NCBI GenBank assembly: GCA_045593745.1
Contig: JAZNXF010000012.1
Span: forward strand, 21,575-85,574
Length of the DNA: 64,000 bases
Source: Elusimicrobiaceae bacterium
Lineage (GTDB): Bacteria > Elusimicrobiota > Elusimicrobia > Elusimicrobiales > Elusimicrobiaceae
Reading direction: 5' to 3'
Below, piece by piece: positions 1-64,000 of the stretch; the first letter of the stretch is position 1; every line of letters starts with the position of its first letter. The position numbers were made by a program, and so were the translations under genes. Below the pieces are notes generated by a model. The model saw only the letters and a program-made list of their open reading frames with translations, was not told the DNA's origin and searched no databases.

Positions 1-3000
1 TCTGTCAGTGCAACAGCCATGACTCGGAAAGTTGTCAGGTTGTCGGGCAGTTCAAATGATACGGTGCCGCGGCCCTTTTGGTCGGTCTGTACAGCGGCCT
101 GAAAATAAGGCGTAAATTCAAAGCGCGAGCGCATATCTGTTCCGGCTAATTTGCTGTTAGCCGCTCCGCCACCGCCGCGGTTTTCACCTTTTTCGCCAAA
201 ACTGCGCTGGCCAATGACATACGCGCGGTTATCTACGGTAAATACAGAAAGCGGTTTAGAACCGTAGAAGAAATCAAACGGATCCGGCGTTTTGTAGTTA
301 GTAAGGGCCAGCACTCCCTCATCTACCACCATTACAGCCACTTCTGCCGCTACCGGTTTGCCGTTTGCCTTCGTCGTTAAATTGACAATGGCGCGTTGAC
401 CCGGGCGATAGATTTTGCCGTCGGTTTTGAGAGTGGTGGTAAGGCGTTTTTTATCCGCAATGACATTTAAATTCACATACCCGATTTTGCCTTGCGGCTT
501 CCCCAAGTCCGCTTCGTGCGTGGCGGGCTTATCGGTGCGGCCTTCTATGGCAAGTACGCTGACATATACATTGGGTAAATAATTTTCTTTTATGGGTACT
601 TCTACATAACCTTCCCCGCCTTTTAGCGTAACGGTCCAGGCATCTAAAATACCTTCGCGCTCTACGCTGACCAACGCACGCGTTGTGGCAAATGGGGACT
701 GGACCCGGATGCGCGCTTTCTGCCCTACTTTATACTCCTGTTTGTTGGCAGTTAACGGCAAGATGTCATCTTCGCGTTGTTTGGCATAGGCATTTGACTC
801 GCCATATACATACACATCAATGCCGCCTTGAACGGTGCGGCCAAACAAATCTTTGGCTGTAAACTTGACATAATACGCCCCGCCGTCTTGCGGCATAAAG
901 GACATCACCGTCCCTTTTTTACCGACGGTAAACGTTTGGGAAGGAAGCGGCGTAACTTTGCGCTCACTGACCCATTCCAACCGCCCGGCCAGGCCTACTT
1001 TGCGTACGCTAAAATATTCTTCTTTGTAGATTTCTGCCGTTACGGTGGTCTCCGTGGCGGCCCCTTGCGGGGTAACGGCTACTACGTCCAGTTCTACCGG
1101 GGTGCCGGCCTGGTTCGTTTCCTTAACGGTTTTAGCCCCAATGTAGATATCCGCCGGGTGGACTAACACGGAGGTGCGTTTAAATAAATGCTGGCGGGCC
1201 GGGGACTCTATTTCAATTTCCCCATACACGCGCACCGGCATTTCTGTTGTAGGCATTTTGGCGGCAAATAACAGGCCGCCGCGTGAATCTAATTTCCCAG
1301 ACGCATTTAAAAGAAGTTTGCCGTTTTCTTGCGCAAAATTGCGTTGCAAGAAGTAGGGGGTAAACGTATATTTTTCATATCCTTTGGGGGTAAACCAAGT
1401 GTTCTCCCGCCGCAAGGTCCATTGGGCTTTGGCCCCGGATAGAGCAGAGCCAAAATAATATTGCGCCGCCGCGGAGAAGGTGGCTTCCTGCCCGCCTACA
1501 TATTCGGAAGAATCCGGTTGCAAGGTGATGTTAAAATCGGCAGGTTTTACAGGATCTACCTGGAAAGAAGCATACGAGGCCTGCAGGGTTTTGCCTTTTA
1601 CTTGCGGCTCAAACGATAAATCCCAATACCCGGAGGGGGCATCTTCCGGCAAGGTAAAAGACGTACTAAACGACCCCCATTGGCTGGAAAGTGAAATATT
1701 CTTTTTCCAAAGTTCTTCCCCGCGTGCGTCGTGCAATACCAGGGTTCCTTTGGCCCCTGTAGGAACCGTTAAATTGCCCTCTTGTGCAAGGCGCATTATG
1801 CCCTTTACATACACCGTTTCTCCCGGGCGGTAAATGCCGCGTTCGGTAAACAAGAATGTGTTTGGGTTTTCTTGCGATGGGTCATAGGCATAACTGATAT
1901 TAAATCGCCAGGGTTCCGTACCGTTATTCCATAAATTACTGACAACGGCATCTCCTCCTTCACTGCTGACAAACGCATACAGCATCGGTTGCCCCCATTG
2001 GGCGGCGGGAACATTTAGTTTGTTCCAACCCGGGGCCAGGGCCAGGCCGTTTTGGTCTGTAGTACCTTGCCAGACAATCTGGTTGTCTTTGTTACGCAGT
2101 TGCACAGCAAGACCGGCAAGCGGTTCGGCTGTTTTTAAAGAAGTGGCCCATACTAAAATATTTTCGCCGGACGTTTTAAAACTTACGCCCACATCCGTAA
2201 TATTATCCGTAGAAGAAACCCAGCAATCTTTGTCCTCCCGCGGAAGTTTTAATTGGCTAAAAATAATACTGTCCGTAGCGGTGGGGTGAAAGCGGGATAA
2301 ATCAATAAAAGTTTTATCCGTTTTATCTTTAACATCCTTAAATTTATAATCCCCCGCAAAAGCCGTTTGCGTTAGCGGCTTTTTGGCACAGTAGGAAGTT
2401 TCCTGTCTGTCAAACGGAATAAAATTATCTTTGTTAAACCGGGCCGTCTCCAGGGCAATAGCCGGGATGTTCATAAGCGAAATCGGCAACCGTGCCGGTA
2501 AGTAACTTTCCAGCACGCCAAAACCGTCCGAGGAAAAATCTACCGCCGGGCAATAGCCGGAAGTGGAAATGGTAAACGACACTTCCGTATCAGACACGTT
2601 TCCAAAAATATCTTTCATCCCTTTGGTAAGGGTCACTTGGACCGGCTTTTGCGGCTCTACGTTAATAAAAGACAAATACTGCGTAAAATATGCTTCCCCG
2701 GTTTTGGGGTTGGTATATTCGGAACCGACGGATTCTTTTTCCTGATCCGTAAGGGCACGTTTGGCCTCTGCCGGTACAGTAACCACATGGTTCCACAATT
2801 CACGTTTGCGCACAGGGGTGGACAACTGCACTTGCGGCGTAAACGGCAAGCACCCGGAAGAAACGACGTTATACACGTCTAACGCCGGGTATGTGTAAAA
2901 GGTAGACGTATAATCCTGCGCCATACCCGCATTACCCATTTGGGCCGGAAGACCGGCACGCAACGTAAGTGTGTAGGCAAGACCGGGTAAGAGGGGATCG

Positions 3001-3629
3001 GTGGGTTGGATAGCCACGATGCGCGCTTGTTCTTGAGCAGATAAATAATCAAAATATTTTTTGAGTTCTTCGGGGGTCGGGGTGCGTAACAAGGTGGGTA
3101 CTAACCCTTTGCGCTTGCCACGCGGATAAGTAAGTGCCACAAATTCACCTGCACGTGAAAGATCCAACGGCAGGGAAGTTTGTATAAATAGGGTAGGGGT
3201 TAAACCAATCCAGTGCTCGTCTTTATAAGGAAGAACAGATAACACCTGCGGTACTTGGGTAGTAAACGAAAAGGAATACGGTTGCAACATCTTTTTGCCG
3301 GATACCTGCGAGGTAAAACCTTTGGGTACGCGCACCGTAAAGCGTGTGGCGGCAGGCCAATTTTCCGCCGGTTCAAACTGGGCCGTTTGCGTGCCGCTGT
3401 AACGGCAGGAACCGGCAACATGGGGCGTAATGGTAAATGGGCAATCTGCTCCGTCAAACTGGGTATCTTCCCCCAGAGCCACCACCGGCTGGTTAAAATG
3501 AACCTCTACGGCCTGACGGCCCAGGTTATCCGTCTGCCCCTTAGGCGTAGCGGATAATACTTTAAGCGGTGCGGCATGTGCAACACCAAAACAACCTGCA
3601 AATAAGGCAAGTAATAAAATTTTTTTCAT
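1..3629 (-). CDS. Alpha-2-macroglobulin family protein (5' part; runs off the left edge of the window)
   Basis: ATG at 3629 with GGGGGA RBS; signal peptide MKKILLLALFAGCFGVAHA; hand translation near base 1 gives RSRFEFTPYFQAAVQTDQKGRGTVSFELPDNLTTFRVMAVA, typical of bacterial A2M. Missing from the ORF track because there is no stop in the window. Confidence 0.9.
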   Translation of the reverse strand, partial: MKKILLLALFAGCFGVAHAAPLKVLSATPKGQTDNLGRQAVEVHFNQPVVALGEDTQFDGADCPFTITPHVAGSCRYSGTQTAQFEPAENWPAATRFTVRVPKGFTSQVSGKKMLQPYSFSFTTQVPQVLSVLPYKDEHWIGLTPTLFIQTSLPLDLSRAGEFVALTYPRGKRKGLVPTLLRTPTPEELKKYFDYLSAQEQARIVAIQPTDPLLPGLAYTLTLRAGLPAQMGNAGMAQDYTSTFYTYPALDVYNVVSSGCLPFTPQVQLSTPVRKRELWNHVVTVPAEAKRALTDQEKESVGSEYTNPKTGEAYFTQYLSFINVEPQKPVQVTLTKGMKDIFGNVSDTEVSFTISTSGYCPAVDFSSDGFGVLESYLPARLPISLMNIPAIALETARFNKDNFIPFDRQETSYCAKKPLTQTAFAGDYKFKDVKDKTDKTFIDLSRFHPTATDSIIFSQLKLPREDKDCWVSSTDNITDVGVSFKTSGENILVWATSLKTAEPLAGLAVQLRNKDNQIVWQGTTDQNGLALAPGWNKLNVPAAQWGQPMLYAFVSSEGGDAVVSNLWNNGTEPWRFNISYAYDPSQENPNTFLFTERGIYRPGETVYVKGIMRLAQEGNLTVPTGAKGTLVLHDARGEELWKKNISLSSQWGSFSTSFTLPEDAPSGYWDLSFEPQVKGKTLQASYASFQVDPVKPADFNITLQPDSSEYVGGQEATFSAAAQYYFGSALSGAKAQWTLRRENTWFTPKGYEKYTFTPYFLQRNFAQENGKLLLNASGKLDSRGGLLFAAKMPTTEMPVRVYGEIEIESPARQHLFKRTSVLVHPADIYIGAKTVKETNQAGTPVELDVVAVTPQGAATETTVTAEIYKEEYFSVRKVGLAGRLEWVSERKVTPLPSQTFTVGKKGTVMSFMPQDGGAYYVKFTAKDLFGRTVQGGIDVYVYGESNAYAKQREDDILPLTANKQEYKVGQKARIRVQSPFATTRALVSVEREGILDAWTVTLKGGEGYVEVPIKENYLPNVYVSVLAIEGRTDKPATHEADLGKPQGKIGYVNLNVIADKKRLTTTLKTDGKIYRPGQRAIVNLTTKANGKPVAAEVAVMVVDEGVLALTNYKTPDPFDFFYGSKPLSVFTVDNRAYVIGQRSFGEKGENRGGGGAANSKLAGTDMRSRFEFTPYFQAAVQTDQKGRGTVSFELPDNLTTFRVMAVALT

Positions 3630-3842
3630 TATAAGTCCCCCTTGGCTAAATTTTAGCATTTTATCAACGAATAAATAAACAACAACTTACCCTCCAAATT
3701 GGGCAAAAATGTGCAGGATTGCGCAAAAGTTTTAGTACAAAGTAGGAAGAAATTATGTAAAATAAAAAAGTAGCAAAAAAATTTATTCTGTTTTTGGAAT
3801 CCTATGAAGAATAGGAGAGGGTTTCGGGTTAAACCGAAAAAC

Positions 3843-4005
3843 GCTCTAGCCGCCAAAGACAACCAGTATAGACACAAAGCGAAAGGACTTCGAACCCTTT
3901 TGCTTTGTGTCGAATGTTTATCGTTTTGCTTTTGAACAAATGATAAATTACGGCTGTTGGTTGTTAGGTTCTGGCTAGAGCACTTGCACCTGACAGCCGT
4001 TTTTT
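3843..4005 (+). ncRNA. Candidate cis-regulatory structured leader RNA (attenuator/riboswitch-like), copy A
   Basis: GCTCTAGCC/GGCTAGAGC outer stem, GACACAAAGC/GCTTTGTGTC hairpin, GAATG (3912), second hairpin, TACGGCTGTT (3949), ACAGCCGT followed by a T-run (3993-4005). The same fold occurs before all four pilin genes. Confidence 0.8.
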
Positions 4006-4052
4006 ATGGGGTTTTGACAGATAAATTGAATTTAACGGTAAAGGAGTAATGT

Positions 4053-4724
4053 ATGCAACATAGAAATACCCGGCGGGGTTTTACGCAACAAGAAAAAGAG
4101 GCCGTTATCTGTTCCCCTTGTGGGGAAAGTGTCGCGCAAGCGACAAAAGAGGGGCAAAATAAGGAAAAATCCTTATGGCCCCTCCTACCCCGCCTAACGG
4201 CGGTACTCCCTCCACAAGGGCGGGAGATGTCCTGGGGTTTTACGCTTATTGAATTACTGGTAGTAGTGTTAATTATTGGTATTTTGGCGGCGGTGGCCCT
4301 GCCGCAGTACCAAAAGGCCGTGGAAAAAAGTAGGATTGCGGAGGTAAAAATAGCATTAGATACTTTGCAAAAAGCAGTAGATCTTTATTTGCTTGAAAAT
4401 GGTTATCCTTCATCGGGTATTGTCTATTTTGTAGGAGAATCCTCTGCAGAAGATGCTACAAATGTCTCGTTGGATTTGGATATTACCAAAAGTATGGTTT
4501 GTTATGCTCCAGAAGATCCTTTTTGTGTAACAGATCACTTTTCTTATGATGCTTACTGCGAACCTTGGGGGTGTATTGTGGGTGCGGGGGATATTGATGT
4601 AAAGAATGCTGAAGAGTATTTGCGTAGTGATTACGACCGATATCGTTTGAGGTCAACAAAAAGCGCAGATACGAATCAATGGGTTAGAGAATGTATAGAT
4701 TGCCCTTCTTATGTAGAATGGTAA
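4053..4724 (+). CDS. Type IV pilin (PilE-like) with extended leader
   Basis: G|[29 protein letters not shown]-methylation motif; AAGGAG RBS. Confidence 0.92.
4111..4227. repeat. Palindromic REP/MITE-like element inserted in frame in the pilin leader
   Basis: Multi-hairpin TTCCCC..GGGGAA / GAGGGGC..GCCCCTC / CTCCCT..AGGG architecture; flanked by the 12-bp direct repeat GGGGTTTTACGC (4075-4086, 4234-4245); related copy at 34475-34577. Confidence 0.75.
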
Positions 4725-4980
4725 GTCAGTCAAATAATTTAAGCAAGTAGGAAATCCCCGATAGAGTCCTTCGGGGATGATCCTTTATTTAAATACTCCC
4801 TTATCCGCCCATAAGGGGCGCACTGTTCCTCAAGGGCGATGGGAACAACGCCACCGCAACAGGGCGGTTGTGTAAAATACCCTAAATTTGGCCTATTAGC
4901 TCTTAAAACAAATACCCCCTGCCAGCTGGACAGGGGGTTACTAACTAATTCGGAGTTTCCAAATTACTCGTTACAAGTAA

Positions 4981-5370
4981 TTATTTCGCCTCGGTGGCCG
5001 CTACTTCAGTATTTTCTTCGGTTGTGGCGGTCGGTTTTTTAAGTTCTTGCAAGCGCGCGGCTTTGCCGGAGAGTTTGGTTAAGTAGTTCAGTTTTGCGCG
5101 GCGTACTTTACCAACTTTAAGCACTTCAATGCTGTCCACGCGGGGGGAGTGAATCGGAAAAATGCGTTCCACGCCCACGCCAAAGGATACTTTGCGTACG
5201 GTAAAGGTTTCCCCAATGCCGGACCCTTTGCGCGCAATGACTACACCGTCAAAGGTTTGTAAGCGTTCGTTGTCACCTTCTACTACTTTTACTTTCACGC
5301 GGACTGTATCGCCCGCTTTAAAAACCGGGATGTTGGTTTTTAAGTTATGTTTAATATCACTAATGTTCAT
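4981..5370 (-). CDS. rplS: 50S ribosomal protein L19
   Basis: [16 protein letters not shown]...[18 protein letters not shown]; follows trmD. Confidence 0.97.
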
Positions 5371-5375
5371 AAATT

Positions 5376-6095
5376 TTACTTCCTCCGAATATTTTTCTTC
5401 GTTCGGACTGTTTTCTTTGGTTGAGAGGCGTTTTCAAGCAAATCAGGCCGAAACTGTTTTGTAATTTCTAGTGATTGTGCATGTTTCCATGCGGCAATCT
5501 CTTTATGGTTTCCGTTTAAAAGCACTTGCGGAACGCGCTTACCGCGCCAAACTTCCGGGCGGGTGTATTGCGGGGCTTCCAACAAACTGCCCTCAAACGA
5601 CTCAGAAGACGTTACGTCTTCCTTCTTAAAAGTTCCCTTTTGAAGACGCGTAATAGCATCAATCATTACGCACGCGGCAAGTTCCCCGCCGGTTAAAATA
5701 TAGTCCCCTAAAGAAACTTCTTCATCCACCTCCGGATAAATCCGGGCGTCAATTCCTTCATAGTGTCCGCACACAATAATGAGGTGGCGTTTTTTGGCAA
5801 AGCGTTTGGCCATTTCCTGGCTAAATACCTGCCCGCGCGGACTGGTTAACACCACGTGCGACGACTTTTTGCGCAGTTTGTTAATGGCTTGGTAGAGCGG
5901 TTCTGCCATCATTAACATCCCGGGCCCGCCGCCGTAGGGGCGGTCGTCAATCGTTTTGTGCTTGTCCGTGGTAAACTCCCGCGGACTTAAGGTGCCCAGT
6001 TTTATTATCCCTGCTTTTCGCGCACGCCCCACAATGCTTTGTGAAAGCGTATTGTCTACTAAATCGCCAAAGGCAGTGATAACGTCAATTTTCAT
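5376..6095 (-). CDS. trmD: tRNA (guanine-N1)-methyltransferase
   Basis: [32 protein letters not shown] motifs. Confidence 0.97.
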
Positions 6096-6328
6096 TCATC
6101 TTCCAGCTTTAAAGTAACTTTTTTGTCTTGGTTAACAGCGGCGGCAGTAAGCACTGTGCGTACTGCTTTAATAATGCAACCGTCTTTTCCAATGATGCGT
6201 CCTTTATCTGCTGTGTCCACCTTGGTGGACAGAAAAACCCGGTTATTCTCCTCAATCGTCTCATTGACTACCACCTTATCCGGCGTGCCGGAGAGCGATT
6301 TTAAGAGCAGGGTGGCTAAATCTTTCAT
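6092..6328 (-). CDS. khpA: KH-domain RNA-binding protein (UPF0109)
   Basis: DKGRIIGKDG KH motif; located between rpsP and trmD. Confidence 0.88.
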   Translation of the reverse strand: MKDLATLLLKSLSGTPDKVVVNETIEENNRVFLSTKVDTADKGRIIGKDGCIIKAVRTVLTAAAVNQDKKVTLKLEDE

Positions 6329-6340
6329 GCGGCCCCCGGG

Positions 6341-6589
6341 TTATTTTGCGCTGGCTTTTTTAATTAAGTTGGCTACTGTTAGCGAGGGCTTGGCGCCTAC
6401 TTTCATCCAGTATTCCACGCGCGGCATGTCCAATTTTACTTGTTCAGCGGCGTTGGGGTTGCAAGGATGGTATTGGCCGAGCACTTCTTTGGCTTCACTG
6501 CCCACGGCGGATTTTTTTTCAATCGCCACTACTCTGTACTGCGGCTGGGCTTTTTTGCCAACCCGTTGTAATCTAATTACTACTGCCAT
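6341..6589 (-). CDS. rpsP: 30S ribosomal protein S16
   Basis: MAVVIRLQRVGKKAQPQYRVV; real start at ATG 6589 after AAGGAG. Confidence 0.95.
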   Translation of the reverse strand: MAVVIRLQRVGKKAQPQYRVVAIEKKSAVGSEAKEVLGQYHPCNPNAAEQVKLDMPRVEYWMKVGAKPSLTVANLIKKASAK

Positions 6590-6629
6590 GTATGTCTCCT
6601 TATATTTGCTTTTACTCAGTAAAAGCGGT

Positions 6630-7322
6630 TTAAATTGCCGGGGCCTGTCTAATTTGCTTGAGGGCCAATTCAGGATCCGCGGACGAAAAAATTGCATTAC
6701 CGGCTACTAACGCATTAGCCCCTGCCTGTACGGCTATGGGGGCGGTTTGCGCGTTAATACCGCCGTCTACTTCCAACCAAATATTTTTGCCGGAAGCGTT
6801 AATGAGTTGGCGTACTTGGCGGATTTGTTGCGGGGCACTTTCTAAAAATGCCTGCCCGCCAAAACCCGGGTATACGCTCATCACTAAAACCAAATCCAAC
6901 TCATCCGTTAGCGGTTGTAAAATAGCAGGGTCCGTATCGGGTTTAATAGAAACCCCTGTTTTTACACCCAGTGCTTTAATGGCACGCAACGTCTGGCGGG
7001 TGTCATCCTTAGATTCTACATGGATGGTTAATAAGTCCGCCCCGGCGTTGGCAAAGGCCTCAATAAACCGGGCCGGATACTCCACCATTAAATGCACGTC
7101 TAACGGTAAATCAGTAAATTTATTCAAAGAACGTACGAGCGCAGGGCCGAAACTTAAATTCGGCACAAAATGCCCATCCATAATATCCACATGCAACCAA
7201 TCTGCCCCGGCGTTCTGCACCATTTGGACGGCTTGCCCAAGCGCACATAAATCCGCAGACAAAATAGAAGGTGCTACTGCTATTTTACCATTTATAAGGG
7301 GCATTTTGGAAGTGTTTTTCAT
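6630..7322 (-). CDS. rpe: Ribulose-phosphate 3-epimerase
   Basis: APSILSAD, HVDIMDGHFVPN, MSVYPGFGGQ, EVDGGIN. Confidence 0.97.
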   Translation of the reverse strand: MKNTSKMPLINGKIAVAPSILSADLCALGQAVQMVQNAGADWLHVDIMDGHFVPNLSFGPALVRSLNKFTDLPLDVHLMVEYPARFIEAFANAGADLLTIHVESKDDTRQTLRAIKALGVKTGVSIKPDTDPAILQPLTDELDLVLVMSVYPGFGGQAFLESAPQQIRQVRQLINASGKNIWLEVDGGINAQTAPIAVQAGANALVAGNAIFSSADPELALKQIRQAPAI

Positions 7323-8317
7323 TTTACTTCACGTTCCCGTACCAAAATTCCGTCCACAAACACGCGTATCGTGGCGGCCCCGGTATAGGGAATTTCTACA
7401 TCAATTTTGGAGCCGGGCTGGTGCATCTGGTTCATTAAATCTGTCTCCCCGGTCATGTCTACCACGTTTACACGCACCAAACTGTCTTTCTTTCCTTGCG
7501 GTAATTCATAATGTAAGTGGTAGGTTTTTTCATCATCTGCCGTAGCGCGGCGGCTGACGGTTACTTGTACGTTGGAACCGGGCGGAATTTGGCTGTCTGC
7601 CTGCGGATATTGTTCTGCAATAATTCCGTTGGGGAAGGCAGATTCCGGGTCTTCTTTAATAATTAAATTGACGTCTTGCGTACTGCCCCATAAGGTGGCC
7701 TGTGCCAGTTTTTTACCTTTAAAATTAGGTACTAAAATAACACTGGCTGGCGGCATGCCGTTTGAAGAAACCAACATGACAGCCGTTCCTTTTTGTACCA
7801 TGCTGTCCGCTTGCGGGGTTTGGGAAATAATTTGGCCCTTGGCGTAGGTAAGCGAGTAGGCATTTTCCACTTTCGTTACATTAAGGCCTGCCTTGCGGAT
7901 AGCCAGTTGTGCTTCCCGCAGGGTAGTGCCTACCGTGTTGGGGACAAATACCATTTCATCCCCTTGGCTAATCCATAACCGAATGACGCGCCCTTCCCGC
8001 ACGGTGGAACCGGCAGAGGGAATTTGGCGCAACACGGAACCGGGGGCAACGTCTTGGGCAAATTCCACCCCGGCCTGTTTGGCGGCTAAATTTTGTTTGG
8101 CTAATAAATCAAGGGCCTGGGAAACCGATTTTTTAGTTAAATCCGGCACGGTTACTTCTTTGCGGGTATGAATAAGCGCACCCAACACCCAGTCGGCCGA
8201 CACAATAATCAGGCCAGCAAAAAATAAAAAAATCATACCGATAATAAGCCACTTCATCCGGCGTGGTTTTTTTGATGTTTTCAAAAATTCGTCAAAATTT
8301 TCTTCGTTAGTTGGCAT
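7319..8317 (-). CDS. Membrane-anchored PASTA-domain protein
   Basis: N-terminal TM segment followed by three VP(D/N)xxG-type PASTA repeats. Confidence 0.85.
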   Translation of the reverse strand: MPTNEENFDEFLKTSKKPRRMKWLIIGMIFLFFAGLIIVSADWVLGALIHTRKEVTVPDLTKKSVSQALDLLAKQNLAAKQAGVEFAQDVAPGSVLRQIPSAGSTVREGRVIRLWISQGDEMVFVPNTVGTTLREAQLAIRKAGLNVTKVENAYSLTYAKGQIISQTPQADSMVQKGTAVMLVSSNGMPPASVILVPNFKGKKLAQATLWGSTQDVNLIIKEDPESAFPNGIIAEQYPQADSQIPPGSNVQVTVSRRATADDEKTYHLHYELPQGKKDSLVRVNVVDMTGETDLMNQMHQPGSKIDVEIPYTGAATIRVFVDGILVREREVK

Positions 8318-9263
8318 TGTCTATAAACACCGTTTCCTGTAGTTTTATCCCGCGGCCGTTGGCAAAATCATACGCGGACATCATTTTTTTCCCGGCGGGT
8401 TGTAACTGCGTAAGCCACAACGCTCCTTCTTTACATTTTACTAAAATTCCATTTTTCCGTTCAATAGCTAGGATTGTTCCGGGCGTTGCTTTGTCATCCG
8501 TTTGGGTTGGAAGGGCACTCACTACTTGCACCCATTCTGCCTTTCCTTTATGGATAAAAGGAACTTTGGGTTTAGGCCCGCAGGCAAGGCCGCGCACGCG
8601 GTTGTGCAATTGGTATGCTGTTAAATCAGCCGGCCGCAAGAGCGCGTCCTCTTTTTGTAACATAGGCGCGGCGGTGGGTTCGCCCACTTGTGGGGTTTGT
8701 ACCTGTTCCCCATGTTGAATGCGGGTGAGTGCTTCTTGTAAACCTTCCAGACCAAGGGGAATAAGTTTTTCAAATAAGGTTTGTGCGTTATCTTCCGGCA
8801 AAATATCCAGTTCTTTTTGCAAGAATAGCGGGCCGTCATCCATCCCCGGGCGAATCCAAAATACAGAAATCCCGGTTTTAGTGTACCCTTGCATTAACGC
8901 CTGTTGCACAGGGGCCGCACCGCGTAGTTTGGGAAGTAGTGAAAAGTGTACGTTCAAAATGCCCAGTTTGGGCAGAGCCAAAAAATCCGGGCGGAAAATT
9001 TTCCCATACGCCACCGCAATGCCCAAGTCAAAGGGGGTAGCGGCAATTTTGTCAAAATCGTCTTTTAGTTTTTCGGGGGATAAAACAGGTACACCCAGTT
9101 CCAACGCGCGCTGTTTTACCGGGCAAGGGGAAACTTCCATTCCGCGTCCGCGCGGCTTATCGGCCTGGGTAACGGTTAGTTGCAAATCGGTCAAACGGTG
9201 TACTACTTCCAAGTAAGGTACAGCAAGTTGCGGCGTACCAAAGAAAATTGTTTTTAAAGTCAT
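8307..9263 (-). CDS. fmt: Methionyl-tRNA formyltransferase
   Basis: FFGTPQ, QADKPRGRG, NVHFSLLPKLRGAAP. Confidence 0.97.
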   Translation of the reverse strand: MTLKTIFFGTPQLAVPYLEVVHRLTDLQLTVTQADKPRGRGMEVSPCPVKQRALELGVPVLSPEKLKDDFDKIAATPFDLGIAVAYGKIFRPDFLALPKLGILNVHFSLLPKLRGAAPVQQALMQGYTKTGISVFWIRPGMDDGPLFLQKELDILPEDNAQTLFEKLIPLGLEGLQEALTRIQHGEQVQTPQVGEPTAAPMLQKEDALLRPADLTAYQLHNRVRGLACGPKPKVPFIHKGKAEWVQVVSALPTQTDDKATPGTILAIERKNGILVKCKEGALWLTQLQPAGKKMMSAYDFANGRGIKLQETVFIDNAN

Positions 9264-9451
9264 ATCAATATTTTATCAAAAAAATCACTTTATTTTGGGA
9301 GAGTGTTTTAAAAACGCTTGACGTGTTTTTTTTTTTTGATACACTGTGCCTTGTAATGATTGGGAGGGATTGAAGAACCCTTTGTGAAAAAATCGCCATA
9401 TAAACGATTTTGGAGCGTTTCTTGGAAGGAATATTATTGTGGGAGATGAAT

Positions 9452-10348
9452 ATGAATTACAAAAAAATGGTAAAGAAAATAATGTGTGGAGTGTTGGTGT
9501 TGTTTATTGGTATACCTGTGGCGGCCCACGAAAAAAAACATTCCTTTGAGGTTGCGTATGAAACATCCCATTATGTATACCGGGAACCGCATATGCAATA
9601 TCGGATGAAACTATCCGGACGAAAACATGGGGTCAGTGCGGTTTATACCATGCGCAGTATCCTGTCGGAGAATTACGATGAAAATGATTCCAGTTTTGCT
9701 TCTATTGGGTTTCGGTGTATGACGGGAAATGTAAAGTATACTGGTTGGCTGGTTTACAATGACGGAAGTGTAGAACCAGATTCCTCGGGGGGATTGTCTG
9801 ACTACTATTTAGAGGCGGATATTAAACTGGGAAAGCGGTATAGGTTGTCTTCCTTATGGTCTGTAGATCCTTATTTAGGGGTGGGCTGGAGAGAACTGCG
9901 AAATGACTTAGGGCCGGAAGAAGAAGGGGGGTATAAGCGGACACAAACTTATGTGTATATTCCCTTGGGAACGCACCTGAATTGGAAAATGTCCGAACGT
10001 GTATCTTTGGCGTTTAACGGCCAGTTTGACTGGATGGTGCATGGAAATAATAACTCCGGCCTTGTCGGGGGGTATCAGGCATATAATCGTGATTCTGTCT
10101 CTTTTCGCCAGGGGCAAGGGTATGGCCTTCGTGTGAGTGCAAAAGCAACTATGGATATGGGGAAAATCGGTTTATTTGTAGAACCATTCTGGCGGTATTG
10201 GCATATTCAAAATTCAGAAAAACAATATTATGATCTTCACTACATAGATGATGAAGGGGAAGAACAAATTATTGAAAATTATGGGTATTACCAGGAGCCG
10301 TTTAACACAACGCAGGAATATGGGGTGCGTGTAGGTATTACATTTTAA
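9452..10348 (+). CDS. Outer-membrane beta-barrel protein (autotransporter-like barrel)
   Basis: Signal peptide, alternating aromatic strands, C-terminal YGVRVGITF; start chosen after GGGAG. Confidence 0.65.
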   Translation: MNYKKMVKKIMCGVLVLFIGIPVAAHEKKHSFEVAYETSHYVYREPHMQYRMKLSGRKHGVSAVYTMRSILSENYDENDSSFASIGFRCMTGNVKYTGWLVYNDGSVEPDSSGGLSDYYLEADIKLGKRYRLSSLWSVDPYLGVGWRELRNDLGPEEEGGYKRTQTYVYIPLGTHLNWKMSERVSLAFNGQFDWMVHGNNNSGLVGGYQAYNRDSVSFRQGQGYGLRVSAKATMDMGKIGLFVEPFWRYWHIQNSEKQYYDLHYIDDEGEEQIIENYGYYQEPFNTTQEYGVRVGITF

Positions 10349-10365
10349 TAGGTAACAAAAAATAG

Positions 10366-10392
10366 AAAGCCCCTGCATGTAGGGGCTTTTTT
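10366..10392 (+). terminator. Rho-independent terminator
   Basis: AAAGCCCCT-GCATGT-AGGGGCTTT followed by T-run. Confidence 0.8.
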
Positions 10393-10450
10393 GTGTCTCA
10401 TAATATAGTACAATAAACTGTACACCGTTTGGGAGGAAACCTAATTAAAC

Positions 10451-12091
10451 ATGGACACAGTCCAACAACTTGCCGGTGCTGTTAGCACTTTTTTTACAAA
10501 CCCATCATTAGAAAGTTTGTATGACGTAATGAATCAGTTTAACGCCCTTGTTTGGGGGCCGCCGATGATTTTTCTCCTATTGTTTTTGGGAATTTATTTT
10601 ACGGTCAAACTTCGTTTTATCCAAAAATATACTTGGCCGGCTATGAAACTTTCCGTTGCCAAGGCCGAAAGTGAAGGCATGGTAAGCAGTTTTGGTTCGC
10701 TGGCGGTGATGATTGGGGCCACGGTGGGAACGGGCAGTATTATTGGCGTAACTACCGCTGTAGCCGAGGGCGGCCCCGGGGCTTTATTTTGGATGGTGGT
10801 AGCCGGGTTTTTTAACTTTGCTATTAAATATAGTGAGTGTATGGTGGCCTTTAAATACCGGGTGCGCCTGCCGGACGGCGAATATGTGGGCGGGCCGATG
10901 TATTACCTGTCCAACATTTTAAAAAATAAATGGTTAGGGATTATTTTCGCCGTAGGTACGCTGCTGATGGGTTTAACGGCCGGAAGTGCCTTACAGACCA
11001 ACTCTATTGCAGATGCGTTGCGCGAAGGATATAATTTAAACCCTTGGTATGTAGCGTTGGTGGTAGCAGTGGCTACGGCGGTGGTGGTCATTGGCGGGGT
11101 GAAACGTATTGCTTCTTATTCGGAATGGCTCGTGCCGATTATGGGCGGGTTATACCTGCTTATTGCGTTAATTGTGCTGATTATGAATGTTACTCACATC
11201 CCGCATGCCTTGCTTACCGTGCTAAAAGGCGCGTTTACGGGTAAAGCCGCCGCTGGCGGGGCTGTGGGTATTGGAATTATGGGAATTGTGCAAGCCATGA
11301 TTCCGGGTGTTACCGCCGGGGTAACGCGCGCGGTACTGGCTACGGAAGCCGGCCTTGGCAGTGCGTCTATGGCGGCTGCGGCGGCGCGTACACGCAGTGC
11401 TACGCAGATGGCTATTGTATCGGCTACATCCGTGTTTTGGGCTATTTTTATTTGCAGTTTAACCGGTATGGTGATTGTGCTAGCCGGGGATTATACCAAC
11501 CCCAACGTCTACGCCGCTAATTTGTGTAACAGTGCGTTTAAAACTGTGCCATATATAGGTACGCCTGTTTTGGTGTTTTCCCTGGTGGTGTTCTCATTTA
11601 CCACGATTATCGGCTGGGGGTATTATACAGAAAAATCCCTTCAGTTTTTATGCAAAGGGTCTAATGCCCTTATCAAACCTTCACGCGTGTTGTTTATTTT
11701 ACTCGTGTTTGCGGGGGGGATTATTGGAACCAGTTTCTCTACGGATTTGACGGTGGGGGAATCGGCCCTGCGTACTGCCCAGGCCAATATGTCTACGCGG
11801 TTTATGTGGGCCTTGGTCATTTGTACTATGACCATGATGACAGTTCCCAATATATGGGCATTGTGGTGCTTCCGCAAGATAATCCGCAAAACGACCCGGC
11901 GGGACTTACGTGCCCTGGTCGGCAAACAGGCCTGTTTAGCGCGCGCTGCCAAAGCCCGGGCTGAAAAAGCGGCCCGCAAGGCCGCAAAGGCCGCCCAGCA
12001 AGCCGATAAGGCCCGGCAAGCGGCAGAAGAAAAAGCAGTAGAACGCACCGAACTGGCCGCGAAACGGGTGCATAAAACCAAAAAGAAATAA
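10451..12091 (+). CDS. Alanine/glycine:cation symporter (AgcS/AlsT family)
   Basis: GATVGTGSIIGVTTAVAEGGPGALFWM, EAGLGSA motifs; Ala/Lys-rich C-terminal tail. Confidence 0.92.
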   Translation: MDTVQQLAGAVSTFFTNPSLESLYDVMNQFNALVWGPPMIFLLLFLGIYFTVKLRFIQKYTWPAMKLSVAKAESEGMVSSFGSLAVMIGATVGTGSIIGVTTAVAEGGPGALFWMVVAGFFNFAIKYSECMVAFKYRVRLPDGEYVGGPMYYLSNILKNKWLGIIFAVGTLLMGLTAGSALQTNSIADALREGYNLNPWYVALVVAVATAVVVIGGVKRIASYSEWLVPIMGGLYLLIALIVLIMNVTHIPHALLTVLKGAFTGKAAAGGAVGIGIMGIVQAMIPGVTAGVTRAVLATEAGLGSASMAAAAARTRSATQMAIVSATSVFWAIFICSLTGMVIVLAGDYTNPNVYAANLCNSAFKTVPYIGTPVLVFSLVVFSFTTIIGWGYYTEKSLQFLCKGSNALIKPSRVLFILLVFAGGIIGTSFSTDLTVGESALRTAQANMSTRFMWALVICTMTMMTVPNIWALWCFRKIIRKTTRRDLRALVGKQACLARAAKARAEKAARKAAKAAQQADKARQAAEEKAVERTELAAKRVHKTKKK

Positions 12092-12114
12092 TACCGGTTA
12101 GCGGATTTGGCTGT

Positions 12115-12151
12115 GCACCCTGCTGTTTGAGAACTAGCAGGGTGCTTTTTT
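12115..12151 (+). terminator. Rho-independent terminator
   Basis: GCACCCTGCT...AGCAGGGTGC followed by T-run. Confidence 0.75.
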
Positions 12152-12308
12152 ACCGTCAATCACTGTATGGGGTAACTTTAAAAAAGTAATAGAATAGCAC
12201 TTAAAAAGTTGTGTGTCAAGGGTGATTTTAAAAAGTGCTTGCGGGGGGGCGTGCAAATTAGTTTTAATGAAATGGTAGGGAGTATAAAACTAAACAGGAG
12301 GAGTATTC

Positions 12309-13559
12309 ATGAAGAAATTATTAGGCGTGTTGCTAGTAGCCGTGATGTCTTGGCCTACCAGCGCAACTGTTCTAAAGAATGTGGAAGTAGTCGGCGAAAT
12401 CCAAACGATTGCGTCTGACGTGAGACACCAAATTGATGACAATCTGGGAAACCCCCAATACAATTCTGGTGCCTGGACACGTGCTATGGCGGGGTTGTCT
12501 GCTGATTTGGTGGAAGATGTAACCGTCAATTTACTGTTCCAATACGGTTATGACTGGGGAACCAAAAACGATGAAGGGTACGGTTTTTCTGGATCCAGCG
12601 TACGGCTTGTAAACGCCAATGTCGCTTTACATAACCTGTTCTGCGCATTTGATTTAACCGTCGGCCGCCAATTTTATGGCGATGAAGATAGCGCAGTAAT
12701 GTATATAGGGCCGAACCACTACAACGCCGAAACGGGTATGTATGCCAGAGCGTTGGATGCGGCCAAACTTACCTATGCTGATGATGTGAAATCCTTCACG
12801 ATGATTGCCGGTAAAATGGCTTTTGGCGAAAAAAATGCCCTCTTTGAAATTGATGAAAAAGCCGTGCTGATGGGGGCTGACTTTAGATATCATTTCACGG
12901 ATGCTTTAATGGCTCAAGTGTATGGGTACAATGTGAACAATCAACGCGCTGTTGTTAATGGAACAGAAATCCTGCCGGATGATGACAACACCAATATTGG
13001 TTTCTACGGTGCAAAAGTGTCCTTTGCGCCGGAAGCATTTCGCGCCAGTGCCGAATATGCCCGCAACTACGGCGGACATCGCTTGATTAAAGAGCATAAC
13101 CCGACCGGGCACATGTTAAAAGCGGATATCGCTGCTGACATTAAAGCCGTAACTGCCCGCGGTACCTTCTTGTATGCCAATGAAGGGTTTGATGCATTTG
13201 GTAACTATACTCCCAGTTTGCTCGTTGGGCATATGTTGGGCGGCAACATTTGGAACTACAGTGATGACGGTGTGCGCATGTTCAACCTCGGTTTTGACGT
13301 AAAACCGACTGAAAAATGGACTGTATCTTTGGACGGCTTTGCCTTCCAAGGCAGCCGTGGCCACCACAGTGCCACCTGGGAGGCCGATTTAACCACCAAA
13401 TACGCCCACAATCAATATGTGGAACTGTTTGCCGGTATCGGCTATGCCAAGTATGGAACTGAATCCAACAATGGAAACAACATTTCTAGTTTTACCAAAG
13501 CGGCTATGGAACGTGCTGACAACGTCAAAGGCCAAGTCGGTATGTTAATTAAATTCTAA
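12309..13559 (+). CDS. Outer-membrane porin-like protein
   Basis: Signal peptide, beta-strand pattern, C-terminal GMLIKF. Confidence 0.6.
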   Translation: MKKLLGVLLVAVMSWPTSATVLKNVEVVGEIQTIASDVRHQIDDNLGNPQYNSGAWTRAMAGLSADLVEDVTVNLLFQYGYDWGTKNDEGYGFSGSSVRLVNANVALHNLFCAFDLTVGRQFYGDEDSAVMYIGPNHYNAETGMYARALDAAKLTYADDVKSFTMIAGKMAFGEKNALFEIDEKAVLMGADFRYHFTDALMAQVYGYNVNNQRAVVNGTEILPDDDNTNIGFYGAKVSFAPEAFRASAEYARNYGGHRLIKEHNPTGHMLKADIAADIKAVTARGTFLYANEGFDAFGNYTPSLLVGHMLGGNIWNYSDDGVRMFNLGFDVKPTEKWTVSLDGFAFQGSRGHHSATWEADLTTKYAHNQYVELFAGIGYAKYGTESNNGNNISSFTKAAMERADNVKGQVGMLIKF

Positions 13560-13716
13560 TTCAATTAGAAATGAATACGCCCCCCGCCTATGAGGCGGGG
13601 GGTTTTTGTTGCACAACAAAAAAGCCCAGGGCGCAAGCCCGTGGTAGTTTACCTTGTATTATAGGGCGTAAAAATCCCTCGGTGTAAGCCGAGGGTTTTA
13701 ATGTAACTTGAAGTTA

Positions 13717-14880
13717 TTATTTGTAAAACAAAGACCTAAATTCAGCGGTTTTGTTAATCCCTTTAAACAGCCACCCTTTTTGGTTTTCGTCATATAGGGC
13801 TTCGGTATTTTTAAAATGATGGGCTAATGCCTTACGTAGTGTAGCATACATGTTTTTGCGGTCTTTTTTGGTGGTCCAATAAATACCGGCTAGATGAATA
13901 TACGGGGCGGGGACGGAAGGGTCCAATTCAATAGATTTTTCAAAATCCTGCTTGGCGGCGGAAAAATCTTTCAGCAAGGCCTTTACATATCCGCGGTCAT
14001 TATAGGCCTCTGCCCAGGCGGGGTCCAGGGAAAGGGCTTGGTTATAATCTGCCAGTGCAAGTTCAAGTTGGTTCATTTCTTCATACACCTTTCCCCGGCG
14101 GTTGTACCAGTATGCTTCCGGTTCCAATACTAAACTGTAGGTGAAATCCTCCAAGGCAGATGGTAAATCATCCATTTCTTTATAGGCATCCCCGCGCATG
14201 CGGTAGTATTGTGCATCGTCAGGGGCGCGGTTAACCGCTTTGCTGTAAGCGGAAATGGCTTCATCCTGTTTGCCTTCTTGTTGCAAGAGCCGCCCTTGCC
14301 AGGCGTAAAATGGGGCCGAGTCATCCCCTTTCTTTTGCAAAGATGCTAACAGCGTGCGGACATCTTCAAAACGGTAGGCACGCAGGGCAACCGGCACTAT
14401 TTCCTGCAACAGGGCAAGGTCTGCCTTTTGCCAGTGGTTTGTATATGTTTTGTAATCTTCCAACGCCGGAACAAATTTCCCGGTGGCATTGCCTACCCGG
14501 GCGCGTTCTAGATAAAAATCCATATAGTCCGGCTTTAAAGAAATGGCTTTTGAAAAATCCGCCAGGGCCAGGGCGGGTTGGTTCATGCGGGTATAAGCAA
14601 GGCCCCGCGCAAAATAGCGGAAGGCATCCGTCGGGCGCAGGGAGACCACTTTATTATAATCCTTAATGGCCTGGGGATATTTTTGCAACGCCATATAGGC
14701 ATCCCCCCGGCGGTGGTAAGCCCCTACATGGCGGGGGGATTTAGTAATTAGTTGGGTAAGTAATTTTATTTGTTTGGCAGGGTCCGTTTCTTTTTTGGCA
14801 CGCGTGAATAGTTCTGCCGTCGTTTGCGCTCCGGCAGATAATGCAAAACCCATACAAATTAAAAATATAAGAACCCGCAT
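13717..14880 (-). CDS. Secreted tetratricopeptide-repeat protein
   Basis: Signal peptide; repeated AYxxRGxAY...A..DY..A..L.P units. Confidence 0.9.
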   Translation of the reverse strand: MRVLIFLICMGFALSAGAQTTAELFTRAKKETDPAKQIKLLTQLITKSPRHVGAYHRRGDAYMALQKYPQAIKDYNKVVSLRPTDAFRYFARGLAYTRMNQPALALADFSKAISLKPDYMDFYLERARVGNATGKFVPALEDYKTYTNHWQKADLALLQEIVPVALRAYRFEDVRTLLASLQKKGDDSAPFYAWQGRLLQQEGKQDEAISAYSKAVNRAPDDAQYYRMRGDAYKEMDDLPSALEDFTYSLVLEPEAYWYNRRGKVYEEMNQLELALADYNQALSLDPAWAEAYNDRGYVKALLKDFSAAKQDFEKSIELDPSVPAPYIHLAGIYWTTKKDRKNMYATLRKALAHHFKNTEALYDENQKGWLFKGINKTAEFRSLFYK

Positions 14881-14887
14881 ATCTTTA

Positions 14888-15622
14888 TTAAACTATATAT
14901 TTAAGTAAAATTACAAAATAAATATTTAGTACCAGAACCAATCCCCCTATTATATAACATACGATCAAACACAGCGTACTAAAAAACCGTAAATTTAAAA
15001 ATACGGCTCCTGCCAAGGTGGCTTTGCCGGCAAACAGTTTGCCCAGTTGAACGGTCCGGCCGGACCATTTACTGATTTTAGAAAATAAAACGGCCCTTAC
15101 CGCAATAGCAGTTGCCCCGGCAATTAGTAAAAAAACGGCCCTTGCCAGGCCTGTTTGAGAGGGACGGAAACCGGCAATGGTTTCGTGGATACTGGCTCGT
15201 AAAACTGTTTTTGCCTGTTGCCTGGATAACCCGGCAGGCAGTTGTGCGGCCTTTTCTGCCGCGTAGGATTGCACCCGGTCTAGCACTTCTTCAATAAATT
15301 CACCCCAATACACACATGCTATGCGTACCGCCAGTATGGCAGTAGTAACTAAAGAATACCCTAGCGCACATAGGGCATAGAACAGCACTAACAATACTAT
15401 AGCGGCCCATTTCCAAGCAGAATGCCATCCGAAAAATAAAGTAAATGACGTAACATACGCCGACAGCATAAAAACGCCTATTGCGGCGGCAAAATGCGGC
15501 AGAATATATTTCCGCAGGGAAATAAGCAAATTTGCAAAGGATACCTCAAAAGCGGTAACTACCGGCCCGGTAAGGGGGGCTCTTCTAACCGGGATGCGGG
15601 GCATGTTAGTGTGTATGGCCAC
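14888..15622 (-). CDS. Hypothetical membrane protein
   Basis: 244-aa ORF with about 4 hydrophobic segments. Confidence 0.7.
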   Translation of the reverse strand: MAIHTNMPRIPVRRAPLTGPVVTAFEVSFANLLISLRKYILPHFAAAIGVFMLSAYVTSFTLFFGWHSAWKWAAIVLLVLFYALCALGYSLVTTAILAVRIACVYWGEFIEEVLDRVQSYAAEKAAQLPAGLSRQQAKTVLRASIHETIAGFRPSQTGLARAVFLLIAGATAIAVRAVLFSKISKWSGRTVQLGKLFAGKATLAGAVFLNLRFFSTLCLIVCYIIGGLVLVLNIYFVILLKYIV

Positions 15623-15751
15623 AACAACATTCTCCGCAACACGTGTGCGTGTGCCCTTTTTTGCAGGAAGGAATTTTGTCAGAAACTTTGACCATTTTCC
15701 CTAATTTTTTATCATAAATATAAGTACCTGTGTGAGAAGGCATACTTCCTC

Positions 15752-16951
15752 CTAGTTATTAAATTTTTCTAAAAACCAACGGATGACCCAGCCCGGCTTA
15801 TAGTCAATAATTTTGTTGTTATGCGGCGTGTAACTGGCGGCCGGGGCTAAAATTTGTTTGTCACGCGGTAAAAGCGGGTAAAGGTAATCCGTCACAACTT
15901 CTATATTAGGATACCAGAGGTTATGTACTTTTTTATCAATCCAATGTTGTAACCCCAGGTTAGGTAAGTTAAGCCCGGCCGAGGCCGCCCAAAATACGCT
16001 GTTGACGGCAATAACATAAAGAGGAAATTCTTGCTTTAATGTGGCCAAGAGTTGCCAAGTTTGGTTAATGGATAATTTCTTGATGTCTAGTTCTATATAA
16101 TTCGGGTTATCCAGCGGGCCGCCTTTGGTTACGCTGAGTACCCCGTATCCTTTTTCTATAAGCCCTTTGGCCAATTCCTGCATGTGCGGGTACACATAAT
16201 TAGAGCCGCGGGAATCCAACTGTAAAAATACAATGCCCTTTTTACCAGTCATCTGTTGGCGTACGGCGGTCAAGTATGTACCCACTTGTTGTGCCATTTC
16301 TTTAGCAAAGTACATTTTAGGTGCGGGAATTTCCGCCGGTACCGGCAAACCAAACGTATCAAACAAACTAGCAACCCGGTGGCGGATGTGCGTGCCGTAC
16401 TGGTAGTAAACCGGAATCACCAAAAAATCATCCGGCACGTCTTTTAGGGCGGCGGAATAATCGTAATTTTCCCAAATAAGCGGGTGGCGCATTCCCTGAA
16501 AATAAAACACTTTTTCAAAGTGCGGGTTTTCTTCCAGCAGGTTGCCTACAAGGGGGGAGTTATTACGGTCAAATTGCGCCCCTACATATCCGTAAAAAGG
16601 CAAGTCCGGGTATTTGTGCTTAAGTGCTTCAATCACCGGCGTGGTGTACAAGTAATCCCCAATACCCATAAAAAATACAAAGGCAAATCCCTTTACTTGC
16701 TTTGTTGCCAGGGCATTATCTAAATTATAATACACATGTTCGTGCAAATAAAGCGGCCGGCGGATATGGTACCATGCAGGGGTAATTTCGGCATTTTGTG
16801 CAGCGTTGTTTTCCGGGCGTTTATCAAAGCCGTACCATAGGGGGGTGGCGGGTTCAGCCCAGCCCAATAATTTGTGTTTGCACCAACGGGCTAGTTCGTA
16901 CCCCACACAGATGGGGCGGTGCGTGCGTAAAAAAGTGTGAAATGGGGTCAT
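15752..16951 (-). CDS. Glycosyltransferase family 9-like protein
   Basis: FMGIGDYLYTTPVIEALKHKYPD resembles the heptosyltransferase N-terminus. Confidence 0.55.
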   Translation of the reverse strand: MTPFHTFLRTHRPICVGYELARWCKHKLLGWAEPATPLWYGFDKRPENNAAQNAEITPAWYHIRRPLYLHEHVYYNLDNALATKQVKGFAFVFFMGIGDYLYTTPVIEALKHKYPDLPFYGYVGAQFDRNNSPLVGNLLEENPHFEKVFYFQGMRHPLIWENYDYSAALKDVPDDFLVIPVYYQYGTHIRHRVASLFDTFGLPVPAEIPAPKMYFAKEMAQQVGTYLTAVRQQMTGKKGIVFLQLDSRGSNYVYPHMQELAKGLIEKGYGVLSVTKGGPLDNPNYIELDIKKLSINQTWQLLATLKQEFPLYVIAVNSVFWAASAGLNLPNLGLQHWIDKKVHNLWYPNIEVVTDYLYPLLPRDKQILAPAASYTPHNNKIIDYKPGWVIRWFLEKFNN

Positions 16952-16968
16952 GGTTTTTTCTGCAGCGG

Positions 16969-17439
16969 TTAAAATTTGAGACCGTTTTTAAATTGCTTTT
17001 CCATATCGCGGTTTAAGTCCTTTTTCTTCAAACTTTCGCGTTTATCGTAGGTGTGTTTACCTTTGGCCAGGGCTAGTTTTAGTTTAGCCCACCCATTTTT
17101 AAAATATACTTCTAACGGAACCAATGCGTACCCTTTTATTTCGGCTTTGGATTGTAATTTGCGTAACTCTTTTTTGGTAAGCAGTAAACGCCGCGGGCGG
17201 GTGGGGTCCATTTCCACCATAGAGTTAAATTTGTAAGGTTTTACGTGCATTTGGTATACACTTGCTTGTCCGTTTTCCACGCGCACAAAACTGCCTTCTA
17301 ACGAAAGTTCCTTCTGGCGCAGGGATTTTACTTCTGCCCCCAGCAGTTCCAATCCGGCCTGGTAGGTATCTTCAATAAAATAATCATGGTATGCTTTACG
17401 GTTGGTGCAGACCACTAAAACGGATTCTTGTTTCGGCAT
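16969..17439 (-). CDS. smpB: SsrA-binding protein
   Basis: NRKAYHDYFIEDTYQAGLELLGAEVKSLR, KGKHTYDKRE; start at ATG 17439. Confidence 0.96.
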   Translation of the reverse strand: MPKQESVLVVCTNRKAYHDYFIEDTYQAGLELLGAEVKSLRQKELSLEGSFVRVENGQASVYQMHVKPYKFNSMVEMDPTRPRRLLLTKKELRKLQSKAEIKGYALVPLEVYFKNGWAKLKLALAKGKHTYDKRESLKKKDLNRDMEKQFKNGLKF

Positions 17440-17495
17440 ATTTATATTATACAAAAAGACACTGGTGCGCTCCAAAAGTAGTAATATATAAGTAT

Positions 17496-18878
17496 ATGAT
17501 AATTCATGATGAACAAATTTATAAGGCCCTGGAAGAAGGGCGTTCTTATACGGATGGGGATGTTACCCGCATTTTAACCAAAGCGCGCGAATTAAAAGGT
17601 ATTTCGCTGGAAGATGCCGCCGTGCTGCTAAACCTGACGGACCGCCGCCTATTAGACCAATTATTTGAAACGGCCAAATATATTAAGGAGCAAATTTACG
17701 GCAACCGCATTGTACTGTTTGCCCCGCTGTATATTTCTAACATTTGCACCAATGAATGTATTTATTGTGCGTTTCGTAAATCAAACACCACGCTTAAACG
17801 CCATGCCAGCACACGTGATGAAATCCACCAAGAAGTAACCGCCTTGCTACAGCAAGGCCATAAACGCATTTTAATGGTAGCGGGCGAAGCGTACCCCGGC
17901 GGCACATTACAATATGTGTATGACAGTATCAAAGCCATTTATCAAACTACCTGGAACGGCCAAAATATCCGCCGGGTAAACGTCAATATTGCGCCGCTTA
18001 CGCTAGACGAATTTGCCGAACTTAAAAAATGCGGCATTGGTACGTTTCAGGTATTTCAAGAAACGTACCACAAAGAAACCTACGAAAAACTCCACCTGGC
18101 CGGGGCCAAAAAGGACTATCAGTTCCGTTTAGACGTAATGGACCGCGCCTTACAAGCCGGGATGAATGACGTAGGCATTGGGCCGCTTTTGGGCTTATAT
18201 GACCACAAGTTTGAAATTTTGGCTACGTTACAACACTCCTGGTATTTGGATAAAACCTACGGCGTGGGGCCGCATACAATTTCCATTCCGCGCATTGAAC
18301 CGGCGGAAGGGAGCGACTTTAGCAAGCACCCCAACGAAGAACTCACGGATGATGAATTTAAACAATGCGTAGCGGTACTGCGTTTGGCGGTGCCGTACAC
18401 AGGTATTATTTTAAGCACGCGCGAACGCCCGGAAATGCGTAACGCCTGTTTAGAGTTAGGCGTGTCGCAAATTTCGGCCGCCTCCCGTGTAAATCCGGGG
18501 GGATATTCTTATGACAAACAAAACGGCAGCCAGTTTACCCTTACCGATGACCGCACGTTAGCGCAGGTGATTGAAGCGGTGGTAGATGCCAAGCACATGC
18601 CGTCTTTCTGCACCGGGTGTTACCGCCTGGGGCGCGTGGGGAAGGATTTTATGGATATGGCCAAACCCGGCCTTATTAAAACCCACTGCCTGCCCAATGC
18701 TATGTTTACGTTTGCCGAATATTTGGAGGATTTTGCCCCGCTTGCGCTCAAGCAAAAAGGGTACGCCCTCATAGAAAGCACAGCCAAGGAAGCATTTGCC
18801 GAAGGGACACCCATCAAAAAAATGATTGATGAAAATTTGGCAAAAATCAAAAACGGCCAGCGCGACTTGTATTTTTAA
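17496..18878 (+). CDS. hydG: [FeFe]-hydrogenase H-cluster radical SAM maturase HydG
   Basis: FAPLYISNICTNECIYC radical SAM motif, QETYH, C-terminal PSFCTGCYRLGR and CLPNA; start at ATG 17496. Confidence 0.88.
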   Translation: MIIHDEQIYKALEEGRSYTDGDVTRILTKARELKGISLEDAAVLLNLTDRRLLDQLFETAKYIKEQIYGNRIVLFAPLYISNICTNECIYCAFRKSNTTLKRHASTRDEIHQEVTALLQQGHKRILMVAGEAYPGGTLQYVYDSIKAIYQTTWNGQNIRRVNVNIAPLTLDEFAELKKCGIGTFQVFQETYHKETYEKLHLAGAKKDYQFRLDVMDRALQAGMNDVGIGPLLGLYDHKFEILATLQHSWYLDKTYGVGPHTISIPRIEPAEGSDFSKHPNEELTDDEFKQCVAVLRLAVPYTGIILSTRERPEMRNACLELGVSQISAASRVNPGGYSYDKQNGSQFTLTDDRTLAQVIEAVVDAKHMPSFCTGCYRLGRVGKDFMDMAKPGLIKTHCLPNAMFTFAEYLEDFAPLALKQKGYALIESTAKEAFAEGTPIKKMIDENLAKIKNGQRDLYF

Positions 18879-19034
18879 CAAACACCTCGTTGTAGCCCCC
18901 GGCCAAACACCCGGGGGCTATCAAATAAATAAATTGAACTGTTTGTGGAGTGGTTTAAAACGCAGTAGGTGATCATGTGTTTGCCCTGCCTTGTAGGGGC
19001 CGTTTTGCTCCGTAAGATTTAGTATAATATTGCT

Positions 19035-19595
19035 ATGCAAGTAAAGATAAATATAGATGGCGGCTCGCGCGGTAACCCCGGGCCAGGTGCATCTGCTTAT
19101 GTAATTTATGATTTGAAAGGGAGTATTCTGAGCCAGGAGGGGTATTTTATGCCGCATTGTACCAATAACCAGGCCGAATACACAGCCCTGAAACTGGCCC
19201 TTATTAAATGCAAAGAACTGGGGGCCACGGAACTATTTATTGAGGGGGACTCTTTGTTACTGGTGAAACAATTTACCGGACAGTACAAAATTAAAAACCC
19301 GGATTTGCAAGCCCGCATGCAGGTTATCCGCCAACTGGCACAAGGGTTTACCATTCACATCAAACACGTCCTGCGGGAGTTTAACAAAGCCCCCGATGCG
19401 CTTGCCAATAAAGCCATGGATTTAAAACAAACCATAGGTTTTAACCCCATTACATATTTACCGCAAGATAGTGAAATTTTGGGTACTGCCGCGGCAGACA
19501 ACCGTGTCAATGGGGTGGAAGTGACCCCGGTGGTGCGCAAGAACAAAATAACCCGCAAGCCAAAACCTGTTCAGAACAGTTTGTTTGATTTTTAG
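19035..19595 (+). CDS. rnhA: Ribonuclease HI family protein
   Basis: IDGGSRGNPGPG, TNNQAEYTAL, GDSLLLVKQ, NKAPDALAN. Confidence 0.88.
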   Translation: MQVKINIDGGSRGNPGPGASAYVIYDLKGSILSQEGYFMPHCTNNQAEYTALKLALIKCKELGATELFIEGDSLLLVKQFTGQYKIKNPDLQARMQVIRQLAQGFTIHIKHVLREFNKAPDALANKAMDLKQTIGFNPITYLPQDSEILGTAAADNRVNGVEVTPVVRKNKITRKPKPVQNSLFDF

Positions 19596-19606
19596 TATAA
19601 TAAAAA

Positions 19607-19929
19607 TGGTAGCCAGATAACCGCTCCCGGCTAACTTCAGCGCAGGGGGAGGAACTTCCGGACTCCACAGGGCAGTATGCCACCTGAAAGGGTGGGCTGG
19701 CGTTTTTTCTTTTTTTCGCCAGACGGAAAGTGCCGCAGAAAATAAACCGCCCGCAAGGGTAAGGGTGAAAAGGTGCGGTAAGAGCGCACCGCGCGCAAGG
19801 TAACAAGCGTGGCAGGGTAAACCCCATACGGAGCAAGGCCAAGCCGGTCCACAGGTGCCCGCCTTCGTGACCAAGTAGGCCGCTTAGAGTAATGGTTATC
19901 CACGACAGAATCCGGGGTACCGGCTACCA
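19607..19929 (+). ncRNA. rnpB: RNase P RNA (type A)
   Basis: TGGTAGCC/GGCTACCA P1, GAGGAACTTCCGGACTCC, GGAAAGTGCCGCAGAAAA, GGTAAACCCC, GAGCAAG, ACAGAATCCGG. Confidence 0.93.
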
Positions 19930-19945
19930 CATTTTCTTCTTTTTC

Positions 19946-20260
19946 TTCGTAATTTGGCGTATTTCGTTGTTGCTCACTTGCTCGAATACCTCCGCGCTAA
20001 CGCGCGCGTGCCGCCAGTATACTTCGCAAGTTCGCGCCTAGAACTACGCCAAATTTCTTTGAAAAACCCCCAGCCATTTGAGATGTAAGAATACTCTCTT
20101 TTTTTCGTAATTTGGCGTATTTCGTTCCCCGCATACAAGCTTTGCGGGGCTCCGTGCCTTTGGCACTTCGGTTCACGCTTACTTGCTCGAATCCCTCCGC
20201 GGTGCGAGCCGCACTCCCTTTCTGCGCGCGTGCCGCCAGTACACTGCGCGTTTGTACGCC
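19946..20260. repeat. Two tandem modular palindromic repeats downstream of rnpB
   Basis: TTCGTAATTTGGCGTATTTCGTT at 19946 and 20104; shared ACTTGCTCGAAT and GCGCGCGTGCCGCCAGTA blocks. Confidence 0.75.
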
Positions 20261-20410
20261 TGGCCCCATGTAAAATTAAATTATCCCCATTTTTTCTGAC
20301 TATTTATGGCGGGCTTTTTTTTCTTGTTAATTAGATAATTTTTTATTATACTATAGGTACAATTTGTTCTGTTTTTGGAACCGTTTAAGAAACGGAGTGC
20401 TTGAAAAAGT

Positions 20411-20564
20411 TCTTGTCTAGTCCAAAAATAGCCGACTTAGGTACAGCTGAAAACTATAGATTTGGCTGTGCCGAATGTTTTCCGTATCTGCCAGGCAGAT
20501 ATGGAAAACTACGGCTGTTATGGCTGGGACTCTAGACAAGACCTGTGCTGTATAGGCCGTTTTT
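20411..20564 (+). ncRNA. Candidate structured pilin-leader RNA, copy B
   Basis: TCTTGTCTAG/CTAGACAAGA outer stem, two hairpins separated by GAATG (20473), TACGGCTGTT (20510), GCCGTTTTT (20556). Confidence 0.8.
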
Positions 20565-20639
20565 GTTGGTTTCATAAGCAGAAGAATTGAACATATAGGT
20601 TGGGTGAAAACCCAACGTAAAAATAAGGAGAGTAAACTT

Positions 20640-21335
20640 ATGAACTACAAAAACACCCGGCGGGGAAAAACGCTTCATTTCAATACAGAAAAAAATATGG
20701 GATGTTACCGCTTCCCCCTAGAGGGGGAAGGTGGCCAAAGGCCGGATGAGGGGGAAAGTAATACAAAAGTTTTAGCCATTGGTCAACTAAGGATCCCCCT
20801 CACCTGCCCTACCGGGCATCCGCTCCCTCAAGGGAGAGAAAATGCACGCTCCGGGTTTACGCTTATTGAACTTTTGGTTGTTGTGCTTATTATCGGCATT
20901 TTGGCGGTGGTAGCGTTGCCGCAATACCAAAAAGCTGTCAAAAAGGCACGGGGCACAGAAGTATTAACGGCTCTAGATGCGTATGATAAAGCCATATCAT
21001 CCTATTATTTGACCCATGGTTTTTATGGCGGGGCCAGAGCCGATACATTAGATGTTCAGATGCCAATTTTGAAGCATTTTTTATATGCGTCTGTAGGCGG
21101 AGACAGAACGCCGGACTTTCAAGTAGGTAGCAATTTTCTCCAGGTAGGAACCGGAACATCTACACAGATATTGTTGGTAGAAAAAGGTACTACGTTAGGA
21201 GTATGGGCCGAGTGGGACAAAGGTTCACGGCCTCAGCGTTGGTGTTCGGACAATGGGAAAGATATTTCCAAAGAATGTGCTGCCTATTTTGGCCCCTGTA
21301 CATGGAACAGTATGTACAGGCGTTGCTACTTCTAA
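20640..21335 (+). CDS. Type IV pilin (PilE-like) with extended leader
   Basis: G|[24 protein letters not shown]; start at ATG 20640 after AAGGAG. Confidence 0.92.
   Translation: MNYKNTRRGKTLHFNTEKNMGCYRFPLEGEGGQRPDEGESNTKVLAIGQLRIPLTCPTGHPLPQGRENARSGFTLIELLVVVLIIGILAVVALPQYQKAVKKARGTEVLTALDAYDKAISSYYLTHGFYGGARADTLDVQMPILKHFLYASVGGDRTPDFQVGSNFLQVGTGTSTQILLVEKGTTLGVWAEWDKGSRPQRWCSDNGKDISKECAAYFGPCTWNSMYRRCYF
20711..20838. repeat. Palindromic element in frame in the pilin leader
   Basis: CTTCCCCCT-AG-AGGGGGAAG, TGAGGGGGA/TCCCCCTCA, CTCCCTCAAGGGAG; same architecture as 4111-4227. Confidence 0.7.
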
Positions 21336-21374
21336 ACTAACGTTATCAAAAGGCCAGGAAAACCCTGGCCTTTT

Positions 21375-22799
21375 CTATGCTTTTTGGATGATTAACCATT
21401 GCCACAACGGATACAAGGTTAGCAAACCTATTTTGATGGTTAATAACACTCCTGCTTGTTGCCCGCGGCATACATACACGGCCAGCCCACTGAGTACGCA
21501 GGTTAACGCAATCAACGATAATTTTTTGTATTCATACGGCAGCGTATAATTTTTTTGCGTAAAGCGGAAAAGGGCCAACGCCATCGCCCCATAACTTAAC
21601 GCCACCGCCCAGCCCGCACCCAAAATGCCCAGGCGCGGAACCAGGGTTAGGTTTGTGGTAATACTTACAGCGGCCCCCAGTAGCGTAATCCATAACAAAA
21701 CGCGCGTTTTTTTGGTCATCACCGGCCCCACCATAAAATTGACGTAAAGCCCATAGAAAAAATATCCGGTAAGTACCAGGGGGATGATGTGCAGGCCGCT
21801 CCAATAATTGGGGCTAATTAAGTGGAAATCTCCAAACAAATTACTTTGGATAATGGACGGCATGAGGAAAGACAGCCCCAGCAAAAACCACGTTGCGAAT
21901 GCGGTAAAACAGGTAAGTACGCGCGCAAAGGTTTGTTTGGCATCCGGCTCTTTAGCGTGCGCCAAAAAGAAGGGCCGCCACGCCTGGTCAAACATAGATA
22001 CCAAGAGCATCATAAACACACCAATTTTAAAGTTTGCCTGATAAATGCCCACCTGGTCTAAACCCACCAAATGCACAAGAATGGGTTTGTCAATTACGCT
22101 AATGAGTAAACTGGCCAGGCCAGACGGTACAAACGGCCAAGCGAATTTTAACATGCCGCGTGCCAACTCTTTTTGAAACTGCGGCCTTTTGGCACGCAGT
22201 TCTTTGCATACCACGGGGGAAAGTAACACTAATGAGGTGAGCGAGGCAAAAATGTTTGCCCATAATATAGAGGCAATCCCTTTATGAAGTACCGCAATAA
22301 AAAAGATGTTTCCCAGTACGTTTACGACGATAGATGCCGTGCGCACACCCGCAAAATACCAAGGCCGCCGCTCCAGACGCAGTTTGGTAAAGGGAATCAT
22401 GTTCAGAACGTCTAATAGCAGTATCCATACCGCCAGATGTACTAAATACGCATGTTGTGCCCCAATGCCAATTAGTGCCGCAAACGGTTTTGCTAGTAGC
22501 CACAACAGGGCGGATAAAATAACTCCATTTACTAATACAGCGTAAAAACAATGCTGAAAGACGTCTGTTTTTTGGGCGTGTTCGCTGGCAAAACGCAAGT
22601 AACTTTGGTCCATTCCAAACAGAAAAAGGACGTTTAACAGTGCAATTACGGCAAATGTGGTAGCTATTACGCCATAATCCCCCGGCAGTAAATAATACGT
22701 GTAGAACGGAACTAAACAAAAGTTCAGTAACCGTGCTAGCACGGTAGAAGTGCCGTAGATAAGGGTTTCTTTGCCTAAACGTTTAATACTTGCTGACAT
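21375..22799 (-). CDS. Oligosaccharide flippase (Wzx/MOP family)
   Basis: About 12-14 TM segments; L.KETLIYG.S..L.RLLNF.LVPFYTYYL.P.DYG N-terminus. Confidence 0.88.
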   Translation of the reverse strand: MSASIKRLGKETLIYGTSTVLARLLNFCLVPFYTYYLLPGDYGVIATTFAVIALLNVLFLFGMDQSYLRFASEHAQKTDVFQHCFYAVLVNGVILSALLWLLAKPFAALIGIGAQHAYLVHLAVWILLLDVLNMIPFTKLRLERRPWYFAGVRTASIVVNVLGNIFFIAVLHKGIASILWANIFASLTSLVLLSPVVCKELRAKRPQFQKELARGMLKFAWPFVPSGLASLLISVIDKPILVHLVGLDQVGIYQANFKIGVFMMLLVSMFDQAWRPFFLAHAKEPDAKQTFARVLTCFTAFATWFLLGLSFLMPSIIQSNLFGDFHLISPNYWSGLHIIPLVLTGYFFYGLYVNFMVGPVMTKKTRVLLWITLLGAAVSITTNLTLVPRLGILGAGWAVALSYGAMALALFRFTQKNYTLPYEYKKLSLIALTCVLSGLAVYVCRGQQAGVLLTIKIGLLTLYPLWQWLIIQKA

Positions 22800-22986
22800 A
22801 GTTTTGTTCTACTTATTGATACGCACTTTATTGATACGCACTAGCGGTTTTCACCTTTGGACAACTTGCACCGTGCCTGTGCCCCCTTTGCCCATGATTT
22901 ACGAGGAACCAGCCCCTCTCTTGTACCATACGTACAAGGTGTATAGAGGAGGCAGGGCAATATGGGGGCGCGGGCAATGCCCTGCA

Positions 22987-23808
22987 CTATAATTTCACAA
23001 ATAAAATCTCTAACAACTCTTTAAATTTCCCTTCAATTTTTTTAGTTTCGCGGATGGTTTCTTCATGTGATAAGGGTGTTTTTGAAATGCCGCACCCCAA
23101 GTTGGTTACCCATGCAAGGCCCAATACCAAAATGCCGCACTGCCGGGCCACTAACACTTCCGGCACGACGGACATCCCCACTACATCTGCGCCAAATTTT
23201 TTAAAGAGTTGAATTTCACTGGGGGTTTCAAAATTCGGGCCGGTAACGGCTAAATATACCCCTTCGCCTGCGTTTATTTTTACTTTTTTAGCCGCCGACA
23301 GGGCGGTCTTGCGCATGGTTTTGTCATACGCTTCGGTTAAATCAAAAAACATTGGGCCAAAGGCCGGGTCGTGGTTACCGATTAAGGGGTTATTGCACAT
23401 AAAGTTAATATGGTCTTTGAGAATACACAAGGAGCCGGGTTTTAATTTCAAATTCATAGACCCCACCGCTCCGGAAACTAACAGTTTTTGTACCCCTAGC
23501 AGTTTGAGCGTGCGGATAGAAATAGCCAAAGAAGGCATAGGGTTGCCTTCATAGAAATGAAACCGCCCTTGCATGACTACAATCTTGCGTCCTTTATATT
23601 CGCCAAAAATCAAATTGCCGGTATGGCCGGGAACGGTACTTTTTAAAAAACCCGGAATATCGGCATACGGAACTGTTATTTTATGGGTAAGCGGCGGAAC
23701 AGAACCTGCCAAACCCGAACCGGTAATTAAAGCAATTTCCGGCTGGAAATTTTTTGTTTTTTTATTTAAAAATGCTGCGGCTTTTTTTACGACGGTAAGT
23801 TGTGTCAT
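22987..23808 (-). CDS. punA: Purine-nucleoside phosphorylase (trimeric type)
   Basis: ITGSGL, STVPGHTG, QGRFHFYEG, GPNFETPSE, VGMSVVPE. Confidence 0.93.
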   Translation of the reverse strand: MTQLTVVKKAAAFLNKKTKNFQPEIALITGSGLAGSVPPLTHKITVPYADIPGFLKSTVPGHTGNLIFGEYKGRKIVVMQGRFHFYEGNPMPSLAISIRTLKLLGVQKLLVSGAVGSMNLKLKPGSLCILKDHINFMCNNPLIGNHDPAFGPMFFDLTEAYDKTMRKTALSAAKKVKINAGEGVYLAVTGPNFETPSEIQLFKKFGADVVGMSVVPEVLVARQCGILVLGLAWVTNLGCGISKTPLSHEETIRETKKIEGKFKELLEILFVKL

Positions 23809-23820
23809 GTTTACTCTCCA

Positions 23821-24183
23821 TTATAAAGTAGTCCGGGCCGGAGAAAAGGCATTTTCCAAATGCGTTATTTCTCCGGGTAACATACAAATTACGTCAAAGC
23901 GGATGTTTGCAAATGGCACTTGCGGGTGCATTTTTATAAATTGTACGGCGGCGCGGGCAATGCGTTGCTGTTTGGCTTTTGTAACTGCGGCTAATGGGCC
24001 GCCAAACGCCTGGTACGCGCGTTGTTTTACTTCTACAAACACAAGGTCTTTTTTACATTGGGCCACCAAGTCAATTTCTCCGCCGCATGCACGGAAGTTC
24101 CGCGCTAAAACCCGGTATCCCTTGCGGGCTAAAAAATCAGCGGCCTGTTGTTCGGCCTGCGCGCCCTTAACCGTGGTGTTCAT
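23821..24183 (-). CDS. yraN: YraN family endonuclease-like protein
   Basis: GEIDLVA, FVEVKQR, RFDVI. Confidence 0.92.
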   Translation of the reverse strand: MNTTVKGAQAEQQAADFLARKGYRVLARNFRACGGEIDLVAQCKKDLVFVEVKQRAYQAFGGPLAAVTKAKQQRIARAAVQFIKMHPQVPFANIRFDVICMLPGEITHLENAFSPARTTL

Positions 24184-24827
24184 GGCAAAAGCCCTCCTTC
24201 GGGCAGTAATTTGCGTACCGGGCCAAAGGTCCGGCGGTGTTGCGGGCAGGGGCCCAGTTCCCGCAGTGCCTGTAAATGCTTGGCGGTGCCGTATCCCTTA
24301 TGCCCGGCAAAGCCGTAACCAGGGTAGAGTTTATCCAGCACGGTCATATAGTGATCCCGCGTTACTTTGGCAATAATACTGGCAGATGCAATCGCTAGTG
24401 ATTTAGCATCCCCATCAATAATCGGTTTTTGCTTGAGGGGTAATCCCGCTACGGCGTAGGGGCCGTCAATAAGAGCGCAGGAATCGGGCATTTTTAAAAA
24501 TTTTTGGGCCGCACGGCGCATGGCTAAAAAGGTGGCTTGTAAAATGTTTAGTTGGTCTATTTCAGCGGCAGTGGCAAACCCGATGCCGTACATAACTGCG
24601 CTTTGGGTAGTTAAAATATGGAATAATTTTTCCCGCTTGGCCTCAGTTAGTTTTTTACTGTCATTTACTTCATCAAAATGTTGCACCATAGAAGGCGGAA
24701 TAAAGCACGCACATGCTACTACGGGGCCTGCTAATGGACCGCGCCCGGCTTCATCAATACCAATTAAAAAATTAGTTTCCTGGCTGATGGCTTGTTGTTT
24801 ATCAAATTCCAGTAATGGGCTAAACAT
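24180..24827 (-). CDS. rnhB: Ribonuclease HII
   Basis: GIDEAGRGPLAGPVV, DSKKL, HKGYGT. Confidence 0.96.
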   Translation of the reverse strand: MFSPLLEFDKQQAISQETNFLIGIDEAGRGPLAGPVVACACFIPPSMVQHFDEVNDSKKLTEAKREKLFHILTTQSAVMYGIGFATAAEIDQLNILQATFLAMRRAAQKFLKMPDSCALIDGPYAVAGLPLKQKPIIDGDAKSLAIASASIIAKVTRDHYMTVLDKLYPGYGFAGHKGYGTAKHLQALRELGPCPQHRRTFGPVRKLLPEGGLLP

Positions 24828-24901
24828 ACCATATTATAACAATTCGCGCGCAGGTAGGGGTAACTTTTAAGGAAAGTGCGTGCTTTTCAGTTTTTACAGG
24901 T

Positions 24902-25834
24902 CTAGTTTGTTTCTCCTTCTTTGTAAGGCAAAATATCATACGGTGTTACTAAAAACTTATTATTTTCAGTTTGTTTGATTTCACACCAGGCGGCTTTACC
25001 ATTTACGGATAAAGGGACAACTACTTGGGTAATGTAAGAGGCGGGAATATCTTGTGAATAAAGGACTACCTTGCCGGACTGTTCCATCCCCTCTACTTTT
25101 ACAATGACCAGTAGTTCCTTGCCGGGTTCTATGCGTTGGGTGCCCCAGTAGAGCGCATCTTGCAAAAAAGAAGTTAAATTAATAGCCGGGTGTGAAGAAA
25201 CCGCAGACACGGTGCCGCGCATACCGCCCGACATAGCAAGCAGTTTGGTGGAAGCATGGCTTCCTAAATCTTGCAAGCGTATACCGTGGGTTAAAATAGC
25301 ATGCAGTGACGTTCCGGCGGGATCTAATGCCATACCGCGGAACAATACCCCTTCTTGCGGAAGTAAAGGAATTTCTTCCGCTGGCAGATTTTCTGCAAGA
25401 AATGGGGTCAGATCCCCGGTCTCAAAGGCATGTTCCGGGTTGGCCTGCGGCAAGGAAGCCAGCAACGTTTGGTGTAACTGGCGGGTTTGTTCCTGTTGGG
25501 CGTGCTTGCGGTCCCGGATGCGGCGTTGGCGTTTTAGTTTCCATGCTTGAAAATTGCGTTGTTGCTGTTCTAGCCAAGATCTGTGTTGTACCGTACCAGA
25601 CGATTGGGCGGCCTTAACGGCGGAAACATTGTTTTGGGCGGCGGCTTGCATATATTGTAATTCCAGCGCACCGGCCAGGGCGTGCAACCCGCTACTGTGC
25701 ATGCTTTGCGCCTGCCCTATACCGATAAGTGTGGGAGACGCTACGGCTTGGCGCACGGAACGCACCGGCATTTTTTGGGCCGTAACCGGCAGGGAAAACG
25801 TGAAACAAAGTAAGAACAGTATTTGTTTTTTCAT
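24902..25834 (-). CDS. Secreted hypothetical protein, possible ADP-ribosyltransferase-like fold
   Basis: Signal peptide from ATG 25834; LFRGM..ILTHG..INLT..DALYWG..VIVKV..DIPASYI pattern. Confidence 0.55.
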   Translation of the reverse strand: MKKQILFLLCFTFSLPVTAQKMPVRSVRQAVASPTLIGIGQAQSMHSSGLHALAGALELQYMQAAAQNNVSAVKAAQSSGTVQHRSWLEQQQRNFQAWKLKRQRRIRDRKHAQQEQTRQLHQTLLASLPQANPEHAFETGDLTPFLAENLPAEEIPLLPQEGVLFRGMALDPAGTSLHAILTHGIRLQDLGSHASTKLLAMSGGMRGTVSAVSSHPAINLTSFLQDALYWGTQRIEPGKELLVIVKVEGMEQSGKVVLYSQDIPASYITQVVVPLSVNGKAAWCEIKQTENNKFLVTPYDILPYKEGETN

Positions 25835-25969
25835 AGTATTAGTATAAAGAAAAAAAAGATGAATTTCCAGGGAAAAAAGACCTAAATTTCCCTGGGCCCT
25901 AGGGACATTCTTGCACCTGGGGTGAGGGGTTTGGTACACTATTATATATCTTTTAAATGAGGAATTTTT

Positions 25970-27736
25970 ATGAAACAATTACTCAGGGAAAATGTATTAG
26001 TTAAAAATTTTAAACGCATGTGGCCCTATATTAAACCATACTGGGTGCGGGCATTGATTGGGGTACTTCTTACCATTCCGGTGGGGGCGTTGGATGGGGT
26101 GGTGGCCTGGTTTTTGAAACCGTTTATGGATAAAGTCATGGTAGAAAAGCAAACCCATTTTTCTAACATGATTCCGTTTCTCATTGTGGGGTTTACCATT
26201 TTGCAAGGTATTTTAATTTACGCATCTAACTATTTAAATACCTGGGTAGCCAATAAAATTACCATTGGGGTGAAGCGTAATTTGTATGCCAAATTACTTT
26301 CCATGGATACTTCCTATTTTGATCAAAATAATTCCGGCACTATTTTATTCCGCTATTCTACAGATGCCGAAACGGCTTCTACCGGGCTTATTGATAATAC
26401 CAAGCAGTTTTTGTCCAAAACATTTTCTTCTATTGCGCTAGTGGGGGTGATGTTGTATAACTCTTGGAAACTGGCACTGATTGCGGTAGTGGTATTGGCT
26501 TTTTTTGTATATCCTATGTCCTTGGTACGCCGGAAAATGAAAGAAATTTTAGGCCGTATGGTCACCAACTTTTCTGACGTAATCACTGCGTACAATGAAA
26601 CGTTTGCCGGTAATAAAACCATTCGTTCGTTTACGTTAGAGGATATTTTCCGTACCCGGTTTCACCAGGTAACGGATATTTCTTTTGGGTTGGCTATGAA
26701 AATGGTAAAAAATACCAACTGGCTCTCCCCGCTGATGCATATTATTATGTCTGTCGGGGTGGCGTTTGTGATTTGGTATGGCAGCCATTTGATTGTCAGC
26801 GGCGAAATTTCCAGCGGTAACTTTGTGGCCTTTGTGGCTGCACTTATGATGTTGTATACGCCTTTAAAATCCGTGGGGAATAATTACATTGCTATTCAAA
26901 ATTCTTTTTTGGCTATTGACCGTATTTTTGAAATTTTGGATTTACAGCCCTCTATTGTAGATAAACCGACTGCCAAAGCAGTAACGTCTGTTAAAAAAGG
27001 GTTTACATTTGATCATGTGTGTTTTGAGTATGTGCCCGGGCGGGAAGTTTTACACAATATCAATTTAGAAATCCCGGTTGGCACAACCGTTGCGCTGGTA
27101 GGAAATTCCGGCGGGGGAAAAACCACCGTTTCTGCCTTAATTCCGCGCTTGTATGACGTGTGTAAAGGGGCTATTAAGTTAGACGGTAGTGATATTAAAG
27201 ACATCCGCCAACAGGATTTACGTAAACTGATTGCCATGGTGTTTCAGGATAATTTTTTGTTCTCGGGCACCGTGCGTGAAAATATTTTGTTAGGCAATGA
27301 AAATGCCAGTGAGCAGACCATCTGGGCCGCGCTAAAAAATGCCTGCCTGGATGATTTTGTAAAAGGCCTTGCGCAGCAGTTAGATACCGAAATCGGAGAG
27401 CGGGGTATTTTGCTTTCCGGGGGGCAAAAACAGCGCTTGGCTATTGCGCGCGCGTTTGTTAAAAATGCCCCGGTGGTGATTTTAGATGAAGCAACCAGTG
27501 CGTTAGATAATAAATCGGAACGAGTGGTGCAGGAAGCGTTGGATAATTTGATGAAAAACCGTACGGTGATTGTGATTGCCCACCGCTTGTCTACCGTGCA
27601 AAATGCTGATAAGATTGTGGTTATCAATGATGGCCGTATTGCTGAACAAGGCACACACGAGGAACTGTTAAAACAAAAAGGATCCTATGCTGCTTTGTAT
27701 GCCATGCAATTTAAATCCCCTTCCAAGGAGGCCTAG
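25970..27736 (+). CDS. ABC exporter, permease plus ATPase (MsbA-like)
   Basis: 6-TM N-terminal half; GNSGGGKTT, LSGGQKQR, ILDEATSALD. Confidence 0.9.
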   Translation: MKQLLRENVLVKNFKRMWPYIKPYWVRALIGVLLTIPVGALDGVVAWFLKPFMDKVMVEKQTHFSNMIPFLIVGFTILQGILIYASNYLNTWVANKITIGVKRNLYAKLLSMDTSYFDQNNSGTILFRYSTDAETASTGLIDNTKQFLSKTFSSIALVGVMLYNSWKLALIAVVVLAFFVYPMSLVRRKMKEILGRMVTNFSDVITAYNETFAGNKTIRSFTLEDIFRTRFHQVTDISFGLAMKMVKNTNWLSPLMHIIMSVGVAFVIWYGSHLIVSGEISSGNFVAFVAALMMLYTPLKSVGNNYIAIQNSFLAIDRIFEILDLQPSIVDKPTAKAVTSVKKGFTFDHVCFEYVPGREVLHNINLEIPVGTTVALVGNSGGGKTTVSALIPRLYDVCKGAIKLDGSDIKDIRQQDLRKLIAMVFQDNFLFSGTVRENILLGNENASEQTIWAALKNACLDDFVKGLAQQLDTEIGERGILLSGGQKQRLAIARAFVKNAPVVILDEATSALDNKSERVVQEALDNLMKNRTVIVIAHRLSTVQNADKIVVINDGRIAEQGTHEELLKQKGSYAALYAMQFKSPSKEA

Positions 27737-27741
27737 ACAAG

Positions 27742-28479
27742 ATGCCTTTTAACGCCAAGCAGGTGAAGCAAGAGTTAGTTCGTTGGTTGCAACATACCTT
27801 TGCGGCAAACGGAAATGAGTGTAAAGCAGTAATCGGTCTTTCCGGCGGCAAAGATAGTACCTTGGTGGCGGCGTTGTGCGTGCAAGCCCTGGGCAAAGAA
27901 CGTGTGGTAGGGGTGCTTATGCCGAACGGTACGCAGCAGGATATTGAAGATGCGCGCGCCGTAGCCCGGCATTTAGCCATTACTTCTTACGAAATTAACA
28001 TCCAACCGGCTTACCAGGGAATACTGAATGAGGTGTCTTTGCACCTCGCTGCTACCGAGCAAACCAAAATCAATTTGGCTCCCCGCCTGCGCATGGCTAC
28101 ATTATATGCCGTGGCGCAATCTGTCAATGGGCGTGTGGTGAATACTTCTAATCTTTCGGAAGCGTGGGTGGGATACTCTACCCGGTATGGGGACGGCGCG
28201 GGGGACTTTGCCCCGCTGCTGCATTTAACGGTTACGGAACTTAAACAAATCGGGCGGGAACTGGACCTGCCCTTATACCTTGTTGATAAAACTCCGTCTG
28301 ACGGTTTAAGCGGTAAAAGTGATGAAGAAAAACTGGGCTTTACTTATGCGGTGCTAGATGAATATATCCGCACGGGAAAATGCAAGGACCTTATTGCCAA
28401 AGAACGCATAGACCGTTTGCATGCCCAAAACCGTTTTAAGCAATTACCCATGCCGTCGTTTCCGTATGCAGGTAACTAA
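27742..28479 (+). CDS. nadE: NH3-dependent NAD+ synthetase
   Basis: GLSGGKDS, NLAPRLRM, GYSTRYGDG, PSDGL. Confidence 0.94.
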   Translation: MPFNAKQVKQELVRWLQHTFAANGNECKAVIGLSGGKDSTLVAALCVQALGKERVVGVLMPNGTQQDIEDARAVARHLAITSYEINIQPAYQGILNEVSLHLAATEQTKINLAPRLRMATLYAVAQSVNGRVVNTSNLSEAWVGYSTRYGDGAGDFAPLLHLTVTELKQIGRELDLPLYLVDKTPSDGLSGKSDEEKLGFTYAVLDEYIRTGKCKDLIAKERIDRLHAQNRFKQLPMPSFPYAGN

Positions 28480-28699
28480 CCGGGGCGGCCAGTTCTACAA
28501 GGGGGGGACGTTACTTTCTCCCCATCTTGGAAGGTTTTTATCTGCCACAGTGCAAGTGCGCTGGAGGGCGGGATTTTTATCAGATGCGCTAGCGGCCGGT
28601 GGTTGTTGTTAAAGGGGCACTCGTCATATAATTCTTCAATTTTCCGCCCATAAATGCTAAAATAAAAAGAGATTTTTATTTTTAAAAAATGATAATTAT

Positions 28700-29785
28700 A
28701 TGATTGAAATTCAAACAAAAGGTAATTGCATTGTTTGTGTATTGGAAGGGGTTTTGAATGGAAATACTCCATTGCGGATTTCTGCCTCTGACCTGCAAAA
28801 CAAAAAAGTGCAATTAGTAGGGCGGAATATAGAGGCATGGAATACAGATTTTGTAGTTGCGCTTTTTAACGTGTTACAATTTTTGCCCAAAGAGAATATC
28901 ACCTATTCCCACTTGCCGGAGGGGATGGAACGGCTTTTACGTTTGGCTTTTCAAACCCCTTTTAAAGAACAAGAAGTTGCTGCTCCAAAAATCCCTTTTT
29001 TGGAACGTTTGGGGGAGGGGGGCATTTCCTTCTGCCGTTGCGTAAAAAAAGGGGGCCTATTTGTACATCAATGCTTGGCTTCCTGGGGCAGGCAATTAAC
29101 CGGGAAAGCCGTCTACCGCAGTAAAGATTTCTGGATGATTTTAGCAGATTGCGGGCCTAAATCTGTTTTCATTGTATCTCTCATCAGTTTTATGGTGGGG
29201 CTTATTTTGGCTTTTGTGGGAGCCATACAACTTAAAACTTTTGGCGCACAAATTTATGTTGCCAGTTTGGTTACTATCGGTATGACGCGCATTATGGGGG
29301 CTGTCATGACGGGGATTATTATGGCTGGCCGAACCGGGGCATCCTACGCGGCCACTATCGGAACCATGCAGGTGAACGAAGAATTGGATGCTTTGCAAAC
29401 TATGGGGATTTCAGGTACGGACTTTTTGGTATTGCCGCGTATCAATGCGTTGCTTTTGTCTATGCCTATTTTGGTTTTACTGGCTGATTTTATGGGAATA
29501 TTAGGCGGGTGTTTTGTGTGTGTATTATTTTGGGAAATTCCATTAGGAGAATATCTTAAATATACAATCAATACGTTTAAGTTGACACATTTTTTGGTGG
29601 GTATTTTTCACGGCCTTGTCTTTGGCTATATTATTGCTTTATGCGGTTGTTATTTTGGGGTGAACTGCGGCCGTAACGCTGATAGCGTAGGGGCGGCTAC
29701 TACCCATGCGGTGGTGTATGCCATTGTATGGATGATTGTAATGACTGGCCTACTGACTGTACTCTTTCAAGGGTTAGGAATATGA
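28700..29785 (+). CDS. MlaE-family ABC permease with N-terminal STAS-like domain
   Basis: AGRTGASYAATIGTMQVNEELDALQTMG. Confidence 0.92.
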   Translation: MIEIQTKGNCIVCVLEGVLNGNTPLRISASDLQNKKVQLVGRNIEAWNTDFVVALFNVLQFLPKENITYSHLPEGMERLLRLAFQTPFKEQEVAAPKIPFLERLGEGGISFCRCVKKGGLFVHQCLASWGRQLTGKAVYRSKDFWMILADCGPKSVFIVSLISFMVGLILAFVGAIQLKTFGAQIYVASLVTIGMTRIMGAVMTGIIMAGRTGASYAATIGTMQVNEELDALQTMGISGTDFLVLPRINALLLSMPILVLLADFMGILGGCFVCVLFWEIPLGEYLKYTINTFKLTHFLVGIFHGLVFGYIIALCGCYFGVNCGRNADSVGAATTHAVVYAIVWMIVMTGLLTVLFQGLGI

Positions 29786-30555
29786 TGAAACAAGAACCGA
29801 TTATTCAGGCGGACCATTTGAGCATTGGTTACGAAAATAAAGTAATCATGCAGGATTTGTCTTTTTCTATTCCTAAAGGGGACATTTTTATTATTATGGG
29901 CGGATCCGGCTGCGGTAAGAGTACGCTCTTACGCACCCTTACCGGCCTTATCCCGGCTCTAGAAGGCCGTATTGTCATTGGTAACACGGATTTTATCAAA
30001 GCAACTCCCAAAGAAAAACTAGAAATTAGAAAGCATAGCGGTATTTTGTATCAGGGAGGGGCCTTGTTCAGTTCCATGACGTTGGCTGAAAATGTGGCAT
30101 TGCCCTTGCAACAATATACTGCGTATGCGCCAGATAAAATTAACCAAATCGTGGCATTTAAATTGGCCTTGGTAGGGTTGGCCGGTTATGAAGAATACTA
30201 TCCTTCTGAAATTAGCGGCGGGATGCGTAAACGTGCGGGGTTGGCGCGGGCATTGGCTTTGGATCCTGAAATTGTTTACTTTGATGAACCTTCTGCCGGG
30301 CTGGACCCAATCAGTTCCAAAAACTTGGATGATTTAATCTTACAAATTAACAAAACATTGGGTACTACTATTATTGTTGTTACGCATGAATTACCGTCCA
30401 TTTTTGCCATTGGTAAAAACAGTATTTTTTTGGATAAAACCATCCGTACCATCTCTGCCAGAGGCAACCCCAATGAACTTTTAAAAAATCCGCCGAACCG
30501 GCAAGTGTATGAGTTTTTAACAAGAGGAGAAAATCATGAAAAAGGAACCAAATAA
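29782..30555 (+). CDS. MlaF-family ABC ATP-binding protein
   Basis: GGSGCGKST, ISGGMRKR, DEPSAGLDP; ATGA overlap with the upstream gene. Confidence 0.93.
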   Translation: MMKQEPIIQADHLSIGYENKVIMQDLSFSIPKGDIFIIMGGSGCGKSTLLRTLTGLIPALEGRIVIGNTDFIKATPKEKLEIRKHSGILYQGGALFSSMTLAENVALPLQQYTAYAPDKINQIVAFKLALVGLAGYEEYYPSEISGGMRKRAGLARALALDPEIVYFDEPSAGLDPISSKNLDDLILQINKTLGTTIIVVTHELPSIFAIGKNSIFLDKTIRTISARGNPNELLKNPPNRQVYEFLTRGENHEKGTK

Positions 30556-31330
30556 AAAAGCAATCGGACTTTTTTTAGTCATCGGTTTTGCATTGTTTTT
30601 AGGAATTATCGGACAGACCGTTTTTCATAAAATACATGCAGACAGAAAAGATGTGGTTGTTATGTATTTTAATGAATCAACGCAAGGGTTGACCGAAGGA
30701 TCCCCGGTATTATTTCAAGGGGTGGAAGTAGGAAAAGTGACACGTATTTTACTGGTGGCAGATACAAATAATCTAAAATTTAATGTGGCTGTTTATGCAC
30801 GGCTTAAAAGACAGTTAGATATGATGAATGAAGGGGCCAGTTTAACAAAATTTTGGAAGAAGGAAAATGTGTTAGAGCGGTTAGTTGCGCACGGTTTGCG
30901 TGCGCGGTTAGCCCCGCAAAGTTTATTGACCGGGCAGCTGATGATTGAACTGGTGATGTTGCCGCAAACGGAAGCAAAATTTGAATATCCGGAAAATGAC
31001 CGCTTTGCGCAGATTCCGACTATTTTATCCCAAATGGAAGAACTCTACCGGGGATTGAACCAGATTAACATTCAGGAAACACTTGAAAAAATTAACACCG
31101 TTACTGAAGTGCTTGGAAATGAATTGCCTGTCTTGTTGCCCGCTTTAACAAACAGTTCCAAAAATTTAGATCAAACATTAGACCGGATTGCCAAAAACAG
31201 CGAGGAAACCCTTTCTAATTTAAATGAAACCTTGCGTGATGTTTCAGATGCAGCCAAATCTGCCCAGAATTTGACGGATTATTTAGAGCAACATCCCGAA
31301 TCGATTATTAAGGGAAAGAAAGGAGAGTAA
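30536..31330 (+). CDS. MlaD/MCE-domain protein
   Basis: GLTEGSPVLFQGVEVGKV; C-terminal YLEQHPESII. Confidence 0.9.
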   Translation: MKKEPNKKAIGLFLVIGFALFLGIIGQTVFHKIHADRKDVVVMYFNESTQGLTEGSPVLFQGVEVGKVTRILLVADTNNLKFNVAVYARLKRQLDMMNEGASLTKFWKKENVLERLVAHGLRARLAPQSLLTGQLMIELVMLPQTEAKFEYPENDRFAQIPTILSQMEELYRGLNQINIQETLEKINTVTEVLGNELPVLLPALTNSSKNLDQTLDRIAKNSEETLSNLNETLRDVSDAAKSAQNLTDYLEQHPESIIKGKKGE

Positions 31331-31331
31331 T

Positions 31332-31901
31332 ATGCGGATGCTAAAAGTCATTATCCCTTGTTTGTTACTTAATGCGTGTATGTTCGGAACGAGCAGAAAT
31401 GCAAAGTTCTATACGTTGGCGGCTACTGCGGCGCAACCGGTTTCGGTTAGTTATGCAGGTTGGGTGGGGGTGGAACGGATCCAACTGCCCAAGTATATCA
31501 ACCGTCCGCAAATAGTAACGCAACAGAAAGATTCTAACCAGGTAACTATATCTGAATTTAACCGTTGGGCAGAATCCCCTGCCGTGTTGGCAACCCGTGT
31601 GTTAACGGAAAATTTGGGCCTTTTGTTGCCCACCGCACAAGTGAAGGAAATCCGCTTTAGGGGGGAAGATGCTGATGTGACGGTGATGGCGGAAATTAGT
31701 AACATGAGTGCGGTGTTGGGAAAACAAGCAGGCCTTTCTGCCTGGTATACGGTGAAAGATGCTTCAGGCAAGGTGCAAATCCGCCAAAAATTTGAAGCAA
31801 CGGTTCAAATTGGCAAAACCTATGATGACTTGGTACAGGGATATAACCAGTTATTGGCGCAACTGAGCCAGGAAATTGCAACTGTTTTGCCAAAGAAATA
31901 A
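31332..31901 (+). CDS. PqiC-like ABC auxiliary lipoprotein
   Basis: Lipobox LNAC, LPKYINRPQIV, RWAE. Confidence 0.88.
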   Translation: MRMLKVIIPCLLLNACMFGTSRNAKFYTLAATAAQPVSVSYAGWVGVERIQLPKYINRPQIVTQQKDSNQVTISEFNRWAESPAVLATRVLTENLGLLLPTAQVKEIRFRGEDADVTVMAEISNMSAVLGKQAGLSAWYTVKDASGKVQIRQKFEATVQIGKTYDDLVQGYNQLLAQLSQEIATVLPKK

Positions 31902-32035
31902 TTTTTTCTGGCTGTTAGAGAATTTCGGGATTAGGGAACTGCTTGTCTTGTTAAGAAGAGGATGCCTATAAAATATTGTGAAGGTTTCTAAAAGACGGAC
32001 TGCCCAACCCAACATGTCTATAAGAATTTAAATTT

Positions 32036-34417
32036 ATGGTGTCTAAAGAATTAACCGAAGAACAACAAAAGGTTTTTGATGCGGTTATTAACAGCCAGAG
32101 CCCTTTTATTTTTATTCACGGAAAGGCCGGTACTGGTAAATCCTTTTTGGTGAAAAAAATCCAGCAACATTTTCATTGCCATATTTTGGTTCCCACCAAT
32201 ATGGCAAAATCCGTTTATTCTCATGATGTCAGTACCATACATTCCTTTTTTTCTGGAGAACTGGATGAGATTGAGAATGAATATCAAAATCCGTTTAATT
32301 ACAACGGCATCAAAAAGGGCCGGGTAAACCTTCAACATGTGGGACGTTTAATTTTGGATGAAATTTCTATGGTGCGGGCGGATTTGTTTGAAATGATGAA
32401 TAAAATCTGCCAGGTGGACAAAAGAAACAATGCCCCCTTTGGCGGCATACAAATTATCATTGTGGGGGATATGCTGCAACTGCCGCCGGTAGTGCAGGAA
32501 CCACCGGAAGGGGAAGAAAACGCGGTCAAGAAGTATTTGTTGGATACGTATGGCGGTATTTACTTTTTCAATAGTAAAGTAATACAAGAAAATTTAGACA
32601 AAATAGAGTTTTATGAACTAAAACAGTCCCAAAGACAAAAAGAGGATGCCGCTTACGAAAAATTATTAGATATACTGCGGGAACCCCAAGGGAATGAAAA
32701 CGCTTTGCGGGATGCGCTTGAAAAAATTAATAAACGGGTATGTCCTGCGACGGATATTCCAGCCCCCAACGAAGTTACGAGGATTGTTACCACCAATCAT
32801 GAGGTTGACAGAATCAACGCGGAACAATTAAGTGCTCTTGCGGGGGAAGAAAAAACTGCATTAGCCCACTTTGCAATTTACAAGAAAGATCACTCGCAAG
32901 AACTTCCTGAATTTGAGAAAATGCCCAATCCATACCTATTTGATGGAAAACCAGATCCTACCCAATATAATCCACAGGTTTATTATCCCTTGGATATCCC
33001 TTCTAAATTTACCCCGGTGCTAAAATATAAAATCGGTTCTAAAGTAATGTTTACCACAAATCATTATAAGAAGCAGGGAGTATATAATGGAGATTTTGGC
33101 ATAATCCAAGAAATCCCGGATAACTGCATCAAGGTAAAGCCGACTAAAAAAGATGGGGCAATTGACAGCATAGAAATCAAAAAGGAAACAGTCACACGTA
33201 AAGAAATAAAATACGACGAAAAAACTAAAAAATTAAAGGTGGGAAGAACCATTCAAGAAACGATGCAATATCCGCTTAAATCAGGTTATGCGTTCACTGT
33301 GCATAAATCACAAGGCCAGTCGTATGATAAAGTTGTATTAGATTTGGATAATGGGGCTATGTTCGCTTCTGGACAGACCTATGTGGCTTTGAGTAGGGCT
33401 AAAAGATTAGATGGGTTATACCTTACCAAACCTCTTACGGTGAGTGATTGCAGGGTAGATCCGCAATTAATTGGTTTTCTAAATCAAATGCGCAAGAAAA
33501 GCGAATTACCGGTTATTCCGGCTGAAATGTTGCTTGAGCGCGCGTTGGATGAATCGTGCAAAAAATTTAAAGATATAGTTTGTAGTAGTAAGTTGCCGCA
33601 AAGCGTCAAAGAGGATGTTTGCGCTCTGGTGCAGTATTATAATAATTCTTATGTAATTAGCCAATATCGGTTTGCAATGTCTGAGTTGGACCGTATTTTA
33701 TACCAAATTGAACCTTTTTGCACAGATATTAATTTTCTCAGACAACTCCATCAAGAGATACTAAAAGATGTAGAGGCAACCAAGGAATCTTGCGATAACA
33801 TGTTGCACAGAATAGGCAATCTTTGTCAGTTTGAGGTGTCGGGAAAATCAAACGAATTACTTCCAGTCGATCATCGTACAGTAATTGCCCAGCAAGAGGT
33901 TCCGTGGGCGCATGAGCAGATATTTGCGCATGCCGAAGAATACGGCTTTACCTATGAAAAACTGTTTGCACCATATCTTCAGGGATTTACAACAATCACT
34001 CTCAAAGAACCGTATCTGGAGCATGATTATCAATTTGAAAATTTGCAAGAATTTCTGGACTTGTTAGTTAAAATTAAAAACCCGGCTACTACACCGAGTT
34101 TGGAATTGGTAACGCTTCGTGTAAGATGGAATAGAGAGGAACAACAAAACCGTTTAAGTCCGCAAGAATGCATGAGCAAATTAAACAAGATTGAAAAATG
34201 TTATAGCCCAAAAATTAACTTTTTAGTTACGCATAAAGAGAAAATAGAATTGCATGACCGCGAAATCATAGCAGATACCGGTTGGAAAATAAAACTGGGC
34301 CGAGGATTGCATATTTGGAAGGAATCTAGGTATGACGAACGGAAACAGAATCAGGCCGATAGGCCCTGTTATGGCGGTTTTAGCATTATTTATTATAAAC
34401 CCCAGGATCTTGCTTGA
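32036..34417 (+). CDS. Pif1/RecD-like SF1 helicase with C-terminal MIT_C (PLD-like) domain
   Basis: GKAGTGKS, DEISM, GDMLQLPPV, AFTVHKSQGQS, YVALSRAK; C-terminal EPYL...HDREI..TGWKIKLGRGL. Confidence 0.8.
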   Translation: MVSKELTEEQQKVFDAVINSQSPFIFIHGKAGTGKSFLVKKIQQHFHCHILVPTNMAKSVYSHDVSTIHSFFSGELDEIENEYQNPFNYNGIKKGRVNLQHVGRLILDEISMVRADLFEMMNKICQVDKRNNAPFGGIQIIIVGDMLQLPPVVQEPPEGEENAVKKYLLDTYGGIYFFNSKVIQENLDKIEFYELKQSQRQKEDAAYEKLLDILREPQGNENALRDALEKINKRVCPATDIPAPNEVTRIVTTNHEVDRINAEQLSALAGEEKTALAHFAIYKKDHSQELPEFEKMPNPYLFDGKPDPTQYNPQVYYPLDIPSKFTPVLKYKIGSKVMFTTNHYKKQGVYNGDFGIIQEIPDNCIKVKPTKKDGAIDSIEIKKETVTRKEIKYDEKTKKLKVGRTIQETMQYPLKSGYAFTVHKSQGQSYDKVVLDLDNGAMFASGQTYVALSRAKRLDGLYLTKPLTVSDCRVDPQLIGFLNQMRKKSELPVIPAEMLLERALDESCKKFKDIVCSSKLPQSVKEDVCALVQYYNNSYVISQYRFAMSELDRILYQIEPFCTDINFLRQLHQEILKDVEATKESCDNMLHRIGNLCQFEVSGKSNELLPVDHRTVIAQQEVPWAHEQIFAHAEEYGFTYEKLFAPYLQGFTTITLKEPYLEHDYQFENLQEFLDLLVKIKNPATTPSLELVTLRVRWNREEQQNRLSPQECMSKLNKIEKCYSPKINFLVTHKEKIELHDREIIADTGWKIKLGRGLHIWKESRYDERKQNQADRPCYGGFSIIYYKPQDLA

Positions 34418-34474
34418 GAAACCCCTTATTGGACCTAATTGCCCAAAAAGTTGATATGTTAGGTTGGTTTTTTT

Positions 34475-34577
34475 GTCCCCTTTATGGGGAAAATGTCGCG
34501 TAAACGACAAAAAAAGGGGGGACGATGAAAACCTATTTATACCCGGTTGCGCCGTACTTCCCCCGCAAGGGGGGAAG
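34475..34577. repeat. Intergenic copy of the palindromic element found inside pilin A
   Basis: GTCCCCTTTATGGGGAAAATGTCGCGTAAACGACAAAA vs GTTCCCCTTGTGGGGAAAGTGTCGCGCAAGCGACAAAA. Confidence 0.75.
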
Positions 34578-34767
34578 AAAACAATACCAATGGGAAGCAG
34601 CCCATCTTTCAGACAGTATTACCAACAATTTTAAATATTAGTCCCAACATGTAGTTTATCTCTGGAAAAATATACTAAATTTGTTATAATTACAGTGTAA
34701 GTATAATACTTACGACAACTTAATCTGTTTTTGGCACTGTATAAAACCGGACGTATTGGCTACAATA

Positions 34768-34914
34768 CAGGCAATCAACCAAAACAGCCCATTAAAGCAT
34801 ACAGTTAAGGACCTCTAGAACCCTTGATTGTATGCTGAATGCTTGCCGCTTGCGGCGGGTTACGGCTGTTTATGTCGGGGTGTGATTGCCTGCCTGTCAT
34901 AAGGAGCCGTTTTT
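34768..34914 (+). ncRNA. Candidate structured pilin-leader RNA, copy D
   Basis: CAGGCAATCA/TGATTGCCTG outer stem, 15-bp hairpin, GAATG (34837), TACGGCTGTT (34861), AGCCGTTTTT (34905). Confidence 0.8.
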
Positions 34915-34940
34915 ATCAGGCCAAAACAAAGGAGACAATC

Positions 34941-35513
34941 ATGAAGAAACTGGCAATCAAACCTGCAAGCGGTTTTACCCTCATTGAACTGCTTGTTGTT
35001 GTACTTATCTTGGGGGTTTTGGCGGCGGTAGCACTGCCCCAATATACGAAAGTAGTAAAAAAATCCAGGGGGATTGAGGTGTTAGTGTCCTTAGATGCCT
35101 TGGACAAAGGGCTTACCGATTACTACTTGGAAAATGGTTCTTATATAGGTGTTACTCCGGCTTCATTGGATATCACTATTCCGGATATACATCATTTTAA
35201 GTATTTAGTAGGAACCGGCAGTAGGTATGAACAAGGTTTTTCCCAACCTTATGTGGATGCGTCAGCATCGGATAGTTATGTATATTTGCTATCACCAGAA
35301 AATATTTGGGTGATTGGTTCCTGGAAACAAGGCAAATTAAATTCTATATATTGTACGCCTTCGAGTCCAGGCGGTGTTCGCTTTTTTCAGCGAAACTCCT
35401 GCTCTGATTATTTTAATTGTGAGGCCACCCCATTGGTATATCACCCAGAAAGACAGACAGGATCCCTTCCTGACCCAGCTTATTATACCGGGGGAGCATG
35501 CTGGTTAAAATAA
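34941..35513 (+). CDS. Type IV pilin (PilE-like)
   Basis: MKKLAIKPASG|[24 protein letters not shown]; AAGGAG RBS. Confidence 0.92.
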   Translation: MKKLAIKPASGFTLIELLVVVLILGVLAAVALPQYTKVVKKSRGIEVLVSLDALDKGLTDYYLENGSYIGVTPASLDITIPDIHHFKYLVGTGSRYEQGFSQPYVDASASDSYVYLLSPENIWVIGSWKQGKLNSIYCTPSSPGGVRFFQRNSCSDYFNCEATPLVYHPERQTGSLPDPAYYTGGACWLK

Positions 35514-35932
35514 ACATTCCCCGGCAAAATGGGGCCTATATGGCCCTAGAACTGCCGCAAGCAAGCGCGCGTGGTACAACCCGCGGCTACTTGGGTGTGT
35601 GACGCCTCCCAGAACTACCCCCTTCCATTTGGACTTTTTGCCTAACTTTCTGGGTTCAGTTTACTAGCAGGAGGCGTTACGCAAATTAAGAGCACCCCTA
35701 ATGGGTGCTCTTAATTTGGGGCAGAAAATTTTGATGGGTCGCCGGTTCTTAGAACGCCGAGTGGTGACGTGCAATTCGCTGTTTAACAGGCAAAAAACAG
35801 GCATTTGAAAAGTTTATCCTTTGGATTTTGAGGACTTGTTAAATTTCCGCCCTATTGAGAGAAATATCCGCCAAAAACACTCCCAATTCCCTACGCAGAG
35901 TAACAGGGAAGATCTAGGGAATTTTGGAAATA

Positions 35933-36886
35933 TTATAAGGGAATAGTTGGTTTAATATATTGATTATAAAGATCAATGTATTTTAAAGTGTTTGCTTCGC
36001 CAATTTTAATGTTTATTTGTTCAATATAAGAAATAAATTCGTCTAAATTCAAAAGGAGATAATTTTGACCGCAAAAATCACGCAGTTTCTTGACTAATCT
36101 TTTGTCATCAGATACAAAAATATCAATCACATCTGTTACGTAGGAAAATATAGAACTATCGTTCAATGGAGAAGATAGCTTATCTAATAATTTTGACAGG
36201 GGTAATGCCTGGTAGCCGGCATATTCAAGTATAAGATTTTTTGCCATATTTTGACTATTAACATCCTTTGCGCCATAAGCTTTTAGAAATTCATCGAATG
36301 ACGAAAATTGAGTGCTTTTTTTAATTTCTTTTTCTAAAAGCTGTAACGCTCCTTTAGTTGTTAAATTATTTAACTGCTTTGCATATAGTCGGGTTTGTTT
36401 TGTTAAAAAATTTGTATTTTGTTGTAGAGCAGTTACGATAGCTTTCGTATAGTCCCCCTGTTGCTTAATCAATTCTTTGAAAAACAAGGTTTCTTCCTTG
36501 GGAAGATTGTTATTTAGCAATGCTTGTGCATATTTTACAAGTTCTTGTTTTTGTTGTTCCCATCTGTTCATGAGAATAAAAGGATTGCGTCCTTTAAATA
36601 GTGTATAGTTTTTATCTGTTCTAATTAAATAATTCCCTTGTGTTATACTTTTAATACAGTTCAAATGTTGTTTCACAAATATATCTCGATACTTTCCTTT
36701 AATTTGAGAAGTTTCTAGAATGGTTGTTAAATTATATACGAATTTTATTTTGTTTCCGGCATGTATCATGTTAGCGAAGGTGACAATTTTAGAGAAATAC
36801 TCTCTTTTTTTCGGAGTATTAAGAGAGGACAGAAAACCGTATATATTTTGATCTAAATAAATAAATTTATACTTTGCGTTTGGCAT
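35933..36886 (-). CDS. Hypothetical protein, possible PIN-like nuclease
   Basis: N-terminal IYLDQN and C-terminal ND.......DIFVSDDKRL acidic motifs; very AT-rich. Confidence 0.5.
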   Translation of the reverse strand: MPNAKYKFIYLDQNIYGFLSSLNTPKKREYFSKIVTFANMIHAGNKIKFVYNLTTILETSQIKGKYRDIFVKQHLNCIKSITQGNYLIRTDKNYTLFKGRNPFILMNRWEQQKQELVKYAQALLNNNLPKEETLFFKELIKQQGDYTKAIVTALQQNTNFLTKQTRLYAKQLNNLTTKGALQLLEKEIKKSTQFSSFDEFLKAYGAKDVNSQNMAKNLILEYAGYQALPLSKLLDKLSSPLNDSSIFSYVTDVIDIFVSDDKRLVKKLRDFCGQNYLLLNLDEFISYIEQINIKIGEANTLKYIDLYNQYIKPTIPL

Positions 36887-36954
36887 ATATGAGTCTTAAA
36901 TTTCTTACAATATAATTATATTAAAATGGTTGTTGCGAAATAAGGAGAAATATT

Positions 36955-37575
36955 ATGGAACAAATATTTAAAATTGCCGGAGGGGTTCTTTTTAGTATAG
37001 GAAGTGCTAGTGGTATACTTTATGCTATTACCAAATGGTATGGTAATGTTATTGCGGATAAATTATCACAAAAATACTCTCATCAACTTTCTGAAGAATT
37101 AGAGAAATATAAAACTATTTTAAATAGGAAATTGTATGTTAATCAGAAACATTTTGATTTGGAATTATCAATTTACAAAGATTTAATGGGAGGGGTAATT
37201 GAGATGACAGAATCGTCATATTTATTATTTCCTCGTATGGATATGTTGCCTGCAGATAAAGATGCGGAAATAAAAATTTGGAAGTCTCGTTATGAGAAGG
37301 CTACAGAGCAGTTTAATGTTACATCGGAAGTTATATTTAAAAACGCACCGTTTATTGATAAGAAAATCTATAATGCAATTCTGGAATTAAGAAATAAGTG
37401 TCGAGGGCAAATTATTAGTTTTCAGAATTTCCGGATAGAACAAAATAACTATGGACATTTAGATAAAGAGAATGACAAGGTTTGGGGCGTATCGATGGAG
37501 ATAGTTGAAGATAGAAATAAATTAATTGAATGTATTCGAGCGTATTTAAGTAAGCAAGAACTTTTACTGGAATAG
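36955..37575 (+). CDS. Hypothetical protein with N-terminal TM helix
   Basis: 206-aa ORF, AAGGAG RBS, AT-rich. Confidence 0.65.
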   Translation: MEQIFKIAGGVLFSIGSASGILYAITKWYGNVIADKLSQKYSHQLSEELEKYKTILNRKLYVNQKHFDLELSIYKDLMGGVIEMTESSYLLFPRMDMLPADKDAEIKIWKSRYEKATEQFNVTSEVIFKNAPFIDKKIYNAILELRNKCRGQIISFQNFRIEQNNYGHLDKENDKVWGVSMEIVEDRNKLIECIRAYLSKQELLLE

Positions 37576-37676
37576 TGTCTTAAAACAGGGCGTTTTCGAA
37601 ATCTCGTGGCCTTATTTGTACTACGTAAATTGAACTACCGAGAAAATCTCGGTAGTTGCTGTAAAGGGACAAATCT

Positions 37677-38513
37677 TTACTTCTTTTTAATCTGTTTCTT
37701 GGGTGTAAAGTCCGGCAAGGAACTTTTGGAAGTAACCACCTTAGTTCCGGTGGCCTCTTCAAATTGTAAGCGCGCTTGTTTGGCGAGCTTGCCACCTTTG
37801 CGCCCGGCTACTTTATTCTCTTGCACGCCTTCGGTCTTGTCCTTTTCCGCAATTTGACGAGTGGATAACTCTGCCAACGCCGTAAAAAGTAATTCCGCCT
37901 CGCTCATGTGTTCACGCAAGTTTTCATGCTCTAACCCTTTTAACTTTTTGTGCTGTGCAACCGATAAATCGCTCCATTCTTGATGGATGACGTTTGTAAG
38001 CATGGCAAAATCGTCCGATTTAGTTACCCCATGCGCTTGCCAGTAGTCGGTCAGCTTATTGCGGGTTTCCTGCCCCATCATACGCTGTTGTATCCATTTT
38101 TGGCTGCGTCCTTGGGCTTTCCAATGGGAACGCGCGCGGTCTAATGCTTTGGAAGGATCTGCGGTCTCTTGGATGCGTTCATAACCCACTTTGGCTAGCC
38201 ACAGTTTAAACGGCTCGGCTTTGGGACTGGGGATGGACTGTATAAGACGTAAAAGTTGTTCCGGGGTGGCTACGTCCGTTAGGCGCATTTTGCCATCTGC
38301 GGCCATCATTTTCAAAGCGTGACAATTTGTCACGGTTTGGTTCCCTTCGGTTTTTAGACGTTGTTTTAATTTGCGCCAATAGGCCAGAGGGCTTTTGCTT
38401 TCGGTCAGCGCATAAATCACATCCACAATGGAAAAATACCACGTTTCGGTCTTTTCGTCATAGTGGCGGCGGATTTTAAAATCTTCAAAAATAGCAAGTG
38501 CTGATTTAGTCAT
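37677..38513 (-). CDS. Bro-N domain protein (phage antirepressor-like)
   Basis: WYFSIVDVI...YWRKLKQRL...LRLIQSIPSPKAEPFKLWLA. Confidence 0.85.
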   Translation of the reverse strand: MTKSALAIFEDFKIRRHYDEKTETWYFSIVDVIYALTESKSPLAYWRKLKQRLKTEGNQTVTNCHALKMMAADGKMRLTDVATPEQLLRLIQSIPSPKAEPFKLWLAKVGYERIQETADPSKALDRARSHWKAQGRSQKWIQQRMMGQETRNKLTDYWQAHGVTKSDDFAMLTNVIHQEWSDLSVAQHKKLKGLEHENLREHMSEAELLFTALAELSTRQIAEKDKTEGVQENKVAGRKGGKLAKQARLQFEEATGTKVVTSKSSLPDFTPKKQIKKK

Positions 38514-38522
38514 ATCGTCTCC

Positions 38523-39107
38523 TTAATTCATTCTGACAAGTTTGGCTAAAATTTGGACGGAATCGTCGGCCGGGAACGGTTCATACTTGGCCTTATTATC
38601 CGATACCAAGCGGTAGTCGGGACCGTTTTCGGTGTTATATTGTCCAAGGCGCTTAATTTTAAGCCCATCCTCGCGGCGACACAATACCACACTACCCACA
38701 GCGGGTAACTCGCTCGTTTTACGGAACATCAGCATATCCCCATCACTAATAGTCGGCTCCATAGAATCGCCCTTGGCCTTAATAAAAAATAAATCCTGCG
38801 TAGGAGTCGGCAAAAACTTAGTGGGCATATTCACATAGTCCACAATGTTTTCCTCGGCAAAAATGTCCGTATCCCCGCATTGCGCAAATCCGTAAAAGGG
38901 GATGGGGGTAAACTCATCCACGGGCCTATGCGTGGCAATCAGCGCATGCCCTTTTCGCTCTAAAAAGTTCTCTTTAATCAGCTTGCGGATATGCACGTGC
39001 ACGGTGCTGACCGATTTCAAGCCAACCGCTTTAGCCAGTTCTGCCAAAGTGATTTGCGGGTTTTGTTGGACGAGTTCTAAAATTTGTTTTTGTTTTGCCG
39101 AAAGCAT
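38523..39107 (-). CDS. LexA/S24-family transcriptional repressor
   Basis: N-terminal wHTH, CG cleavage-site variant, KAKGDSM Ser motif and IKRL Lys; start at ATG 39107 after GGAG. Confidence 0.88.
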   Translation of the reverse strand: MLSAKQKQILELVQQNPQITLAELAKAVGLKSVSTVHVHIRKLIKENFLERKGHALIATHRPVDEFTPIPFYGFAQCGDTDIFAEENIVDYVNMPTKFLPTPTQDLFFIKAKGDSMEPTISDGDMLMFRKTSELPAVGSVVLCRREDGLKIKRLGQYNTENGPDYRLVSDNKAKYEPFPADDSVQILAKLVRMN

Positions 39108-39126
39108 AGTGTTCTCCAATACAAAC

Positions 39127-39206
39127 AGTATAACTCTTTTTACAAAAAGAGTCAATTTCTATTAAAAATAGAAAAAGTTGACATAAAATAGAAAATATGT
39201 TTTAAT
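39127..39206. promoter_or_regulatory. Divergent sigma70 promoters with operator-like palindromes
   Basis: Minus strand: TTGACT-17-TATACT (39155-39127). Plus strand: TTGACA-17-TTTAAT (39178-39206). Palindromes at 39133-39152 and 39156-39174. Confidence 0.7.
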
Positions 39207-39298
39207 GTAGCGTGGGTTTTGCAGTTACTGGCAAAAAATAAACTAACTCTAGAGGGATAACTATGGAAACAAATAAAACATAACATAAGGAGCAGTAT

Positions 39299-40354
39299 AT
39301 GAACGAAAGTGAAGTAAAAGAAGTAACCGCGCAAGCGGAGTCCACCGCACCCAAACAATACGAAGTAGGGTACGGTAAGCCACCCAAGAAAACCCAATTC
39401 AAACCCGGCCAAAGCGGTAACCCCAAAGGCCGCACCAAGGGCAGTAAAAACGGTATCTACACCTATATCCAGCGCGAATTAAACTCGTCCATCACGCTTA
39501 CGGACGGCTCTAAAATTACCAAGGAACAGGGTTTTGCAAGGCAGTTAACCAACAAAGCCCTGCGCGGCGATATCCAAAGCCAAAAGTTGCTATTTAACAT
39601 CCACCAAAAAGGCCAGCGCAAGGATAAGGCCGAACTGTTTATGGGCCGCCTGATTAAAGAGGGGTATGTGACGGAAGAAATGATAGATAATTTCCTCTAT
39701 CATAATAAGATTATATCCTCTGCCAAACCGTGCGACCCGATGAAGTGCGATTTGAACTTGAATGCTATGTTTAAGCAGATAGGTGGCCGGAAAGCATTTG
39801 GCGGCGCACTTATTCTGTCGGACTTATTATGCACGTATGCGTGCCTTGCCATTTTGGAAAACCTTTGGGAAGAAATATCCCAAGAGTATGCCTATTGGCA
39901 AGGGGTAGATGACGCTACCGCTAACCTTGCCGAAGAACAAAAGGCAACGCTCTATCAAACATTAGCCGCAAACCGCTCTATGATGCGAATTACGGACGAA
40001 GAGTACGAACAAATCCAAAAAGTAATAGAGTTAGTGCGTATTGGGTTTATGCGGCAATTTAAGGAGTATATGTACCTAATGGCAGAGAAAAGCGAGTATG
40101 CCACCGTGGAATGGGAATTTAAGCGCGGTGACATGTTGACCCAAGCGTTAAAAAAGACGCATTTCCCAAGCGAAATAGAAAGTTTAAATGAGAGTTTTGA
40201 GCATTTTAAGAATGCATACGAAACCGCTCAGATGTTGCCCGACGCCAAACAATGTGAGAAGTACATTGATGATCTAGGCATTAGCGAAGATGAAGCCATG
40301 CACACAATCAAGGAACTATTATTGCCATTGCTATCTAATCAGCGTGAAGGATAA
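39299..40354 (+). CDS. DUF5681-domain protein
   Basis: YEVGYGKPPKKTQFKPGQSGNPKGR. Confidence 0.75.
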   Translation: MNESEVKEVTAQAESTAPKQYEVGYGKPPKKTQFKPGQSGNPKGRTKGSKNGIYTYIQRELNSSITLTDGSKITKEQGFARQLTNKALRGDIQSQKLLFNIHQKGQRKDKAELFMGRLIKEGYVTEEMIDNFLYHNKIISSAKPCDPMKCDLNLNAMFKQIGGRKAFGGALILSDLLCTYACLAILENLWEEISQEYAYWQGVDDATANLAEEQKATLYQTLAANRSMMRITDEEYEQIQKVIELVRIGFMRQFKEYMYLMAEKSEYATVEWEFKRGDMLTQALKKTHFPSEIESLNESFEHFKNAYETAQMLPDAKQCEKYIDDLGISEDEAMHTIKELLLPLLSNQREG

Positions 40355-40667
40355 ATTCTTCGCCTTTGATTACTTCCGCGTGGTCCGATAGATTGTATTC
40401 CTCAACTTTCCAACATCGTATGGTTTTGCGGTTACAGTCAATCTCGTACCAATAGTCAATGTCCGTGTGGACTTGGTAGGCGATTTCATACTTATCATTT
40501 ATATCTTTTACAAGATTATTGATGAGGATATTCTCGTCCCAAGTGTTGAGTTGGTTGCGGCGCTTTATTAAATCGCGACCCACTCCTTTTGGGTAACCGT
40601 CGTAACGGTGGTACAGTAAAATCTCCTGACGAAGGTAAGTTATTTTGATTTGGCATCTTGTACTCAT
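40335..40667 (-). CDS. Phage/ICE-type hypothetical protein
   Basis: MSTRCQI...LYHRYDGYPKGVG motif; GGAG RBS before ATG 40667. Confidence 0.65.
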   Translation of the reverse strand: MSTRCQIKITYLRQEILLYHRYDGYPKGVGRDLIKRRNQLNTWDENILINNLVKDINDKYEIAYQVHTDIDYWYEIDCNRKTIRCWKVEEYNLSDHAEVIKGEEFILHAD

Positions 40668-40869
40668 ACTTTCTCTCTCCTGTAAGAAGTGTTTTGTGGC
40701 TTCTGCCGTATACACATTCACGCTTCTTATAGGGAGAGAAGTCAAGTGAAATATAAGGGAAATTGTATTTCAAAACCATCGACGTGATTTGCATTTATAG
40801 AAATCTATTTAGTATAGTAGTTCTAGGACGAAGTTATTGACGAAAAGGTAGTTACTAAGGATTATAAAA

Positions 40870-43821
40870 TTGCGATCATTTACCCAAGCACGCTATTTAG
40901 CTCACTTGCTTACATTGCAAAACCCAGCAAATTCAGTAAGCAAACTCGGTCGGTCTGTACTCAATTCCACCATTGATTTGACTCCACACCAAATAGACGC
41001 GGCTTTATTTGCATTCCAAAACCCACTTTCCAAAGGTGCAATTTTAGCTGATGAAGTAGGCCTCGGTAAAACAATTGAGGCGGGGCTTGTTATTAGTCAA
41101 CTATGGGCCGAGAATAAACGAAAAATTCTTTGCATTACTCCTGCGTCTATTCGTAAACAATGGCAAAGTGAGTTGAAAGACAAATTTTTTATTGATTCTG
41201 TTATTTTAGATACCAAAACCTACAAGCAACTTCAAAAAGAAGGACAGGAATTCCCTTTTGAACAAAAAGACAAAGTAGTGATTTGTTCTTACCAATACGC
41301 ACGTCGCATGGAGCGAGAGTTGGAATACATTTCATGGGCCCTTGTGGTTATTGATGAAGCGCACCGTTTGCGCAATGTATATCGTTCGGATAATAAAATT
41401 GCTCGTTCCATCCAGGAATCTACGGGATTAGCAAAAAAGAAACTCCTTCTTACGGCTACCCCTTTGCAGAACTCATTACTGGAACTTTATGGGCTTGTTA
41501 GTTTTGTGGATGACCGTATTTTTGGCAACTTAGAATCTTTCAAATCACAATTTATTCAACGATCAGATGCTTTTGACCAAGATATTTCTTTAGCAAATTT
41601 TGCAGGGAATACTGAGGCCGAATGTCGTGCCGATCGTTTATTTAAGGAAATCAAAAAACGTATTGCACCTGTAGCTCATCGTACATTACGTCGCCAAGTA
41701 CAGCAATATGTTAAATATACCAACCGAGAATCACGCACTTTTGATTTTACTCCATCCAAGCAAGAAATGGATTTATATGAAAAAGTATCGGAGTATTTAC
41801 GTTCAGATTCTTCCATCGGGGTTTCTAGTCGCAATAACCAACTTTTGGTATTAGTAATTCGTAAGATTTTAGCATCTTCATCTTTTGCTATTTCCGACAC
41901 GCTTGGCAAATTAATTGAGCGTCTGAAAAAAATACAAGAAACCGAGTATCCGGAACCCGATATAGATATAACTTCCGATTATGAAGATTATGATGACATG
42001 GAAGATGATTGGGCTGAATCTGGTGATCCACAGGCGGGATTTGGATATCCTACTTTTAAACCTAAAGAATGGACCTTACGAGAACGGAATGATTTTCACC
42101 AAAAATTAACCGCAGAAATCAAAATGTTAGAAGATTACCGCAAATTGGCTCAAAGTATTACGGAAAACGCCAAAGGAAATGCTTTACTGCAAGGGATTGA
42201 ATTTGCTTTTCAGAAAGCCAAACGTTTAGGTAGTCCCCGCAAAGTTTTGGTATTTACGGAAAGCAAACGTACGCAGCAATATCTAAAGGAATTACTCAAT
42301 AAAAATGGTCTGGGAGACAAAACGCTTACGCTCAATGGTACCAATACAGACCCTGCTAGCAAAGCCGTTCTAAAAAAATGGCGAGAAGCCCATAAAACGG
42401 ATGGAAAAGTAACAGGCATTATATCAGCTGATACACGTGCCGCTATTATTGAAGAATTTCAGGAACGGGCAGAGATCTTATTGGCTACAGAGTCTGGCGC
42501 AGAAGGTCTCAATATGCAATTTTGCAACGTAGTAATCAATTATGATTTGCCATGGAACCCCCAACGGGTGGAACAGCGTATTGGGCGTTGCCATCGTTAC
42601 GGGCAAAAATATGATGTGGTGGTAATCAATTTCTTAAATACCGTCAATGCCGCCGATCGGCGCGTATTAGAACTTTTACGTGATAAATTAAATCTTTTTG
42701 ACGGCGTTTTTGGCTCTTCGGACCCGGTGTTAGGGGCATTAGAATCCGGTGTAGATATAGAAAAATCCATTGGTACTATTTTCCAAAAATGCCGTTCCAA
42801 AGATGAAATTGAAAAAGCATTTGATGAATTGCAAACTCAACTAAGCGATACTATTTCAAAAGCCACTAACCAAGCCCAAATCAAATTATTTGATAACTTT
42901 GACGAGGATGTGCAAAAGCGTATCAAAGGTATCTCCATGGATACGCTTACAGAGTACGATGGTTATTTGTTATCCTTCTTGCGTTCTGCTCTTGGAAAAG
43001 GATTTTCTTACGATAAATCTACCCAAACAGTACGTTTGTCTTCTACAGCATCGTTTTGGGATAAAGAATGGAATGGTATTTACAGTTTAAAGGGCTCTTT
43101 AGTTAGCACTCGTCCTCTGCACCTTAACTTGCCGGCTATGCAGTCCTTACTAACCTATGTTAAACAACGCCCTTCCACGGAAGAACAACTAACCTTTGAC
43201 TATACCCATAGCGGTAAAAATGTGGCTATGGTAAAGAGTTTATTGGGCAAAAGTGGGTATATACGGGTTAGCAAGATGTCTGTTACAGCACTAGACACTA
43301 CCGAGTATTTGATTTATTCCATATGTACAGATGATGGAAAGCCACTAAGCGAAGAATATGCTGAAAAACTGCTTCAAATTCCGGCCACAGATGCCGAACC
43401 GATACAAATTAGTGATAAAACCCATCATACGCTAAAAAATAGCGCGGAAGGCCGCAAAAAACAGATTTTAGACACTCTGTCCAAAGAAAATAACGATTAT
43501 TACGACAAAGAGATGGAGAAATTAGACCAATGGGCAGATGACCTCAAAAATGATTTAATGAGAGAGCTTGAGTTTTTGGAACGGGAAATAAGAGCCCTTA
43601 GAAGAGAAGCCCGCGAAGCAATGATACTTGAAAAGAAACTGGAACTGGGCCGTCAACAAAAAGAAAAAGAGGACTTGCGTAAAAAGAAACGGGCCCGCTT
43701 GTTTGACGAACAAGACGAAATTTCCAATAAAAAAGACCAAATTTTAGATGAACTGCAACAACGCTTACACAACAACGTAGAAGAAACCGAACTTTTCACT
43801 ATTGGGTGGAAAGTGGTGTAA
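40870..43821 (+). CDS. SNF2-family helicase associated with Type III R-M
   Basis: LADEVGLGKT, DEAH, LLTATP, GAEGLNMQ, LPWNPQRVEQRIGR; C-terminal coiled coil. Confidence 0.9.
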   Translation: MRSFTQARYLAHLLTLQNPANSVSKLGRSVLNSTIDLTPHQIDAALFAFQNPLSKGAILADEVGLGKTIEAGLVISQLWAENKRKILCITPASIRKQWQSELKDKFFIDSVILDTKTYKQLQKEGQEFPFEQKDKVVICSYQYARRMERELEYISWALVVIDEAHRLRNVYRSDNKIARSIQESTGLAKKKLLLTATPLQNSLLELYGLVSFVDDRIFGNLESFKSQFIQRSDAFDQDISLANFAGNTEAECRADRLFKEIKKRIAPVAHRTLRRQVQQYVKYTNRESRTFDFTPSKQEMDLYEKVSEYLRSDSSIGVSSRNNQLLVLVIRKILASSSFAISDTLGKLIERLKKIQETEYPEPDIDITSDYEDYDDMEDDWAESGDPQAGFGYPTFKPKEWTLRERNDFHQKLTAEIKMLEDYRKLAQSITENAKGNALLQGIEFAFQKAKRLGSPRKVLVFTESKRTQQYLKELLNKNGLGDKTLTLNGTNTDPASKAVLKKWREAHKTDGKVTGIISADTRAAIIEEFQERAEILLATESGAEGLNMQFCNVVINYDLPWNPQRVEQRIGRCHRYGQKYDVVVINFLNTVNAADRRVLELLRDKLNLFDGVFGSSDPVLGALESGVDIEKSIGTIFQKCRSKDEIEKAFDELQTQLSDTISKATNQAQIKLFDNFDEDVQKRIKGISMDTLTEYDGYLLSFLRSALGKGFSYDKSTQTVRLSSTASFWDKEWNGIYSLKGSLVSTRPLHLNLPAMQSLLTYVKQRPSTEEQLTFDYTHSGKNVAMVKSLLGKSGYIRVSKMSVTALDTTEYLIYSICTDDGKPLSEEYAEKLLQIPATDAEPIQISDKTHHTLKNSAEGRKKQILDTLSKENNDYYDKEMEKLDQWADDLKNDLMRELEFLEREIRALRREAREAMILEKKLELGRQQKEKEDLRKKKRARLFDEQDEISNKKDQILDELQQRLHNNVEETELFTIGWKVV

Positions 43822-43832
43822 GGAGAATATAT

Positions 43833-44855
43833 ATGGAAATTGAAACTGATTTACATTACTATGGACAAGGATCCTCGATACTAGCTGTTACACGCGATGA
43901 ATGCTCAAGTAGCTACGCTCAACTTTTATCGGATATTGCTACGGCCTTATACCCCGATTTGGAATTTGCAATTGAATATCTTCCCTCGCAAAAAGGAAGT
44001 TTTTTGGATAGGATCGTCTTTAGAAATGCACCAAAAGAATTTAAAAAATCGCCTATTGTAGTAACGAGTTCTGTAATTACTACAATTACCACCGTTGCAG
44101 CACTATTTATGCAAATGAGCTACGCCGATGCTAGAAAAGCAACAAAGGCAGATAGAATCGCCACCTGCATTGATATTTACACAGGCACGCAAAAACAAAT
44201 TCAAGAACACAATACTGATAATCCTGAAGATCCAATAATAGTAGACGACGGGCAACTACAAAAAGCATGCGGAGATATCATAAAAAAACGCAAAAACAAG
44301 TTTTATAAAGGGCTTATGACGGATCCGAACATTCAAAAGCATGAAATTGAAGTCAAAAAGCAAGGGAAACCGTTACTGTATTCTGTAGAACGAAAAGATT
44401 TTGTAAATTATATAGAAGATTTGAAGGATACAAATATTCTCCCCATCCATGAAATACGTAAAGTTAGGGTAGAAGCTCCTGTGATTGTAAATGATGACAA
44501 AATTTGGCGAGCTAGCGATTGGGAAACAGATGAAAATCTTAATTTTTATCTCAAAGACCATAATTTCAGAAGTCAATTTTTGGCTGGATTCTATCCTGTA
44601 AAAACTAGCAAAAAGGACGATTTGTTAATTGGTTTATTTGAATTTAAAAGGAAGCAAAATAAAGATGGTAAAATAAAAATAACGAAGAAAAGTGTGATTG
44701 ATGTTTTTCAGTATCAGGATCATAAAATCAAAGATATACCTGAAAACTTGAAGCAATATTTGCCAAAAGAAGACACTTTTGTGGCTGGGGAAGATGAATT
44801 ATTTCCTCATTACAATTTTAAAGAAGCTATAAAGGAAAAAGGCGATGACAAGTAA
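43833..44855 (+). CDS. Hypothetical protein embedded in the R-M operon
   Basis: GGAG RBS; overlaps the start of mod; no recognised motif. Confidence 0.7.
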   Translation: MEIETDLHYYGQGSSILAVTRDECSSSYAQLLSDIATALYPDLEFAIEYLPSQKGSFLDRIVFRNAPKEFKKSPIVVTSSVITTITTVAALFMQMSYADARKATKADRIATCIDIYTGTQKQIQEHNTDNPEDPIIVDDGQLQKACGDIIKKRKNKFYKGLMTDPNIQKHEIEVKKQGKPLLYSVERKDFVNYIEDLKDTNILPIHEIRKVRVEAPVIVNDDKIWRASDWETDENLNFYLKDHNFRSQFLAGFYPVKTSKKDDLLIGLFEFKRKQNKDGKIKITKKSVIDVFQYQDHKIKDIPENLKQYLPKEDTFVAGEDELFPHYNFKEAIKEKGDDK

Positions 44856-46593
44856 ACAAAAGTTGGAACTCACGTGGATTGGGAAAGATAAAACTATTAA
44901 AGTGGAGCCGCGGATTTTAATACATGATCCGTCTAAGGATTATGGGGATAAAAACACCGATAATATGCTTATTTTTGGGGATAACTTATTGGCCCTTAAA
45001 GCATTAGAGCAAGAATATGCCGGCAAAGTAAAATGCATCTACATTGATCCACCCTATAACACCGGTTCCGCTTTTGAACATTATGATGACAATTTGGAAC
45101 ATTCTATTTGGCTTTCGCTGATGAAAGAAAGAATTGTTATCTTAAGGAATTTGCTGGCAGATACGGGCTCAATATGGATACAAATTGATGACGAGGAGCA
45201 AGCATACTTAAAAGTATTATGCGATGAAATATTCGGAAGAGGGAATTTCATAAATATGATTTCCGTTAATATGAAGAATATTGCGGGGGCTTCTGGCGGG
45301 GGCGAAGATAAAAGGATTAAAAAAAATGTGGAGTATATTCTAATATATGCTAAAGATTATAATCAGATCCGCCCATTTGTACCCGCATATTCATATACCC
45401 CCATTATTAAGATGGTAGAAGACTATAGGTTGGAAGGAAAAAGTTGGAAATATACTACAGCATTATTGGATCCCGGTGAAAAGATATATGTGGGCTCTAC
45501 ATTAGATGGGGATGGAAATGAAATTAAAATATATAAACGAATAAATTATATTATTAAGCCGATTAGTGCTCTTATGCGTGAGCACAATTTATCTGAAGAG
45601 CAAGTCTATGCACAATTTGCGAAATATTGTTTTCAGACTGCTATGCCACAGAGCTCCATTAGACCCAGAATAATGGCAAAGGTTCAAGAGATAGGGATTG
45701 AAAGTGATTTGTATTCTGTAGATTACGTTCCCAAAACTGGTAGAAATAAAGGACAACATTATGAACAATTCTACAAAGGAGAATCATTCAGATTATTTGC
45801 TTGGTTAAAAGATGTTTCAGAAGAAATAGATGGAAAAATATATAAACGTAATCTGCAAGGTACATACTGGGATTTCGTAGGAGAAACTAAAAATTTAACA
45901 AAGGAAGGAGATGTTGAATTCCCAAATGGTAAAAAAGCGGAAGCGTTAATTAGTAGAATTGTCTCTATGGCTACACAACCGGGGGAGCTTATATTGGACT
46001 CCTTCCTCGGCTCGGGTACAACAGCGGCTGTGGCGCATAAAATGGGGCGTAAATACATTGGCATTGAACTGGGGGAGCATTGCCATACCCATTGTATTCC
46101 GCGTTTACAACAAGTAATTGACGGCACAGACCAAGGTGGTATATCCAAAACTGTTGGCTGGAAAGGCGGCGGAGGTTTCAAATACTACTATTTAGCCCCT
46201 AGCTTACTCAACAAAGACAAATACGGCCAATATGTAATTTCCAAAGAATACAATGCCGATATGTTAGCTGCTGCTATGGCCAAGCACGAAGGGTTTTTAT
46301 ACGCCCCGGACCAAGACCAATTTTGGAAACAAGGCAAAAGCAGTGAAAATGATTATATCTACACTACCACCAATCACGTGGGAGCGGATGTATTAGCCGC
46401 TATTGCCGGAGAAATGAAAGATGACGAAAGTTTGCTCATCTGCTGCAAAAGTTTTGATGCGGGGGTAGCCAATGGGTACAGCAACATTACAGTTAAAAAG
46501 ATTCCGGGTGCTATTTTAGGCAGTTGTGAATTTGACAAAGCCAACTACAACCTAAACATCATCAACCCACCTGTCATAGATGAAGAAGAATAA
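44845..46593 (+). CDS. mod: Type III R-M methyltransferase subunit (N6-adenine)
   Basis: GDNLLAL, IYIDPPYNTG, DSFLGSGTT. Confidence 0.92.
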   Translation: MTSKQKLELTWIGKDKTIKVEPRILIHDPSKDYGDKNTDNMLIFGDNLLALKALEQEYAGKVKCIYIDPPYNTGSAFEHYDDNLEHSIWLSLMKERIVILRNLLADTGSIWIQIDDEEQAYLKVLCDEIFGRGNFINMISVNMKNIAGASGGGEDKRIKKNVEYILIYAKDYNQIRPFVPAYSYTPIIKMVEDYRLEGKSWKYTTALLDPGEKIYVGSTLDGDGNEIKIYKRINYIIKPISALMREHNLSEEQVYAQFAKYCFQTAMPQSSIRPRIMAKVQEIGIESDLYSVDYVPKTGRNKGQHYEQFYKGESFRLFAWLKDVSEEIDGKIYKRNLQGTYWDFVGETKNLTKEGDVEFPNGKKAEALISRIVSMATQPGELILDSFLGSGTTAAVAHKMGRKYIGIELGEHCHTHCIPRLQQVIDGTDQGGISKTVGWKGGGGFKYYYLAPSLLNKDKYGQYVISKEYNADMLAAAMAKHEGFLYAPDQDQFWKQGKSSENDYIYTTTNHVGADVLAAIAGEMKDDESLLICCKSFDAGVANGYSNITVKKIPGAILGSCEFDKANYNLNIINPPVIDEEE

Positions 46594-46604
46594 GGAGTTG
46601 AAAT

Positions 46605-47594
46605 ATGGATGAAATTGTTATCTTAATTCAGGAAATTGAACAAAATATTCAATTTAAGAAAGTTTTTTTAAAACGGAATATTTTTTCTGACATAATTAAG
46701 TTCCTAAAAGAACAACAAATGTTTTTAGTGAGAAGTTTAAATGCTCGGAATAGGGAGCCATTGCTTGGGCAAGTAAAGTTACTTTTGCAACAAATCAGTG
46801 AGCAGGTAAAAGAATACAATTCTTTGGAATCTACGGCTGAAATTTTTATTTTAATTCAACCTTTTTCACAAGTATTAACTTTAGTATATAGTTTGTTTCC
46901 TGCTCGCGAACAAGAAACAATTGATAGATTGATGTTGGAACTAAAGCATTTCTCTGTATTTTTGCTGAACACTAGTGAAAGAAGAATAGATGATATGAGA
47001 AGCGCACTAGCTAAGGAAATTGAAGAACGTAAAAAAACCCATCGGACCTATAATGTCCAATTTGAAAGTGCCAAACAACAACTTCAAGAAACTCAAAATT
47101 TACTAGCAACCAAAAGTGCGGATATTTTAATTCAAAATTATGAAGAAACTGCCCGCGAAGAAAAACAACGTGCAAAATATCTTTTTTGGTGGGGAATTAG
47201 TACCATTTTTGTTGGTATATTAGCTGTTTCATTATTATTTGCAGATTGCTTTAGAGAATTGACCCGCTCTTTATCTTGGGAACATTTTTTATTTAAAGCA
47301 AGTATTTTTATTATGTTCTTAATACCGGCTATTTATATGTTAAAAGAATCCGCCAAACGGGAAGAGCACTATTTTAAATTAACAGATTTGTCTTTAAAAA
47401 TACGAACTATCCCTAATTACTTAAAAGATATTCCCAATATGCCTGCGCAACATTTGTCAGAGAAAGATAATGTCCGTTTGGAATTAGCAAAAGTTATTTT
47501 TGGATACAATATTACTGCTCCTATGTCTAAAGTGAATGACGAGACCATAGAAGAGCTTATTAATTTACTGCGGTTGGCAATGAAAGGAAAATAA
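46605..47594 (+). CDS. Coiled-coil, 2-TM membrane protein embedded in the R-M operon
   Basis: Helical N-terminal region, two TM segments near residues 190-250; located between mod and res. Confidence 0.7.
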   Translation: MDEIVILIQEIEQNIQFKKVFLKRNIFSDIIKFLKEQQMFLVRSLNARNREPLLGQVKLLLQQISEQVKEYNSLESTAEIFILIQPFSQVLTLVYSLFPAREQETIDRLMLELKHFSVFLLNTSERRIDDMRSALAKEIEERKKTHRTYNVQFESAKQQLQETQNLLATKSADILIQNYEETAREEKQRAKYLFWWGISTIFVGILAVSLLFADCFRELTRSLSWEHFLFKASIFIMFLIPAIYMLKESAKREEHYFKLTDLSLKIRTIPNYLKDIPNMPAQHLSEKDNVRLELAKVIFGYNITAPMSKVNDETIEELINLLRLAMKGK

Positions 47595-47597
47595 CCT

Positions 47598-50249
47598 ATG
47601 AACCAAAACACTTTGTACATTAAACAACGGCTTTCTCTGCGTAAACCGCAAGAAGAAGCATTAACCATCTTAGCAGACATAACTGCTTTATTGCCGCTTA
47701 CCAAACAAAACGATTTGGAGAAAGAAATTGCCGCTATCCGTGAGAAATACCCTATTTTTAAGGAATTTGAGCGAAATTTCCCCAATATCTGCTTTGCATT
47801 GGCTACTGGCGTGGGTAAAACGCGCCTTATGGGGGCTTTTGTGACCTATTTGTACAAAGTATACCATATTACCGATTTTTTTATTCTTGCGCCCAATTTG
47901 ACCATTTACAACAAACTCATTGAGGACTTTTCCAAACCCACCAGCCCTAAATACGTATTTAAGGGGATTGCTGACTTTGTAACCAATCCACCTCTTGTCA
48001 TTACCGGGGATAACTACCGAGAAATGAGCGAAAATCAGTTATACCAAGAAAGCATCCGCATTAACGTCTTTAACATTTCTAAAATCAACACAGGGGAACG
48101 TAAGGGAGAACTGCCCCTTATCAAGCGTTTGTCTGAATACCTAGGGCAAAGTTACTTTGATTATTTGGCCAATCGGGAGCGTTTAGTGCTTTTAATGGAT
48201 GAAAGTCATCACTATCGTGCCGAACGTGCCATGCAGGTAATTAACGAGCTAAACCCGGTACTTGGCATTGAAGTGACGGCTACCCCGCAAGTACAAAAGG
48301 GTAGTAAAGCAGTTCCTTTCAAAAACGTGGTGTATGAATACTCTTTAGCCAAAGCCATAAAAGACGGGTTTGTTAAAAAGCCCTATGTGGCAACGCGTAA
48401 AAATTGGCAACCCGGTAACTATACGCCCGAAGAAATCGACCGCATTAAAGTGTTAGACGGAATCCGGCTACATCAAAATACGCGTGTGGAACTGGAAAAA
48501 TTTGCCCGCAATAATGATTTAACGATTATCAAACCGTTTGTTTTGATTGTTACCAAAGATACGGACCATGCCGAGCAGATTAAACAGATGATCCAAGCTG
48601 ATAATTTTTATAACGGTTATTACAAAGATAAGGTAATTGAGGTCCACTCGGCCCAAAAAGGAAGTGAAAAGGAGGAAAATATTGGGCAGCTATTGTCTTT
48701 GGAAGACCCACATAACAAAATCGAAATTGTAATCCACGTGAATATGCTCAAGGAAGGGTGGGACGTCACCAATTTGTATACGATTGTGCCGCTTCGCGCT
48801 TCGGCTTCCGATACACTTACAGAACAGACCATCGGGCGCGGTTTACGTTTGCCTTATGGCAAAATTATGCATGAGGAAGCGGTGGACCGCCTGACTATTG
48901 TGGCCCACGACAAATTCCAAACTATTATTGACGAGGCCAACAAAGAGGGTAGTATTATCCGCAAGGAAAATATTATTGAACTAGATGATGATTTTGATCG
49001 TGCTCCACGTAAAGAAGTGATTGTTTCTAACACTATGTTGGCAACTAAACGGGAAGAAAATACGCAAACACAAACCGCTCAGCAATGGCTTCCACCCACC
49101 CCTGAGGTAAAAGAAGCAGTAGCCATTTTCCAAGATACCGTATTACCGGAAATGGGACGAGAAGTTAAAAAGATTGGCGATTTGTCTAATACGCAAGTAC
49201 AAGAAGTGGCTTTTAAACGTTTAGAAGAGCATTTAGCCCAAAAAGGGGACTTGTTTGCTGCTCAACATGCCGAAGAAATTAAACAGCATGCTCCGCAACT
49301 TGTACAAGAATTTATAACTGCAACAATTGCTATCCCGCGTGTAACCATTCAACCCGGTAAAGACGGACACTTGAACTTTAAACCTTTTGACTTGGATACA
49401 ACCAACATTACCTATCAACCTGCCTCCGAAGAAATTTTCTTAAAATCACTTACGGATGGTGGGTATTCTTTCTTACAAGGGCAAGTATCGGGGGATATTA
49501 ATCAGGAAACCCCTGAAAATATCCTATTAGGGGCTTTGTTTGATGTACCGGAAATTCCTTATGATGATTATGCGGATTTGTTACATTCGTTAGCGCAAGC
49601 TGTAATTGCTAAATTAAAGACCTATTTAGATGATAAAGGGGTTAAAAATGTAGTTATTACCTATAGACGTCAGTTGGCGGACTTTATCTTTGCTCAAATG
49701 AAACAGCATGCTGAATATGTGCCTGCTGATTTAATGGCCTCCAAAGTCCGTCCATTTGAGAAGATCTATCCGCATAATTACGAAAAAATCTCTTCTGATA
49801 AGATTAGACATTACACCGATACAATAGAACCCACTAGCGACATACCAAGCAAAGTGTTCTCTGGATTCAAAAAGGCATGTCATAACTTGTATAAGTTTGA
49901 TTCAAAAGCAGAAAAAGACTTTGCCCAGGTACTAGAACAATGCTCCGAAGTGCAAAAATGGCTTCGTCCTCATATTAAACAATTTAATATTTATTGGAGT
50001 AATGGGAAGTACGAACCTGATTTTGTAGTGGAAACGGCTGATAAAATATTTCTAGTAGAAATTAAGAGTACAAAAGATATTGATACTAGAGACGTAGAAG
50101 AAAAAGCCAAGGCAGCCCTACTTTGGATTAGGCGTGTAAATCAATACGCTCGAGAAGAAGGCGAAAAAACATGGGAGTATTTGCTAATTCCACACACAGC
50201 AGTACAACTAAATAACGACTTTAGTTATTTTAAGCAGTTTAAGAGGTAA
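47598..50249 (+). CDS. res: Type III R-M restriction subunit (DEAD-box helicase plus nuclease)
   Basis: ATGVGKT, DESHH, LKEGWDV, EQTIGRGLR, C-terminal PDFVV...VEIK. Confidence 0.92.
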   Translation: MNQNTLYIKQRLSLRKPQEEALTILADITALLPLTKQNDLEKEIAAIREKYPIFKEFERNFPNICFALATGVGKTRLMGAFVTYLYKVYHITDFFILAPNLTIYNKLIEDFSKPTSPKYVFKGIADFVTNPPLVITGDNYREMSENQLYQESIRINVFNISKINTGERKGELPLIKRLSEYLGQSYFDYLANRERLVLLMDESHHYRAERAMQVINELNPVLGIEVTATPQVQKGSKAVPFKNVVYEYSLAKAIKDGFVKKPYVATRKNWQPGNYTPEEIDRIKVLDGIRLHQNTRVELEKFARNNDLTIIKPFVLIVTKDTDHAEQIKQMIQADNFYNGYYKDKVIEVHSAQKGSEKEENIGQLLSLEDPHNKIEIVIHVNMLKEGWDVTNLYTIVPLRASASDTLTEQTIGRGLRLPYGKIMHEEAVDRLTIVAHDKFQTIIDEANKEGSIIRKENIIELDDDFDRAPRKEVIVSNTMLATKREENTQTQTAQQWLPPTPEVKEAVAIFQDTVLPEMGREVKKIGDLSNTQVQEVAFKRLEEHLAQKGDLFAAQHAEEIKQHAPQLVQEFITATIAIPRVTIQPGKDGHLNFKPFDLDTTNITYQPASEEIFLKSLTDGGYSFLQGQVSGDINQETPENILLGALFDVPEIPYDDYADLLHSLAQAVIAKLKTYLDDKGVKNVVITYRRQLADFIFAQMKQHAEYVPADLMASKVRPFEKIYPHNYEKISSDKIRHYTDTIEPTSDIPSKVFSGFKKACHNLYKFDSKAEKDFAQVLEQCSEVQKWLRPHIKQFNIYWSNGKYEPDFVVETADKIFLVEIKSTKDIDTRDVEEKAKAALLWIRRVNQYAREEGEKTWEYLLIPHTAVQLNNDFSYFKQFKR

Positions 50250-50447
50250 TATTCAAATTCTAAAATCTTCACCCTAGATTCTACTTGACTTATCTCCCGA
50301 TACTAAGCGTGAATGTAGTACGAAGTAAAAATCGCTTACTTAAGGAGATAAATTATGAAGAAAAACACTAAAAAATCAGCACCAAAAACTACATCTGCAA
50401 AGCCCGCTATTCTTCGCGTGGTAAGTCCTATCGTTTCCTAAAAAACT

Positions 50448-50663
50448 ATGCTTGAAAACTTACCTGTCCGGCCGCGCGATAACCGCTTGCCCGTGCCAGG
50501 GAGCATCATCACAAAAACTTATCGTGGCAAAACCATAGAAGTAAAAGTCCTGGGAAACGGCTTTGAATACGAAGGGAAAGTATTCAAAAGCATCTCACGC
50601 GTGGCGATGACGATCGTTAAACGCCAACTCAGCGGCTATGTATTCTTTGGACTTACCAAATGA
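50448..50663 (+). CDS. DUF2924-domain protein (short)
   Basis: PGSIITKTYRG...FEYEGKVFKSIS...SGYVFFGL. Confidence 0.75.
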   Translation: MLENLPVRPRDNRLPVPGSIITKTYRGKTIEVKVLGNGFEYEGKVFKSISRVAMTIVKRQLSGYVFFGLTK

Positions 50664-50863
50664 CGCCGCGCCATTTACCACCCACTTCAGGGCGATTTGT
50701 AAAAGGCCGCTCGGGCAATCCCCTGGGGCGGCCTCCCCGAAATTTTCGTGAAAGAGATATTGTCTTGTTAGTCGCTAAATTCTTTGAAACTTTAGCCAAG
50801 GCATACTGTAATCAAAGCCGTTCGGTGGAAAAAATCCGTCAAATTAAGGACATCTTATCATGA
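50660..50863 (+). CDS. DUF5681-domain small protein
   Basis: GRFVKGRSGNPLGRP. Confidence 0.7.
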   Translation: MTPRHLPPTSGRFVKGRSGNPLGRPPRNFRERDIVLLVAKFFETLAKAYCNQSRSVEKIRQIKDILS

Positions 50864-51309
50864 AAAGAAAGTGCTATTTGCCTAAAAGTTATGAAGAATT
50901 AAAAGGACTATCTCCCAAAGAACTGCGGTTTTATTGGAACGCTTTCTATACCTATCCCGTAAAAGGTGTTAAGGCCAAATTACGCCCGCTATGGTATGCC
51001 ATCCAATGCGAGCTAGGGCGTTGTAAATTACAAGAAAAATATATCACGCGGCTTGACCGTTATGCGGGCAATCCGGATAAGTATATTGAGCACGCACATA
51101 AAAAGCGTTACGCACTCGCCGCCGGAACGATACTGACTAAAACCTATAAAGGTCGGATGTATCAAGTGACCGTAAAAGGGAAAAATGCCTACGAGTGGGA
51201 AGGAAAAATATATTCCAATTTAACAACATTAGCCGAGAAAATCGTACGAGCCCACGTCAGCGGGCCCAAATTTTTCGGATTGACAGGTAAAAAATATGCC
51301 CAAAATTAA
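50860..51309 (+). CDS. DUF2924-domain protein
   Basis: GTILTKTYKG...YEWEGKIYSNLT..A..I....SGPKFFGL. Confidence 0.8.
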   Translation: MKRKCYLPKSYEELKGLSPKELRFYWNAFYTYPVKGVKAKLRPLWYAIQCELGRCKLQEKYITRLDRYAGNPDKYIEHAHKKRYALAAGTILTKTYKGRMYQVTVKGKNAYEWEGKIYSNLTTLAEKIVRAHVSGPKFFGLTGKKYAQN

Positions 51310-52116
51310 CTGCGCCATCTATACAAGGAAATCAACGGAACACGGCTTGGAAATGAGTTTAATTCGTTCCAAAACCAGGAAGAAGCGTGCAAGGCCTATA
51401 TTTTATCACAGGCGTTTAACGGCTGGGAGTATTATAAAACATTTGAAGACGGCGGGATTAGCGGTGGCACGATGGAGCGCCCCGGCTTACAAGCACTTTT
51501 GGAAGAAATCCGCGAGCGTAATGTGCAGGTGGTCGTCGTCTATAAAGTAGACCGTCTGTCGCGTTCTATATTTGATTTCCATAAAATGATGCAGGAGTTT
51601 GCCAAGTACGAGTGTAACTTTGTGTCTATTACCCAGTCGTTCGATACGAGCAATTCTATGGGCAAACTGACACTCAATATGCTCTTATCTTTTGCGCAAT
51701 TTGAGCGCGAGGTATCAGCCGAGCGTGTACGCGATAAAATCGCTGCCAGCAAGGCCAAGGGGCTGTGGGTGGGGGTAATTTGCCCTTGGGCTATGACGTC
51801 AATGATAGGCACCTTGTGGTAAATGAGCCGGAAGCAGAAATCGTTCGGCAGGTATTCCAAAAATATCTTGAAATACAAAATATGCTTGGGGTGGCCGAGT
51901 GGCTAAATAAGCAGGGGATACATACTAAGAAGTGGGTTACCAAACCCAGCCAGCGTGAGCGGGGCGGCGAACCGTTTAAGAAGAATACGGTGCAACGCAT
52001 GTTAACAAACCCCATTTATCTTTGCAAAATCACGCATTATTCCCAAAACAAAATCTATAACGGTGTACATAAGCCGATCATTTCTTGTGAATTATGGGAA
52101 CAGGTGCAGGCGGTAA
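51296..52116 (+). pseudogene. Large serine recombinase, N-terminal part (two frameshifts)
   Basis: CAIYTRKS, KVDRLSRS, GKLTLNMLLSFAQFERE, PLGYD; single-base losses at ~51355 and ~51775. Confidence 0.85.
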
Positions 52117-52775
52117 ACGGCGGCGCACTGTTAAAACAGCGTATTATAAACGCAGTTATTTATGATGGCGTGCAGACACAAAAACAAGCCCATGAAGGGC
52201 AGTTCTACCGGTGGCTACCCTCTGACGCGCAAAACCCAGATCCGGAACATCAACTGCTATACGGTAAAGTTTTTCGGGTAGGTACCGGCGACAAAGACGG
52301 TAATATGCCCGGGGAACGGTATGGATGTAGGTGCGGCATTGAGTGGCTGGAAGAAGCCGAAATGACGGCTGAAGAAAAGATGAAGGCCGTGGATGTGAAA
52401 CTAGGGAAAGAAACACGGTTGCCACCCTTGAATAAGGCGGATTTAGAGCGCATGGGGGTAAAAGAAAGTAAACCTGTGATATGGACAAAATATTCTAGTA
52501 CTCGCAGTGCCGCAAAGCATAAGGATATAACAGTTAAAGAATACAATTACTTAGTAGGAAATTCTCTGTACAAGCACATATATCCAGTTTTTAGGGACCG
52601 TAAAAATAAGAACTATTGGCACTTTATTGGAACACCCGAAACGGGTAGAACTAGCGCACCAGTTGTGCTGTTAGATGTGGAAGAAACAAAAAATGCGTTT
52701 GAAATTGTTCACGTCCATAGAATGGAAGCAAATTCGTTAAGGAGATTATTACGAAAGATACTAAAAAAGAACTAA
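52117..52775 (+). CDS. C-terminal part of a MuF (phage Mu gpF-like) head protein with nuclease-like tail, now in frame with the recombinase fragment
   Basis: YRWLPSD...PEHQLLYG...PGERYGCRC MuF signature, followed by a PBECR/RelE-like domain. Confidence 0.6.
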
Positions 52776-52950
52776 CCGAGGGGAACCTGCATGTCTCCAC
52801 CATTACGGAAGAAATTCCGTTGCATTCGAGCCAGGATTTTATGCTGTCGGTTAGTTCAAATATACGAAGCAGGCGGAAGATTCAGCTCTTTGGCTTTCCG
52901 CGTGTCGCTATAGACTAATGCATTAGCTATAGCTCCGCTTCGTTACTGAT

Positions 52951-52979
52951 AGTATAAGTGATTTTTGGCAATTTGTCAA
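52951..52979 (-). promoter_or_regulatory. Consensus sigma70 promoter firing antisense toward the MuF-toxin gene
   Basis: Reverse complement reads TTGACA-AATTGCCAAAAATCACT(17)-TATACT. Confidence 0.65.
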
Positions 52980-52999
52980 TAGAAAAGAGGAAAAACGAT

Positions 53000-53686
53000 A
53001 TGAAAAAATTAGTACACGTTATGTTTTTAACGCCTTTACGCGCCCAAAAAGATGCGCCGGGGGCTGACGGCGGCGGCCAAGATAACGACCTAGCCGCCCA
53101 AGTGGCCGCTTTGCAGGCCGAAATTGCCGCATTAAAAAAGGGCAAAGAGGACCCAAAGCCCGCCCCCAAAGATGACCCGCGCGCTGACGTTTTGGCACAA
53201 GCCGCCGCCCAAAAACAGCGGCAAGAAGAGCGCGAGCGCATGCAAGAAGCCATTAAGTTTAATTTAGCCATTGCCCAGTATGTAGCGGATAATAAGGATT
53301 ATTTAACCCCTATTGCCGCCGGGATTGTGGACAAGGTAAATGAAAAGCAATTTACCGATGAGGAGAAAAAATCCCTCAATATGCGCAAAAATTTGCTGGA
53401 GGATTTTTTTAGCCAGCAAGCCAATATAGATGCCGCCCCGGAAGAACTCAAAGGGCGTATTATGGCCTTTAAGGCCCTGGCGGAAGATGACAAAGAAAAA
53501 CAGGCCGCTACCTATTGGGATTTACTCCAACTGACGGTAGACCGTAAAAAATTAACCGCCCAGGTAGAGGCCGCTAAACGCGCCCGCCAAGGTGGTTATG
53601 AAGAAAGCAATGATTTAATTAAAAACTATAACGCCAAAGTATTTGCCCGCAAAAGCCAATACCTAGGCGAAGGAGAAAAGAAATGA
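53000..53686 (+). CDS. Phage scaffold-like protein
   Basis: Low-complexity N-terminus, coiled coil, lies upstream of a cement-like gene. Confidence 0.55.
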   Translation: MKKLVHVMFLTPLRAQKDAPGADGGGQDNDLAAQVAALQAEIAALKKGKEDPKPAPKDDPRADVLAQAAAQKQRQEERERMQEAIKFNLAIAQYVADNKDYLTPIAAGIVDKVNEKQFTDEEKKSLNMRKNLLEDFFSQQANIDAAPEELKGRIMAFKALAEDDKEKQAATYWDLLQLTVDRKKLTAQVEAAKRARQGGYEESNDLIKNYNAKVFARKSQYLGEGEKK

Positions 53687-54093
53687 GCAGAAGATTAGGC
53701 ACGCCGTATATGCGCGGCAAGTCCGATGTGATTGAAAACTTCGCCCCGAACGGTGGGAACTCCGTTGCTGAGGGCTTGGCTGTTATTTTGCACAGTGACG
53801 GCACGATTAAACCCTATGCGGGGTCCGGCGTAATTATGGGGGTGGCTGGCATGAAAGAAATGAAGCACCAAAGCGTAGTACGCGCCGGGCTAGAAGTACT
53901 GGTGCAACTGGCTAGCGGGGCAGAACCGGCACCCGGGGCGGCAGTTTATGTAGATGCTAATGGTAAATTTACCTCTGTTTCTACAGACAACACCCCGGTA
54001 AATGCTACCTTCCGCGGCGCAAAAGAAGCGGCTATTACTTCCGCTGGCATGGCTGTAGAGGCGGCTGCCATTGACTTTGCCGGGGGCTTATAA
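53683..54093 (+). CDS. Phage capsid cement/decoration-like protein
   Basis: Small Gly/Ala-rich beta protein (GVAG...PGAAVYVDANGKFT). Confidence 0.6.
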   Translation: MSRRLGTPYMRGKSDVIENFAPNGGNSVAEGLAVILHSDGTIKPYAGSGVIMGVAGMKEMKHQSVVRAGLEVLVQLASGAEPAPGAAVYVDANGKFTSVSTDNTPVNATFRGAKEAAITSAGMAVEAAAIDFAGGL

Positions 54094-54125
54094 GCACTAT
54101 GGCAAAAAATGCGAAAGATACGGCA

Positions 54126-54935
54126 GGTAAGGGAAAAAATGTAACCCCTTGCGGCGAAGAAACGAAGCAAAACGCGAATACTGAACGCGCGGGCAAGTTG
54201 TATGACGATAAAGGGAAAAAATATAGGTTCGCATCTTCCAAAAGCCACAGGTGGAAGTTATTATATTACTACAATGGCGTGGGCGGGCATTACTTGCCAG
54301 TGGCACAATTGGATAATTTTGTGCTTGATGTGCTCCGGTAGATTGCTTTGGAAGAATTAGAGCCCATGGCCGATAGAATCGGCATAACGGATAAACAAAT
54401 GCGTTCCTGGATTGTTAAGGCAACATGCCAGACGGCAGGGAACGCGCATTATTTGACGATTCTTTTAGATGAGAGGCAAATAAAGGCCGATTTAATCAAT
54501 TGCCCGAAAATAACGGAGAAATTAGAGAGAAAACCCCTTTCGCTAGAACGGATGGAAGGTAATTTATATGTGCGCGGGAAATTTATGGTAGCCAATGTTT
54601 CATCGGTAAAATTGCGTAATGGGAGTGCCCACAATATTTTAACTGTACGGCAACTTAATGAAAGTTTAGTGCGTGGCCTTGCACGCGGGTGGCAACTTAA
54701 AAAGAGAATGGATCGAGGGATTATTACCCGGGAATTAGAAAAAGAAATGCACATGACAAAGCGTACCATTTCGCGGTATATTAACTTATGCTATTTATCC
54801 CCGCGCATTGTAGCGGATATCTTGGAATACAAGAATCCGAATAATTTGACGTTGCGGGAGCTTATGAATCTTGCGGAAGGCCAAGTAGATTTTGAGAAGC
54901 AAGAAGAAGTATGGCATGGGGGAGAAATGTCATAG
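54126..54935 (+). pseudogene. Large serine recombinase, C-terminal part (in-frame TAG at 54339)
   Basis: AGKLYDDKG..YYY, LVRGLARGW...YLSPRIVADIL...LTLRELM...FEKQ tail typical of DUF2924-linked recombinases. Confidence 0.7.
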
Positions 54936-55127
54936 GTTCGAAAGTAAAAATATATTATATCGGAAAGGACTCGAACCCCTGACCTCCTACAGGAATAATA
55001 CATTGTTTCTTAGACGGTATAACCATGCGTTCTTTGCCTTTATCGGCAAAATATAACTATTTATTTATAAAATATAACTTGATTTATTGCCGATAATCAG
55101 TTATACTAGTAGTAACAGGAGGGGGTT

Positions 55128-56018
55128 ATGGAATATATCTCGGCAGTACAAGCGGCTAAAAAGTGGAAAATTTCGGAGCGGAGCGTACGTAATTATTGTG
55201 CGCATGGCCGTATTGCGGGGGCTTTTTTAACCGGCAAGACATGGAACATTCCGTCAGATGCCTCTAAACCTATGCGTAAACCCAAACAAAGCAAGCACGC
55301 TAATACCTTACTTAATATATTAAAAGCCGAGCAATCTTCCAAACAACATGGCGGTATTTACCATAAGATACAAATTGACCTTACTTATAATTCCAACCAT
55401 ATAGAAGGCAGCCAACTTACCCATGACCAAACCCGCTATATTTTTGAAACAAACACGATTGGAGTGGAAGATAATACCGTAAAGGTGGATGATATTGTAG
55501 AAACCGCTAACCATTTTAAATGTATTGATATGATTATTGAGAATGCTAACTATAAACCCAGTGAACATTTTCTAAAAGAATTACACGGTGTGCTTAAAAA
55601 CGGAACGTCGGATAGCCGTAAATCGTGGTTTGCGGTGGGGGATTATAAGCGCAAACCCAATGAGGTGGGGGGACACGCCACTGCCAGTCCGGAACAGGTA
55701 GCGGCTAAAATGAAAACCTTGCTAGCCAAGTACAACCGCAAAAACAAACATACCTTTGAGGAATTATTAGATTTCCATTACCAGTTTGGAACCATTCACC
55801 CATTTCAAGACGGGAACGGACGTATCGGGCGGCTGATACTGTTTAAGGAGTGTTTGCGTAATAATATCGTTCCATTTATCATTACGGACAAGATAAAGAT
55901 GTTCTATTACAAAGGACTTAATGAGTGGCCGAAAAATCACGAACGCTTAACTGATACTTGTTTGTCCGCGCAAGACCAGATGAAAGCAGTGCTAGATTAT
56001 TTTAAGATTACCTATTAA
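55128..56018 (+). CDS. Fic-family protein with N-terminal HTH
   Basis: HPFQDGNGRIGR Fic motif; AAKKWKISERSVRNYC HTH. Confidence 0.92.
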   Translation: MEYISAVQAAKKWKISERSVRNYCAHGRIAGAFLTGKTWNIPSDASKPMRKPKQSKHANTLLNILKAEQSSKQHGGIYHKIQIDLTYNSNHIEGSQLTHDQTRYIFETNTIGVEDNTVKVDDIVETANHFKCIDMIIENANYKPSEHFLKELHGVLKNGTSDSRKSWFAVGDYKRKPNEVGGHATASPEQVAAKMKTLLAKYNRKNKHTFEELLDFHYQFGTIHPFQDGNGRIGRLILFKECLRNNIVPFIITDKIKMFYYKGLNEWPKNHERLTDTCLSAQDQMKAVLDYFKITY

Positions 56019-56035
56019 AGCAGTTTAATGCCGCG

Positions 56036-56063
56036 CAGGACTTGAACCTGTGACCTTCCGCGT
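56036..56063 (-). repeat. 28-bp duplicate of tRNA-Val (att-like)
   Basis: CAGGACTTGAACCTGTGACCTTCCGCGT is identical to 56480-56507. Confidence 0.85.
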
Positions 56064-56264
56064 ATTGGCAAATAAAAAGTAAATTTAAAAAAGTGGATCT
56101 TGCGATTTTTTCCGTTAGAGAACTGGGGCTGAATTATCCGTATTTTTGGCAAGGGATAAAGCACTCTAAGACGGTGAAGGATAGAAAGTTAAAACTTTCC
56201 TCGTCGTAAAAAGATATAATTAAACACAAAAAAATCCCCATCCTGAGGGAGGGGAAAATCAAAA

Positions 56265-56282
56265 TGGACCGGACAGGACTTG
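56265..56282 (-). repeat. 18-bp duplicate of the tRNA-Val 3' end
   Basis: TGGACCGGACAGGACTTG is identical to 56471-56488. Confidence 0.85.
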
Positions 56283-56470
56283 CCTTCCGGTAAAACTCCT
56301 GACGGAGTTTTCCTGCAGGCCGGGCTCGCGGTTTTTGCCTTTCGCGCTACGCCTGTGCGGCTCGCGCTCAAACAAAAACATCGCTACGCCTTTCAAATCC
56401 TGCCGCGCATAAAGCAGTTTATGCGCTTTCCACCCAAATTAAAAGCACCCTTTCGGGAGCTTTCTAAATT

Positions 56471-56543
56471 TGGACCGGACAGGACTTGAACCTGTGACCT
56501 TCCGCGTGTAAGGCGGACGCTCTACCAACTAAGCTACCGATCC
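56471..56543 (-). tRNA. tRNA-Val (anticodon TAC), CCA not encoded
   Basis: GGATCGG TAGCTTAGTTGGTAGAGC G TCCGC CTTACAC GCGGA AGGTC ACAGG TTCAAGT CCTGT CCGGTCC A. Confidence 0.96.
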
Positions 56544-56602
56544 GTAAATCTCAAATTCAAACTACCTGTATATTATAACAAAAAAACAATAAACACACAA
56601 CC

Positions 56603-57148
56603 TTATTTTGAGGGTTCATGATCGTTTTCGTCAGTAGTTTCTGCACAACAACCGCACGCATTGACGTCTTGCTGTGAGGGGGTAGTCCGTTTCCATTCAT
56701 CGGATTCCGGTCCCCATTTGGCTTTTACTTCGTCTGGAATTTTAAATAATATGCTAGTGCATTTTGCACTTATTGTGCCATCGGGCAGCACGATTTCCCC
56801 TTCTACTTGCGCGCGGGAACCGCCGTCTCGTAGAACGCGGCCAATGGCCCGCAAAGGGGTGTGGGTAGGCGTATTATGTTTGTATACTACTTCCATTTTT
56901 AGCGTTACCATTAAACGCTCAAAATTATTATCTAGTAAAATTGCCCGCCCGGATGTTTCATCTAAAATCGTAGCAATAATTCCACCATGCACTGTTCCGG
57001 GATAGGAACAATAGGTATCATCTAACTCAAAATGCGTTTCAACTTGTTTGTTTTCATAATCATTAAACCATTCCAACTTAAGGCCAAACGGATTTTTCTT
57101 GCCGCAAGCAAAACAATTTAACGAAGTGGGTTGTTTTAATTTCTTCAT
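56603..57148 (-). CDS. PaaI-family thioesterase (hotdog fold)
   Basis: CFACGKKNPFGL, VHGGIIATILDE. Confidence 0.9.
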   Translation of the reverse strand: MKKLKQPTSLNCFACGKKNPFGLKLEWFNDYENKQVETHFELDDTYCSYPGTVHGGIIATILDETSGRAILLDNNFERLMVTLKMEVVYKHNTPTHTPLRAIGRVLRDGGSRAQVEGEIVLPDGTISAKCTSILFKIPDEVKAKWGPESDEWKRTTPSQQDVNACGCCAETTDENDHEPSK

Positions 57149-57192
57149 AAAATCTCCTAAAAAATATTATACTTTTTTGCTACACTAGAGTT

Positions 57193-57813
57193 ATGAAGAA
57201 TTTAGAAATAGAATGTAAATTTGATGCCAATGTGCGCGGAGCATTTGTTCGTGCAACACATTTCTTACGTGTCTTAAACCCGGCTATTTCCGCGCGCATT
57301 TTACCCATTCAGGATACATATTTGGACCATATCTCGCGTGATTTATCAAGCCAAAAAATTGCTTTGCGCGTGCGTAATACCGGCGGAAACTGGGAAGCCA
57401 CTTTTAAAACACGTACAGAAATTATTAACGGCAAAGCCGTACGGCGTGAGGAAACCTTACCGCTGGTCCATACAACCACGCTTGCCGAAGCATTAAAAGA
57501 GTTGGCAAGGAAAGGCCGCTGGCAAAAAATAGACGTAACCCAATTAGTACCGCAGTTTGTTATTTCCAACAAACGCAGTGTTTTTAACCTCAGTTACCAA
57601 GGAGCATTATTGGAAATTGCTTTGGATAATTTTGCTATTTTGGTAGCGGGTAGAAAACTTACCAGTAAAGAAATTGAAATAGAATTAAAACGCGGAAATG
57701 AAAAATCATTAGAAAAATTTGTGCAACTTTTTGAAGCGTATACCCATTTAAAACGTGCCAAAATTTCAAAAGTAAAAACGGCAGAATTATTATTACGCGC
57801 GTTTTCAAAATAA
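57193..57813 (+). CDS. CYTH-domain protein
   Basis: EIECKF, DTYLD, ALRVR, EIALD, EIEIELK. Confidence 0.88.
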   Translation: MKNLEIECKFDANVRGAFVRATHFLRVLNPAISARILPIQDTYLDHISRDLSSQKIALRVRNTGGNWEATFKTRTEIINGKAVRREETLPLVHTTTLAEALKELARKGRWQKIDVTQLVPQFVISNKRSVFNLSYQGALLEIALDNFAILVAGRKLTSKEIEIELKRGNEKSLEKFVQLFEAYTHLKRAKISKVKTAELLLRAFSK

Positions 57814-58034
57814 AATTCATAAAAAATAATTGCATGTTGTCAACCCTAAAAAATGATTACACAAAAATTATTTTTACCGTCTGAAAAATGCAAAAAAATA
57901 CTGATAAAACAAACAAAAAAATATACTTGATTTTTTGTAAAAAAATAAGTTTAGACGTAAAAAGTATTGCATTTTAAAAATTTTTGTGCTATTATTTTTA
58001 TGAGGTTAAAACTAATTGTCTTAGGAGATTAAAA

Positions 58035-58307
58035 ATGGCTGTTAAAAAAACCGTGAAAAAAGTAGCCGCCAAAAAACCGGCTGCTAAAAAAGTAGCAGTG
58101 AAAAAAGCCGCCGTAAAAAAACCGGCAAAAAAAGTAGTAGCCAAAAAAGCATGTGCTAAAAAAGCGTGTGCCAAAAAGGCCTGCGCTAAAAAAGTAGCCG
58201 TAAAGAAAGTTGCCGTAAAAAAAGCCGCTGTAAAAAAAGTTGCTAAAAAAGCGGTAAAAAAAGTTGCCGCCAAAAAACCGGCTAAAAAAGTAGCAAAAAA
58301 GAAATAA
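58035..58307 (+). CDS. Histone H1-like Lys/Ala-rich nucleoid protein
   Basis: xAKKx pentapeptide repeats; AGGAG RBS before ATG 58035. Confidence 0.82.
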   Translation: MAVKKTVKKVAAKKPAAKKVAVKKAAVKKPAKKVVAKKACAKKACAKKACAKKVAVKKVAVKKAAVKKVAKKAVKKVAAKKPAKKVAKKK

Positions 58308-58321
58308 TTTAGTACCGTTGT

Positions 58322-58363
58322 AAAAAATCCCCGCCCAAGCATTTGCAAGGGCGGGGATTTTTT
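58322..58363. terminator. Bidirectional terminator
   Basis: AAAAAATCCCCGCCC...GGGCGGGGATTTTTT between convergent genes. Confidence 0.8.
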
Positions 58364-58377
58364 GTGAAGTGTTTATA

Positions 58378-58887
58378 TCAGTCCCAATTGCGTGGTAATA
58401 ATTGCTTAATTAGCTCGCACGTTAATTGCCCATGAGGAGCATATTCCTCGTCGTATTGACAGTGACATGTGGGTTGTCCATTGATTATGTCACATTCAAA
58501 ATAAGTATCCACCGGGTCTTCTGCTAATGCCACTTTCCAATACATTTCATTATTTTCAGATACGGCCCAAGCTACATAACGAAAATAATCATCGTCACAA
58601 TGAAATTGGCCTTCTGACATGCGGCATGATGTATGGGGAACAAGGTTTGGTAGGGGGTTATCTGTGGGGTTTGTTGAAGCCCATTTGTCTGTGTCTTGAG
58701 CGAGGATATCTAGCACCATTGCTTTTTCTACACTATTTATAAATGCCATGGGCCTAGCCGTTAACCGTGCTTTCCATACGGCCTTTTGATACTGTGGTAA
58801 CGCCACCGCCGCCAAGATACCGATAATTAACACCACTACCAACAACTCTATAAGCGTAAAACCCCGCCGGGTACTATTTATTGTCAT
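58378..58887 (-). CDS. Type IV pilin (PilE-like)
   Basis: MTINSTRRG|[24 protein letters not shown]; GGAGG RBS. Confidence 0.92.
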
Positions 58888-58922
58888 ATTTCCTCCTTCA
58901 TTCTGTTGGGGATATAGACAAT

Positions 58923-59070
58923 AAAAACGGCTATAATGTCGCCTGGGAGTATCAGCAACCAAACGCCAAACAGCCGTAGTTCCGCGCAAAACGGAACATT
59001 AAACAGAAAATATCTCCGGAGCAACCCTTCGGTATTTTCTGTCTTAACGACTGTTTTGGGGCTGATACTC
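58923..59070 (-). ncRNA. Candidate structured pilin-leader RNA, copy C
   Basis: On the minus strand: GAGTATCAGC/GCTGATACTC outer stem, hairpin, TAATG, hairpin, CTACGGCTGTTT, TAGCCGTTTTT. Confidence 0.8.
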
Positions 59071-59350
59071 GTTTTAATTGTCTAAAACTTGCCTGCTAAC
59101 GCAGGAACCCAAAACAGAATAAATTTTTTATTACCTTTTTATTCTACATAATTTCTGTTTCTTTTAATAGGTATTTGGGAAAAAACGTAAGTACAAAACA
59201 AAACTTGACAAAACTAACAAAATTTGCTAACTTAAATACACAAGGCAATCAAACAAGCCGCAACCCACCTTTCAAAAGCACATTTTTGCGGCATCCAAAA
59301 CAAAAAAATCCCGCCGGATAACCGGCAGGATACAAAATGAATGTAGTATC

Positions 59351-59527
59351 TTATAATTTGGCAAATAAGGTAATGGCTAAAATAGCCACTAACAACGCTG
59401 TCAAACTGTAAGACAACCACCGTGCGCTTTTTTTGCTCCCCTGAGGGAACACTTTGCGGGTAATGATATAAAACCCCGGCACGGCCAGTAATACTACAAA
59501 TATCAAAATAAAAACAAGACCAGTCAT
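59351..59527 (-). CDS. Small 2-TM membrane protein
   Basis: GGAGGAG RBS; 58 aa, two hydrophobic segments. Confidence 0.65.
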   Translation of the reverse strand: MTGLVFILIFVVLLAVPGFYIITRKVFPQGSKKSARWLSYSLTALLVAILAITLFAKL

Positions 59528-59584
59528 ATCTCCTCCGTGAGAATATGATAGTAAATTTTGCACGTTGTGTAAAAAAGGAAATCT

Positions 59585-61078
59585 ATGAAAAAAACAGAAC
59601 ACTATTTAAAACGCTACCAAGCGTTAAAACAAACAAGGTCTGCGTGGATGAATACCTGGAAAGAATTATCCACTTATATTGCACCCACGCGGGGGGTGTT
59701 TGAAGTGCAGGCCCCGCATGCGGCCAAACGTATAGACCACAAAACCCTGCTGGATAGTTCCGCCTCTCTGGCAGTGGGTATATTAGGGGCTGGCCTGATG
59801 AGCGGACTGACCAGCCCCTCGCGCCGGTGGTTTCATCTTACCTTGCGCCATGCGTATTTAAAGCAACTGCCCGGTGTGTCGGCGTGGCTACTGGAGGTTC
59901 AAAAAAGTATAGAACGCGCTTTGGCCAAAAGTAACTTGTACGCTGTGTTGCAAAGCGTGTACGAAGAAGTCAGCGTATTTGGCACAGCGGCTTTCTTGGT
60001 AGAAGAAGACCCGCAAGGGGGTATTTTCTGCCGTCCGTTTACCGCCGGGGAATATGTGCTGGATATAGACGAAAAAGGCCGCGTGAATACCTTTGGGCGG
60101 GAATTTAGCATGACGGCAGGGCAATTGGCCTCTTTCTTTGGAATTGATAATTTGCCACCGGCTATCCGTTTGGAGTTAGAGGGGCAGCAAGCATCTGCCC
60201 AGCACCAGGTAATACACCTTATTTTCCCTAATCCGCAAGCGGACAGTAAGTGGGAAGATTATATGCACTTTGCCTATAAATCGGTCTATATGCTTACAGA
60301 CGGAACCTTACTGCGGGAAGGGGGATACCATGAATTTCCGGTAGTGGCAGTCCGTTGGGAAACAAAAAATACTTCGGAAATTTACGGCCGCGGCCCGGGG
60401 TGGAAAGTGTTGGGCGACGTAAAAATGCTTCAAAAAATGCAAAAAACCAAACTGGTGGCCTTAGACAAAAACACCAACCCGCCCGTCATGGTGTCTGCCA
60501 GTGTGCAAGGGGAAGTGAATTTACTTCCGGGGGGAATTACGCGGTGCAATAGTTTAACGGATGCCGCTGTAAAACCTGCCTACCAGGTACAGGCAGATTT
60601 ATCCTCGTTAGATGATACGATGGAGCAAGTGCGCCACACCATTAGTTCCCACTTTTTTGCAGATGTGTTTTTAATGTTGTCTTCGCAGGATTCTCCTACC
60701 CGCACGGCGGCTGAAGTAGCCGAACGCCGCCAGGAAAAAATGCTTATGTTGGGGCCTGTGTTTCAGCGGTTAAAAACGGAACTGTTAGACCCGCTGATTG
60801 AGCGTACTTATTTTATTTTGCTACGCCAAGGCATATTGCCGCCCGCTCCGGAATATTTGCACGGCCTGGAGTTGCAGGTAACCTATATTTCCACGATCGC
60901 CCAGGCCCAGCGTGCCAGTGCGGTGGAACCGTTACTGCAGGGGCTTGAACTGGCAGAACGTATTGCGCAAAGTGACCCGGCTTCTATCAGTCAGTTAGAT
61001 TACGCACATGCACTACGGGAAGGATTGGAAAGTTTAGGCGTAGATGCGATGCTTTATCCCCAGGAGAACAATCAATGA
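59585..61078 (+). CDS. Phage portal (head-tail connector), T7/BPP-1-like
   Basis: GLMSGLTSPSRRWF, YGRGPG, RTAAEVAERRQEKMLMLGPV..RL..ELLDPLIER. Confidence 0.9.
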   Translation: MKKTEHYLKRYQALKQTRSAWMNTWKELSTYIAPTRGVFEVQAPHAAKRIDHKTLLDSSASLAVGILGAGLMSGLTSPSRRWFHLTLRHAYLKQLPGVSAWLLEVQKSIERALAKSNLYAVLQSVYEEVSVFGTAAFLVEEDPQGGIFCRPFTAGEYVLDIDEKGRVNTFGREFSMTAGQLASFFGIDNLPPAIRLELEGQQASAQHQVIHLIFPNPQADSKWEDYMHFAYKSVYMLTDGTLLREGGYHEFPVVAVRWETKNTSEIYGRGPGWKVLGDVKMLQKMQKTKLVALDKNTNPPVMVSASVQGEVNLLPGGITRCNSLTDAAVKPAYQVQADLSSLDDTMEQVRHTISSHFFADVFLMLSSQDSPTRTAAEVAERRQEKMLMLGPVFQRLKTELLDPLIERTYFILLRQGILPPAPEYLHGLELQVTYISTIAQAQRASAVEPLLQGLELAERIAQSDPASISQLDYAHALREGLESLGVDAMLYPQENNQ

Positions 61079-61374
61079 ACCCAAGTAAACTAAAAAAACG
61101 TTTTACCTATGATATGCAAACCGTACTAAAAACCCCAGCAGGCCGCCGCGTCTTATGGCGCATTTTGCAAGCCGCACAAATCCGCCAACATGGTTTTGTG
61201 CCGGGGGACAGTACCTCCACTTCCTTTCATTGTGGACAGCGCAGTATTGGCCTATTTTTGCTTGATGAAATTGAACAAGCACACCCCGGTGCTTATCAAC
61301 AGATGCGCGGGGAATATGTGGCGGAAGTAACTTCCGCCCAACAACAATTAAACCAGGAGAATAACCATGACTAA
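61075..61374 (+). CDS. Phage protein (BPP-1 Bbp19-like)
   Basis: VLKTPAGRRVLWRIL...F..G.RSIGL.LL pattern after the portal. Confidence 0.75.
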   Translation: MNPSKLKKRFTYDMQTVLKTPAGRRVLWRILQAAQIRQHGFVPGDSTSTSFHCGQRSIGLFLLDEIEQAHPGAYQQMRGEYVAEVTSAQQQLNQENNHD

Positions 61375-61897
61375 CCCAGAAACCGATTTACACGCACCGG
61401 CCGTGGCTACAGAAACTACGGTAGCCCGCACACAGCCGGCCGAACCTGCAGACCCGTATGCCGCAGTATCCCTGCCGGAAAATTCCTTACTTGGTGCAGA
61501 ACAGTTGGCGGCGTTCAAACAAACCGCTACTGAAGCCAATCTGCCGGCCGCTTCTCTGCAAAAGTGGCTCACGTTAGAAGAAACCCGCCTGCAAACACTT
61601 GCCCAACACCAGCGCGAAGAAAAACAACGTACGCTTGAGCAATGGGCTAGCCAGACGCAAGCAGAATGGGGGCCTAACTGGCAAGAGGAAGTTTCCCGCG
61701 CGGTCCGTGCCGCCGACGTATTTGGCGGCCCGGAACTGCGGCAACTGTTAGAAGAAACGGGGCTAGGAAACCACCCGGCGATAGTCCGTACCTTCGCCGG
61801 AATTGGCAAACGGATGAGTGAAGATGTGACCCCCGGCGGAGCAACGCATGCTTCAGCGGATAAAACCTTCACCCAGGCGTTGTACGGAAAAAATTAA
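61367..61897 (+). CDS. Phage capsid scaffolding protein
   Basis: EWG..W, TGLGNHPAIVRTF..IGKRMSED, LYG C-terminus. Confidence 0.8.
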   Translation: MTNPETDLHAPAVATETTVARTQPAEPADPYAAVSLPENSLLGAEQLAAFKQTATEANLPAASLQKWLTLEETRLQTLAQHQREEKQRTLEQWASQTQAEWGPNWQEEVSRAVRAADVFGGPELRQLLEETGLGNHPAIVRTFAGIGKRMSEDVTPGGATHASADKTFTQALYGKN

Positions 61898-61909
61898 GGA
61901 GAAAAATCT

Positions 61910-62887
61910 ATGGCAATTATTGCAGATAAACAATATAACTTGGTGGATTACGCCAAGCAATTTGACCCCTCCGGCCAAGAATTGGCTATTGCAGAGGTAC
62001 TCAGCCAGTCCAATGATATGATTGGGGATGCGCTTGTTACGGAAAGTTCGTTGGATTCCGGGCATGAATATGCGGTTCGTACCGGTATCCCGGAAGGAAC
62101 CTGGCGCCGTGCTTATCAGGGTATTGAACCTGCCAAAGCAACTACTAAAGTAGTGGTGGAAAGTTATGGTACGCTGTCTGCCTATTCGGTAGTGGATAAA
62201 TTAGTGGCGGAAAAAGGCGGGCATGTAGATGCTGTGCGTACGGGCCAATCCCGCGCGATTATTGCGGGTATGTCGGCATCCATGGCCTCTAACCTCATCT
62301 ATGGTAATGCAGGGACTACGCCGGAACGGTTTACCGGGCTGGCTGCGCGGTATAATGAACTGTCCGGTGCGGAATCTTCCCGCAACGTCATTGATGCGGG
62401 GGGAAGCACCCATGGGCAAAATTCCTCTATTTACCTAGTGGTGTGGGATACCGATAAAGTGTTTACCTTCTTCCCCAAGGGGTCCAAAGCCGGTATCCAA
62501 CGCGTGGACTATGGATTAGTAAACCATGTGGATGCCGCCGGTAACGAGTTCCCCGCCTACAAAGAGTATTTTGAGTGGAAACTAGGTCTTGCCGTGCAAG
62601 ATTGGCGTTACGCGGGGCGTATTTGCAACATTGATGTAACCAATGTTCCCTCTACGCTTATTGACAGCATGTGTGACCTGGAAGAACGTATTCAAAGTTT
62701 GTCTTTGGGTAAACCGGTTTGGTATATGAACCGTACGGTGAAGGCCGCCTTGCGTAAACTCACGACCAACCGCTCTAACATTCAATACACGCCGGACCAA
62801 ATTACGTCTAGACCTTTAATGACGTTTAATGAAATCCCGGTGCATATTTGTGATGCTATCCGCGACGACGAAAACGTAGTCGCCTAA
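61910..62887 (+). CDS. Major capsid protein (BPP-1 Bbp17-like)
   Basis: RTGIPEGTWRRAYQG, FTGLAARY, GLAVQDWRYAGRICNID. Confidence 0.9.
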   Translation: MAIIADKQYNLVDYAKQFDPSGQELAIAEVLSQSNDMIGDALVTESSLDSGHEYAVRTGIPEGTWRRAYQGIEPAKATTKVVVESYGTLSAYSVVDKLVAEKGGHVDAVRTGQSRAIIAGMSASMASNLIYGNAGTTPERFTGLAARYNELSGAESSRNVIDAGGSTHGQNSSIYLVVWDTDKVFTFFPKGSKAGIQRVDYGLVNHVDAAGNEFPAYKEYFEWKLGLAVQDWRYAGRICNIDVTNVPSTLIDSMCDLEERIQSLSLGKPVWYMNRTVKAALRKLTTNRSNIQYTPDQITSRPLMTFNEIPVHICDAIRDDENVVA

Positions 62888-62939
62888 ACTTATAGGGGCG
62901 GGAAAAATGCCCCGCCCTGATCATAATTAAGGAGAACTT

Positions 62940-63329
62940 ATGCTATTAGATCAAAATACCATGTTTTCAGATGCCCAGAATCTGCGGGCTACCGGTGCTA
63001 GTACCAATACGTTAGACCTGACTTCGGCAGGAAATGCGGTACCTGGCCGTTTGGTGTTAATTGCGCATGCCGATACGGCATTTGTGGGGGCTACGCAGGT
63101 AATTTGCGCCTTGCAAACATCAGATAAGGCCGACTTTTCCTCCGGCGTTGTTACGCTGGCCAGTGCCACGGTAAGCGGTAGCCAGCTGGCAGATACTGAA
63201 AAAAATCTCTTTGCGCTGGGTATTCCGGTAGGGATGAAACGCTATTTGCGGATGTATTATACCGTAACGGGTACTGTTACGGCCGGAGCGATTAGCTGTT
63301 TTGTGGCGGATGTAGCGGATATGAGATAA
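62940..63329 (+). CDS. Capsid cement protein (BPP-1 Bbp16-like)
   Basis: MLLDQNTMFSDAQ, STNTLDL, RYLRMYYTV.G. Confidence 0.8.
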   Translation: MLLDQNTMFSDAQNLRATGASTNTLDLTSAGNAVPGRLVLIAHADTAFVGATQVICALQTSDKADFSSGVVTLASATVSGSQLADTEKNLFALGIPVGMKRYLRMYYTVTGTVTAGAISCFVADVADMR

Positions 63330-63770
63330 CCTCTCAGGGGTGCTGTTTATGGTTTAGCGGCACCCCGCCAGTTTTCTATTGTGGAGTATTAGATACCCCC
63401 TTATGGGTTGCAAGCGAAAATAGCCCTCAATTTGTAAAAAAGCGTGAAAAAATAACTATTTTATGGCATAAAATGATAGTTTTTAAGCCATTTTGCGCGC
63501 TACTAGTGGGGAAATAACTGGATAAAAAACATCGGATATATTCTTTTGGGTTGTATTTTGTTTGGATTTTAAAAATATATATAAAAATTAAAATACTTAA
63601 ATTTTAATTATTTTTTTAATAATATGTGCTTTTTATTAAAACAAAATGAAATTTAATAAAATTTTGTATGTAAATAAAAATATCTATTAAATAATATAAT
63701 CTAAAATTATATCTATATTTAAAATTATAAAACATATAAAAAATAAACATTTTTAAAATATGGAGATAAA

Positions 63771-64000
63771 ATGTACACATCAACATCTGTTTGTAATATG
63801 GCTCTTGCTTATTTGGGGCAATCTCCCATTTCCTCTTTAAAACAAGATAACGAACGTGCCAGATTGTTACAATTATTTTATAATCCGGTACGTGACGAAG
63901 TGTTACGCACCCATAATTGGGCCTTTGCCACCGTGGAAAAACCTCTCATCCGCGTAGTTCCCGAGGCAGAAAAAATGGGGCGTTTTCTATATAAATATCC
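63771..64000 (+). CDS. Phage tail tubular/adaptor protein (5' part; runs off the right edge)
   Basis: GGAG RBS; MYTSTSVCNMALAYLGQSPISSL...RDEVLRTHNWAFA. Confidence 0.75.
   Translation, partial: MYTSTSVCNMALAYLGQSPISSLKQDNERARLLQLFYNPVRDEVLRTHNWAFATVEKPLIRVVPEAEKMGRFLYKY

Follow-up and report, generated by a model that had tools for sequence, protein, structure and literature searches.

Genomic setting of the pilin C leader

The window analyzed here is a 64-kb (64,000-nucleotide) stretch of an Elusimicrobiaceae contig that contains four pilin-like genes with the sequence GFTLIELL, at 4236, 20853, and 34971 on the plus strand and at 58863 on the minus strand. The last of these, pilin C, codes for a 169-aa type IV pilin-like protein (58378–58898, minus strand), with a Shine-Dalgarno sequence (AAGGAGG) at 58892–58898, an ATG at 58887, and a Pfam N_methyl domain (PF07963, E = 5.1e-9, 35.8 bits against a cut-off of 21.2). 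Reading of the sequence and its homologues places a leader, copy C, 5' of this gene and on the same strand, from about 59128 to 58923. The region is a conserved, structured cis-acting leader. A −10-like hexamer, TAGAAT (59141–59146, minus strand), is its likely promoter, judging from the sequence; in homologues, TATAAT or TATACT occurs with an equal spacing 5' of the first element of the leader, strand alpha. The gene upstream of the leader has its own terminator (59331–59308).

Phage structural genes occupy the other strand (59585–62887, plus), starting 460 nt upstream of the leader, and include a T7-like head-tail connector (PF12236, E = 2e-147) and a GP7 major capsid protein (E = 4e-111). 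Because these genes adjoin the leader, pilin C borders a prophage-like region. A tRNA gene is found near pilin C (56471–56543, minus strand), and adjoining it is a gene for a Fic/DOC-family protein with an N-terminal HTH (55128–56018, plus strand) that may belong to an integrated element. An ORF for a lysine/alanine-rich, histone-H1-like protein (MAVKKTVKKVAAKKPAAKK..., 57984–58307, plus strand) is convergent with pilin C, and a GC-rich hairpin at ~58340–58375 could terminate both.

Structure of the copy C leader

The minimum free energy (MFE) of copy C calculated with RNAfold is −56.8 kcal/mol, compared to −35.6 ± 3.7 kcal/mol for dinucleotide shuffles (z = −5.79), and none of 200 shuffles was as stable. 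The MFE structure is a three-way junction of helices P1, P2, and P3. A preliminary description of this DNA had placed the element at 58923–59070. That core is present, but a strand and two hairpins precede it, which puts the beginning of the element near 59128, ~58 nt farther 5'. All of the parts are on the minus strand and are given here in order of synthesis. Strand alpha, CUGUUUUGGG (59108–59117), complements the 5' strand of P1b and is designated the anti-antiterminator. RNAfold places two hairpins after it, H1 (CCUGC GUUA GCAGG, 59092–59105) and H2 (GUUUUA GACAAU UAAAAC, 59071–59088). H2 is hypervariable among copies, and homologues have a hairpin of unrelated sequence at this site.

The P1a 5' strand, GAGUAUCAGC (DNA GAGTATCAGC, 59061–59070), is a perfect 10-bp complement of 58947–58956, which is the P1a 3' strand, GCUGAUACUC (DNA GCTGATACTC), located within the loop of the terminator hairpin. 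Strand beta is the P1b 5' strand, CCAAAACAGUCGU (DNA CCAAAACAGTCGT, 59047–59059), and its partner is either alpha or strand gamma. Gamma, ACGGCUGU...UUUGG (58959–58977), is both the P1b 3' strand and the 5' strand of the terminator. P1b in copy C pairs CCAAAACAGTCGT (59059–59047) with ACGGCTGT (58977–58970) and TTTGG (58963–58959), with G·U pairs and a 6-nt bulge. The P2 hairpin (59001–59044), identified by RNAfold and covariation, has a 12-bp stem, AGACAGAAAATA (59044–59033) with TATTTTCTGTTT (59012–59001), including one G·U pair, and the tip CCGAAGGGUUGCUCCGGAGA. Junction J2/3, identified from the sequence and the family consensus, is AAU (58998–59000) and precedes the G that opens P3. The P3 hairpin, GUUCCGU UUUGC GCGGAAC (58979–58997), also identified by RNAfold and covariation, pairs GTTCCGT (58997–58991) with GCGGAAC (58985–58979). 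The P1a, P1b, P2, and terminator helices of the preliminary description are all found on the minus strand, in the sequence and with RNAfold; P3 is also present, with 7 bp rather than the five that had been listed.

The 3' half of the terminator (58923–58946), assigned by folding, consists of strand delta (...AUAGCCG) and a run of five U's (58923–58927). The terminator pairs ACGGCTGT (58977–58970) with ATAGCCGT (58934–58927) and is followed by T5 (58927–58923); in RNA letters, this is ACGGCUGU/AUAGCCGU and then U5. The hairpin at 58977–58927 has an energy of −20.7 kcal/mol when folded alone. Its loop exceeds 8 nt, to which a simple terminator scanner is blind, and the hairpin was established by folding and covariation. 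The run ends 35 nt from the ATG, in agreement with the earlier estimate. Copy C thus has a stable hairpin and U-run that are 5' of a gene and co-oriented with it, the generic arrangement of an attenuator. The overlap between the terminator and the P1b 3' strand, also pointed out previously, is the sharing of gamma and is the core of the mechanism proposed below. Strand alpha, H1, H2, the true length of the terminator, the non-pilin genes of the family, and the palindromic P2 loops are additions to the preliminary description.

A related strain identified in a metagenome run has five differences from leader C, at 58989, 58991, 59077, 59097, and 59131. The loops of P3, H2, and H1 account for three of these and the region 5' of alpha for a fourth; the fifth, a U-to-C change at 58991 in the P3 stem, converts the U·G pair that closes P3 to C-G.

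Leader copies in the window

A co-oriented leader copy precedes the start codon of all four pilin-like genes in the window by 33–73 nt. A covariance model of the core was used to search the window and yielded exactly four matches, at 3839–4006, 20408–20566, and 34765–34916 on the plus strand and at 58921–59073 on the minus strand; the best match outside of the four leaders has an E value of ~0.1. A second model, constructed using only homologues from other genomes and zero window sequences, produced the same four matches, with a score of 75.4 bits (E = 4.8e-14) for copy C and E = 0.11 for the best match outside of the leaders. Because two models find exactly the four leaders, the pattern is beyond chance and tracks the strand of the gene. 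The preliminary proposal of a cis-acting leader that travels with its pilin gene holds for the whole window, where all four pilin-like genes have a co-oriented leader and there is no other copy. A search of the window for a separate, trans-acting copy of alpha or beta returned only the leaders and chance-level matches.

Pilin genes A and B (4053–4240 and 20640–20855, plus strand) have long in-frame N-terminal extensions in continuous ORFs. Each has an apparent original start (M..NTRRGFT and M..NTRRGKT, respectively), followed by ~55–65 extra codons before the real GFTLIELL. Other Elusimicrobiaceae loci contain parts of these inserts (40–130 nt), in either orientation, and judging by their letters these parts look like small mobile hairpin repeats in the cleaved prepilin leader. 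Similar N-terminal inserts are found in many homologues (e.g., ...SRHAEFISASS... and ...CHSRMSLSGI...). A class A RNase P RNA (19605–19935, plus strand, 211 bits) ends ~420 nt before the alpha strand of pilin leader B.

Distribution and gene content of the leader family

A first pattern scan with one genome per species identified at least 110 loci, and ~90% of the matches listed were from rumen or gut Elusimicrobiaceae or Elusimicrobium MAGs. A second scan with different anchors identified at least 113 further loci, and the matches listed for it include the cultured Elusimicrobium posterum Dip510 (locus L135). The window itself derives from an uncultured relative in the ruminant gut, and the sequencing runs that contain it are low-depth metagenomes, apart from one run of unrecorded type. 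Covariance models confirmed at least 104 and at least 85 copies in Elusimicrobiaceae loci from the two scans, respectively, and more than 190 copies were recovered overall. Model matches reached at least 18 on the contigs of one MAG (JBGUOO) and at least 14 on those of another (JAFVFN); each genome of the gut Elusimicrobia has tens of leader copies. Two copies scoring ~119 bits were found in assemblies labeled "Spirochaetes UMGS352" (L112 2973–3133, plus strand) and "Muribaculaceae" (L138 5627–5793, minus strand). These are probably mis-binned or mislabeled Elusimicrobia contigs and not true spread across phyla.

Among 108 family members examined, 95 are followed by a co-oriented ORF that has a Shine-Dalgarno sequence and starts within 260 nt. 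This, together with compensatory changes across ~90 homologues, bears out the cis-acting role that had been suggested for the leader. The downstream gene is always co-oriented, and its Shine-Dalgarno sequence and start codon are 20–75 nt beyond the structure. A prepilin N_methyl domain is encoded by 75 of the 95 downstream ORFs, and a pilin motif was found in 46 of 68 in a second, independent sample. Pilin-like genes are ~70%–80% of the regulated genes, and most of the remainder code for glycosyltransferases or have other roles at the surface or in modification. The non-pilin ORFs code for three GT8 and three GT2 glycosyltransferases, an EpsG polymerase, a polysaccharide pyruvyl transferase, an EcoRI-like adenine methyltransferase, an SNF2 helicase, a DUF805 protein, and small coiled-coil proteins. 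Leaders precede non-pilin genes at loci L017, L026, L029, L055, L091, L093, L095, L096, and L099. Such sets of glycosyltransferase, methyltransferase, and helicase genes are typically phase variable in other host-associated bacteria.

We searched Rfam 15 (4,227 models) with cmscan and surveyed the literature for the leader. At the gathering threshold, the whole window matched only RNase P and one tRNA. The region 58800–59300 had four chance-level matches at E ≤ 10 (10.7–12.5 bits), and in the seven loci that contain the highest-scoring family members, nothing with E ≤ 1 overlaps a leader. No description of the leader was found in the literature on Elusimicrobia, pilins, riboswitches or other RNA motifs, and transcriptomes. 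The family is therefore new, in that it is outside Rfam 15 and we found no description of it in the literature.

Covariation and alternative pairings

In the first set of homologues, the pattern used for the scan dictated the presence of AATG, TACGG, TACGGCTGTT, and GCCGTTTT. A less biased set was made up of matches found only by the covariance model and of those from the second scan with its other anchors. RNAalifold, applied to 89 aligned cores, chose P2, P3, and the terminator, and 27 of 34 pairs have compensatory changes. The antiterminator fold (P1a, P1b, P2, and P3) has 87.2% of cells paired compared to 70.9% in shuffles, and 710 cells with double changes compared to 219, a value reached by none of 500 shuffles. 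Covarying pairs include 7 of 7 in P1a, 14 of 14 in P2, and 10 of 11 in P3, with 91.5% and 94.6% of cells paired in P2 and P3, respectively. P1a duplexes are more stable between cognate strands (mean −15.5 kcal/mol) than between non-cognate strands (−5.7 kcal/mol, P = 2e-53), and P1a pairing is gene specific.

Pairing between beta and gamma (P1b) is found in 98.6% of cells, and every change is a one-sided change to G·U. P1b and the outer stem of the terminator are near-invariant, with zero double compensatory changes, which in the first sample is partly a product of the search pattern. In the terminator fold, 88% of stem cells are paired, and the inner, variable part covaries, with double changes in six pairs. 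The terminator stem has a real length of 12–19 bp, and its loop contains the P1a 3' strand. The U-run is 88%–95% conserved in the less biased set.

Alpha has the consensus CUGUUUUUGG, is located ~40–60 nt upstream of P1a, and is followed by H1 and then H2. Pairing between alpha and beta was found in 94.4% of cells over 80 homologues, with 10 double-change cells compared to 2.2 in shuffles, a value again reached by none of 500 shuffles. Copy C itself has a compensated variant (UGGG/CCCA). Beta varies by transitions alone, such that G·U pairs are kept with alpha and gamma alike, as expected for a strand with two alternative partners. The near-invariance of alpha, beta, gamma, and delta can be attributed to this double use, because beta (with alpha or gamma) and gamma (with beta or delta) each serve two partners. 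The H1 stem also covaries when judged by eye (CCGU/ACGG, UCCU/AGGA, CUGU/ACAG, and GCGU/ACGC), with GNRA-like loops.

The junction was previously thought to have TAATG as a fixed motif. This did not survive the less biased sample, where J2/3 follows g-A-R-Y-G with 99% conservation of the A, and where AGUG is the commonest form and outnumbers AAUG. J3/1 is Y-R, and the R of J2/3 pairs with the Y of J3/1 across a bulged Y, with A:U, G:C, and G:U all seen. Because this R:Y pair covaries, P3 is one pair longer and continues past the bulged pyrimidine. The sites of the extra pair in copy C are 58998–59000 and 58978–58979 (minus strand), where the partner pyrimidine precedes the A/G before CGGCUG. 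Only U36, A41, and A93 are near-invariant unpaired junction bases in the less biased set. So small a junction gives a metabolite pocket little positive support and leans slightly against one.

Proposed attenuation switch

The selected alternative pairing in these leaders shares a strand, gamma, with the terminator, and alpha:beta is a third alternative. We consider it likely that the leader attenuates transcription through three pairings that exclude one another, and infer control of termination from these pairings, their covariation, and their near-equal stability. Regulation at the level of transcription is indicated because the U-run is conserved and the Shine-Dalgarno sequence and start codon are outside of the structure. 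In the proposed mechanism, the strands would be synthesized in the order alpha (CUGUUUUUGG), beta (CCAAAAACAGCCG), gamma (CGGCUGUU..UUGG), and delta (..ACAGCCG and the U-run). The alpha:beta helix would form once both strands exist and would enclose H1 and H2. If alpha:beta persists (OFF), gamma and delta would form the terminator of 12–19 bp, and polymerase would halt ~35 nt before the start codon. If gamma ousts alpha from beta (ON), a long P1 would form from P1b and the gene-specific clamp P1a and would close the three-way junction with P2 and P3, leaving delta unpaired and allowing read-through into the pilin gene.

Folding of nascent transcripts that end after P3 produced alpha:beta in copies A, B, and C, and P1 forms in all four copies once gamma and the P1a 3' strand have been transcribed. 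The MFE structure of the full-length RNA contains alpha:beta and the terminator in copies A and B and P1 in copies C and D. Over 81 members, the energy difference between ON and OFF, E(ON) − E(OFF), is +2.7 ± 4.6 kcal/mol. OFF is the stabler state in 62% of these members, and alpha:beta is present in 98% of OFF folds. From these energies, the leader is predicted to be a poised two-state switch, with a bias in each gene that is probably set by the strength of P1a. In copy C, the U-run is limited to five residues, the inner part of the terminator stem is imperfect, and P1a is a perfect 10-bp helix; this copy may lean toward ON and be mostly in that state.

We slightly favor a trans-acting macromolecule over a small metabolite as the factor that tips the switch, either a protein or an RNA acting through RNA-RNA contact at the self-complementary P2 loop, because there are about three near-invariant unpaired junction bases, while alpha/H1 and the P2 tip are conserved or patterned. 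We rank a protein or RNA partner first as the trigger, a small ligand second, and the absence of any effector, i.e., a purely kinetic set-point, third.

Self-complementary loops at the P2 tip

The P2 tip is a small hairpin with a median loop of 9 nt. Palindromes of at least 6 nt occur in the P2 loops of 71% of 103 copies, compared to 5% after loop shuffling, and those of at least 4 nt occur in 92% compared to 38%. An independent set of 73 copies had 6-nt palindromes in 64% of P2 loops compared to 5%. P3 loops had no palindrome enrichment. At least 11 different P2 hexamers were found (UAAUUA, UCAUGA, UUAUAA, UUCGAA, UUGCAA, UCUAGA, CUCGAG, GUGCAC, CUAUAG, UGUACA, and AUUAAU), indicating that self-complementarity is selected and not one sequence. 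The 4-mers AGCU, GAUC, and GGCC are also present. Window copies A, B, and D have the palindromes UUCGAA, CUAUAG, and UCUAGA, respectively. The tip of copy C, GGGUUGCUCC, is without a loop palindrome and belongs to a minor class, GGGUYGCUCC.

A 6-nt palindrome is unable to pair inside its own loop. Self-complementarity that is otherwise free in sequence suggests kissing-loop homodimerization of the leaders, copy C excepted. It is conceivable, though improbable, that the leaders are self-recognizing, each kissing only RNAs with the same hexamer (its own or those of a few paralogues), which would create level-dependent, RNA-only feedback or a bistable switch. Genomes contain many different hexamers. 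Sharing of palindromes within a genome was not below random (17 shared pairs compared to 21 expected), and we rejected an orthogonal within-genome code on this basis. CsrA-type GGA motifs in the P2 tip were also dropped as a candidate, with several loop classes having them and others without.

Comparison to known regulatory leaders

The leader belongs to none of the systems compared here. The pyr leaders of Bacillus subtilis, which are bound by PyrR, and T-box leaders have successive exclusive helices and then an intrinsic terminator just before the gene. They are the closest in logic, in that the 5'-most helix (an anti-antiterminator) decides the fate of the antiterminator, as it would here. 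In contrast, the antiterminator of this leader forms the base of a three-way junction that has two long arms, and the regulon consists of surface proteins rather than genes for biosynthesis or aminoacylation. PyrR site and T-box models did not overlap the leader at copy C or at the seven family loci. The sole weak PyrR match (L080 742–905, 32 bits against a threshold of 54) is in a locus where the leader is elsewhere (1642–1804).

The closest system in target is the type IV pilin gene pilA1 of Clostridioides difficile, which has a c-di-GMP-II riboswitch upstream that acts as a transcriptional ON switch. It shares a structured leader and terminator before a type IV pilin gene, and read-through is its induced state, as it would be in the ON state proposed here. 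Unlike c-di-GMP-II riboswitches, this leader has a plain three-way junction in which no pseudoknot was found, and it occurs in tens of copies per genome. Models for c-di-GMP-I and c-di-GMP-II were absent from the window at the gathering threshold, from copy C at E ≤ 10, and from the seven family loci at E ≤ 1. Three-way-junction ON riboswitches are the closest in shape. Purine-type riboswitches (adenine ON) have the same P1-P2-P3 junction and a P1 3' strand in common with the terminator. However, the unconstrained P3 loops of this leader give no indication of a loop-loop contact between P2 and P3, its junction strands are far shorter and show weaker conservation, and there is no Rfam match.

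The dimerization initiation site (DIS) loop of HIV-1 is a hairpin loop with a central self-complementary 6-mer. The palindromic P2 loops of the family resemble it, with 9–11 nt, a central 6-mer, and two to three unpaired nucleotides 5' and one to two 3' of it, although the setting is a bacterial attenuator rather than a viral genome and copy C has no palindrome. Kissing hairpins are found in DIS, the guanidine-II riboswitch, and ColE1 RNA I/II, and dimerization of the leader is putative. The RfaH/ops-JUMPstart system, LoaP leaders, and UpxY of Bacteroides use NusG paralogues, which a site in the DNA or RNA recruits and which are processive on long operons. They are the closest in regulon (pili and LPS/capsule glycosyltransferases, as here), with control of termination in a 5' leader. 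Here, the switch would be self-contained, based on alternative pairing, and mostly before single genes. JUMPstart and LoaP-leader models had no match in the same Rfam searches.

Alternative explanations

An orphan ON riboswitch for a metabolite or second messenger is possible but doubtful. In such a switch, a ligand would bind the three-way junction, stabilize P1, and block the terminator, as in adenine and c-di-GMP-II switches. The layout is that of a standard transcriptional ON switch with a P1 3' strand common to the terminator, ON and OFF are balanced to within about 3 kcal/mol, and a many-gene regulon for surface structures would suit control by a second messenger. The small junction, with its approximately three near-invariant unpaired positions, argues against this, as does the lack of Rfam aptamer matches, even at E ≤ 10 for copy C, and the anti-antiterminator layer and hypervariable palindromic loop would be superfluous for a simple ligand switch. 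It is unlikely that the terminated leader of ~205 nt is chiefly a trans-acting sRNA or homodimer, working through the P2 kissing loop or the alpha/beta strands, with attenuation secondary. The excess of 6-nt loop palindromes in both samples (71% and 64%, compared to 5% when shuffled) fits this reading, and alpha, beta, gamma, and delta are common to all leaders, such that cross-pairing in trans would be possible. However, copy C and its class have no loop palindrome, P2 is present in both ON and OFF folds and dimerization therefore offers no obvious choice between states, shared palindromes are not avoided within a genome (17 compared to 21 expected), and a free-standing copy without a downstream gene was not established.

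A selfish MITE- or REP-like repeat, or plain paralogous duplication that rides with pilin genes and has no regulatory role, is very unlikely. Many copies per genome and the small repeat modules nearby, within the N-terminal coding regions of pilins, would be expected of such a repeat, but every copy points the same way as the gene downstream of it, at a fixed and short distance. Hundreds of compensatory changes in four helices, gene-specific P1a pairs, and the presence of the leader before unrelated genes (GT2, GT8, EpsG, and methyltransferase) also count against it, and terminal inverted repeats or target duplications were not seen. Ribosome-mediated attenuation through a leader peptide that begins at the AUG or GUG within A-R-U-G at the junction is scarcely credible. 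AAUG and AGUG do include start codons, and the four-strand layout recalls the trp and leu leaders. This candidate was rejected because there is no Shine-Dalgarno sequence before the junction codon, variants that destroy the codon occur (AACG and AGCG), and P3 lengths vary out of frame, leaving no conserved peptide; in addition, the R of the junction covaries as a base pair with a pyrimidine across P3.

Implications for Elusimicrobia

Elusimicrobia are a poorly studied gut phylum with dozens of pilin-like paralogues per genome, the role of which is obscure. One recognizable leader ties most of these pilin paralogues into a single regulon with LPS/capsule glycosyltransferases and a DNA methyltransferase. 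The leader is a new class of orphan cis-regulatory RNA that is rich in covariation, and a covariance model of the family would flag the promoters and 5' ends of the regulon in hundreds of MAGs. If the palindromic loops dimerize, they would be among very few natural bacterial regulatory RNA homodimers; natural functional RNA dimers are seldom observed, according to a review (PMC7357161). Dimerization of these loops would also open a possible RNA-level path to surface-antigen variation. If self-recognition is real, it would let a cell choose among dozens of genes for pilins and surface glycosylation, a selection of surface antigens for expression that resembles phase variation without a change in DNA.
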